From Setoptus koraiensis (lineage: Eukaryota; Animalia; Arthropoda), in contig CM106585.1 of NCBI GenBank assembly GCA_048013815.1, positions 16,678,001-16,742,000 on the forward strand: a stretch of DNA of 64,000 bases, given 5' to 3'. The notes under the pieces were generated by a model that worked only from the letters and a program-made list of their open reading frames with translations, made no database searches and was not told where the DNA came from. Both the position numbers and the translations under genes were made by a program. Position 1 is the stretch's first letter. Every line of letters begins with the position of its first letter. Below are positions 1 through 64,000 of the stretch, piece by piece.

Positions 1-1062
1 GGCCGGCTTTTGGCAGCAGCAGTTTCAGATAGTTAGTCAGACACTGACTGTTAGATGGTCAAGTGCAGGTCGGTGCTGTGAGGCTGGCTGCCCGGACACT
101 TGTGCCAGTGAGACAGACAACACAAATAACTAGCGATAGAAATAATATCCCGGGCCAGTGGTATTTGAATTGGAATTTTTCAATAGCTGATAGCTAATTC
201 GCAGCTCGCTAATAGAGCAACAACAGCCAAGCGATAGAGAATAAGAGGAGAAAAAAAAACATGTTAATCAGCGCGTCAGTTTGTGTCGTCGCCTGTCCAC
301 TATTCACGCCCATCTCACGTGAAATGACTTCACGTGAGATACAAATACAAATGCTTGCAGGGCTATTAGTGCCCCTACACACTTACACTAGCATGTAGCG
401 TATGTTGTTGTCGATGTGTTCGCCACGAGGATAATCGATTAGTTTGAACAATGGGGAATTAGTGCACACAATTGGAGAAACTGGATCAACGGCAACAGCA
501 GCAGCAGACACACAAAAAAGATTGATCTGAGAGAGCTGTTAAACGATTGGGCTGAGCCCGGCCGTCAGCCGGGCCAAGCCGAACGAGAGAACGTTGGTGA
601 CCTATGCCTCTTAGCAGTGATGGAATCCTAATGTCTCTCGAATGTCCGATGGAACAAGAGATCTCATCAAATACAAGACCAACTATCTGAGCTGGCGGAC
701 CCCACACTGGCGTAGGCGCGACGTGTGAGGTCCAGCCCACACAAAACAAGCGCTCTGTTTAATGGCAGCAACTCTAAACAACAAACACTAATCTTCTTTA
801 TCATGCATTCTTTTTTTCCTCTCTCTCTCCACAAATGATCCCTCTGTCCGCCTCCAATCAACGCTCAACAATGTAACCTGATGATATTTGTTGCCGAACC
901 CAACTCCCAATCCAATCACCACGCCTCGCACCTAAATCAATCAATCAACTTGCGGTGGTCAAATTTGTGTTTGCGTCCCTCGCACGGCACCAACGACGCC
1001 GACGACAACAACAACAACATCATCAACAACAACAACAACAAATTGCGTCAACGCGAAAACAG

Positions 1063-4000
1063 GCTCGCGCTAAATGCGGACGAAACAGACGAGCGGCCGC
1101 CGCTCACCTGGCCAACAGCGCCTCATTGCGCTCGCTGATTGTGCCCGTCTCGCCGGCCCTCAATAGCACGTCGGCGCTGGAGCTGGTCCAGTTGGCCCCG
1201 CAGCCGCTGGGTCAGTTGGCCGCGCTGGCGCAAACGTCGCCCCTGCTGTCGCTATTCAATCGTTTGGACGGATTTGTGCACGAGCTGCAACAAACGCGTG
1301 GCTTCTTCGCTACCTGGCCCGATCGCATTTGCGAATACAAATCGAGCGTCTCAGCGGATTCGCCGGACAACACCCAACAACAACAACAACAGCAACAACA
1401 AAATGGATCTGCCTCTTGTTGGAATGGACGCGACTTCGCTCCGTAAGTATTATGGCCATAGCATGTTTTAGTGACACACATTATATCTGCTCTGGAATCT
1501 GCGTGTGTGTGTGCTTGATCAGATGATTCATTAGCGCGTCGTTTTCTTTCGCGACGTTTTCTCACGGCCCGCTCCGGCCGCTCGGGACCACCGCTCATAG
1601 CGGTAGCAACCGGCAAACATTCAGAAGCGGCGGCGGCGGCGACAACAACAGCAACAAGTAGACCCACAATTCGTGCATTAATTAGGTGGAGGTCAACGAT
1701 CTTGATCTCGGGCACGCATTGTCAGTGCGAAGAAGTTTTTGGTGCTTGTTTGCACGTCACGTCACGTCATCTTCTGCTGCTGGCCGCAGCGTTGCGCCGT
1801 TGGTGCACGTTGGTGCGGTTCGCATGCCATCGCTGACCATCACCGACGGTCAGTAATGGCACCGCAAGTGTACAATTGTCACCGCATTAACTGGTGTTGC
1901 ATTCTTGTTGTGTCGCACAAATATAAAAATTTATGTGCGCCGACACACAATCGGGCACCTCCGTGCACCGCGTCGCAATGGGTGCCCGACGGTGCGATGC
2001 GCCGGTGTGTGCGTGTGTGTGTGCAAAAAGGGGCCAAAGTTTAGCCGGCAAACAGTAGTGCGGCCCGCTGTGCCATCATTGTCACCTTGTTGGCTGGCTT
2101 TAGCACGTGTGTGTGTGTGTCGCATTTGAATATATTCCACCATTTGAATATCTGCGACTATTTGAACAGTGTCCACTGTGCTGAGCTTAGTGCGCGGACG
2201 CGACAACGCGAACGGGGCGCAATTCTCTTCGTGCGCCCATGATGAAGCCCACGATGAAGCCCACGATGAAACCCACGATGAAACCCACGATAGAGCCCAT
2301 GATAAAGTGCCATTGAGAGTGAATATCCGCCGCTACTAGAACACAATATCATTCTCATGCGCGCGTTCCATTCATCGATTCGTTGGCCGGCCACAGGATA
2401 CGCCAGCACAAACAATGCTGCCGTGGGCCCCGTGCGCCAGGTATGCGCCACTGGCATCGGCATGGGCCCGCGGCACACAGCAGCAACAGGAATTCGGCTG
2501 CAACGCCAGCCGCCCTAATGGTGGTTCGCTGCCTATTCTTTTGCTCGGTTTGCATTCGGTTCATTTTGGGCGACGCTAGCGCCGGTGTCACTACTCCAAT
2601 TGTGGCCGGCGCACCCGATCCCAATTGGAGCAGCGGCGGGCACCAGCTGAACAGCGACCGCTGAGTCCGAGGTGCCGGTTGGTCACTTTAAACCGGCCAG
2701 CATGGGCCGCGGCGTTGGCACCTCCAGCCCCGTGTGTGTGTGTTTACCTCAAAAGGTCAATTGTTGTTGTGGCCGGCCACTGCAACAATTGGTCGGTGCC
2801 GGCGCTGTAAAACGCGATGCACCATCCAACGCGATGCGCTGTCGAACGCGAATGAATGGCTGTTGTTCACGAACAAAGAATTGTTTGAAACATTTGCTGA
2901 ATCGGAGCGAGAACACGTTCGTTCTCGGCGGCGCTGGCGGCGGCGCTGTTGTTGTTTTTAGCGCTGGCCCAAATTGTTGTTGTGATCTCTGTTCGATTTT
3001 GCTGTCTCCACGCTTCTGCTGGCCCCCGGAGCCTGCTGCACACATGCGACACAATACCGGCTACCGGAGCACACACACGAGCCCCAATTGTTGAAATGGC
3101 CGCCCGGCGATCAATCATGTGAAAATGGTCGGCCCCAAACACGGCTCCGCCGATATGTGAGCGTGCCTGCAGACAAGTAGCATTACGGTCCATTATGTCA
3201 CCCGGTGCGGTGTCTCATTACGCATCATTGGCAACCTGATGCAACCAGCCCCCTCCGAGCCAGCCTATGAAAGCAGGAGACAATGTTGGCCCAGTGGGCA
3301 TGTGCATGGGCCGCGGCCGTGTGGGAACTTGTAAACAAGGAGCAATGGTCAAAAACTCGGCAGCCGAACGAGCCAGAGAAGCCGAACGAGCCAGAGAAGC
3401 CGAACGGGCCAAAGAAGCGTTCTTCGCTGTCGCAGGTGTCACACGCGCTACTTCCTCTCGGCCGGTGCCGGCTCACGTGGGCCACATGCACCAAAGAGCC
3501 CGTGTGTACGGTGCATGCGAACAGTGAAATGATGCGAACAATGACAAAGAAACGCAGCGGCTACTTGTTGCTTCTTTGTTGTCGCTGGTGGACGGCGTGC
3601 TCCGCAGCGGCCCGTTCCAATTCGATTGGTCCGTTGGCCGGAGTCCAGCGCTGCAGCGCGGCCGAAATGTCCAATCGGATTCCGATGGATTGATTCGATT
3701 TTCATTGGACGCACTGGATGCGTGTTCCGATGGTGCCAGTTGGACGCGAGGCATGGACTCGAAGGCTGAAATTGATTCGGTTTCCATTGATGCCATTCCT
3801 TCGGTCGAACGCTGGCCGGGAGGCGGACGCGGACGCACAAACACAAGCTCGGCCAGCAATCCTTCTCGCCGGTTCGTTGTCATTGATTAAAAGAGGACAC
3901 CGCTCAGCAACAGCAATGACATGCATCGCTACTGTTCCATTGTTGACAACGAAATGCGACCACCATTAGCCAGCGGCCAATAGCGCTCGTCGGAATCATG

Positions 4001-4348
4001 CGAGCCGTCGGAACGGCGACCAGGCAACGAAGCGCCGATTGTGTTCGATTCGTTAGACTCCATTGGCGGCGATTGGCAATTTGCGCTAGATTGCGGCCAG
4101 TGTCAGCTCGATTAGAGGGCTCATTTAGGCAACAATTTTCATTTATTTTCAGGCTCACATTGGCACTGAGAGCGCTTCGGCGGCGCTCACAGAATCGCAG
4201 GCTTCTATCGCGGGCCAAACAAGTTCGCTGCCGACGGAATGAATGGCGCATTGGCGAAAGAAGCGCTTCGCACAGAGATTCGCGCGTCCACGGCAGCGGC
4301 CAAAGGAACGGAGCGGCCGGCGTGCCGAGAATTGATTCACAGAATGGC

Positions 4349-4385
<37 letters not shown>

Positions 4386-7300
4386 TGTGGACAATCGGAC
4401 AGAGGAAGAGCCGAATGACAATGGACAATGGTGCAGATGCAGTCGAGTGGACACGAGACACGCAGTTTATTGGTGTGATTCATTCACTTCCGATTGCAGC
4501 TTGACCGCTGCTGGCCGACCGGCCGCTTCTGTAGCGCCTGTCGGTGTGTCGTCGCTGAGGCATCGGCACAGTTTCTTCGGCCACAGTCGAGTTGCTGCAG
4601 TGCGGCGATATAGGCGACGTCGGTGGACAGTGTCGATGATAGTGCTGCTGCAGCAGCAGCACTTGTTGTTGCTGCTGTTGGCGTGGATATCCTCCGATCT
4701 CATTCATAATGATCGCTATTGATGGTCATTATCTGCTCATGGCCGATCCCATGCTCACTGATGGTCGACGAGACGACCGGTCTATTCTAGGGCCGTCGAT
4801 GCTGGCCAACAAGGGCCATTATTTATCATCATCTTATCATATGGAGCAGATCGCCGGAAGATGCACCACTTGTGAGTGAGAGTGCGTGTGATGGCACACA
4901 ATAGATAATAATAATAATAATTAAGCATCATATGGCATTGTGGCGTTTAGGGGTGGTCAGCAATAATGTTTGTATTGATGTGTTGTTGTGTTAATAGTTG
5001 CTGCTATAGTGGCAGCAGTTAATGTTCAAATAATTGTTGGGCACACACACACACACACACACAACATCGCTGCTGTCAGCGGAGCCAGCTATAAGCAAAT
5101 TGGATAATTGCCGCCGCTGCTGATGCTGCTCTAAATGGCCAATAATGGCCCAAACACTCTGACCCACACCGAGCACACCAATTATCCGGTCGCGATAAGA
5201 AGCCAGCCCCATTGGCACCTGATAATTGATATAAATTGTGCTTCGCTTGCTGCATGCCAGCAGTTGAAAATGGTGAGCTTACGAGTGCAAGCTCTGAATT
5301 GTTGGCCATCTAAATTTGGGCGAGCTCCAAATAGAGCTGGGGATATTTGAATTGGATTTTTAATGAATAAGCAGCTAATGTTGGCGAACAAGCAACATTC
5401 TTTCGCCAGGCTGTATGTGTGTTGCGCAACGATTCTGTCAATTGATTTCAGGTCGGCTACACACAATCTAAAATCATTTGCGACTCAATGAAGCCGAACG
5501 CGTGCTGCATACTAATGAGCCGATGGCCGTCGATAATGATGCATATTTGCATATTCATTATTGAATGCAACGGCAGCAACCTGTTGTGTTCGTGTCGCTC
5601 CCCCATATTTCTGTGTTCTCTATGTTCTCTATATTCTATATATTTTCGCAGTCTGCTGACTGTTGCGCCGGCCGCTGCTGTCGTCGTAGGCGATTGACTG
5701 TTGCGGCGATCGCACGACCTGCGGTTATGGCTCGAGCCACAGTCGAGCCGCAGGAATGCCCCCAGTAGAGCCCGAGAGGAATCCCGCCTGCGACCTGCAA
5801 TGGTTTGCATCGGTGTTCGGTTCGCTGGAAATCAAATCAGATGAGATGATCGTGCGATAGTGACAGTGTTCAGCGCGATTGCAGCATGATCTATTTTATA
5901 TCTGCCATTATGCAATCTCGCTGTTGCTCTCCACTGCCACCGCCACTACCGGCTCTCTGGGTCGCTTGGGACAACGCTGATAATGCGAACAATAATTATT
6001 GATGGAACACACACACTAAAGCATAATCGCCGTTGCCGCGCAATCAGCCATGAGTGGGAGCAGCAACAACAGCAACAACAACAGCGGCAACAATAACAGC
6101 GGCAACGGCAACAACGGCAACAAGTGTCGGTCGCGTCGTGGGAAATCCAATCAATTTCTCTGTGTAACGCCCGGCGACGCTCGGCAACACTTGAGATGGC
6201 CCACTTGATGATGGTGCGCCAATTGAGTTTGTGTGCCTCTTGAAAACTTGTTGTTGCTGTTGTTGTTGCTGTTCACCTCTCTGTCAGTGTGTTGCAAAAC
6301 AAACAAACAAACAAACAAGAGGAATTGTTATTTGATGCGAGCGCACACAATCAAATGGGGTTGCCGTGTTGGTTGCACAATAGCCGCCGTTAAGCCAACA
6401 GACCGGCACTGTCCGATGTGTGCTATCTGAGCTATGGCCGCTATCATCGCGCTTTGACTCCAAAACTGACTTTGGTTCAATTGGCCCAACAGAGAGAACA
6501 GTTCTCAGTTTGACCCAGTCGAACTGAGAACTGTGTTGTGTTGTTGCACTTGTTGTTGGCGAACTCAAAACAAGCAAAACTCACATCATGAGTAGTCGTC
6601 GGCTCTGCTTGACGTCGATGTTATGCGAGCCAGCCGAGAAGCCGCTGTGAGGTGGAGCCTTCGTTTTTCAATCACTATTGGCCATACTCGTCGGACCTCA
6701 ATGGCGTGCTGCTGCCGCCGCCGCCACCGCCACCGCTGCCCCATCACTGATTCTGTCGAGCGTTCTGTTTCTATTGACAGCACCAACTAATCTAGCACCA
6801 GCCACACATATATTGCATACATGATACACGTGCTACATGTGTGCGAAGCAGCGAAGAATCCGACCGCCAGAACCGCCGACAGAACCAACAGCGTCCCTAA
6901 CAAACGACGACCAAAGAATTTGCTCTCGAATGCCTGTTCGCTCTCGAACTGCGAGCGGCCAGTGTGTAGTGGTCAAGTGTCGGTGTTGTTGTCGTTGTTG
7001 TTGTAGTTGCAGCTTGTTGTTGTTTGCTATCCACGGAAAGTGTGTGCTGTTCTCCACCATAAATTATGCCGTAATCATCGACGCTTGTCGCAAGGCGCTC
7101 AATTCTCCATATGGAGTCGCGTTTTTGCTGCCATTTTATTGCCATAAGCACCATGATGATTATTTTCTTAGTTTCACTTGAGCTCATCGCTCATTACGCA
7201 CATACGATAGCCAACTAACTAATTTACAAGCCCACTGACTAACTAAGCAAATTGCTCATGTACACACCAGCCAGAGTCTGGCTGCTGAGATGTAATATAT

Positions 7301-7706
7301 ATTCTTTTGGGCATTTAGGTAACTCTGCTATTGACATTCGCGCCCGGCCGGCCAAAGAATTCTTCTTGCTCATCGTCACGTGCCTCGTGGGTTTGGCCAA
7401 GCATTGCGCGAAGTGACGTTACGTCAATCTAACAGCAATCGTGCTCTGGCGGCTCTGTTTATCTAGACTAGACATGATTCAAAGTGATCTTTGTTGGTGG
7501 CAAGACAGGCATAGGCAGTGGCGCTCTTTGTTCGCGGCCATCAACACTGGCAACAACAGACCGACACAATGATCAGCAGTCTGAAATATCATGGTCAAAT
7601 TAAAAAATGAACGATCATCTCCCGAGATCCATGCGAGATGGTCTAGATAAATCAAAACGATGCTGGCCGAAGAGCCAGTCCACTAGCACTCGCCACCACT
7701 CTCCAT

Positions 7707-7803
<97 letters not shown>

Positions 7804-9859
7804 CCACTCAAACGAAGCTCTTTGTCACGATGTAGTTTTCATGGTGCCACTAAAGTGTAAATGTTCTGTTTATTATTGCTGCTATCTCAAAAATCATTTA
7901 TGTCTGTCTATATGGCGATGCTATATGGCCCATCATTGGCCGATGATAGACCACTAGTGCAGGTAGTGTTGGCGATCGTGATAGAAAATGATCGTGACTC
8001 CATCTTCGGCCGCATCAGCGTCATGTGTGTTTGTGCCTAGTGATAATCATTCTGGCGACTCGTCGCTGGTCACTTGCTGGGCGGCAACAACTGGTCTCTA
8101 TTATAAACATCGGCAACTCTCAGGTGATATACTCTCCTAGTGTGTTGATATTTCAAGCAACATGCCTCAGTAGTGGTAGTTTATGCCGATGAACAGGTGA
8201 AGCCAATGGCCATTGGTTATTATCATACTATCACTATAGACTCTTCATCTTATCTATTGCTCTCTATAGCCAATCAAAACTAACCTACCAGTGCAGCATT
8301 CACATGGACAGCTTTGCTTTATACACAGTGGACGTGGTGTTACGCTCGCCAGTGGTGTTGCTAGAGCAGAACCAAATAAATTAGCTCTGCTTCTTTGCTA
8401 ACTCTCTGATTAATTTATGCTTATGACCCCGGCAGCTCACCAGCTACAGATAAAGACCTTTGATCGCATGGCAGTCTAACCACCAACGATGATTATTATT
8501 ATCGCCAACTGTTGCTGCCAAATGATAACGAATCCATTAAGGGTGGCTGATTTGTTGATTGATACTCACTTCAACGTGCCTGTTTTGTCTGTCATCGTGG
8601 CAGGCCTAGTGTTTTAGCTGGTTGTTATTCTCGTCCGGCTAGTCCAGGCCCACCAAACAAACACTTGATGCGATACCAACATTTCATTCGATGATAACAT
8701 TATACTTATTTGCACTTTCAAAGCAATAAAATCATCGTTATCGTTGCTCGTATCCAATGACTCAACCAGAATCATCAACAACTTGTTTATAGCTAGGCTC
8801 ATTTGCATCACCAAATGGAAATTTGCATTCTCCATCTCTCTTGTTTCGCTACTAACGCTCACTAATGAATCAATTGAACTATTACCTTATCATTCCTTCT
8901 AAATAAACATAACTAACCAATACTATTCATTTGTTCATTCATTTGACTTGTTTGTGAATTTTAGGTATAGAGCCGCTGTGGTACAATTCGGCCAAATAGG
9001 CTCTGGCAACCCCGAAGTGCAACGTCCAAACGAGCCCTTCAATCCGCTCATACTCAACATAATAGACAAATTAAAAGATGCCGGCTCACAGTTGTCACGC
9101 AAAAATACACGCTCGCCCGCAGCCTCAATCTATAGTGATTCTAGCATCAAAAAATACGGCCATTCTAGTGGTACAAATCATAAAAATGCCCTTACTAATG
9201 GCAACATCTTTGGCCAATCAACTAATTCGAATCACAAATTAATCGAGGAAGATCAGGAACCAATTGAAGAACAAGAAACAATAGTTCACCACGAGTCGTC
9301 GACAAACGTGAATAGAGTATCACAATCAGCCAATAACAACAATCAACAACCCGACAGATCGGAAGTGACAAGCGAGAGCGAACAACCAGTTCACACGATT
9401 ATTGATTCGCAAGAAACTGGTGAAGATGAGACCGATGGTGAGATAGACGAGGGCAGCGGCGATTATTATCCTGTTGACGAAGAACCAGACAGTGGAGCTG
9501 AGGAGCCTTGTGACGAAGGCGAAGATTGTCAGCCCTCGCAAACACCACCATTGATTACCGATGAGTACGAAGGCGTACCTGAAAATACAGTTGACCACAA
9601 ACAAGATGAATTAACTTCTCAATCAAATGATCCACACGTGTATAACAATGAAGATACTAATCCACCACCTTTGAATCCACCATTTAGATACAATGAGATT
9701 CCCGATGAAAGCAAGATGGTTGGCTCCTCGGCTAGCTATACTCACTGCCCAGCATCCTTCGCTACCACGCTCATTTATTCGATCGTATCGACGGTGACAA
9801 TTTGCTCAACCTTGATATCATCATCGAATTGGCACAGACGGACACTTGTATTTGCTTGA
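1063..9859 (+). CDS. Glypican family GPI-anchored heparan-sulfate proteoglycan (Dally/Dally-like type), 3' part; exons 1063-1442 and 8965-9859; the 5' exons lie upstream of the window
   Basis: Exon 1063-1442 reads ARAKCGRNRR (furin-type site)...QTRGFFATWPDRIC...SCWNGRDFA, matching the glypican C-terminal core (KFWxxLPxxVC...CWNG). Donor CC|GTAAGT at 1442/1443 is phase 2 and joins TTTTAG|G at 8964/8965 in frame, giving PYRAAVV...GNPEV...IIDKLK, like glypican RY.PEV...NPEV...LK. The last exon has acidic Ser-Gly sites (DEGSGDYY, PDSGAEE, CDEGEDC) and a hydrophobic C-terminal GPI-type tail. Dally versus Dlp cannot be resolved. Confidence 0.85.
2236..2306. repeat. 12-bp minisatellite, about 6 copies (CCCACGATGAAR)
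   Basis: cccatgatgaag-cccacgatgaag-cccacgatgaaa-cccacgatgaaa-cccacgatagag-cccatgataaag, seen directly. Confidence 0.85.
3365..3415. repeat. 18-bp tandem repeat, about 3 copies (CCGAACGAGCCAGAGAAG)
   Basis: Seen directly; it produces the AERARE repeat in spurious ORFs. Confidence 0.8.
7711..7800. repeat. (GA)45 microsatellite
   Basis: Uninterrupted GA dinucleotide run of 90 nt in the glypican intron. Confidence 0.97.
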
Positions 9860-11416
9860 GCTTGGGATTTGGTGATATTAGTTAGTTATTGTTGTTGTTG
9901 TTGTTATTGTTGAAATACTCCCTCAATTCTTCTTTATTACTTTCTGTAATATAAGCCACACACCGGAACCAATCCACCAACTATTCGAACCAAACGTTCG
10001 CTTTAAACACTAGCATCTATAACTGGGATGGCTCACAGATTGAGATACTACTAAAATTCAACTGATCTCGTTTCCAGAAGCACGATATTTAAACTTGCAT
10101 TTGTTTGAAGATTGCGTCTATCCAAAGACACACGCACTAACCATGTATTATATCTATAATTAATTGATATGAAATCTCATTCGTTGATCTCGTTAGTGCA
10201 AATGAAATTTGTCAACTAACTGAGATAAACGAATCAGTAGTGATATTATTTTGTGACATTAAACAACCAGACATGTCTGCTTATAAGCTCGGAAAAATCT
10301 CAAAAAAATTTTGGAATTGTAGATATGGAAAGAAAAAATAAAAGATTGATCAACAGATCATGCATTCATTTTGAATATTTATCTATCTCATAAGAATATT
10401 TCAATTCATTGAGCTGAACAAAACACTTTTGTGAATGTATAAGAATCGTCTGGACTACTTGGATTAAAAAAAAAATACAATTTTCAACTGTTTGTGGCCC
10501 CTTTTGATGTGACAATTGACCTATGTAAAAAGATCAAATCTGCCTCTAAGTTTCCAATAACTAGAAACGAAAATCCGGTACTACTCATATTGTCCACAGA
10601 CCGAGGTCTACCTGTTCTGTGACACAGGCTCAAGATGGAAGTAACGGGCAACTAAGACCTTATCTTGATCATATAACATTGACTCAACTAGAATTTATGT
10701 TCTGAAAAAGCTGATTGCGACATCATCATACTTACGTCGCGGGCCTCAATTGGACATTCTAGAGAAAATCGGTATCAAATGAAACCGATCGAACCCATTC
10801 TAAGACTGTATGAATCAAGCTAATTCTATTTCGTTCACTATAATTGATGTCATGTAGTTTTAATTTATTCATACAAGTTTCAATCGGCGATAATTAAATC
10901 GAATGTCTGACTTTGATTGCCCAGGTAAGAGTTTAATACAAACTATACATAGAGTTGCGTCAGTATTGGTGATCGCCGGATATTGAAAATGTAGTTACAA
11001 TGTTTTTCCGAAGGTTTTGATAAATAAACAGTCTTGACATGATCTTCCAAGAAGAGTTTACGTAGACATGGCCGCAAAAACGCCTCTACCCTTTCAATAT
11101 ATTCGTGATAACAATAACTGTAATGTGAGATTCTGATCTAGATTAGATTGCATTGGGCCCGGCTAAAATCAATTATAGCCAGAGTTTTGACCGCCGAACT
11201 TAATTTTCTATACTTGTCCTAATATTGTTAATTTATAAACATTGATAGTCCTAATGATTGGGAATGAGGTTGCTTATGGGAGTAACGTCGATGTTAAATT
11301 TGGCAATTTCGTTGGAGACTGAGTTGATGCTGAGATCTTCGAGAGATGATAATGTTCTGACTGAGATTGATACATGGATATTCAAGCATTATCATGAATA
11401 AGTACAACCTTAATGT

Positions 11417-14400
11417 TCAACTAGTGGAGTATATGTGATGTTCAGGTGTTGCATGTTTGCTATTTCCGATTAAATGATTATTACTACTAACATGCTGAAG
11501 CGTGCCCGTGCGGCTGTTATAAGGGGAACATCGATCCGATATATCTGACGATGCTTGATCTATCGCTGTTGCCTGACCTTGACCACCCATTGAGTTAAGT
11601 GTTGAGGCAAGATTTTCTATGGCGCGATACAAAAATAGGTAATCATCTTGTGAACGCCAAATTCCGGGTCGCCGTAAATGGGCAAGCTTCGCATACATAT
11701 AAACATCGACGGCAAATTCAAAGTTATATTGCTTATATAATGTGGTGAGCACGGCAAATGTGGCAGCTTCTGTGCCTCCAAAACGATCCACCACTATAAC
11801 TGGACCACCATTCTGAGTTTCGTGGTCTTGGCCAATAGTAACAGATTGACCGTTTCCGTTATTTCCTTGACTGTGGTGAGTTGCAGTCGAGTTCTGAACA
11901 ACCTGAATAAGATTAAATACTCCACTAAGAGGGCCACAAACTTCAGGCCAACCTGGGCAATGGATAACACGACATTGTAGTTCATAGTCGTCTTGGGTAC
12001 TTCGCATTATGAAATCGCGCGTTACTATTACGCCAGAGTTCTCTTTGGTTATAAGTGTAGATTCGGCGGTCAGTTTTACTTTGAAACTACCATAATCCAC
12101 TTCGTCTTCTTTCTGGGGCCAGAATTGTGGATAATCCTTGAGATCTGACATGGATGTCAATAGAACAATAGTTTGTGAGTTGTGGTCATAAACCATTTGC
12201 CAAAAATCGCTGAATGTTTCATAAACTGGATGTTGAGTAATGATGAATTCTCGCAAATGATTAAATCCCATTAAAAAGCTGGCGTTGATGTAATCTGACC
12301 CATCAGTGCCTGGCTTTGGAGTGATGTGCACTCTGTGCGCCTCCAAAGGTATTAGATTTAAGGAACGATTTTTATGTTTGTTACATGGTTTCAGTGCGCT
12401 CACTACATTGAAATCTTTGGCTTTAAAACTAGATACTAGTTTATATTGTCTATCAAGAAGTGACCACTGTTGCTGATGTTGTTGACCATTTCCATTCAGC
12501 ATGGAAGAGGGTGAGCTCTGTAAACCGTGAGTTCCGCCTAAAACAGTCAACTGTTGCTTACCAACATCATTATTGGTAATTAGATTGTTTTGACTGATGC
12601 TTTGATGAATCTGCTGTTGCGACGTCAATAGTGTGTTAGTAGTATTTCCATTTAGTGAGTAAGAAGACATGGATTGCAAGCTACCTGTCTGCAATGTCTG
12701 GATATATTTTCCAATGAAAGTTGACGCAACTTCAGTCTCTCCACTCTCTATTGCCTCGACTAAAGCGTCGTGTATAAATATATATTGCTCTTCCGTTTGT
12801 ACTAAATAGTTTCTTTGACTTCGTATATGTTTCAAAAAATCGACAACATTAATGGATTGTCTATGACGAATTTGTTTGAGCATTGCGTCGATCACAACAT
12901 AAGTTCCCTGTAAGTTGTAATTGCGAATTAAATGTGTGCATACGATGAAATGATTAGTTAGGGACAAGGATGTAATAGCAATATTATGTTTTAAGCTGAA
13001 AGAGCAACTTACCGAGCGACCACAGCCGGCAGAACAGTGACATATAATAGCCCCCGCACCGGGAGGGTTTGCTGAGGCTGATTTTTTCACAAAGCTTAAT
13101 ACAGGTAGTGGATGATCAGGAACACCATGATCAGGCCAATTTGTGTAGTGATATTGGTAGACAGTGCGCTCAGATCCACTCTTCTGCTATAGTCAAGAAA
13201 ATTATATGGAACAGTTGTTTTAGACTCAATTCAGTCACCTAGAAAATAAATGTTTCTTTGAAATGAATCACTTCAACATGGATGACGTAGTTACCTTTTT
13301 TATTTTGAGATTCTTAGCAGTGAATGTGCGTAAGGTATAGGTAGCCATAACTACTTCTTGCAAGAGTTTAACCTGTATGTGTCCGTAGGTCTCGGTACCT
13401 TCTTTTGGCCAATACATATCACATTTCCTCTGTAGATCCACACGAGTGATTTGAATATTAAATAGAACAAAAAGGTGATAGTTTAGTCAGGTATTACATA
13501 GTTGGCCAAAAATGTTATTCATGATTAACCGTTTAGACGTTAACATGAGAGATCTATTACATCAAGTGAAACCGTGACTCGTGAGAGTGAATATTGCTGT
13601 AACAAAGGCGCTTATCTGCACACTAGTAGAGGCAGGTACAACTTGAACATTACGACTAATTTATTCCGGTTGCCAATAACACACTGACGGTATTATTTTA
13701 TTAATGGAAACCGTAGCCATTCATCATGTTCCTTAATTGAGAGATTATACAGCTGTCAATCACCAAAATTATTCTCAAGCTCAAAACTAACGCCTGCATC
13801 AAGTTTCTTTCAACAATGTTGATTAGAGCGCATCAGCTGTCAGTGAATAATTTGGCACCTTCATGAATTGTTTAATCGGGTGTTTTTTTTTTCATGCCTC
13901 GGTAACTCTTTCCTCTCTTTCGATCAGCAATAACGGAGGCAGCCAACTGATTCTCAAACACTCTCTCTAATTGAAAGAAGTCGATCTGTCGAATTGTTTT
14001 ATCCAGAACTACAAGACTCAAACTTTGCTAAAGATTAAATAGAGTGTATAAAGAAGGATGCGTCTCGTCTATCCACTTACCCTGCCTCTCTCCTGGAGAT
14101 TAGTTATCATGACTATAATAACAACCCGTTGTTCCCAAATCATACGCCAGTAATCTTCGAAAGTGGATGGCAATGGGCCCTGAGTACCTATATAGGCGCG
14201 TGGCTTATTGTAACCCTGCATGTTATAACAGAATGAAGAAAAGAGATAAATCAATATAATGATTCTTGGGATATACTATATTTTTAGAGTCAGACAGACT
14301 CATTATAGTAGTAATACTTACGTCAATGAAGTTTGCATTTATATAGTCGGAGCCTGGCTTCTTTTGACCTGGCATCTGCCTAAGCAGCACTCTACTATGG

Positions 14401-15773
14401 TCGTAGGCCACAATATTGATATACCTGTTCTTATGTTTATTCTCTGGCATCTGAGAGTGTTCACAACTTAGATTAAGATTGGTTGCTTTTTGAATTTGTT
14501 CGTATTCTCTAGAGAAGCCAATATCACCGTCAGCATGTAGTTTTTGAACGTGTTTCGACCATTCTGAAATTGGCGTAGATCCATAATCGCTATCATCGTA
14601 TGTTTCTGACAATTGTGGTGAATTGCCACGTGTTGCACTGGGTGGGTCATCTAGATAATAGTAGGCAGCCTGAAAGTATTTGCGCCACATTATAAATGAT
14701 ACAATAACCAGGGCAAGAGCAAATGAGGCGCATATGACTCCTACTAATAGGGATGCATTGAAAGTGTTGTCCATACTGGGATAGACAGTGTAACCTGTGA
14801 TAGTTGATATAATAGTAATGATTATAATAATAGATAATGCAGCAATAATGGTAATTACAAATGCAATCAACATGAACGAGTATGCAAATGGCAGATTTGA
14901 TGTAATAATGATGTGCGTTATGTAAGATTTGATTTTGCCTAGACTAAACGAGCGTTCTAAATCTAAATTCATATTGTTGTTATTATTATTGTTTCTAATT
15001 TGAATGGGATGATCTACGTTGACGTTATGCTGTCTTTGTTGTTGACTGAAGCAACTGTCCTGTTTCACATTTGATGCCTGCATCTGTGATGTGTGTTCTG
15101 GCGTGCAACAAAATTGTTGTGATTAATTTGCCGCACAATAACAGTGTCAAGCTGTGGCTTGCAGGGTCGTTTCAAGTGGTCCCTCAGACACGATTGTAAT
15201 GATAAAATATAATCAATAAAAATAAATAGTTCAATAGTGCCCGCGGTGTGCAGCTTACGAAATGTCCTGTCGAATTAAAAACAGAAATTCCGCCTGTCGA
15301 GTCAGCGCAGCCAATAAGATGCCATAATAATATTTTTTTGTCTATCTATTTGTTTGTAAATATTTTTTTCTCATAGATTTTCTCATGAATATTTTCAATA
15401 ATAATTAAGAAAATAATAAATAATAATCTAATGTAATTTATATCCTTTTCATCAAAAATAATACTTGTTGAGCCTGCTGAAAAGGTCCGAAAATTTACAG
15501 TAGGAATCCACTTGGTGTAAGTGTGTGTGTGCGTTGCCCCCTCTCTCCCCTGTGACTCAATTTTGATAATATGAGCATAACAATAGCTGATGCTAGAGGT
15601 TTTTCATTGCTTCTGCTGTTGCTTGTGTACGGCAGGGCGAGAGAAAGATTCGCTCATGACCGAACGAATGGCCTGTGTCCGAGTGGCCGAAGAATTTACG
15701 AGCGTCGAACTAACGCCAGTATAGGCAGCTCACAATTGGGAGATGGACGATCGAACTGCTGGCGAACCAAGTT

Positions 15774-15821
<48 letters not shown>

Positions 15822-18800
15822 GCTGCGAATGTGAGTCACACTCACAAATTGAACTGAGACGGGCGAACCAATTCATGTGTTGCACACACTCACTGTTGTG
15901 GAAAATGTGTGTACTATAGCATAGAATGAATGAATCAAACGCACCACCACCATGAAGAATTCGTGCATTCGCAGACAAACAAAGCCAGTGCGTGGAAGAT
16001 TTACAGGAACACACACATTCTTCATCTGGGCATTGTGTGCACTTTTTACTAGTTTCATGCCCGTAGTGCCAGAAAAATCCGCTTGGCAACCGAGATGCAC
16101 AGCTGTATTGTGTGCACCAGAGCGATGTCCGAGTAAATGTTTCTTTTTTCTTGCTGTTCGGCGTGCACACTTTGCGCGCTGTCTCGAACACAACAGGAAT
16201 GTTTCTGACGCTAGGTGCGCTGCACTTCTTGACTCATTCATCTGTCCGCTGCCTGCCTGCCTGCCAGACCGGAGATGGACAAATACTGCGTGCGCATAAA
16301 AGTCGGCGGCCACTGTCAACAGAATTCCTGTTCGAATCAGTCCAGATCCGATGGAAGCGCAGTTATCGTGGCAGAGCATGCACCCGAAAAGGCATCTTTT
16401 TTGCGCAAACTCAAACTTTAACATAATAGTTCAAACGTCCACCTATAGACGGCGCTAAAGTCCCTAAGATAGCGCACACCGTGTCATGATTGACGCATGG
16501 CTTCCTTCATGTTACATTGCACTTGTGTATCTCGTGTGGTGAATGCCGTACACATGATCATCTATGTCATAATAAAAATTGATTTCTCCACAATATTCAT
16601 GGATATTATTGTTCACAATTGATATTTACATTTGATTGCAACGTAATTTATATCATGAACTCTCCTACCATTATCCATGATTTTCCACCTATTTGTTCAT
16701 TCCATTTATGAGGAGTGTTTTATTAACAAGCCAGCCACAGTTGAAGAATCAATTGAGATCGGAGGCAGGCCTCTAATTTATGCTTAGAATTTAGGACAAC
16801 TTCAAATCGGACTGTCTCGCTATCACAACCTTTCATCTTATATCTCGTAGATAAAGAAGACTATATATCAGACATAGCCACCCATCTGACTACCTCTCAC
16901 TCAAGTGCACAGTCTGATTGTGATCGATCCAATATGGGCTTTACAACAACAACCCATAGGAAGCCTTTGCCCATAAGAACAACATATACCGCATCATTCT
17001 CAAACATTATATTATTTATCATTATTTTAAATGTCATCAGACAATCAGTGGATGCTCGGCAACAGTCAACTAGGTCCCTTATAGGTGTACCAATAGAAAG
17101 TAAGTATCACTCAGTGAATTTGGTCAATATGGAGTATGATCACTTATTTTTATATTTCAGACAATGACAATATTTATCCATTTATACATTCAATAACATC
17201 GAAAACTGTCCAGAGAGATCCTTCTACGAGATTGCCGATGACAACCAATTTAGATGTTTGGACGGGTCAGGAATAATACCATTTGACTTTGTAAATGATG
17301 ATTATTGTGACTGCAAAGACTCTAGTGATGAACCTGGCACATCAGCTTGCACCAATGGCCATTTCTATTGTGCTAACAATGAGTTCGTAGAGAAAATCAT
17401 TCCATCAGCATGGGTCAACGACGGACGGTGCGACTGCTGTGATACCACCGATGAATATAACTCTACAGCTAAATGTGAGAATAACTGCTATCAACTAGGC
17501 GAACATTTGAGGTTAGAACAACAGAGATTCAGGGATGTCGCCGAACAAGGATCATCCGTGAGAAACCAATATAAGGCAGAGGCCAAGCAGAAACGCGAAC
17601 AAAACACTCAACTGCTAGAGCAATTGAAGAGGGAATTGACTGACAAAGAGCAGTCAATAAGAAAATTGGAAGACGAACTGAATTTCGATTTCGGTCCTGA
17701 CGGTGTATTCATGCCCTTGAAAGGAAAATGTTTCAGTCATAATGATAGAGAATACACCTATACCTTCTGTCCATTTGAGCGCGCCACTCAGGAATCTCAA
17801 GGTGGCCTACAAACAGAGCTCGGTAGATGGGGCTCTTGGGTGGGTCCAGACAATGATGTTCACTCCAAGCAAAAATACGAAGGTGGCGTACAATGTTGGA
17901 ATGGTCCAGCCCGTAGCGTAGTCGTGAATTTTGCTTGTGGTGTTCAAGACCAGTTAGTAGATGTCTCTGAGCCAGCCAGATGCGAGTATATGTACGAATT
18001 TCAAACACCTGCCGCATGTCCAGATTTAAGTCCACCAGAGACCCCAGATGCAGCAGCTACTGATGTAAACCAACACCAGTCCCAACAACAAGAGCCTCAG
18101 ACGTCTCAACAAGAAAATCCGCTAGGGGAGCTGGAAGTTGAAGACAATCCAATTCACGAAATAGAAGATGTAGAGCACGAGGGGCATGATCACGGAGATT
18201 ATGTTGACGACCATGATGTGCCTGATCAGGAGGAATCGATTTCTACGCCGGCAGCTTCACAAGAGCACGACGAATTGTAATCAAAATGATGAATTGTGTT
18301 CCAAATACAGCACTTGATTGATTTTATATCTGGGTGTACAGCACTGTTTCTTTACACGCAGACTCACACACCATCACCTCACATAAAATTTGTCGTCGAT
18401 CGAATGGGTTTTGCGAATATTTACCAGCCTCAATAGTGAAGAGATCGCCATATATACATGAACCATTCGCATGGAGTTCAAGTCAGTTCAGTTTCTCTGT
18501 ATGTTTCTATGAATTTAGTTGTTTAGTCAGGCTAAAATCAAACTCTAACAACTTGCCACAACCAAGCTTTGTTGAATAAAAATGGCTACTTACTTTCGCA
18601 TTTGCTTTGCAGAATGACTTTCAATGGATCACTGAATTCACTTTTGAATAAATTCGAACTGTCGATGGTGCTTCGTGTGGCCGCCCTAACCTTGAGCTCA
18701 TAGAGCGAGTCTGCGGTTAAATTTGTCACCAGAAGCTGTATGTGATAAAAAACAATTGCAGGTGGGGCAGTCAGTTTTCTGTTTAGCAGCTATCATTGTT

Positions 18801-21800
18801 GACAAATTTTTTTGTCTGTTAGCAAAAACCTACCTCGTTGACAACCTTGTCCTTCTTTGCGCTCAAAGCAATCTCTTCGAAATTCCATTGACCGTCTAAT
18901 CTATAGTAAACAAAATAGTAGTCTATTTGATTGTAGAAAACTTGGGGCCTTTCCCACTGAAGAAATATACTGTCAGACGAGTAACAGGTTAGATTAACCA
19001 CTACTGGCGCCGACGGTGCCTGAACATCAGTGCGTATCTTGACCGGTGCACTTGACTCGCCTTGGAATTTTCTCGAATATGCTTGGATCCATAATTTATA
19101 ATGACTAAATGGCCTGAGTTCGCCAATAGTGTGCTCCATCACAGACTGAGGGTCACTCAATCGGCGCGTATCGTTGAGATTACGAACTAAATCTTGTAAA
19201 TAAATTTGATAGCCTTGTATGATTCCGTTCGGATATTTTGGTTCCAACCAACGCAATTTGACGCTAGTATCCATCACTCTGATGACACTCAGATTCGTTG
19301 GAGGACTAGAGACTGTTGTTGCGTCATTTTATTTTATTGTCATTATTGTTATCATTTTTGGAGATAAAGAGGGCGAGATAAATGTTGCGTGAGCATTAGA
19401 ACATAGTCATCATGAATAGTGGAACGGAAATGACAGTAAGGCGCGTAATGAGTCGAGCGACTTTAGAGCGTCGATGATTTGTGCCATGGTTGTACTACGG
19501 CTGGTCCACAATAGAGCAACGTAGCGTAATGAACTTTGCCTCTGAATAGAAATGAACCATATCGCACAAGTACATGGCGCGTATCTACACAAACAACTAT
19601 CAAATGTCAAGAGTTCCAGACAGCGAGATGATCAGGCCATGTCCAGTTGATGGCCGAGAACTACGCTTCCAGTTGTCAGTCAAGGTTCATTACTATAATA
19701 CTGTAGGGGATAATGATTTCAGTCTGGCCTATCGTTGGCTCGTATCTCTCTCCGTAGGCCTAAATCGCCAAGCAGAGCGACTGATTTAAATAGAGATTAT
19801 TTATCGCTCTCAACTGAGTTATTTATTTAAATTTAATTACATGACAAGTGTGTGTGCTTGAGCTCATATAAAACTATGAATGATCATCTTGGCATCACAA
19901 AAAGAAATATGTGGTCATGGCTAGGAGAACGATGATAGCAGGCCAATAACGAAATCATATCTGCACATCTACACAATTCTAAATTCAGGCGTTTTGTTTT
20001 TCGCTCTCGACTGTTGCATGGTGAAACTGCGGCCAGCAGAAGTTTATTTGTTCCGCATCATAAACATATTAATTAAAATATATTCATATGGACGACACAG
20101 CAACAATATCAACAATCAACTAAAATAACCATAGGCGCCACTTAATATACGTCGCCATCCCCGATTGGGGTTTATTTGCATAGCTCAAACGACCATGGAC
20201 ACAGACGATTGTAGCTGTTATGAGTTGCAATGGTGAATTTGTTCGAGCTAGACCACTAATCACCAAACACATCTATTGAATATATTGAATTATCATATAT
20301 GTAGTAGTGGCAACAACGATAATAATATTCAGCAGTTGCAACTAGCAGAATAGGTGCAACACTTCATCTTGGTTATAATCATAAACGTCAAGTGTAATTT
20401 ACTCAATCTCATTTATGATTTAGTGCTGCCAATACACACTTAAGTTCAACATGACCAGTTGAGATGGACTGTCCATAATTGAGTTTTAAACTTTTTCCTA
20501 CCAAACCATCTCTCTCTCTCTCTCTCTCTCTCCCTCTCTGCTGACTGCGTCCACTCACTCGATAATCAATTGGTACAGGTAGTATCTGCACCCTGCCGCA
20601 ACTACCTTTAGCTCTTGCCCAACTCCGATCAATCACACACTATTTAATAATATGGTCATCATTTGTATTAATTGTGAATGTGAGCCGACCATTATGCAAT
20701 GGCCATTTGAAAGCTATTGGGCAGTTAGGTTATTTTGATTTTTCAAACTTCCATCAAAACTTCACCAATTCACTAGTAACTTTTGACCATATCAACGACT
20801 CCCATCTCTTCAATTATTGTTAATGTTTATAAAAGTTCAACTCATGTCTTAATTAACCTCCTCAATTGTGGTCAGTCGCCATCTGTTTACACTATGCTAA
20901 TACATGCTAGTACATGTTATATTGATTTGCCAATGATTGCCCACTTACCGCCTTCGTCCGTCATCACAAGCACATTGCTTGAAGGTCCATCACCGGCCGG
21001 ATTGAAAACTTGTACTGAGAATAGATATTGTGTGAATGTTTCGAGATTCTTCACTACCAGTGACTGCAATTTTCGAAAGATAGCAATATTTCACATAGAA
21101 GAGAAAAAAAAATAACAGAATTAGCAAGAGGGTGATAGCAGAGTCAGATAGATAGAGTGAACAAGAGTGTAGCCATGATTGTCATACTAATCGGCGACTC
21201 ACCGTTTCTCTGTGATCGCCAACAATTAACTCTTTCGCTTGCGGCCCATTAATGTCAGGCTGTTGCACTTGATGCGTTGTTGATAAACCCTGGTGAGTTT
21301 GCTGTTGATTTTGGCCAAATGTGTTGAGACCATTCTCAGCGGCAGATGTAGCCCCGTTACTGCTATAGTTACCAGGTGTAAAAGAGGGCGCCGGTGTGGG
21401 TATTCTTGGCACATATCTGATGCGATAGCCTAGAAATTCGCCATGAATCTCTTTATGGGACGGAGGTAACCATTCTAATCTAATGGAATTGGAACTTATG
21501 TTGTGAGCACTCACAATGGTGGGCTTACCATCGGGTACTGATAGTTATTATCAGGTCAGGTTGTTATTGGGACAATTTATTGACACCGAATTGGTAATTA
21601 TTAGAAGATGTGGATATATTTTAGTATGCGTGCAGTCATTATGCGATCATGAGATAAGAGTTGACTTTACTTACTCTCGCGTAGTGTCATGAGATAGTAG
21701 GATTCTATGCTTGGTTCGCTAGCCCCAATTGAGTTGACAGCGGACACTCGAAATGAGTATGTGGTGAACGGCTTTAGGCCAATTATCTGATATTGTGTTC

Positions 21801-24800
21801 TGTTATCTGGCGTCATAATACCGTTTGCCACATCCCATGTGCCGTTCTCACCCTCTCTGTAGAACAAGAATGAGAGAATGAATAAAAAAAATGATGCGAT
21901 AAAATTAGTTGTTGTTAGCGAGAGAGATTAAAACCCTCATCAGAGATTAGTACTAATAAATAGTTTATGCTGTTACTTCAGATCCAGCTTCAGGGCAAAC
22001 AACACCATGATCACTTAGTGATAGTATTATCAGTTATTAGCTATGCTAACTAGACTACATTATTATCACTATCACTGACTATTTACCTGATATGTATGAT
22101 GTAATGTAGGATGGGAGAGTAATGGTAGTCGAAGCTGGGCGCCCAACTAATATTGACTGATCGCGAGGAGAAGCTCATAGTGATGGGCTTTTGGGGAGGA
22201 TCAGGAACATCTGTAGTGGTTGTTGTTGTTGTTGTTATGTTGCGAATTCATGTTAAATGGCGGCAACAACAGCAACAGGTTAACATAAGACATTATTGGT
22301 GTTGTTGCATAACGGTGATCAATCAGCCAAGGGAACAACAAGCAGTTCATTGGTGACCATAGATGATTGATCGACAGTTGTTGTCGATCATTGTCACGGT
22401 TAATATAAGTAATGTAATTTAGTAACAGTAGCAGTAGAAATGCAGAGGCGCGCCAGTACCAGTGGGGCCAAATAGTGAGATGAAACATCGAATGCGAGCA
22501 TCAATTATATTAATTGGGTGATGATGCCACGTTAATAGTGCCGTGTTGATTATCATTTTTCATTGTTGGTTGTGTTGCGTCAGACAAACAAAGGTTGTTG
22601 TTATCGATGGTGGCATCGGGCATCGGTAGTGGCGGTATGTTATGCAATTGGATGAGATAGCCATCGCACACACACACACACATGGAGATCACAGATGAAT
22701 ACCAATACCATGTATTAGTCGAATATAAGGCATAATGGTCGAAGAAAACGAATTGGAATAGAAGAAATAAGGTGTGGTTAGTAATTTGGTATTATATGTT
22801 TTCATAATCTCATAATCATCATCGTCATCGGCATCAACATCAGCATCTCTCTCCCTCTGTGTCGCTCTCTTTTGCCGTTGTGGTGGTATTCATTTAAATA
22901 TGATGATCTAATCAAATCAAATGAGTATGTTGGCCGTTACACTCCTAATGAGCCTTATCTTTACTACTAATGTTCTCATTTTGACGAAAAACTTTCCAGT
23001 TTTACTAAGTTGAGGGCTTTAGTTCTAGCCCATCTATTGGTTCTAATTACATGTTTCTTGTTTACGATTGCATCTAAAAATTAAGACTCCCCGTCAGCCT
23101 CTATTCTCTGGCCCAGTGGTGGCTTGTCTCTGTCGCTCCATGAATTAAGTCGACTTGATTCAAATGATGATAATTCTTTCTCTGTGTGTCTCTGTCTCTC
23201 TTTGTGAGCTTATCTTCACGATGATGAATCTGATTGTATCGACAAAAAGTCATGCCGGCCATGCGAACTTGTGTGTGCCGGTGTGTGCCTTATGGGCCAT
23301 AATTGGCAACGGCAGTTAAAATATTATATTGCACAAAGCCGCTTAAGAGAGCAATGTTACAACCAGGTAAAACGGGGTCTGTCTCGCTCTGGGCGTAAGG
23401 TTTTAGTCTGTTAGAGAGAATCTTCGGAACACATACACACAATTCTCTCTCGCTCTCTTTCTCTGTCCGCGAAATAGCGGCATCAGGCAACGGCATTCCA
23501 CTAGTGCCGGCTGCACTAAAGTATACATAATGAGCAACGAGACAAGACGAGACCGCAAACCCAAAATCGGCCACCATGACTAAAAGATTAGCCATTCGCT
23601 GCAGGTAATCCAAGCATACTAATGATGACATTCCTGTCTCGTTTCGTTTCGTTTCGGCTCGTCCCGTCCCGTCCTGTCCCGTCTCATCTCGTCCAATCTG
23701 CTCTGTCTCTCTGTATCAAACTGCGTGTCTGTGGCGTGCATTCTTTTCGCAAAACAACAACTGTTTAGCAATGATAATAGCCAGACAGTTGTATCAATTG
23801 ATGGTGCTGCTGCCGCTGCCTATAACGGGCCGTTCTTTTTTATTTATTGGTCATTATATTTGATGATACGAATGATCGAATTGCAACAATAACAATCTAT
23901 CTGAACCATCTGATAAATAGATTTTTTGCAAAGAAGAAAAAAGAACTTTCCATTTGCTCGCTCCATTGTACCTTGGCCAGTTCGGGCGGCTCATCCGTTT
24001 TAAGGCACGCAATTTGTCGCTCTATCTACAGCAACCTACACTGGCCGGTGTGACTATTTGGCTGTTGCTAATGAATTTTAGGTGCAACTACTCCTATTGA
24101 CCTACACACAAACAGCGACAGCTCAAGATGGACAGGCCGACACCAAGGCCGAGCTGGCATGTAGACGGGCCATTTCGAGCTGTCGTCTTTAATTTGAGCG
24201 ACTGGCAACAACAAAGAGCATTGTTGCGAGTTATGTTGCGTGTTGCCGTTTATAAGATTTGATTACATCTAAAAACCGTCGGACACGGATTCACCTCGCT
24301 CTCTCTCTCGCTGGCTGGCTGACTGGCTCTCGGGCTCCAAGATGGTCTCTGTTCGAAACGAACATAATCCAGCCAGAGCCGAGCGAAAGTTTATCAATAG
24401 AGAGATAACTATCAACAAGTCTTGCCAAATTGTTGCTGATGAATTGGCCGGCAAGAATGTGTTAATTGTTTTGTGTTTGAGTGCGTGTGTTTGTCGACCA
24501 TAACCAATGAGCTAATTAGTCGATATCGTGACTTTGCGCAACAAGAGACAGAGAGAGCGAGCTCAATTTGACCCCCAAATTGAGCGGTCAAATGCTGTTG
24601 CGAAGAAACAAAACTCATGGTATTGGCCATTGCGTTGGTTGGCCAATTTTAGACAACAAGTGACTGTTGTGAGAGTGTGTCTCGTTTGTTATTGCTAAGC
24701 GCAAGCAATTATCTCTTGCCAGAGCAACTTGTCTTCGAGAATCTCTCTCAGTCTCGCTCTCTGTCTCTGTTTGCCAACTACAAGTGGAAGGCCAATAGTC

Positions 24801-25909
24801 GCTCACTTGAATGGTCGAGTGTGCCTATGATGCCGACTGGCATGTTATAATTAATAATTCATGCTCTCCTACTCACATTTCGCTTCATACGCATACATAC
24901 AGAGACATGGCATTTTATATACTATGTTGCTGCTGCCGCCGCTGTTGTTGTTGTTGTTTGTTGGCTGGCCCATTAATATGCCACTCGACAGCTAGTGTTT
25001 GCATTTAGACGCAACACAACAAGCCTCAGCGACAGAAGCTGCACACATTTACATTCTTACACTCACTTTTAAGATCTATTATATAATATAAGCGCTAATA
25101 GCCAGAAGCTTGCACATCAAAATTAGTGCACTAATGATGATATTAATTGATGTTGACTATGAGCCCGATGACCATGCGATAATGGTCATGTCATGGTTGT
25201 TGCAACTCACATCCGTCGAAGCATATTAATAATGCACCACTTGCAAATCATGCGAGCCACACAACACATCAAATCAGCTATCTCTATGGCCATCTATATG
25301 GCTCTCTTGGTCGCTCTTTGTGGCGTCAGTTGCATTTAGATCCAGGCAGACCTATTTTTTTTTCTATTACCATGTATTGTCAAGTCGACGATGCGCCCAT
25401 TTGATTGCACTTTTAACTCCCGATATTGCTAAATTAACACATGCTTGACCCAATGAATACGAAAGACACAGACACTCTTATCAGTATTCTGCGATTGTAT
25501 TTGATTGCGTTTGGCGATCGTGTGCAGTAAGGCCAGCGTCACAAAATCTCCAAATATGTACTGCTTGCCAGTGGGCAGTTGCAGTTGCAGTTGCCAGTCG
25601 ACAGTCGGCAGTTAAATTGCAGATTTTTGTTTGGCCAAAGAAATCAAATACTTAATTTACAGGCCGAGAGAGATTGGCATCCGCACTTTTATTGTCGTGA
25701 TGCTCTTAGATGGTCGTGCATGAGGTGGCAGCCAGCTAGAAACGGCAGCTTAGTATACCAATCGGCCGTTGCTAGTGATGCTGGCGCTGCTGCACAACAT
25801 ACTCATGAGAAACATACACCATAGAAAACGATTATTGCTGATACTAGCATCTTCTCGGACAGCTCACAAACAAACTGACCAACAAGATGCAGCGGTCAGT
25901 GGTATACTC

Positions 25910-25949
<40 letters not shown>

Positions 25950-28900
25950 AGGCAAGTGAGACGGCTTTTATGACCGCCGTGAACCATAAATCACGCTTAT
26001 AAAACTTGAACAGAAATGGGGCCTGCACTTCCTGCACACTTAACCACTTGATAGCCGACAGCAGACAGTCGGCCGGACACCGAGACAGACGGGAGAAATC
26101 CACGAAACTAATATTCTGTTTCGTTATTGCAATAATAATAATAATAATAATGTTAATAACTAGTTAAAAATCATCATGGTATAAATAGTCTGTTGTGCGC
26201 CGGCACAAGGAATGCGCCAGGGCTCCGTGCACGTAAGTTGAGAACGTTACGCGTTCTTTGTACCCATTCAACAGATTTGTTTCGAATTAATCAAAGCAGC
26301 AACATTTGTTAAATTTGCCAAATTTGCTAAATGCATATTTGCAGCCATTGTGAACGTTTCATTCGCTCGTTCGTGGACGACGCCGCAAAACACGAGGAAT
26401 TTCTCTGTCTCCTTCTCTCTCTGCCTGATACATCACGATTTGCTACCTATCAAAAACCACAACAAAACCCAGCATATTGCCAGTGGTGCCAGACAACAGG
26501 AGAGGAGTGAAACAACTTGTTTGCCACGCGCTCGTGTGTGGCCCTGTTAACCATGACGCTCGACCGGGCCAACCAGAGACAAACAACCCAAAAGAAAAAA
26601 GATCTCCACGTGATGGCCACGACATGGACCATCTTACATGCACCTGTTGCGATTGGAGCTCCTCCACGGGCGGTCCCGCACAACCGCACTTGCGCCGTCT
26701 CATGAGCGCCGAAGAGATTTGTTTGCGCCCTCATTGAGATATGATCTGCAACCATTGTGGTTGGTCCATGGTGGTTTGATCATTAGTAGCGCACATCGAC
26801 ATGCCAGCATCGACAAAATTGATTCTGTGACAAGAGATAAGGCCCTGTTGAGGCGTCGCAACGCTAATGATGCCGTCACTCAATAATGGGGCCAGTCCAA
26901 CTCAGCTGTCCGAACACTAGTTATCGTTGGACCAGGGCAAACCTGTTGCCTGGTCTGCCACATGCAAGTCATTTATTTTATACGTATGTGCTTGTAGTTT
27001 ACCTTGTGAGCCAGTACTGCGTTTGGCCATGGCTGTTGCACTTGCTAATTTGTTATCCATTCTGCTGATAAACAAAATGGACAGTGTTGAGCACTGATGA
27101 ACCACAGCCAATAGCAGTAAAGATTGGCAAAGATATCGGCTTTCAGCAAGTGCCAAACATGACGACATGATTGACAGACGACCAGCGAAGGCCAATCGAC
27201 TTCACGTACCCTTAAAGAGACGCTGTTCATTAGTTGATCGAAATTGATTTGTTGGGTGGTTTGTTTTATGATGGCGAGTTCAAATTTGAGCTTGACCGTT
27301 TTAAAGAAGGTGAGGTAAATGATCTGTAGATCACCAACGAGAGCCCACCATCCTCTGCTTATCTTGCCCACTAAATCTCTGCCACTCTGTCTTCAGACAT
27401 ACACCTCGGTATATTTGGGTGTAGATGCACTGTTGAAAATAATAATAATCAGTTTCATGATTAGTTGTTAGAGTGTGGCACTTCAAAATAGAAGCTTTTC
27501 GTTGAAAGCGTCTCTGATAGCTGCTCGCACAATCGAAGGCACGCTCGTCACCTCATCATCACCACTTGTTGATGTAAAACTATCGATAAGACCGTTCGTT
27601 GCGGGGCGCATCTCTCGGCCACGATCATCACAGCCACACATTGATATTGATCCTGTATATAACGATGATAATAATTCTCATTTGGCTTCGATCACAAAGC
27701 CTCATCATTCTGTTAACAAAGAGACAAGAGAGTGCATTATCTAATCTATTATATCTTTTATATCAGCGCACACAAAACATCATTATCTCGTCGGCCATCA
27801 CATAAGGTGCAAACGTTGCTAGATTTTGTGTGTTAAGAGAGTCCTGGTCGTCCCTTATTTTTCTCTTAGAAGATAATTTTTCATCACTGACATACTTCGA
27901 AAGTGATACCATCTGCTTCTTTTTCTCTGTCTCTCTTTCTGACAGAATCAAGACTCAAGATAGTGGTGATCACCAACTGCGATGGCGTCCTGCATTGGCA
28001 TGACCGACACAAACGCATACTGTACACTGGTGCCCGATTACTGACTGATGAAGACGATCTCATCTCGGTGCGCATGGTGATGTACGCGCACTCTCTCAAG
28101 ACCCACAATTATATGCGATTATTATCATCGTGATAAGAGAAGAACTGAGAGAAGAATTATGATTTATTGAGCTCGCGTTGTGATAATGTTCTTAGCACTT
28201 GTTCTATTGATGTGGCTGGTGTCGACAACAAAGATATCGTCGTCGACCCAAACACACTAACACCAACATCGACAGCAATAACAACTACAACAACAACAAT
28301 GGGGTCAACATGATCCACTTGTTCCGTCGAGTGCCGAACACACTGCTAGACTAACGTAGTTGTAGTAGGTATCGGCGTCACTGGTGACGTCGCTTGTTAC
28401 CTAGCTGTTTCGCTTGATCGACGAATATACGATAATTGTTTGTATTGAATTGTTGCAGCGAGTATTTGTAAGTGCTGCTGTCGTTGCTTGGTGATTGTTG
28501 GTGTTGGTTGTTGGCTTAGGTGTTAGTTGTGGCTGCGCGAATAGTCGTATCATGCAGGCAAATAAACAACAGTTTGTCGTATGTTGTCGCCTATTGTCGA
28601 TTCTTTCTGCTCTCTTGGTCTGTCTCACTTTTGACTTATGGCTTATTCTTGTTCGCTGCAAAAAGAATCGCTATGTAATTTCTGTTGCTGTTGTTATCGC
28701 TAATAACAACCTGTGGCTTACCAAATTGCTAAAGACGAAAGAAGAAGGCAACTACAACGATTAGTTGCGATGTTTAAGAAGAAATGCCAACACACACACT
28801 CAGTGAGCTCAGGTCACAATACAAAGAGCCATTATCATGTGTATGTGAGCTGCAACAATCATCGCCTATCAACAGGTGCAGTGAGAGTGATGAACATCAA

Positions 28901-31900
28901 CATTAAATTTAGTGGGAAGTTACATTACTATGGCAGCCCCTGTTAACCAAAATAATAATGATAAGCTGGTAGCCGGTACAATAAGATGCCTCGCTTCTTT
29001 ATCAAGTTCAAACTATTTCGCTCTAGTTTTTCGAAATGCGTCTCTCACAGGTATGATATTATACATATACGACAAATTTTCTTTCTTGAGGCTGGGTGAC
29101 GAACACAGATGGGGGTGTTTGTCAACCAACAATATTGCTGTTAATATTGATCGAATTTACACTGATAACAAATAGCGAATTGTCGCGCCCTTCCGAGCTA
29201 AGTTGCTTCATTTTAATATAAAACCCCAAATAGGGAGCACTGTATACATAATACAAATTATATAAGACAACTCGCCGTCGATGTCACAGTCTCAGACAGT
29301 ATTTATCACACGTAGTGGTTGACGCAAATTCAAATTCGAACAGTTTTATCATCTGTTGGTTAAAAGTGATCTACTTTTGTTAGCAAACATCATCAAAATT
29401 AATACAAGATGCTGGAATATATGACGTGCAACAAAAAAATGACCTTTAGCTTCATAATGTTGTCGCTATTGTGTCTTGCGTGTGCCAACTTAAATAGCGT
29501 TGAGGCGGCGCGCGGTGAAGACGATGGTGATAGCAACGATTTCGATGATTCTGGTTTCGACGACTCAGGCTACAATCAACCGCAAAATCACGACGCCGAA
29601 AGTAGTCACCATAGTCCACAATCATCAGCAGAAGACGACATAGATGATGATGACGAAGTCGACGAAACTCAACCAAAGCCAGTTAGATCCTCAACAGAAC
29701 AGATGGGTGCCTACAATAACCCCAACAGTAAACGCATCTATAACAAAAATGAATGGCCAAGCACAATGGCCCATTATCAAGGCCGACAAGACAATCAGTA
29801 TGCCGGAGAACAACCCGATGCTTATGATGCAACAAATGAACCAACGCAGAGATACAGGTGAGTCAAGTTGATCAGCGGCAACCACACTGCGGCAGATCTC
29901 ACTTGTTAATGGATTGATCCATTGTATTTTAATTTTCCTAAATTTCAATATTTGCTGACCCGCTGAGAATAATTGAATCCATTATTATTATTACTATTAC
30001 TATCACTACTGCTACTACTACTCTATGCAACAACATCCATTCTATCAATTCTAATGAAAACAACGAAAAACAAAAAATAACAACAAAAACAAAAAACAAT
30101 GTAGACGCTCATTGTCTGCCAGCGCCATTTACGACTACCTAACTTCGGCATCTAACTCGGCCACTAAGACCAAGCTATCCGCCAATAATCAAGATCTGAG
30201 ACCGCTCCTTCGTGTACGTCGCTCCAAACATATTGGACCTGTTTATACATATGTCAAAACTGATAAGAGTGCCCACTTTAAGTGGGGAGTCAAACACAAA
30301 GTAGGCAAGAGCAAGCATCATGGTTGATCGGAGTGATCTAATAATAAAATAAAGCAGAGCACCTCTATTTGGTAGTGTGTCGTCGTCGTTCAGCAGCACA
30401 GCTATATCAACGAGATTGAACGAAAATTGTTTATGTTTAAAAACTGTGAGGTCAATTCAGCAACTTTCAGACAAACCTTTCGAAATCATTCCACTATAAA
30501 CATTATTTGACTCATGAATGAACGTTGGCTGGAAACGAAGAAGAAGAGCAAGTTAAAAAAAACAGTAAGCTTGGCATTATGATGTGTGTATGTGTTTGTG
30601 TTAACTTATTAAAAAGAAGAGATGCTTTTTCTCTGTACAAATACAATACGCCATTATTGCCGTCAGCACAAATTTCAATTTGACATACAAAAGGGCATAC
30701 ATCAGTATAGTACCTCTGGCATGAATACTTTCATTCCGTATGCATATAAATTCTCGTATTTTGAATTTTTTACACTCAACAACTGTGCTACTGTTGCGCC
30801 GATTGCCTGTTGGCTGTCGGCCTGGCTGCAACGCGCCTCAGAATGGTACTAGTTAATGTCATTGTTGTTCACTGGTATGTTTTTGAGATCACGGCTAATG
30901 GAAAATTAATGAGAGCACCCTATATCAACAAACTATTATAACTACCATGAGCAGACTGTATACTGTATATTCTCGCTCGAGCTTATCAACCTGAGATATA
31001 CTGCTTGTGAAGCATGTACGCGGGAGATTGCATCTAGTGGAACAAAGTTTCTACATTGAACTAACAACTGTAACTGTTGTGAGAACGTTAGGTCTACGTT
31101 AAATTTAATGGTGTAACAGCTCACGCGTCATACTCGCTGCCTGTCGCTCATTAGATTAATGTTGCGGCTCGAGCTGTAATAGTTATGTCATATTCCGACG
31201 CTGCCTAATATGCCCGAGAGCGTTGCTGGCTAGACATTTATCGAGCGTCAAATAAAAATATAAATCTTACATCTATCAAATCGAAGAATTGTGAGTCATC
31301 ACGTCGTTCGGTATTATCGCTAAATTATCACGTCTCTCACTAGATTGTCGCAACAATGTGCGCGGTATGTATAACAAATATGTATCGGTATGTGTGTCAC
31401 TTACCCTGAACGTAAAATCTGACTATGCCGCCCTCTTGATTGTTGTCTGGTTGCTTGGTCAGTATACAGTGATATTCGCCGGAATCTTCGTTTGTGACAC
31501 CGCGAAACAATAATGCACCGGTTTCGGGTAAGTAGGCTATAGTATTTTTGGTATTCCACACATTGATGTGCTTTGACTCGGCCTGAGTGTGTGTGTGCGT
31601 TGGCGTATAGATATAGATTTCAGCGTGAGATAATTGTTGTTGCAGACGACAACAAACGGACAATTTGTTTTGTTTGCAGATTAGGAGGAAAAAAGATTGA
31701 ATTTTGCGATAAGTTTTTGTTTTGGCTCTCTTAGTTTTTCCGGTATATTTCGCTAATTTCCAAAATTTCCCATAATTTTGCCATATTTTTCACAATATTT
31801 TTGTATAACATAGAGAAATATATAAATACCCACCTCGACTAGTTTCTTGTCCTCTTTGTACCACTCGATTTTGTGGCTGCTGGCCTGGTTGTCGGCGGGC

Positions 31901-32626
31901 AGACAGGGCAGCGTTCCATTGGAGCCCTTCCTGATGTAGAAGGTCTCCACGTCTGCAATTGGGATGACGATTAAGTTGAGTATTTTGTTAGTGACATATG
32001 AGTATTTGTTCTGTTTGTTTGCACGGCCGGCAACGGGCACCGGACTGGTATCAATTTGTACACGGATGGCAATGCCAATTTGTGTACGAATGATAGTGCC
32101 AATTTGTATTGGATGAGAGTGTGGTCAGTTTGTGCTTACCCGACGACTGGGCCCCGTCCGAGGAGCTCACGAGCTGGTAGGCCGACGATTCTGGTGACGC
32201 TTGATTTTGGAGGAGCGCGCTGGAGGAGCTTGGCGTGAGCGCAACAACAACACTGCACAGGAGGACTAGAAATTGAATTGACACTTTTGTTTGGAGGCGG
32301 CTGACATTGAATTCGTGATTGAAATTGAAATTAAAATTATTCACAATTTTATTTTTATCCGATATTCTCGATGGCTTGATTCGATTCGATTGACCGTGCA
32401 ACGCGGCTTGGCGCGCACACATGACGGCGGCCGGGGGTTTTCTTCGCGCCGACTTGATGTCGTCGAACAATCTTCTTCTATGGTGGACACATGGGGCGAC
32501 ACATTCGTTTGTGGTCGCTGTTCGATGGCTGCTTGTCTTCTTATTATTATAATTACTATTAATATTATTATTATTATTATTATCACCGTCTTGAGTGTTT
32601 GGATCATTCATTTTTCGTCTCTTCAT
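11417..32626 (-). CDS. Ptp99A: Receptor-type protein tyrosine phosphatase, Ptp99A/PTPRG-like (signal peptide, 1 Ig, 4 FN3, TM, active D1, degenerate D2), about 1522 aa, 14 exons
   Basis: Hand-built exons (minus strand): 32626-32140, 31952-31834, 31582-31405, 22210-22087, 21856-21675, 21537-21203, 21063-20949, 19312-18834, 18735-18594, 14794-14322, 14215-14081, 13429-13295, 13186-13013, 12907-11417. All introns are GT-AG and phase-compatible, totalling 4569 nt. Motifs: Ig (LPC...IEWYK...DSGEYHC), FN3 (DVPDPP..SWAP; IRLEWLPP; VKLRWLEP; FLQWERP), TM ([22 protein letters not shown]), D1 ([52 protein letters not shown]) and D2 with Cys replaced by Asp (VVDRFGG), typical of Ptp99A/PTPRG/PTPRZ. The start ATG is uncertain: the first ATG is at 32626 and the hydrophobic signal-like stretch lies about 115 aa later. 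Confidence 0.93.
16934..18280 (+). CDS. PRKCSH: Glucosidase II beta subunit (PRKCSH/80K-H), about 410 aa, nested antisense in a Ptp99A intron; exons 16934-17099 and 17214-18280
   Basis: Signal peptide, then splice A|GTAAGT...CCAG|AG giving [39 protein letters not shown] (G2B domain), an MRH domain (DFGPDG...EYTYTFCPF...CWNGPARS...EPARCEY...TPAAC) and C-terminal HDEL. The alternative acceptor at 17160 is excluded because the MRH-coding frame has a TGA at 17165-17167 and other frames also hit stops. Confidence 0.93.
29409..30327 (+). CDS. Uncharacterised secreted prepro-protein, about 223 aa, nested antisense in the 9.2-kb Ptp99A intron; exons 29409-29857 and 30105-30327
   Basis: Hydrophobic signal peptide ([23 protein letters not shown]) followed by an Asp/Glu-rich pro-region. 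Donor AG|GTGAGT at 29857/29858 (phase 2) joins TGTAG|A at 30104/30105 in frame with ORF 30112-30327. The product has two RxRR sites and a basic C-terminal peptide ending in Gly-stop. Confidence 0.75.
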
Positions 32627-32635
32627 TTTGGGCCG

Positions 32636-32695
32636 ACGGTCGAACTGTTTCACTCGACGGTCGAACTGTTCACTCGACTATCGAACTGTTTCGCT
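32636..32695. repeat. About 20-21-bp tandem repeat, 3 copies (CGACGGTCGAACTGTTTCACT)
   Basis: Seen directly, immediately 5' of the first Ptp99A ATG. Confidence 0.75.
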
Positions 32696-32832
32696 GGTCG
32701 TTCGATGCTTTCACTGGATGCTGCAACCAACTGGCTGCTTGCGCCCGCGACAATGGCTGCTGTCGACTAACGCTGCTGCTATTGTGTCACTGGCGTCTTC
32801 GGACGGCCAGCCATTGCTCTGCTGTTTGGGTT

Positions 32833-32877
32833 AACGTCGCTGGTGTAAACGTCGCTGGTGTAAACGTCGCTGGTGTA
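32833..32877. repeat. 15-bp tandem repeat, 3 copies (AACGTCGCTGGTGTA)
   Basis: Seen directly. Confidence 0.8.
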
Positions 32878-35618
32878 GGTGGTGACTCATCGTCAACATG
32901 TGAGCCTGCTCACTGGGGCTACCTCTCGGCGGCGAATTGTTGGCCGCGACGATGATTATTTGAACTTGGTGTCGCTGCTACGGCCACTGCTGCTAACTAG
33001 CGCTCATCATTCGCTCATCATACACTACCACTGTAAAGTGCCAGTGGGGCTAGCAAAACACGCACTCGGAAAACCATTAATGACCGACACAGGCGGATAC
33101 TATGTGTGTGCGCTACACAATTGTGTGTGTGTGTGTGTGTCAGTGAAAATGTCCGACCGTGTGTGGCTCGTACGATACTGGTTGTTGTGCTGCTAGTGCA
33201 GATTATATAGAACTATTACACTGAAAGTTCTATCCTTGTTCGTTCGTTCGCTCGCTCAGTCGCTCGTTGGCCCGTCCGTCCGCTCGCTCGTTCTATCGCT
33301 GCTGCTGCGTACCACTTCCCAACTTTAATAAATGTATGAGTGTATGACTGTGAGGCTGCATGCGCTGCCGCTGCAAACTCGCTCCATGCGTACCATTGAA
33401 TAATAGGACATGTGAATTTGTGCGTTATGTGAGCGAGTGTGTGTGTGTGTGTGTGCGCGCGCTTGTGTGACTGCACAACTCGCCAACGTTCGCTATTTTG
33501 CTCTGCAGAGTCTGCAGGCTGCAGCGACCGGCGGCACGACGAACTGCTGCAGTCGACTAGAACCAGTGCAGCTGGCGCTTTAGCCAACAGTGTCGCCCAA
33601 TGGGGATCCTCAATAGGCACTTGCAGCGCATCACTGCCCTCCCCCAGCGCGCAAACACACGCACACAGTCGCAGAACAGGAACGAACTTGAGCGGGCACA
33701 AATTTGTGCTCGAACGAGTAGGGCAAAGAGATGGCAGTAACAGCATAGTCAATAGTGGAGGAGCATGCCAAAAGAATACGCTGCACTGGACTTTGCTCGG
33801 CTCGATATGTTCGACGAGTTTCAGCGACACGCACACTCCGCAGCGAAGAGGGGAGGGCAACAACATCGCACACAGCCTTCGTGGCTCCTCCTGTTCGACC
33901 CCCGCGACACACAACTCTGACGACGAGGGGAATGAACTAACGCGCTAATCCTTCGCTCAAAACGAACTTGTGCACTAGTGATCATCACCGACGTTTACGT
34001 ATACTCGCTATACCCGGTATAGCGTATACCGTATATATACGCTCAATATATATTATATTATGTTATATCTGTGTATATCTATATAAATATATATAGTCGT
34101 CGTCATCATCGACACAATCATCACCATTGCTGTCGTAATAATCGGCCAGGGGATCGGCACTGGCACACTGGTGCATAGTTCGATCAGCTTGTAGTATATA
34201 GTTGCAGTCTCATAACAGTCGCGTCATATCTGAATACCCCCAACTGCCCCCTGCCAGAGGATTAAATCACGCCACGACAGGCGGCGCATCGGTCGCCAGT
34301 GATGCAACGGCTAAAGTTGCGTAACGCACTCACAATGTCTTGTTACTTGTTAGTAGCAACAACGCAAACTATATACGTAATACGCCATTGTGATGTTTAT
34401 CGAACAACAAAAAGATAACAACTGACAAGTTGTGGGTTGCCAGTTGTGCATGCATGGCGTACTTATGATGAACTGGCTCATTTTTAAGTGGACACTTGTG
34501 ATATGGATAGTATGTGTATTATGCAATATGCAAATGGGATGACGAGTAGATGCAGAATGCATGCACTAGCCCGTGAGCGCTTCCTAGAATTCGGCACAGG
34601 ACAGGCAGAGAGCCCTCGCGTCCGATAAACCAACTACTGCCGTGGTTCGAATTTCGAACGCGGCGTAGAAGCCGCTTCGAACTTGCAACGGTGAGGCTGA
34701 TGTCAGGCGATAGATAACGAACGCGAGAGTTTTGTGTGTGTGTTTGTGTGTGTGTGTGTGAATATCAAGGCAAACAGCGAGTCACGTTTTGTCTTTGGGG
34801 CATCGTAAGAGTGATCCCTATTGGTACCTGAGCCTGTTGTATATCTGTTATATATCTGTTATATATAAAGCTGTTTGCGCGAACGTGTCATACAGGAAGT
34901 TGGTGATTTATGTTGAGTTATAGTGTGCTTTTAGGATCAGGTAAGGGGTGTGTCGCTGTGTATGCATGCACGGATAGTGGCGGCACGGAGTGGGTCGCTA
35001 CAAACTCATCGACTGGGGCCCCATCTAGATTGCATTCGCACCATAGAGAAGAGAGAGGCCTTCAACTGGGCCAAACTTGTGTGTCGTCGAACTCTAGCTT
35101 CGACTTGACTCGATTCTTAGCTTGCGTTATAACAGCGATAGAGTCGATACGTCATGCGGTGAGGAAATAGAAAGCTTATAAACGATAACTGAGTTTTTCC
35201 GAGCCCAAGTGTGAACTGAGACGAGCAGATGAGAGATTCGCCTCTTTTTGTTACTTCCTGACAAATTTCAAAATGAATGAGCATGTGTGCGGGCAAACAA
35301 AAGTCTAACACACTACTACAGGATGATACTGGAAATTCAGCCAGAATCTTATTCAAAAAGCGCGCCTACAATCGCCCGCATATTTGTCACGTGCCCTTAT
35401 TTACATCGAAAAATCAACTCTCATTTGTGGTGGTAATTTTATATCGTCATGTCTGTTACATCGATTTATACTCGGAAAAAGTATCATTTCACAGTTGAAC
35501 TTTAGGAAGCCTCCGGAATTCGCAAACACAAAAACACCGAGCGAGTCCACTTACCCCATAGGACACATTGGTCGTAGACATATAATTTAGCAAATAGCAA
35601 ATATTAGCAAATCTAGCG

Positions 35619-35861
35619 ATGGGAAAGATCAGACCGGCCAACTCGAGGGCAACACGCGGACAGGCCAAAGCGAAAAAATGGGCATGCTCTAGCACTTCGA
35701 ACCCGGAAACTATGAAATTCAGGTCAAAATGCAATCTTGTTACAGGAGCTATGAAGCCGCTGCAAAAAGAACCAAACAAGAAGGAGAAAAAGCACAAAAA
35801 GAAGCCTAAGGTGAAGAAGACGAAACCCCCTCAGTCAGAGAAAAAGAGTAAACCAGAGTAA
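35619..35861 (+). CDS. Short Lys/Arg-rich ORF, a probable alternative first coding exon of Doa/CLK copy 1
   Basis: 80 codons colinear with no indels to residues 1-80 of the 42127 kinase ORF (59/80 aa identical, many K/R swaps). It contains candidate donors GTAAAC at 35848 (phase 1) and 35858. Read unspliced, it stops at TAA 35859-35861. Confidence 0.6.
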   Translation: MGKIRPANSRATRGQAKAKKWACSSTSNPETMKFRSKCNLVTGAMKPLQKEPNKKEKKHKKKPKVKKTKPPQSEKKSKPE

Positions 35862-37245
35862 ACATCTGTTTTAGTTGGAGATTGGAAGATTTGATAATGT
35901 AATGTTTAACTAACTTGTGGCTCGCAATATTGTTGCTATGCGTTTGTATACTTTACACAATTTATCTACTATGCGCACTGTAGCAACTGCCATTAAAACT
36001 AATGCTCAATCCGCAGCATCACAAGCTTGGCTTGGGATGGTATTTAAATGATCCTCTCCACTCGAGTTTAACTTTGTGTACTTAATGCATCGCTAGGCGA
36101 GGGTCCATTGACGCCATGCATATTATCACTATTATTATTATATTTTGAGTTGAGCATCTTTTTCTCCTAACAGCATATATGATGTATGAACTATAACGTC
36201 GTCGCTATGGCATTATATAACCGTTTAAATGATGGAGAGACTAAGTCCCATAGCGAAAAATCAAGTCAGTACTTAAGCTGGCTGGCTGGCTGGCCTAATT
36301 GGAATTGTGACTTACGCATCCATCCAATGTGTGACTCTCTTGATATATCTGTAGCATCACTCTGTATCTGTCTCTTTTAGTCTGTCTCATTCTCGCCATT
36401 TCTAACTCTCCACATGGATATATACACACAGCTATGTAATTTTGTGAGTATGGGAAACAATAGACTCCGTATGCCGCGTCATTGACGTAGGCCCAACTTA
36501 CATAACAGAAATAAAATAATCAAGCTTGATGAGCTTTTGTTTATCTGCATACAAATGTGAGGATACATGCTTATGTGTCTATGTGTAACATAAGCTAAAA
36601 GAGTAATGTTTCAGCCGTTTAAGACATGATAATATAGTACTGAAGGTGAGAGTAAAGATCGACAATGATATGAAAATAACAAATGTGGAATTGTCATCTG
36701 AGATAAACAGTGATACTAATGCAGGAAAAACAACAACAACAACAACAAAAATATTCACATTCTCTTGATTGAAGGTGGCAAACTTTGTCATTGTTGCTAC
36801 TATATCTATTGTAGTCAAACTTTTCGCTCCAAGTACATTAATAGTGCTGAGAAGAAAAGTTATTAACGTCATTTATCTCTAATAGATAGATAATTGAAAT
36901 TATCATCAAACTGTTCAAACAGCTACATTATTAGTAACGTATTTTTGTGAGACTCAAAGGAAAGCCTTGCTATTGATTAATTGATAAGATTGTTGCAAAG
37001 ACGTCAATTGACTGATTGTCGGCGATCAAACACATTGAACTCATTTCATTTCAGTAGTCAAGAAGTTTCGAAAGAACTGTTGCTCTCATAAATAGTTAAT
37101 AAGTATCATATTCCTTTATATAAAGTGTGTGATATCAAATTAGTTGATAGAGAACAAACTTCAGTAACCAGATCAGATGCAAAATAGAAAAAACTAGCCA
37201 TTTACCTGGTATAGCTGCCTTATTTGGATCGTGACAATACCAAAA

Positions 37246-40200
37246 ATGAATCGATACACCAATTATCAGTACTCGAATAGTAGTTATTTATATAATAGTC
37301 CATCAAGCTCAAGCGCAAACTCTTTAGCTGGGTCCTCAAGGAGATCTGACCACAACAACAGCAATCAATACAGTTACTCCAGCAATATTAGACCCTCATC
37401 GACTGTATCGTCCATTTATTATGGCGATGGCCACAGCTCTCATCAATATTCATCATCTCGAGATCGACCATTAGGTCGGCCCCAAACAAGTACTCCTGGA
37501 AATGATTTAGGAACTATACGAACGAGGGCAAGAGTAGACAACTATGACCCGACTAAAACAGCTACAAACTCTAGCTACTTGTATCCATCGCCAGCTAGTA
37601 GTAGTTCGAAATTGTTGACAGTGGATAGTGGCAACTATACAAAGAAATCGTCATCTTCGTCATCGTTAACTTCATTTTGGCCGACAGCTTTGAGGAATGC
37701 CTCCATTACAAATCACCTCTATCAACCCACTTATGATGGAAAACCCAAGAGGACTTTTACTACCGGGAGATTAACAACATCGTTCAGATCGTCGTCCAAT
37801 AATAATCAACCCAGTCAAAAAATAATAGATCATCAGACGAACGCCATTAGCAAGACAAAATCAAGTGATATCGCCGAACAGCAACAACAGAAGCCCACCC
37901 GTTCAACATCGCTCAAATTGAAAAGTTCCTACACTAATTTGATAGATCATTTAGCGAGTCCATTATCGCGTTTCCGCTTAGGCAGTGCTCTGAATGAGCG
38001 GTCGCAAGATGGCAATCAGCAATTAAAGTATGCCAGCAACAACACTTCTCCTAACACTGCCACAGATAACAACAATAAACAAAAAGAGTTGAGACTGTCA
38101 TCTAGATTAGATATAGTCGTTGACGAGGTTGAACCCAATGATATTGATAATACATCATCAGTTGCTAGCAGCGCTAGTAAATCAAATTCATCGTCCAATG
38201 CATCGTCTTCCCTGTCTTTAGCGTCTCTCAATCCGACCAATAATCAAAAAAATTGTTACTACCGACTAGCTAGTTCGCCATCGTATAGTAATAATAATGA
38301 TAATTTAATGGTATCAACAAAACAGACAGAGGAAAGAACTAAAAATAGGACGCCTGCCTCATATCAGCATGATGATCAAACTGTTTGCTCAACTAAAGAA
38401 ACAATATCCACTAGTGGTGACATTGATCAACGACATATGGCGAATAGCTCGTCTACAAAAACAGTCACTAGATCGGTCATATCCAGTACTGATTCAGGTC
38501 AGGAACATGATGATAGCGACAGCCAGGATGCTAATGACAACGAGGATAACTCATACAAAAGTAAACAAACTGCCACCAACCACAATACTCCAGAGATAAT
38601 TGTTTCGGACAAACAAATTGCCAATCTAATTAAGGCGGGAGCCATTCTAGCGGAATTAGAAGAATTTGATGATGACCAAGACAATGTTGACAGTGAACAT
38701 AGTGAGACAGATGATGATGGCGGAGACGTAGAGGACAATAAAAACGATTTAGGCGATGATGAAGAGGATGATGATGATGGGAGAGAACCAGTCACTGAAA
38801 TTGACAATAGAAGAACTAATATCGTTAGCGCAAACAAACAATCATCACCATCAATGAACATTAGTAAAGAATGTAATAGTGAGAACACCAAGAATAACAG
38901 TGACGATGAAGCATCCACTTGTTCCGATTCGACACCGACTACATCATCGTCTTCATCATGTTGTTCGCTGTCGTCCTTCGACTCGATTTCATCTCAAGAC
39001 GATCAACATTTAAACAACACTGGAAATTTAGTAGAAGTGTCATCCAGTAATGCCAAAAATCATCTTCACGAAAGCAAACCACAGAGAATCTATAAACAAC
39101 ATGAAGAGAAAGAAAGAAGTGCTAATAATGATATGTTGCAGTCATGCTCAGTTGACACAGTTATCCAAGACGACGAGGAGGGTCATCTGATATTTGGCGA
39201 GGGAAGCATACTGTACAAAAGATTTCTTGTTGAACAGATCGTCGGACAAGGTACATTTGCTCGCGTGGCCGAAGTGACCGATCTGAAGCATCATCAAAAG
39301 CTGGCCACTCCAAACAAGGGTCCTAACCGCCAAACAGGTGGTGACTGCTGTCGTTTTGCACTAAAGGTAATTAAGAATATTGATAAATATCGTGAAGCAG
39401 CAAGATTCGAGATCAACGTGCTGCACAAATTACGTCTGAATAAATATGATCAGGACATCAATGATGACAAAAGCAGATTAGAGGAACAAATTGATGAGGA
39501 TCTAGCCTTGACCGAAGCAGGTAGACGACTATGTGTTCAAATGTTGGACTGGTTCGATTATCATGGACATATCCTGATACTATTCGAAATGCTAGGTCCA
39601 AGTGTATATGACTTCATGAAACTAAACGGCTACAAAGCCTACCCCTTCGAGCATGTTTGCGCTATCAGCTATCAGTTATGCCTAGCTGTAAATTTTCTCC
39701 ACAAGAATCGCCTCACTCACACCGACCTGAAACCTGAAAACATATTGTTTATCAACAATGATTATAAGATCGCATATTCTGTACCTAGCAAGACTGATAA
39801 GAACAAAATGAAACACTATCTAGTTATGAAAAACCCCACCATAAGATTAGTAGATTTCGGCTCGGCCACTTTTGACCACGAGCACCACTCAAGAATAGTT
39901 TCCACAAGACATTATAGAGCCATTGAGGTAATACTTGAGCTTGGGTGGTCACAACCGTGCGATGTTTGGAGCATTGGCTGCATATTATTCGAGTTGTATT
40001 CTGGTATCACAATGTTCCAGACCCACGATGATCGTGAACACCTAGCCATGATGGAACGCATGTTGGGCCCAATACCCTATAGGATGGCTAGTAGAACTAA
40101 AACGCGATACTTTAGACATTGCCAGTTGGATTGGAGCGAGCGATCGTCTGCTGGTGTGTATGTGAGACAAAATTGTAAACCTTTGCGACGATACATGTCA

Positions 40201-40512
40201 AATCAAACTCGTAGTCATATCAAGTTGTTCGATCTGATGGATATGATGTTGACTTATGAACCCGGACTCAGGATAACATGTGATCAAGCATTAAAGCACC
40301 CTTTTTTTGGTGAGATCCCAAACGAATGGAAGCCCAACTCCAAAACTCCATCTACATCAGATTCGTGCAAGCAAAACGGATCTGAACAAAGCTCCCAATC
40401 AGCCGATCAATCTCCCCACAATGAGGCCGAACTTGTGTTGTCCCAATCACAAGTTGAGAATCCACAGTATGGCAACTTGAAGAGAGTCAATGCTTCAAAC
40501 GATCACCGATAG
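37246..40512 (+). CDS. Doa: LAMMER dual-specificity kinase (Doa/CLK), copy 1, with a long Ser/Asn/Asp-rich N-terminus; intronless from the first ATG at 37246
   Basis: [78 protein letters not shown], and the family signature [14 protein letters not shown]. The ORF track start at 37231 is GTG. Confidence 0.93.
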
Positions 40513-41527
40513 AACGTCGAACGATGCTAGGGAATTTTTATATAATATCAGTTATTGATTATTGTGAATATTGATAGAATGGTGATAAACAAAGAGATCT
40601 GTGAAACGCGCTACTGTAACTGTGAACCTGATGAATGTATATAATTACCTACCTAACATGTATTCTGCCTGTAAAGCTATTTAACAAACTCATTTTTAAA
40701 CTCATGATTATCGAATAAAATCTCTGGGCTGAACGGATTTAGCAGACTAACTTTGCTCTTGTAAAAGTCAATTGACCTAGACGTTATCTAGAATGTTACT
40801 AATCGATGACAGTGATAAGCCAGAGTATCACGAGAGTGACGTCCTAGCCTAGATCTCGATTGTACATGTAGATAACCACTGTAAGGGTGACGTCCAACAT
40901 GCGCCACTCATCTCTGACAACTTTCGTTCCTAGTACAACTTTCGTGCACAATATAATCAAACAATTGGACTAAGACGTCATCTTTCCAACAACTATCGCA
41001 GAAATTCGGATAAGATCGCCGAGATTGAAGTCACTTTTCATTGTTGAATATTGAGTGGATGTCGCCCAACAGAATTCCAATTCATTTAAATTTTATGGGC
41101 ACTCTGGCCATTTTGTTGGTCGCACACACATCGTGGGTTTTCTTCGGGCATGTGTATCGTTGAACTCAAGATATGACTCGGCTCGATTCTTAGCCGGCGT
41201 TGTGACAGGGATAAAGTCGATACGTCATAGGGTCGGCAAATAGAAAAGTCATAAAGGATGAGTGCGTTGTTCTTAGGCCAATTTTGAGCAGCAGACATCA
41301 CATAGGAGATCTGCCTCCTTTGCCTTTGCTGACAAATCTCGGAATTTTCACGCCAGTACACAGGTAAACCAGTGGAACTTCCGCTAATTCTCCCGTCAGG
41401 ATAATTCAGTCAGGAACATTCTACCTGAATCTCATTCGAATAGCGCGCCACACCCGCCTTCATATTTATCACGTGCGCTTATTTACATCGAGGCACTATC
41501 TATCAAGCTTTCATTTGCGGCGAAAAT

Positions 41528-41952
41528 GAGGAGCTGAATTTTTCGACTGAAATCTCAGACTGATGTTGAAGTCATGATTCTTCCTTTGTCCGATAGGAGG
41601 TCACCAGGTGACCAACCTGTCCAACGCCACTTCCGTCCGACGAGCCTCTTGCCGATAAAACGTGCCAAGATGTATGGCACAGAGTATGACAACATAACGC
41701 ACAAAAACTAATTTTTGGGTCGATCCACCTGGTTTTTAAAACTTTTCTTTTCTTTCCATCGCTACTCATGATGAGACCTATTTACACCTGTGGTTTACGC
41801 CCGCCATCGCAAACGCTGAAAAATGACACAAAACCGCCATTCTCGCGGTAAAGTGGGCGTGTCGACGGTCACCTGGTGACCCCCTATCGGACAAAAGAAG
41901 AATTATGACAGTAACATCAGTTTGAAATTTTAACCCAAAAATTCAACACCTC
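41528..41952. mobile_element. MITE-like non-autonomous DNA transposon, 425 bp, with 86-bp imperfect terminal inverted repeats
   Basis: 41528-41613 versus the reverse complement of 41867-41952 match at about 72/86 positions. The element has no meaningful coding capacity and is absent from the paralogous promoter of copy 1, where 35421-35460 runs straight through. The target-site duplication is not resolvable. Confidence 0.85.
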
Positions 41953-42126
41953 CCTTTATCATCATGTCTGCTACATCGATTTATACTCGGAAAAAGTATC
42001 ATTTCACAGTTGAACTTTAGGAAGCCATCGGAATTTACAGAAACAAAAACACCAAGCAAGTCCACTCACCCCGTAGGACACATTGGTCGTAGACATATAG
42101 TTTAGCAAATATTAGCAAATCGAGCG

Positions 42127-43911
42127 ATGGGAAAGATCAGACCTACCAACTCGAGGGCAACACGCGGACACTCCAGAGCCAGAAAATGGGCATCCTCTAG
42201 CACTTCTAACTCAGAAAGCATAAAATACAGGTCAGAATGCAATCTTGTGACAGAAACAATGAAACCATTACACAAGGAACATAGCAAGAAGGAGAAGAGG
42301 CACAAAAAGAAGCCTAAGGTAGAGAAAACGAAACCCCCTCAGACAGAGAGAAGGAGTAAGCCAGAGTCCTCCAGCCATGCCAGAAACCATCTTCACGAAA
42401 GCAAGCCACAGAGAACCTATAAACAACATGAAGAAAGAGAAAGAAGTGCCAATCATGAGATGTTGCAGTCATGCTCGGTTGACGCAGTTATCCAAGACGA
42501 CGAAGAGGGTCATCTGATATTTGGCGAGGGAAGCATACTGTACAAAAGATTTCTTGTTGAACAGATCGTCGGACAGGGTACATTTGCTCGCGTGGCTAAA
42601 GTGACCGATCTGAAGCATCATCAAAAGCTGGCCACTCCAAACAAGGGTCTCGAGGCATCATATCCTAATGGTCAGAGCAGTGGTCAGTCCTGTTATTATG
42701 CATTAAAGGTAATAAAGAATATCGCTAAATACCGTGAAGCAGCAAGATTCGAGATCAACGTGCTGCACAAATTACGTCTGAATAAATATGATCAGGACAT
42801 CAATGATGACAAAAGCAGATTAGAGGAACAAATTGATGAGGATCTAGCCTTGACCGAGGCAGGTAGACGACTATGTGTTCAAATGTTGGACTGGTTCGAT
42901 TATCATGGACATATCCTGATACTATTCGAAATGCTAGGTCCAAGTGTATATGACTTCATGAAACTAAACGGCTACAAAGCCTACCCCTTCGAGCATGTTT
43001 GCGCTATCAGCTATCAGTTATGCCTAGCTGTAAATTTTCTCCACAAGAATCGCCTCACTCACACCGACCTGAAACCTGAAAACATATTGTTTATCAACAA
43101 TGATTATAAGATCGCATATTCTGTACCTAGCAAGACTGATAAGAACAAAATGAAACACTATCTAGTTATGAAAAACCCCACCATAAGATTAGTAGATTTC
43201 GGCTCGGCCACTTTTGACCACGAGCACCACTCAAGAATAGTTTCCACAAGACATTATAGAGCCATTGAGGTAATACTTGAGCTTGGGTGGTCACAACCGT
43301 GCGATGTTTGGAGCATTGGCTGCATATTATTCGAGTTGTATTCTGGTATCACAATGTTCCAGACCCACGATGATCGTGAACACCTAGCCATGATGGAACG
43401 CATGTTGGGCCCAATACCCTATAGGATGGCTAGTAGAACTAAAACGCGATACTTTAGACATTGCCAGTTGGATTGGAGCGAGCGATCGTCTGCTGGTGTG
43501 TATGTGAGACAAAATTGTAAACCCTTGCGACGATACATGTCAAACGAAAGTCGTAGTCATATCAAGTTGTTCGATCTGATGGATATGATGTTGACTTATG
43601 AACCCGGACTCAGGATAACATGTGATCAAGCATTGAGGCACTCTTTTTTCGCTGATGTATCAAATGAATGGAAACTGCACTCCAGGTCTCCCTTGCCAGC
43701 TTCATCTAGGACAATTTCACAACATAAAAGTGAATCTGAACATAGTTCTCATATAGTCAACCAACCATCTTACATTGAAGCGGGTAAGCAGATCGATTCA
43801 AGAGTACAGTCACATCGAGTCAATTATAGATATTACGAAAATGAAAGAAAGTGTACCAGTAACGTTTTGAGTTCGACGAATAAGCTACAATATAACAGTA
43901 AATTATATTGA
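42127..43911 (+). CDS. Doa: LAMMER dual-specificity kinase (Doa/CLK), copy 2, 594 aa, intronless tandem paralogue
   Basis: Carries the same kinase motifs as copy 1, including [11 protein letters not shown]. The N-terminus is homologous to ORF 35619-35861 fused directly to the pre-kinase segment, and the C-terminal tail is unrelated to that of copy 1. Confidence 0.93.
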
Positions 43912-44235
43912 TAAAATCGTGATAAAAAGGAGCTGTTATTTTATCAATGAAATAAACATCCATCCTAATTGTAATATACTCAAGCCACTATTTTAAACTC
44001 ATTCGCTATAGTTAACCATTGTAGAAAATAAAATTCAAATTCGATCTCCAGTAGAGGACTTTTAGTCTACTATCATCGAACGAGATGCGTATCCAATATC
44101 GGATTGATAGAGAATCATTTGCAACATATGCATATTGCCAAAACCTGTGTTACTGGAAAGAAAGAGATATTGTGATTCACTTTTTTTTATCACTAACATT
44201 GTTATTGTTGTTATTATCATATTTAAATATCATCA

Positions 44236-46705
44236 TTATAGATAACAGATCGGTAAGTAGTTCTCTTTAAGTCTGCATATGTGGTCATATATTTTGAGCG
44301 CTGGACCTAACTTCATCGAAAGACCCTTCAGGAAGTCAGCACGCTGCATCAAAAGTAAGGATAAACCGTCGACGTCTTGTTCCTTGAATAGACGTGCTTC
44401 GTCTGCGAATCCCTTCGAAGAGATGAATTGGGCGACATCCTCTGAAGTCCAGTATTGAGGCTCAAAGTCATCGAGGCTGCAACTGATGTGGTTAAGAGTT
44501 GAGAAAATACTTTTTTAGTATAGAAGATCGAACAGATTCAAAAGTCTAATCAAGCATATCCGGAGAATCTTAGGCGAAACCTTTGATTGGAGGAATCAAC
44601 AGTCTTTCCATACTTGTCATGAAAAACAAATAACTAGACTGTCTGGAATAATCAAAATAATCGTTATGGATATGTGTTGAAGCTATGTTATGGAATCTCG
44701 CGAAGTCTACATACCTAGTTGATGAAGGCACAAATATTCCGTTGGTGGAGTGATTATTTTCATTTGTTGTAGCTGCTAATTGTTTGGTTGGGATGTCTAG
44801 AATAGATGTGGCAGTGGCGTCATCTATACTATTATCGAGATCTAGACATGTTTTCTTGCTGAGATTAGAGGAAGCTGCATTGGAACTTGAAGATCTATCT
44901 GGTTCCGGTCTTTTCCGATTAGGTATGAACCTTAAAGGAATTTGGGGTTTTTGTTGTTTATCCGTCACGAGGCCATTGTTGCATATAAAAGTCTTGTGTG
45001 AGCTGTCCTTATTGTGCTTTGATTTTGGCTTACATCTATGATCATCCTTTGACACGCTGTAAGCCGCTTGTTCACCTGTTGATGGAGGTATATCTTCTGA
45101 TGGTTTTGTTTTAAATTGTAATACAGTCAACGCTGGGTCAATGCCTGCTAATTTCTCTAAAGTGGACGAGTATGGATCATGCTTCATTTTGTCATCATTG
45201 GATCTCGTATCGTCTGTGGTATCTTCATTAGAATCGACAGTCGCTCTACGGGAACCACTACTCACACCCTTCGTGTCAGCTTGGAGATTTGGTGTTGATT
45301 TGGGTGTCGCACCACTCCGGCGCACTGATCTCGCATGCCGTGCCAGTTTGCCGCTCTTGACTATCGGTTCTTCAGTAGGCGGTGTAGCAACCTTTCTTTT
45401 GTATCCCTTTCTACGAGTTGTTTTCGACTCATTTGGGAACAAACATTTTATACAAACACCAATCTCACCGGTAGGACCTCCACAGTCGGCGCATTTTTTA
45501 CCTCTACTTTTAAGCTTGAGTTTCCTCGCGATGGAGTTGTAATCTTCTTTAGCGCCTCGTCCACCTTTAGTAGATGATGAAGTCAGATAAAAGTCATTGA
45601 TATATCTTGAATTTACTCTACGTCTTCGACCTGCAGCGGTACTAACTGGTTCTTCCACAGCAGGTTCTCTGGTTTCTTCCTCTTGAACATCGGCCTTATC
45701 GTCCACTTTATCCTCCTCTTTATCCTCTTCATCATGATCGGCATCAATAGCTTCAGTACTATCATCCGGATCTCCGCCTACAGATTCATCTTCTGAGTTG
45801 CTCGATGAATCTTCAGGAGGTTCGAGTATTCCACTGTTATCTTGACAAACTGCTTCTACATTATTATTAGCGTTACGCATCATTTTTTTATAAAATGAAT
45901 CAATATCACTTTCGTCCGAACTACTAGTGTCTGTAGAACTGCTAATGTCATTCAGAGATTCTGCACGAGCAGCATCAGCTACCAACCTTTCTAGAGCTTT
46001 AAACTCTCGCTTTGCTGCAACTAACAGTTCACGTGATGGGTCTATCTTTTCTCCATCGGCGACAGATGAATGCGTTCGTACACTATTGGTATCTTCATCA
46101 GCATTTACATTTAAGCTGGTATCATTTGTATTTGATTTGACAATAACATCTGGTACTGGAGCGGCTAACTTTTCGTTTTCTATGGTCCTAATTAGATAGT
46201 TAGAATTGGATTTCAATTGAATTATCTTATTTTGTTGCTGCAACCCAAGTAACACCATTTTGAAACTGTCTATATTATAATTAAGAATTTTCTTTTCCGA
46301 TTTAAGATGATCTAATAAAAGACCCGCACTAACACCAGTGTCATTAATGGTATTTGACATGGTACCAACTGATAATTGTTCCATTAGTTCTAATACAAGC
46401 TTGTAAACATAATTTGGTATATCATCTGGATGTTCCGGTTCATATGGCACTATCCTCATGGCCATTTTATCACTGATACGCATCGCTGTCCTGTATCCAA
46501 AATTATCTTTGTACATTAACTTACAAATTTTCCCCTCTCTAGCGGCTCTATCGATCCTGTCTCTCAAATATTGATCAGTCCACTTGCGATGTTTGAGTAC
46601 TGTTTGTATTCTGTCCTCATCTGCCCTTAGTTTTCTTTTTCTCAACAATTCAACAGCATCGCATACGATATCAAGACTAACATCGTGGTCTGGAGGATAA
46701 TGCAT
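44236..46705 (-). CDS. SAMD1: SAMD1/atherin-like chromatin protein: N-terminal winged-helix, acidic and basic low-complexity middle, C-terminal SAM domain; about 743 aa; exons 46705-44715 and 44476-44236
   Basis: The N-terminus DIVCDAVELLRKRKLRADEDRIQ...RAAREGKICKLMYKDNFGYR resembles the SAMD1/KAT6 WH1 pattern. Donor AG|GTATGT at 44715/44714 (phase 2) joins TTGCAG|C at 44477/44476, giving SLDDFEPQYWTSEDVAQFISSKGFADEARLFKEQDVDGLSLLLMQRADFLKGLSMKLGPALKIYDHICRLK, a clear SAMD1-type SAM domain that is not in the ORF track. Confidence 0.85.
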
Positions 46706-48728
46706 TGTTATTAGGTATAATTAAGTGAATACAAATCAAAATTGTGTAACTTCAATGTGTATATCTCTTATAATATTGATATAAATGTGATAAATGTTTG
46801 ATATTTAGTATTGCTACTTGTAATGTTGTTGTTTAAGTAAAATGTTCAGTTTTCTTAAGCATTTAGAGTTGTCAGGCATAGTAGGCATGTAGGTTGTAGA
46901 TCGCTTGTCTAAATATTACAATTATTGTTTAAATAATTATAAAATTGTTTCATCTTAACTATACTTGGGGAGTTTTGCCGATTATATGAGATGGGATATC
47001 TCTCTCGATCTAGTCGCTTATTTTTATAGAGCGTCACAAAAAGGTTGCGATGTTTGTAGCTAGAGGTGTGTCTGTCGCACATACTAATATTAAATGACTA
47101 CCCTGTAACCATGAATTTTTGATGCTGTTGCTTGGGATATACATGTATATATATGTATAAATGTGCGCTGCTGCTGCCCTAATGCTAATGCCTGCATGTT
47201 TCATGAAGATGAGCGCAGGCAATAGCGCATTTATAAAGCATTGATAATGCTGGGGCTCTGTGCGAGCGAACGAGTGCGAACGATAACTGCATGTACAAAT
47301 AATGCTATTGGAATTCTGCACCGACGGCGATGACTAAGGAAATGACACCAAAATACTAGCAATTCGAATAGGAATCGAGAATGCGCTTGAAGCTTTCATT
47401 TCGCTACACCAGATGGTGCCCTATATTTTGTTATTCAAATCTAGCGCCAAAAATTAAGGTTATTCGATTCCGACCACCAGCCGTAACTTCACCCATGGCA
47501 TCGGAAGTGCAAAAGTTATCGACGAACTTTTAGCCACATAATTGATATCATTAATATCATTGGGTGTGAGTTGATGCGCTTGATGCGAATCAATCAATTC
47601 GATTGATACTGTAGACGGGTAGAACAATATTTTTATTAATACTGTTTTTATTTTTAATTAATTTAGATTGAAATCAACATCGGGGAAACATCGATGCAAT
47701 CATCGGTCGGTCTGGTCACCTCGGTCGGATATTAATCTAATTCAAATCGGCGCGACCGAAAACAATCACAACAGAGGATGGAACATTCAGGATCAACTAT
47801 ATCACCAATCAAATGCAGACGTCAATCGTATTCCAATAGAGCGAAAAATGGACACTTCAATCATCGGATGCCCAAGGCAACAACGACAGGCAAGTAGACG
47901 AGTAGAGATTATGATGATACATTGTTTCGGACATCAGTCGCAAATTGAACGAGCACAATGGCAACAAGTACATTTGTGTCAACCAATCATTATAGATCAG
48001 TCTCTCGGTCGCTATAGAAATCTTTTCCAAATTGAGAGAGTCGACAAGATCGGCATTGTGAATTGCAGAGCCAAAGTTAATTGATTGCCAGTTCTAAAGA
48101 TATGCTTTGAGTAGTAATTAACAATTGTGGCAATCAACAATTCGTAGCGAGAAGCAGCATATTATGATTGCCAGCAAATCCGGTGTAGATATGGTTAGCC
48201 AGAGGTCGCCACAGTCGCCATGGAAAATTACTCGAGGCAAGCAATGCGCAGGCGCCAAACATGAGCAGCGATAGTGAAGGAGAATGGTCGATGTCGTTCG
48301 CTGATATGACTCAACTATCCGAGTCGAGTAGATATATCTAGCAAAGCAAATAAGCCACTTAGTTGGATTGCTGTCTATTTGCTGTTTGTCTCGGAGATCT
48401 CACTATTCATATGAACTCGTCTGAACAGAGAAGAATCAAACAAGTTTTTCAACAATCGCATCGTATAAACACATTAACGATCTTAATAATTATATTATCG
48501 TCAGTCAAGTGATTAAAAGTAGTGATTACGGCGATACTTTGTTGATGTGACAAGGCAAATTTTTTAGTCAAGAAAAAGAAGGACAAGATAAGAGAATCTT
48601 CTCTTTGTTTTTAGCAACATAAGCAACAACATACAAGTAGTGACGGTAGAATCAACTTTATCATTATAATATAGTACTATTGAATAGCGACAACAAACGC
48701 AGCAACAACAGCATCAACGACAGCCAAA

Positions 48729-51700
48729 ATGACTGATGTCATACCCTCGGACTTCATATTTAAGGAGCTCCAGGCTGTGCATGCCACGGGCCTCTTGTCA
48801 GATCAGCTCTCATTAGAGGATGAATGGCAACAGACCCTGCTGGAGATGGACCAGCATTTGTCGTCGTCTCCATCGTCGTTTGGTCATCATCGGCACCATC
48901 ATCACATGCATCCATCTCATCATTTACCATTCAACCATCCTATATTAGATAATCATCATTTATTGCATTCGATTAATCATCATCATTTTAGGGATGACGA
49001 CGACGATGGTGATTGTTTCAATTTATTGAACGAAGATTTAGATGACGTTATAACAAATGCAACAATATTTGCCCATCATCACCAGCAACACCAACAACAA
49101 CAAGACACCACCACTATTGTCTCCCCAGATTCGACACCTATAAGCCAACCACCGGCTAAGAATGCTTTAGCTACCAAGAATGCCCTCTTAGAAGTTAATA
49201 CTGCTAAAACACCCAATAACACAAATACAAATGGTAACATTGGTGGCAATAATAATAAAGCGTCGCAACGTCGTGTCAAGAATGTCGCAGAGAGAAAGAT
49301 TAAAGAAAAAGCAGCAAGCCGTACCACTGCGACCAAAAAGAACAGCAACCCCAAAACCAAAAATATTAATAACAACAATGTTGCAAAGTATAATAATTCG
49401 AAGAAAGCTACTAGTACAACAACAATGGCTAGCGCGTCTAAATTGTCGGCCAAAAAAGGTTTTATTGCAACAATGACAAATGGTAGCAACAACAATGATT
49501 ACGATGATATTCTTGCAACGCATTTGAGTGGATACGGGGATAGCAACAACATCTACGTTAACAGCAACAACAACAACAACAACAGCAACAACAACAACAG
49601 ATTCTTGTTATCCTCCAGTTGTAAGGAAACCTTTGCAAGCCTCATAGATGCCATTGTTGTGAGAACAGATTCGTCAAGTATTTGTTCTCCATCCTCTTCC
49701 ACATCTTCGGTATCATCTTCCTCATGCAATTCTTCTCTGAGCGGCAGCAGCGGCACAGGTGTTCTACAAGCAGGTATTTTATCCGATTCTGGCAGCATCA
49801 TTAACAGCGAAATCTGTAACAGCCAGAGATCGGTGAATCATAATCATCAGCAACATCAACAACAGCAACAGCCGCAATACACCATCCAACAACAACAACA
49901 CAATTTCTCCACAGCTTCACAACATTTTACCCATTTGAGCCATCCAATCCACTTATTGATAAATCCCACAACAAATCACCACCATCTGTTTCATCAGCAA
50001 CAACAGCACCAGCAGCCACAGCTAATAAGTATCACGTCGTCACCCAACCACGCTGCAGCAACAACTATATCATCTTCGCCAGATACCTTATCGCCAAACG
50101 CCTCTTTAGCAACTAACAACAACCAAAGTGGTCTAAGCATTGATCACCATCATCTTCATCATGGTCTCATTGTATCGTCGTCTTCGCAAAACGGCACCAA
50201 CACAAGTCATATTCAAATTGTTGATCTAATTAACAATGCAACAGCAACTGTCAACAACAGTAACACTGGTTTCAATAACAATGTGACGACATCAACGCAA
50301 TCACAGGTATCAACAACAACTAAAAAGCCTAACATTACTCCAGCTATATTAACTACAACAACACCAACCATTACAACAATAACAACACCAACGACAACCA
50401 CAACAACACCAACAACACAGCAACAATCACCAACATCCAAGCAGACAGCTGCAACTACTTTAGCAGTTGCAACAACAACTACAACAAACAACAACAACAA
50501 CACCATCACATCAACGGCCCCAGGAAAAACGCAATCATCTCCAATAAAACGACAACGCAATCATCACAATTTAGTGCAACAACCATTACAACAGCATCTA
50601 GTTCAGCAACAGTTGATTAGTTTAACATCAACGTTATCAGGCGGCCCTCTTCTATCGAGGCTGGGATTCGCAACAGCAAGCCCTCAAACGAATCGTTTAA
50701 TCACGGTGACAGCAGCATCAAATAATAATAATAATAATAATAATACAAGCCATACGACAGCAAATACAACAACACCAACAACAAATAATTTCAATAATAT
50801 TAATAATACTAATCCTACTACCGCTATTAGCCCTGCCGTAGTCAGCAACAACGCAATCACTACTACTGCAACCACAACTATCACTACCACTACAACAAAT
50901 TCAGATAATGTTGACAACTTGTCCGCCAATGGTCTGACTGTAAATAGCGGAAAGAGGCGCAATCACCGGTGCTCATTCAATGGATGTAAAAAGATTTACA
51001 CAAAATCATCTCATCTCAAGGCTCACTTGAGGACGCATACAGGTAAGGCTATGTGTGATTGATGAACGAATGAAGATCTCTTTCTAATTAACTGGATGTA
51101 GTGAGATTGATTGAAGTGAAGATAAAATAAATAATAAGAGAAAGGCATAGAGAGACAAAGATTTGCGTGTAGACTAGATAAAAACGCGATCTAGCAATAA
51201 GTTGAATGTGCATGTCGTGCTTGAGTTGGATCTTTCACGCCAGACCAAGTGTACACAGGTGGCGCGAACGAAAATCAAGGTGACTACCGTTGTCGCCACA
51301 ACTTTCTTAAGTGCGGCTTAGTCAAATTACTGAACTGTATGTATGAACAAAGAAAAGGTGACGCGGATCCTGATCTGTTTGGCAAAGATTTCAAAGTCAA
51401 TTAGGTGCGCTCAGTCAAGTTAACTTTCAATCAAGTGAATTAAATGGAGTATTGCATGTAACCGCAATCACCATAGAGATGGCACCTCACTGTTGGCGAG
51501 CTGTTTATTATTTTAGAGAATGAAGTCAATCAGATCGATCTAGATCGCACAGCGCGCCAATATTGCGTAAGCTATGTTAAAAACCTATTGAGGCATGACA
51601 GCATTCTTGAATTTATTACCACTATTTTCGTTGAAAATGACTGATGAACTATGTTAGTGCGCTAGAGGACTATGATTTATGTCCGTACTATTCCTGTCAG

Positions 51701-52504
51701 ATGGAACGGAAAAATCACGGCCAGGCGAGGCTCGTTATCGAGCTAGTATGGTATAGCTGAGTTGCTTAAATGCAATTTTAAGTCGAATTAAGATGCAAGT
51801 GAGAAACGTTATAGACGATCTTGAGTAACAAAAGTTTTCTTCTAATTCTGTTTGTTGTTAAAATATTGAGTGAAAGTATTACAAGCTTGGCAACATCAGG
51901 AAAAACGCAGCTACACGCCAAGGTGCTGCAAAAAAAAGAATGTATGAGCGATGTTTGAGCGTTCATAAGTGTATTTTTCAGCCGTTTACACCTTGTCAAA
52001 GAAAAATTATGGGTGAAGCGTTGAGTCGATCTCCCATTATAATCTTGATAGAGGCTTGTAGTATATCTGAGTGACCGCCATTAACAGGTGACATTGACCT
52101 TGATAATGGACGGCGGACAATCAACGGCTATAGAAGCGCAAGATAGATTCCAGCCGAAGGTATATTTATTTGCGAGCCAAGTTGAATGAGAAGAAAGAAA
52201 GGCAGCATTACGAGAAACAAAGAGAGAGAGAGAGAGAAAGAGACTTATCTGTCTTAGTTTTTGCTGGTGTGTAGCAAGAGAATGTATAGTTAGTTGTATT
52301 GTAGTATAATTGTGCTGCCTGATAGTTGGTAACGAGAATTGAACTAGAAACGATGGAGCGTGATTGTAAAAACATGATGATATTAATAATAATCTAATCT
52401 GTTTTTCTCTCTTATGACTAATTCTCTCTCTCCCAAAAACTCCATTTTCTCCTGCGTTCATTGTGTCCCTGATTGCCACTGAATCTTACGTAATCCATCC
52501 GTCG

Positions 52505-52543
<39 letters not shown>

Positions 52544-52946
52544 CACACAATCAACTACATGAAAACAACATTCACTGCGACAACAACAACGAACAAAAAA
52601 ATATTGAAATGCTCGCTCAAATTGAAAAACGCTGCTGGCGTTCGTTCATCATGCTTGATGATATCTGAACAACCGCCGATTGGAACTTGCTGAAATGGTT
52701 CTCTCGCTGCCAACAACAACGTTAACAACAACAACAACGTTAACAACAACGACAACGTTAACCACAACAGGTGAGAAGCCATATAAATGTACGTGGGATG
52801 GATGCAGTTGGAGTTTTGCTAGATCAGACGAACTAACTCGCCACTTTAGGAAACACACAGGATTGAAACCATTCAAGTGCAATCATTGCGAACGATGCTT
52901 CTCTCGCTCTGACCATCTCGCTCTACATATGAAGAGACACCAATAG
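48729..52946 (+). CDS. luna: Kruppel-like factor, KLF6/7 (Luna) orthologue, about 829 aa; exons 48729-51042 and 52771-52946
   Basis: The N-terminal acidic motif [19 protein letters not shown]...[17 protein letters not shown] matches the KLF6/7 N-terminus. Three C2H2 fingers ([25 protein letters not shown]|[56 protein letters not shown]) are joined by a phase-1 GT-AG intron at 51043-52770. Confidence 0.93.
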
Positions 52947-54942
52947 AGATAGGCCCAGTTTAAAAGTTATCAACCAATTAAAACTCTCTATCTTTGTCAC
53001 CTAGCTAGCTGTTTAAAATGGGCTCACCTACAATATCGATCGTCAATGGTTCTAAGAAAGTTAAGAAAATGCATTGTTTTTACTGCCTATATTTACAGAC
53101 AAAAAAAATCCATATATATATATAAATATACAAGAATAAGAAAAACCATAAATATATATATATATATATTATCTATAAATATATAAATATATATACACAC
53201 AAGTGCAACATACTATACAAAAAACTAATCACACTTGCCTGCCTAACATTGAGGATATGATCTTATTTGTTGGCGATACCACGGCTAAGGTGTCAGCACA
53301 AAACACAACATAAGGAGCAAAATAAATGAACAGTAAGCAGCGTCAAATTGCGACGCTTTGCTCTTATCTAGGGAATAAAGAATGTTCCGCGAAGATGTAA
53401 GATCAAGTTTAGATATACACCAGCACCACCAGTGTGTCTTGCAAATAAATTGTACAAGTTTCTCTCGCTCTCTTTGCGCTCCTCTCGCTTTTTGCATCGG
53501 TCCTCCGTCAAATGTTTGTGCGCCGACGTCTATGGGGTGGCATTTGCAAATAGAAGAGAGACATCTAGACAAACAACAAAATCAATGTTGAGTGCCTAAT
53601 TGAGTCGCTTGCTCTCTCGACAGCAGAGAGCAAGGCATTAAGCGAGAAGGGGAGAGAGAGAGAGAGAGACGGAGACAGAGAGATATCTCACGCATACTCT
53701 TACTTTCTGTCTTCTCAGCACCAACCAACTACTACTATGCACTTGCTTGTTATTCATTCATTCATTATTATTAAATAAATTACTATTATTTTGCAACTAT
53801 TCTGTTCTGTCGCTGTTGCCGAGAATAGCTCATCGAGCTAGAGACAGAGTGAGAGAGCGATTGTAATAACAAGCAATTGGAGTAGCGGCATAGAATAACA
53901 ATAGTTAACAAGACACTGTCTCGCTGTCTGATACACTATACCACCATCTAATATGAGTTATATAACTTATGACTATTATGCACGATGATAATAATGCATA
54001 ATTAAAGATTTATCAACTGCCGCAAACAGCAGCACCAGCAACCGAGTGGATGTGTGTAATAGTATATGTTGCTGGCAATCATCAACTAATGAACTACTAG
54101 CGAGTGTGCTGCGCCATCTCCAGATCCAAACAGATAAAACAAACTCCAATGAATTGGATGTACAACAACAGTCAGCGATGGCTACAGATTGACGCGTCTG
54201 CTGCCGTTGCTGCTTTGTATCAATGACGACCAAGTGTGGTGAGACCGAATGCGATAGATGCAAAGGAGAAGATTAAAAGAATAAATTTGCGTTTTTCCTC
54301 CAACACACACACGCACACACGCACACACACACACACACACACACATGATATCTGATCAGATAGACAACTACTCAAACAGACTGGTGATTTTGCCATTTTT
54401 CCATTCCGCGTTGCTTTCGTTTGTCTGCGGCTCGGTGCCGTTGCCAGCCAGTCAGCCAGCCAGCCATCCTGTGAGCCAACGGAGAATGGGCCATTGCACG
54501 GCCAGATCCTCTAGGCGAGAGCGCACAAAGAGCCAGCGAGAGCCGAATGAAAACGAAAGAAAGATGCAGAATTACCATTTAATTTTCATCTATCATCATC
54601 TATTGTCGTGTGCATCTCATTAGCGCTGTTGGCTGAACTTTGCCGCGAAGGAGGCTGGCAAGTTTGCCAACAACAGTTCCTTCACTGGCCAATGTTTGTC
54701 TGGCCATTTTTGCATAGTTGTCACACCGACACCGACAACAACAGCAGCAGCAACAACAACAGCAACAACAACAGCAGCACCAACAACAGCAAACACAGCC
54801 AATGTGAGCAACAAGCTCAGATAAGACGCTGACGCAAGTGGACGCCGATACGGCGAGAGCTTATCTAGATGCGAGAGCTCGGGCGCCCCGAGCTCGCCAG
54901 CGCCGCCAAGGGCGATCGGGCTGGCAGGTTGGCAGGCTGACA

Positions 54943-54973
<31 letters not shown>

Positions 54974-57366
54974 GTAATACGGTGCCGTGGCGGTCCGAAG
55001 CACGGCCAACACTTGAGCGATCTGGCATCGGTGTTGGCCGGCAGCAGCGGCAGCGGCGGTGGCAGTAGATGAGATCTATGATGCATCTAGCCGGAATTTA
55101 TTGCAATCTGATGTACAGGCTGTTACAGGTTGTTTGTTGTGTGAAGCGCTCGGTCGGTCTCATCACGGGATCTCGCCCGTTTTAGCGGGCGTTGCGTGCC
55201 TCCTAATGGCAGCATGGCCCGACCATGATGGCCGGTCTGGCCATTAGCCATCGGCGCTGGCTGGTCGGCGGCCATCACGGTATCGCGGGCTGGCCGAGTG
55301 TGTGCGTTCATTGCTCATTGAATGTCGAGTTGTTCATTCATTGTTGAGCGAGCAGCAGCAGTTTTGAGAAATTTGAATTTTGGCATCGACAATAATCGCT
55401 CACGTTGCGACGCCGTCCGACCATGATGCAAAGCGGCCAGTGGTTGGTCGTGCCGTTGGCCGGCCAGCCGTCCAAGCGCCACCACCGACACTGACATTGA
55501 CACTCTCGCCCACATCTCAATCTCGGCTGGCAGCGATGATCAGTGCGATATTTATACACCAGGGCGATTTATACATCAGGCGATATATTTATACATTAGT
55601 GGCATCATCGTTCTGATGATGAATTCCCCACAACATTGGCAGTGGCTGGCAGTGAGCGACCGTCAGCGACTGACAGAGCGCTGCACAGTGCCACTGCTGC
55701 GCGCGCTGGACGGCGCACTGCGCCAGTGGTCAGCGGACTCAATGGCATTGAGTCCGCTGACCAAATCGACAATGCGAGCAGAGGCACAGGACACAGGCCT
55801 GGCATTTATCGGCTGTCACATGTTGTGCGCGGAGTGCGCGTAGCTCGGGTGCACTCATGTGTACAGTGAACTCTTGCTCTGTGTGTGTCTCACGGCTTGT
55901 AGACGGTCAATTAATGGTTAAAGATCGGAACACACAGCGGCAGCAGCAGCAGCAGCTGATTATGATGCAAATTGGCAACTGGACAGTGGCAGTGGCACAC
56001 AACAGTGCAGTGCACGCCATACTAGCTCGACAACTGGCGACATCATCACCTGTGCGCGAAGCGGCCAACAACAAGTCGCAACGAGCAGCGGCGAGCTGGC
56101 AACAATGGCCGCACGGCTGTGCGGCGCGCCGCTGACATAATGTCACATTGCGTAATAGTGGTCGCCGGTGGTTTAGCGGTGGCCGGTTGTAGATAAGACA
56201 TGTGGCCAGTTGGCCGGGCGCTCGGGTCGCGGCGCTCAAGTGGCCACTGGCAGCGACTGGCCACTTGTGCGGCGGCGGCTTGTTATGGCTGACGCGGCGG
56301 CCGGACAATGTCATGAACGACGACGCGAATGGAAATGGAAATGAAAGAGATGGCATGTCTATTTATCATCTCGTTGTGCTGTCATTCTGCGCCGCGCTGC
56401 CACCGTCCAGCGCTTGATACTGGATACTGGCCACTTGGCGTTGCCGTCGCTGCCGCTGTTGCGTAACAGCGGCAGCGATAGCACTGTGCTATTAGCACAC
56501 GCCAGCGCGGCCAGCAATGCATTATGTAACTTTTGTGTGTATGTGTGTTATGCAACTTGTTTGAGCTCACAAGCAGCATCAAATCGAGATTCATATCGCA
56601 TCGGATTTAGATTAAAAATTCGTGCGGCCGGCGCCGACCAGAGAGGCGGCGCCGGCGCTGCAATGAGTCGGTTGTGTAATGATGACGGCGTCCATTAATC
56701 AGACAATGGACAACGCACTTGGCATGTGTGTGTGTGTGCCATTGACAATGTCAGAATCAGGTTGCACCCTTGCCACCTAGCGAGCGATTTCGGCGGCTGC
56801 CACACAATAACATACTGGCGCACAGCGTTGGGCCGCCAGTGGTGTGTGTGGCCAGTTGGTCACTGGTGCGCCGCTGCGCTGGTGCGCTGCTGGCCAGTCG
56901 CGGCACCGTGCACCTGTTTGGCCCAATGCAGTGGCCCGACGGCCGGTTGACAACAGTGCCCGCCAGCCAACGAGCGACCGGCAAGCAAGACGCGCGTCCG
57001 CGGCTAGTACCCGGGCCGGCCGACAGACGGATAATTGCCGCCGAACAATGGGCACCATTTAAGCGCACACACACACAAGACTCTAGTGACTAGAGTCTAC
57101 TGACTGGACATTGCAATGCAATGATTGCATGGCGGCCATTGTCGTGCAACTGTGCACCACAATGGTGCCGTGGTGCGCCGCATGCGCGCAAATCAACTTT
57201 CAATGTCAACAGTGGACGCGGGCTCGCAGCCAGGTTCGCACGCCCACGAGCCTGAGAGTTCCCGTTGTGCGCACCTGTTACCTGTTGTTGCGAGCTGCCA
57301 GTGGCTTGTCTGCTCTGGCCTGTCTGCCGCTCTGGTCTGCGGCCGCTGGCGCTGTGCCGCCTGTGC

Positions 57367-57535
57367 CTGCACAACGACCGGACAGCGACTGCACAACAAC
57401 AGCGACAGCAGCCGCCACTGGACAGCGACTGGGCAAAGGTTGCACAACAGCAGCGACGCCGATTGCACAACAACAGCGACTGGCCAAAGATTGCACAACA
57501 ACAGCAACATCGGCGACGGCCGCTGCACAGCGACC
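57367..57535. repeat. Minisatellite with a TGCACAAC(A/G) core and a 51-bp higher-order period
   Basis: Cores at 57368, 57390, 57441, 57464, 57492 and 57524; the 57390-57441 and 57441-57492 spacings are both 51 bp. Confidence 0.7.
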
Positions 57536-58882
57536 GGCCGAGGCTCGGGCAGCTTTCGATTGTTGGCTGCAGTGGCGCGGCTGTTGCTGCGAACGGCGCG
57601 CATGAGCACACCGACTCACCTGTCCGCCGCGTCTGGCCCAACAAGGCCAACGCGGCACGCCCCCTCCCCAACTGCACAACTGGCCAAAGGTGAGTGCTGG
57701 CGCTGGCAATGAGCTGGCCAGTGCCAGCGGTGAGTATCATGGCATGGATAATAATAGCCGCTGCAGAGCAACATGAGCGATGGTTTGTGCGCTAGCGGCC
57801 AGAGGGCCGATAATGGCAACTGGCCAACGAGTGGCCTTATCTCGTCCCGTCGTCTCATCTAAATCGAATCTCGTTTTATGCGCTGCTGCTGCTGCAGGCG
57901 CTTTCCTCCGCACTACCTGTTACCGCGCCGCGCCGCGCGATCGCATGCGTGCGGCTAGTTACGCAACCGCCGGCCATCGAGCAACAACAGCAACAACAAC
58001 AACGAGACCAGCATACCATAGGTCCGGCGATTGCGCAACGCCGCGCTCCGGCTCACCTGTGGCACACAGCCCCGGCGCTGTGCTGCCACAGGTGAGCCGG
58101 CTTGTGAGTTTGTGAGCTTGCTGGCACAAGCACACAAACTCTCGCTCGGTGCGCAGCGGTCCGGCGCAACGCGAACGTGCGTTGGCGTTGCTCGCTCCAT
58201 CGGCTCACATCTTGTCGGCGGCTTAAGTTGTGTGTGTGTGTGTGTCTCGTTTTAGTGAGGACCGGCTTTGCGGGCAACATATCGGGCAAGTGATAACAGT
58301 TGTCGCTCATGTTGTTGCCGGCGCTGATTTGTTGCTGTCGCTCATGTCGCTGATTTGTTGTTGTTAGAGGACAACGACATGTGACCGGCATTGCGTAACC
58401 GGCGGCTGCGGCGGCAGCAGCCGAGTTGCGCAAGGGCAACCTTTCACTGTGAGACTTGCAGCAGGTTGCGGTTTGATTGCGCCAGCCACCCGAACCCCGG
58501 CTGGCGCGACCCCCCTGCGCACTGCAATAAACAGGTTAAGGTGCATGGGTCGTGGCGCACGGAGAAAGCGGGGTCGGCAATTGTTGTTCGCCGCGGGACT
58601 CTGCACCACTCGCTTCACTCGCACCGCTGGCACCGCTGGCACCGCTGGCACTGGCTCCACTCGACTTTGGCTGCCTAATCCAATGCGATTCACTTGTTAC
58701 TGCTGCACCAGTTCGGTGCATACGCATCATACGAATGCGTGTGCACCGAGTGGTGTGCACCCAACTAGGTATTACGCTAAGCCGCACAGCGCATCAATGT
58801 GCATTTGTGTGCTGTGCAGACTGTTTGCAGCGGCAGCGGGCAGTGGTGCTTCGTGCACATCGTGCATGTTGCGTCGCTGGTG

Positions 58883-58950
58883 CAGCAGCGGCACCAGCCA
58901 GAGCAGCGGCACCAGCAAGGGCGGCAGCACCAGCAAGAGCGGCAGCACCA
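58883..58950. repeat. 18-bp tandem repeat, about 4 copies (GCAGCGGCACCAGCAAGR)
   Basis: Seen directly. Confidence 0.75.
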
Positions 58951-60995
58951 GATTGGTGCATGAACCTCTTGGCCAGCGGGCGTCGGTGCATAACAATGAG
59001 CCAGCAGCGCTCACATTACACACCGCGTAATACACAGTGTGTAGTGCACACTGTGTAGTGCAGCGGGCACCACGTTCCGTGGTGCAGCGTACAGTGTGGT
59101 GCATAGCATGGTTATATAAGATATATAATGTTTTATATATTACATATAATATATACAATAAATACATAACATAGAGCGCACGATGATAACGTATACAGCA
59201 CAATGTTACACAATGTACACCAAAAAGTTACCAGTTTACATTAACAACTTTTCGTTGGCGTAGCAGTGGGTAAGTTGCCGGGAGACGCTGACAGGGCCGC
59301 CTTTGCAGCAAGTGGTTGATTAGTGTGTGTTGTTGCTGTCGTTGTTGCTTGTGCCGTTGTTGGTGCTGTTGTTGTTGTTGTTGCTGTTGTCGCTGGCGCT
59401 GTTGTTGTTGTTGTTGTTGTTGCTGGCGCTGCTGTTGTTGTTGGCTGGTGCTGGCCATAAAAGAATCCATCCGATTTAATGATTACAATGGCACTACGAC
59501 TGGCCGAGTTGTTGCTGTTGGGAGTGCGCCGGCGCGGCTGGTTTCGAAATTCGACATTCGAATTTCGAATGGCCCTCTGTTTGTGTTTATATGCGCTCGC
59601 ACCATTTGTATGTAGGCTGGTTGTTGTTAGGGCAACTGTTAGGGCGACTCTCGCAATACATGCTCACATATACGCGCATATACTGCGGGCACAAAACGTA
59701 TAGCAGCAGATAATTGAGCCAGAGCAACTGAAGCACGCAACTTGTTCTTCATCACTCAATTCTTTCCTCATGTCCGTCTGTATCCATGATGATTGCACAA
59801 CACACACACACACACACACACGCATTTTATCATCATCTGCGAACTGGCGTTTGTGCCGCTGACGCAACACTGGCACAACCGGCGAGCAAGCGACTGAAAG
59901 ATATAAAACTCAATTATTGGTCCCGAGGCAACACTCTCTCCAGAGTCCACGCCCCTCCGCTCACTTCCTCTTTGGGGTTCGTTTTTTGGCTGCTTCGTGC
60001 TCTCTCTCTCGCTTTCTCTACTCTCGCTCTCGTTGCTGTGGCGCCCGGTTCGGGCGTGTTGCGGGTCTCAGCGGCCGATTGAAAAGTGGCGGCCGCGGCC
60101 GCCGCCGTCGCCCACCAGCCGGCCCGCCGGCCGCACAACCGACGCTGGTGCGCGCACCGTCGTTGTTGTCGGTTGAATCCGCCAATGACACCAGCAGGTA
60201 ATGCGTGTGCGTGTGTGTGTGCGGCGGCGGCGGCGGCTAATAGGCGCCGCGATGACGCAACATTTCTCATGTGAATGCACACTAATAGCTGAAAGCAACT
60301 CGACGCTGTTCGGCTCGGCCCGCCAGCGCTCGGCCCAACCGGGGCTCAGCCGTTAATGGCTGGCCGTCGTTAGTGCGCGGCTCTCACACTGGCTGTGCCA
60401 GCACTGACAATTGTGAGCCAATCAGTGGGCCGAAACTTGCGCGGGGCCCGACACTTCAATCCGGCGGCGCTGGACTTCTCAGGCCTCGCAAACAATGCTC
60501 ACGGCGCACGCTGCACACCGGCCAATCTGTGCAGCACATTACCGGTGCTGGTAACGCGCTGCACAGATTGCCAGGTCGAGCGCCGTCGCAATTCGCGAAT
60601 ACGCCCGGCGCCACGGCACCCGGCCGCGCGCACTGGGTCCGTTCGGGCCAACTTTGATTTGAATTTACTTCAGCGCCAAGCAGCCTATCCAGCAGCAAGC
60701 AATCACAGCCGGGCCGGTGCCGGTCTCGCCCACAATCACGGCCGGCAGTTCGCGACGCGATTCACAGGCACCGGCAACGAGCTTTTGGGCCCACAGCACG
60801 AGCGAACGGGCCATAATTGCACTTGGAGCGGCACTTCATCAACGGCGCCACCTAATTCCCGCCAATGGGGCCCCACGGACCTCTGTTCCTTTGGCTGTTG
60901 GTCGCCGTTCGGCCGGCCCGCTGGCCGGCGTTGAATTAGCTCGCTGCAGCGGGGCCCTCTAGCTGCGAGCATTAGCTCGACATTAGCCGCCCAAT

Positions 60996-61118
60996 GTTTG
61001 GTGCCCGGTTTTTCGTGCCCAGTGCTTGGTGCCCGACGTTTGGTGCCCGACGTTTGGTGCCTGACGTTTGGTGCCCGGTGCCTGGTGCCCGACGTTTGGT
61101 GCTCGATGTTTGGTGCAG
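60996..61118. repeat. 14-bp minisatellite, about 8-9 copies (GACGTTTGGTGCCC)
   Basis: Repeated TTTGGTGCCCGACG units, with an inverted copy GGCACCAAACG at 61142-61152. Confidence 0.85.
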
Positions 61119-61408
61119 CCCGGCTACAGACTGCAAACGCAGGCACCAAACGGCGGGCCTCGTGCTGGCGCACCAGCTCATTAGTGTTTGTGTGAGCGAG
61201 CTGCCATTTACACTTTCGCCGGTGGTGCTGCCCGTGTGTCATTACAAGCGGCCGGCGACGGCAATTTTCGTTTGGGCCCGCCCATCGGAAAATGCTGCTG
61301 CTGCACCCAATTAGACCCACTCAGACAATATCCATGCATGAATGTGACACACACCTATCATTATTGACCAGTCCAGCCTCACCTGTGGGGTGAGTGGCCT
61401 CCGCGTGC

Positions 61409-61443
61409 GAGTGTGTGTGTGTGTGTGTGTGTGTGTGAGTGTG

Positions 61444-61494
<51 letters not shown>

Positions 61495-61499
61495 GTGTG
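61409..61499. repeat. Interrupted (GT)n microsatellite of about 90 nt
   Basis: Seen directly; shorter (GT/AC)n runs also occur at about 4350-4384, 15778-15818, 25915-25945, 52508-52540 and 62384-62427. Confidence 0.95.
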
Positions 61500-62381
61500 A
61501 GGGGCACGCTAAGTAGATGTATATCACAGAGATATATCAGTGTGAGAGTGGGCCAGTTCACGGTTGGACGGCGGCCAAATCATGAGCAGTTGACGCAAGT
61601 TTGGCCAGTTGTTTTGTCGTTGTTGTTGCCGCTGTTGTTACATAACAAATACGACGAGATAATAATAATAAATGTTACATAACAACAATGCTGCTAATTT
61701 GCACATCTCTATTGCCACATTTCGTAGGCCATTGCGTCAGGTAACTCGTGGCATACGAAAAGGGCATGGGCTCGACGCGCGCGTTTTGGCACTGCGATGC
61801 TCGCGACAAACGTCACAGCCAGCAAAGTCAAGCGAGCTGGGCCAATTCAAATCATGCTCGCGCAATTCATCATCGTGTTGGCGACGGGGGGCCGTGCAAC
61901 GACACGAGCAGCACGTGAACACGAGCAGTTGTCAGTGTGCAAACAATCGACAATTGTGCCACCGGCTCGCCTGCTCATGTGCGCGCGGCGGGCCCACCGG
62001 GCCAACGGCCGACAACCGGCCAACAATCAGCTGAATCAACTGGGGCCCGGCTCTGGCAACATCGCTGGCGAGCGTTCCACGGCGACCGCTGTCCACTCAC
62101 GACTGTCAGCGCGCGTTGAGTGGGGGACACTCACAACTGTGGCCAGGCACAAATTTCGGCCGGCCAGAGCGGTCAAGTTGGCCGGCCAGCAATTACGTAA
62201 GCCAATACGCGTGTGTGTGTGTGTGCAGCAGGTGAGCTCACCTTGGCGTCGGCTGCGGCCGGTTGTGTGTGTCGCCATCAATTATAGCGAGCGATTGCTT
62301 GTTATTACATAATGGTGGTTTGATAGGCAAACACTACTACTATGTTTGGGTATTGCGTAACATTGCCCTCGTATTGCGACG

Positions 62382-62432
<51 letters not shown>

Positions 62433-64000
62433 GGCACATATTGCCAACGAATGGAGCAGCGGCCACTCGGCACACCAGCGCCGACCTAATGCGAGCGTAT
62501 CATTGGACCAACCACCGACTGACAACAACATACACACATGTATTAACGTAACATGTTTCGCAGTCACTCACCGGTCAGTTTACCTGTGCCGGCATCGGCT
62601 GGCGGCGGCTGGCCAGCGCCGGGCCGGCGCCGGGCACCAACATTGTGCGCCGGCCCGGCCGCCAGCCGGTCAGCGGCGATTTGCGTGCAGCGCCGACATT
62701 ACCATTTGCGGCGCTCGATTATGTAATAATCTCTCAATGCGCTAAATGCGCTCAATGCGCTCAATGCCGCCAATGTGCCCAACGAGTGTGTGCACACAAG
62801 CGGCCATCTAAATCAACATCCTCGTGCGTGCAGCCAGTCGAGAGCTGGCTCACCTGTGCGCTGACGGCTCAAATGGGCTGCGTTTGTCAATGGGATTGCG
62901 CAATCCAAACCGCGAGCGATCATTTCAATGGATTGAATCGCGCACTGAAATAATTAGATTGGCGCACGTCTCGCAATTACGCAACATTGTGGCCAGATCT
63001 CGATCGAGTGTTGCCACCGTTTGCTGTGCGCACAATGAGCGGACGGCACATTGAGCAGCCGGCCCCGAGTGTCACTCGGTGGCCGCAGCCGGACACCGGT
63101 AGCCGCGGACAGAGCCGGCGAGCCAGCGGGCCGGCGAGACACGACGTAAGTGGAGCGATCGTGACCAATCACAATTAGACGAGACGCCGGACAGTTGCGC
63201 AACAGCACGCACTCGCAATTGTGAGCGCCGTCTGCCGGTCAGTGCCGCCGCCGCCGCTTGCCGGTCAGTCGGCGGGCTCTGTCTGGCCAGCGTGAGTGGC
63301 GATTATGGCCGCATTATGGCCACCGTATGCGGCGACACAGACCCAAACAAGCCAAACAACAAGAGTGCGGCAACAAGTGCGGCAGCTGGCAAGGCGCCAA
63401 GACGAACAATGATGCAGATAATTAGCTAATGAATGGCGAATTATGTGCGAATCGCAATGGCAATCATCTCATTTCTGGCTCATCCTTTGTGGGTTGTGTG
63501 CGCTTGTTGTTGTTTGTGCAAAATTCTAATGATTCTAATGAAATTCTTGCCATTTCTCACTTCTCTGCTGGCTGCTGTTCAGCAGCGAGGTGACCTCGGC
63601 GGCGCTCACTTGTTATATAATGCGCGCTGGCATGCATGCATGTATGCATTATGTAACAGCGGCAGCTTGTTACATAATGCAAGCATGTTGTTATTTGTTA
63701 ATATTAGCACACAATGATTAGAGCACGGGACGCCGGCCGGGCGACGACGAGCAGCGAGACGACGCGAAGCGGCGCCGCGGCGAGACGAGACGACGGAAAG
63801 CGCCGCCGCAACGAGCAGCGAGCAAAGAAAGAAAAGGTGTAATCGGCGCTCGCTCAGGTGTCGGCGTTGCGATACTCGAGCTAGTCGTCGAGCTACTCGA
63901 CGAGTCGGGCCGGCGCGACTTGCCGATGCGATTAGCAAGTTAGCGAGCCAGTTTAATAAACTGCCAAGCAGCGATATGCGAAAATTCAAATTCGCCAGCC

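Follow-up and report, generated by a model that had tools for sequence, protein, structure and literature searches.

An AG exclusion zone of 596 nt with a candidate distant branch site in a Ptp99A-type gene of a mite-like arthropod

A 9.2-kb intron in a Ptp99A-type receptor tyrosine phosphatase gene ends in an AG exclusion zone of 596 nt; a perfect branch-site consensus and a pyrimidine tract lie at the end of this zone that is farthest from the exon. The gene is on the minus strand of the window, by which we mean the whole 64,000-nt stretch of Setoptus koraiensis DNA analysed here, and the zone spans positions 22213-22808 (minus strand), where the plus strand contains no CT. The zone has defined edges, the motifs occupy definite places within it, and AG is avoided in it in two species. 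Judged from these features of the sequence, the exon that follows is probably spliced through a distant branch site, ~567 nt upstream, and the tract adjacent to it, with the first downstream AG chosen as the 3' splice site and AGs in between purged.

The host gene is a mite-like arthropod ortholog of Ptp99A, with protein identities of ~42% to fly Ptp99A orthologues and ~50% to chelicerate ones, values that do not fit a Drosophila genome. The exon downstream of the zone is 123 nt long and in phase 1 (22088-22210, minus strand), and its product, (D)VPDPPQKP...HYIIHI, opens the first FN3 domain; the exon is bounded by a GTAAAT donor at 22087 (minus strand) and by a 3' splice-site AG (A 22212, G 22211; 22211-22212, minus strand) in the context CACUACAG/AUGUUCC, where the slash marks the junction. 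A protein search with an FN3 exon as the query was dominated by multi-FN3 proteins, but also yielded P0022 and P0009. The intron begins with a GT at 31403-31404 (minus strand; CAGG/gtaagtgac), the junction is in frame (Q-D-V-P-D-P-P), and the length from the donor GT (31404-31403) to the acceptor is 9194 nt, in agreement with the 9.2 kb given in the initial annotation of the window. The coding sequence does not continue from the exon into the zone, since a stop lies nine codons upstream in the exon frame and the list of open reading frames has none in that frame. The exon looks constitutive. Skipping it would preserve the reading frame, yet would take out half an FN3 domain.

The acceptor, which the initial annotation had placed at a CAG ending at 22211 on the minus strand, is supported as genuine by orthologue homology and by the position of the intron, which is conserved. 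In tblastn, the matches of over 60 Ptp99A orthologues begin at 22211; in P0154, residues 121 and 122 bridge 31406 to 22211 with no residue missing; and the position of the intron, with the AG 2 nt before a V codon, is kept in 10 other arthropod contigs (nine plus Blomia, L008). The orthologous exon is not part of the spider locus (L007). It is extremely unlikely that the acceptor is instead false or unused, through an error of the gene model or of the assembly, with an AG-free run unrelated to splicing. Such an error would be in keeping with the RNA data, in that no read was placed over 20900-24400 from four runs (two raw-read runs chosen by species label and two contig runs holding part of the gene), although the species on that label is possibly not the organism of the window. 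However, it would have to yield an exon that continues the frame of the Ig exon before it, is joined to it by canonical GT and AG, and is 52-74% identical to its counterpart in arthropod Ptp99A orthologues, at an intron position common to the 10 arthropod contigs; the structure also recurs in a sister species that was assembled independently.

The zone contains no AG at all. On the plus strand, CT occurs at 22211-22212 and again at 22809-22810, with none in the 596 nt between, exactly as had been reported, and not one of the 84 plus-strand Cs within the zone has a T after it. From local composition, 24.8 AGs (~23-25) would be expected, so that the probability of finding none is ~1.7e-11, and the CT count never fell below 10 in 20000 mononucleotide shuffles of the zone. 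The initial annotation had expected more, ~37 CTs at a rate of 1/16; this figure comes down to ~25 with local composition and to ~32 with the window-wide frequency. AG is the sole one missing of the 16 dinucleotides, and the other 15 are near expectation. The next longest CT-free run in the 64-kb window is 195 nt. In block-wise Markov-1 simulations, runs of at least 250 nt appear at 0.01 per window, against four observed. A chance origin of the zone is excluded. Its being a repeat, a transposon or a known RNA family can also be rejected, as no second copy exists within the window and no Rfam match to the zone was found; most of the zone is ordinary mixed sequence, as first described, with simple repeat making up 51 of the 596 nt (~9%). 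Folding gives a minimum free energy of -114 kcal/mol, compared with -108 +/- 6 for shuffles (z = -0.98), and two sequences have no power for covariation. The 5' edge of the zone is the first AG upstream, at 22809-22810 (minus strand). Beyond it AG density is normal, with gaps of, in order, 36, 0, 0, 2, 0, 6... and 30 AGs in the 300 nt upstream of the edge, compared with 26.6 expected.

Lying 26 nt inside this edge is the branch-site consensus UACUAAC (22777-22783, minus strand), with A22778 as the predicted branch nucleotide, which lies ~567 nt before the acceptor G and 8.6 kb past the 5' splice site. The heptamer is unique within the 700 nt upstream of the acceptor and is directly followed on its 3' side by a pyrimidine tract of ~38 nt (22739-22776, minus strand; -565 to -528). 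When the same 700 nt are scanned, all 20-nt windows with at least 16 pyrimidines fall at -565 to -528, and none falls in the last 500 nt. What adjoins the acceptor AG is an A/C-rich (AAC)n tail with no pyrimidine tract (22213-22243, minus strand), including (GTT)6 on the plus strand, or (AAC)6 on the RNA, at 22219-22236. These elements had been read correctly in the initial annotation, namely the GTTAGTA at 22777-22783 that becomes TACTAAC on the pre-mRNA with a pyrimidine tract after it, the (AAC)n without a tract before the AG, and a GACTAAT at 22714-22720 (ATTAGTC on the plus strand). The last is a second candidate branch site, GACUAAU on the minus strand at -504. Two candidate auxiliary branch sites lie closer to the exon, CUGAC at 22579-22583 (minus strand; -368) and CUGAU at 22322-22326 (minus strand; -111), the latter followed by a U/G-rich stretch, and a weak proximal candidate, UUUAAC, is at -42.

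This arrangement can be read as follows. The 3' end of the intron would be recognized via UACUAAC and the tract directly after it, in a first step of splicing that would not depend on the 3' AG. In the second step, the spliceosome would pick the CAG at 22213-22211 as the first AG past the branch. If an AG arose between branch and exon, splicing would then take place there, too early; mutations creating one would be selected against and removed, and the outcome would be a 596-nt zone that lacks AG but is in other respects nearly free to drift. Before the AG, the A/C-rich (AAC)n would stand in for a pyrimidine tract, and may be an AG-free, poorly structured spacer. We infer that 22778 is the branching adenosine and that the AG is found by a linear search.

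A contig from the sister species (L001), 80% identical in nucleotide sequence to the window, contains no AG in the 511 nt of the zone that it covers (85% identity, 78 substitutions, and 60 indel columns); it ends ~55 nt short of TACTAAC, before the tract is reached. Over these 511 nt the alignment indicates that the zone is conserved as AG-free despite sequence divergence. The same substitutions placed randomly in the zone would create a mean of 7.45 AGs (P(0) = 0.0002), and the other introns of the alignment predict 27 AGs per species for the zone, with 18.5 lineage-specific (Poisson P = 9e-9); for the part of the zone upstream of -118 alone, the absence of AG has P = 7e-7. The zone changes as fast as neutral intron sequence, yet no AG has been gained in either lineage, and the (AAC)n repeat is 9 nt shorter in the sister species. 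For AG to be avoided in both species out to -511 or beyond, an active branch must lie further upstream still, and the AG-free state kept in the sister species points to a branch point ~567 nt upstream. The central proposal of the initial annotation, a distant branch point with selection of the first AG, is supported by the uniqueness of the motif and of its tract, by the normal frequency of AG upstream, by the lack of a pyrimidine tract close to the acceptor and, most strongly, by the zone of the sister species. The gene structure is matched in the independent assembly of that species. Synteny via a nested GCS2-beta gene extends to the sister species only, and contigs L002-L006, from more distant relatives, have other neighbours; an exact 24-mer scan of metagenome contigs for sister-species sequence past the end of L001 gave no match. 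Distant arthropods have AG-free zones of 19-199 nt and conventional branch sites, so the long zone is a lineage-specific trait.

Three features speak against a branch site at this distance. First, 567 nt is beyond the 100-400 nt range of mapped distant branch points, a range cited in PMC1431707. Second, the weak proximal candidates UUUAAC (-42) and CUGAU (-111) are conserved in the sister species. Third, no significant structure that would shorten the distance is predicted. The zone could instead contain several branch points, for example at -567, -368, and -111, with UACUAAC one among them or a minor one, which we consider unlikely. The zone would stay AG-free in this case too, since the most upstream active branch defines it. 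The motifs at -368 and -111 are both kept as CTRAY in the sister species (the former as CUGAU), and human HTR4 exons with multiple distant branch points are among the examples cited in PMC7969005. However, no strong pyrimidine tract follows either internal motif, AG avoidance extends far upstream of -111, and its reach to at least -511 in both species needs an active branch further upstream than these two. The GACUAAU at -504 is not conserved in the sister species and has no adjacent strong pyrimidine tract.

It is more improbable still that a conventional proximal branch at UUUAAC (-42), together with the A/C-rich tract, serves the acceptor, and that the AG-free run has a cause other than the search for a 3' splice site, such as base composition, a bias in mutation, or an RNA or DNA element of unknown kind. 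Composition or mutation bias would have to deplete AG alone, leaving the RNA-strand counts little changed for CT, the reverse complement (31 against 38 expected), and for GA (18 against 23 expected), and would have to do so in sequence that evolves at the neutral rate without an AG gain in either lineage. Conservation of UUUAAC in the sister species is consistent with a proximal branch, as is an AT-rich, Dermatophagoides-like contig (L015) in which AG is absent over 199 nt although the branch site, at -53, is conventional. The interval from -42 to the AG holds no pyrimidine tract, and the zone has a sharp 5' edge, from which a perfect branch site with a tract is only 26 nt away. Long AG-free zones that are by-products of repeats have been published (PMC1431707). 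We reject this class for the present zone, which has no second copy in the window, little simple repeat and no proximal pyrimidine tract, and is kept in the sister species.

The layout that we attribute to a distant branch site is not isolated, as three acceptors in the 64-kb window share it. The two further acceptors have AG-free zones of 410 nt, which precedes a KLF zinc-finger exon, and of 292 nt, and both also have CAA-rich tails before the AG. At the exon at 19313, the model predicts that any extra AGs of the sister species should lie upstream of its branch site and tract, and all of them do. Other introns of the Ptp99A-type gene have CTAAY and a U-rich tract close to the AG, which indicates that this genome uses ordinary signals, and the AG-free zone across the acceptors of this gene has a median of ~120 nt.

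The locus fits the definition of a distant branch point with an AG exclusion zone (Gooding et al., 2006; PMC1431707) in its zone, its heptamer, the adjoining tract, and normal AG upstream. In the scanning model of Smith et al. (1989, 1993), as outlined in PMC1431707, step 1 is independent of AG, the first AG is used, inserted AGs are captured, and AG is selected against. Human PTBP1 exon 11 has an AG-free zone of 380 nt and a branch at -351 that was verified by mutagenesis (PMC1431707), and it resembles the present locus in that the zone abuts the acceptor, a perfect branch heptamer and tract lie at its 5' end, and proximal candidate branch sites are apparently irrelevant; it differs in being a regulated cassette with PTB-binding elements in the zone, whereas our exon encodes half an FN3 domain. 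Fugu PTB exon 11, with a zone of 590 nt and a branch predicted at -566 (PMC1431707), has near-identical dimensions, the branch being a prediction both in Fugu and here. Alpha-tropomyosin exon 3 (branch at ~-175) and GABBR1 exon 23 (~-275), as mentioned in PMC1431707, share an anchor of branch site and tract and the choice of the first AG, which we infer here from sequence, but the distance here is 2-3x longer and is spanned by a mixed-sequence spacer instead of a long pyrimidine tract. A human PTPRS intron has an AG-free zone of 1126 nt with several candidate distant branch sites, and its mouse orthologue one of 229 nt (PMC1431707). PTPRS likewise encodes a receptor tyrosine phosphatase and its AG-free zone is extreme, but it belongs to another phosphatase subfamily, the intron is a different one, and there is no sign of shared descent of the feature. 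The claim of the initial annotation that our zone is longer than well-known mammalian cases holds for the two that it named, PTBP1 exon 11 and alpha-tropomyosin, and does not extend to the published predictions for Fugu (zone of 590 nt, branch at -566) and PTPRS (1126 nt).

Other systems are comparable in part. Vertebrate OGDH exons 4a/4b use a distant branch point with a megaPPT (PMC7969005), and there too an AG-free zone with a distant branch is conserved across species and interrupting AGs are purged. In contrast to our locus, with its ~38-nt tract, 9.2-kb intron, and no exon pair, the OGDH exons are mutually exclusive and their zone is largely one megaPPT. We do not assign the present zone to the megaPPT class, since the tract is short and does not make up most of the zone, and since 8.6 kb separate the predicted branch from the 5' splice site. 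In yeast COF1, the long distance from branch to 3' splice site depends on secondary structure (PMC3239191). The use of the first suitable AG after a strict UACUAAC over an unusually long distance is a likeness, but in COF1 a stable stem shortens the path, whereas the zone here folds no better than shuffled sequence. In the papers that we searched, the one arthropod connection of AG exclusion zones was to Drosophila microexons, with none to mites or other arthropods.

Distant branch points with AG exclusion zones are an established, rare arrangement of vertebrates, mostly of regulated exons, and have been mapped to ~400 nt. The present locus would be an arthropod instance at ~567 nt, before an apparently ordinary constitutive exon, in which AGs are purged while the remaining zone drifts. 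Acceptors of this kind will probably be mis-called by gene predictors trained on a pyrimidine tract next to the AG. Should lariat mapping confirm the branch point, the genome would offer a genome-wide test of the distance and mechanism of the AG search, of the substitute for the tract at the acceptor, and of the factor changes that enable it. More tentatively, and with rather more doubt than confidence, the arrangement could reflect a lineage-wide change, in which many introns here and in the sister species, also ahead of constitutive exons, would have CTAAY and a tract hundreds of nt (300-950) from the exon, a long-range AG search, and typically an unstructured CAA-rich tail. Astigmatid mites and related soil arthropods would then be without it. 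If this is true, the scanning range of the second step in this lineage would be far above that of any studied metazoan, possibly reflecting changes in U2AF35 or in second-step factors.

On the plus strand, the CT at 22211-22212 is followed by another only at 22809-22810, so that the minus-strand transcript of a Ptp99A-type phosphatase gene runs for 596 nt (22213-22808) without an AG ahead of the acceptor at 22211, at the coordinates given in the initial annotation. The zone has 84 C on the plus strand, none followed by T, where local base composition predicts 24.8 CT dinucleotides (probability of zero about 1.7e-11), and the CT count never fell below 10 in 20000 mononucleotide shuffles. As that annotation had described, most of it is mixed sequence rather than microsatellite: simple repeats amount to only about 51 nt ((GTT)6, (CA)8, and short homopolymers), and in the pre-mRNA sense every dinucleotide except AG is near expectation (CT, 31 observed vs 38 expected; GA, 18 vs 23), while A never precedes G. 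The second-longest CT-free run within the window is 195 nt. Long runs of this kind are not common in matched sequence: there are 4 AG-free runs of at least 250 nt in the window, compared with 0.01 per window in block-wise first-order Markov simulations. The zone has no second copy within the window and no Rfam match.

The acceptor that closes the zone (CACUACAG/AUGUUCC, minus strand) is located by protein homology. Alignments from tblastn of many Ptp99A-type phosphatases all start at 22211, and in the best homologues residues 121/122 bridge 31406 to 22211 with no residues lost. Splicing from the minus-strand donor at 31404 (CAGG/gtaagt) removes an intron of 9194 nt and yields a junction reading Q-D-V-P-D-P-P; the 123-nt exon that follows (22210-22088, minus strand, donor GTAAAT) encodes (D)...HYIIHI, the start of the first FN3 domain. 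The position of the intron is old, since ten further genomic contigs from arthropods have AG exactly 2 nt ahead of the V codon of the orthologous exon. The phosphatase shares about 42% identity with fly Ptp99A orthologues and about 50% with chelicerate ones, and the nearest named relatives of a GCS2-beta nested in the locus are astigmatid mites (58-60% identity). The gene is a Ptp99A orthologue from a probably acariform arthropod, not from Drosophila; the Drosophila gene names used initially are valid as orthology labels but not, at about 42% identity to fly Ptp99A, as a species identity. A large exon of PRKCSH (glucosidase II beta subunit; 17258-18280, plus strand; 803-1708 in L001, a contig from a sister species) lies on the opposite strand inside a phosphatase intron. 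This nesting is retained in the sister species but is absent from relatives at 58-64% protein identity (the loci L002 and L005), which have other neighbours.

TACTAAC occurs just once within 700 nt of the acceptor, at 22783-22777 (minus strand); its candidate branch A (22778) precedes the acceptor G by about 567 nt. In the same 700 nt, all 20-nt windows with at least 16 pyrimidines come directly after this motif, from -565 to -528 relative to the acceptor G, so both motif and tract are where they were first reported. The nearest AG upstream of the zone is 26 nt before TACTAAC; the first gaps between AGs farther upstream are 36, 0, 0, 2, 0, and 6 nt, and 300 nt there hold 30 AGs vs 26.6 expected. 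The edge of the zone is very sharp, as nine AGs crowd into the roughly 60 nt that abut it upstream (22811-22870, minus strand), made up of a (GAU)n-like repeat of acidic codons and GA-rich sequence. At the other end, the final 110 nt before the exon contain no pyrimidine tract and terminate in (AAC)n-CCACUACAG, again as initially noted. Weaker candidate branch sites inside the zone, identified by motif on the minus strand, are GACUAAU (-504), CUGAC (-368), CUGAU (-111), and UUUAAC (-42). Elsewhere in the gene, introns carry an ordinary CTAAY branch site and a U-rich tract close to the AG (for example, before 21857 and 21064), indicating that the basic splice signals of this organism are conventional.

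A branch point at one of the proximal sites can be weighed against the divergence of the zone in L001, a Logan contig reached via the nested GCS2-beta ORF and the one close relative compared, which aligns to 16630-22710 at 80.5% identity, introns included. Over the 511 nt upstream of the orthologous acceptor, a coverage that runs to the contig end about 55 nt short of TACTAAC, L001 has no AG where composition predicts 22. The zone has been kept AG-free across these 511 nt despite 78 substitutions and 60 indel columns; the same substitution spectrum placed at random sites creates a mean of 7.45 AGs, and none in 0.02% of trials. An empirical control from introns in the same alignment is stronger than this random-substitution test. 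The control introns (2466 columns, 82.7% identity) contain 86 shared AGs, 43 found only in the window, and 45 only in L001, from which about 27 AGs per species and 18.5 lineage-specific AGs would be predicted for the zone (521 columns, 85.1% identity); the zone has the splice-site AG only (Poisson P=9e-9, and P=7e-7 when the test is limited to sequence upstream of the conserved CUGAU at -111). The zone therefore evolves at close to the neutral rate of introns, apart from its intolerance of AG. This constraint extends upstream from the acceptor for 511 nt or more, as a scanning model would predict, and does not fit easily with a branch at -42 or -111.

The reading best supported by these sequence comparisons is a classical distant-branch-point mechanism, in which the branch site and adjacent pyrimidine tract would define the 3' region of the intron and would together permit the first step of splicing without an AG. 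All of the defining sequence features of distant-branch-point acceptors are present at 22211, and both motif placement and the constraint over at least 511 nt in the sister species support the initial suggestion of a distant branch point with scanning to the first AG. Predicted folding of the branch-to-acceptor interval is not better than shuffled (z=-0.98), giving no evidence of a structure that shortens the path. CAA repeats are in general poorly structured, and we speculate that the CAA-rich tail may for this reason offer an unstructured, AG-free presentation of the acceptor. The repeat length of this tail differs between the window and L001.

Recurrence of the layout was assessed within this one window, by scanning both strands for every AG-free run of at least 140 nt. 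A 410-nt zone (52359-52768, plus strand) begins with CUAAU/GACUAAU and a long C/U tract, continues with (CA)n and (CAA)n, and ends in AACCACAACAG; the exon that follows is the last one of a KLF (luna-like) gene and encodes the final two zinc fingers (GEKPYKC...HMKRHQ stop). A 292-nt zone (769-1060, plus strand) opens with CACUAAU and a C/U tract and closes with a (CAA)n tail, followed by the AG at 1061-1062 and a putative exon whose ORF (ARAKCGRN...) has no recognised homology. By their motifs, both share the layout of the 22211 zone. The layout is also found on a smaller scale ahead of the exons at 19313 (146 nt) and 31583 (141 nt). The sister species carries extra AGs at 19313, every one of them farther upstream than its own branch site and tract, the placement that a scanning model would predict. 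The AG-free stretches at ten acceptors of the phosphatase gene (56, 141, 596, 77, 125, 121, 146, 41, 142, and 47 nt) clearly exceed the 19-50 nt that other arthropods have at the orthologous site.

Several further observations concern these acceptors and other AG-free runs. CAA/AAC-rich tails (…AACAACAG) stand in place of a pyrimidine tract at 22211, 19313, 52770, 1062, and 23768. On the opposite strand within the 9.2-kb intron, a 152-nt run (23615-23766, plus strand) opens with CAUACUAAU and a 90-nt C/U tract and ends in AACAACUGUUUAG; it may be the acceptor of a nested plus-strand gene. Two adjoining runs of 297 and 213 nt with one AG between them (32297-32808, plus strand) lie opposite a putative signal-peptide region upstream of the phosphatase Ig exon, with no clear branch site and tract at the head and no known plus-strand exon. 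A possible minus-strand acceptor at 14795 (…CUAUCACAG/GUUACAC) precedes the transmembrane-region exon. Its AG-free stretch of 142 nt contains neither a CTRAY motif nor a pyrimidine tract; the ORF runs on upstream, and the exon boundary there is uncertain.

In Blomia tropicalis the same phosphatase acceptor follows 119 AG-free nt that include UUCUAAC, at about -42, as well as a U-rich tract; a Dermatophagoides-like contig, from an AT-rich and AG-poor genome, has 199 nt, but UACUAAU stands at -53 there and the tract is strong; and eight other arthropod contigs have 19-50 nt. These shorter zones indicate that the distant layout is specific to the lineage of Setoptus koraiensis and its sister species. 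The GCS2-beta loci of more distant relatives (L002-L006) contain no AG-free run longer than about 120 nt.

On its sequence features, the 22211 acceptor belongs to a known class, the AG-exclusion-zone, distant-branch-point acceptors. It was initially considered longer than well-known mammalian cases, which is true of PTBP1 exon 11 (zone 380 nt, branch at -351; PMC1431707) and alpha-tropomyosin; however, PMC1431707 also includes Fugu PTB exon 11 (590 nt, predicted branch at -566) and human PTPRS (1126 nt). The cases in PMC7969005 have a very long pyrimidine tract, whereas the spacer at 22211 is mixed sequence. The only Drosophila exons for which long AG exclusion zones have been described are the eMIC-dependent microexons (PMC8797185), and our literature search found no paper on AG exclusion zones in mites or other chelicerates. 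What is unusual at 22211 is the taxon, the apparently constitutive exon, the mixed-sequence spacer, and the CAA-rich acceptor context, together with the recurrence of the layout at other acceptors of the window.
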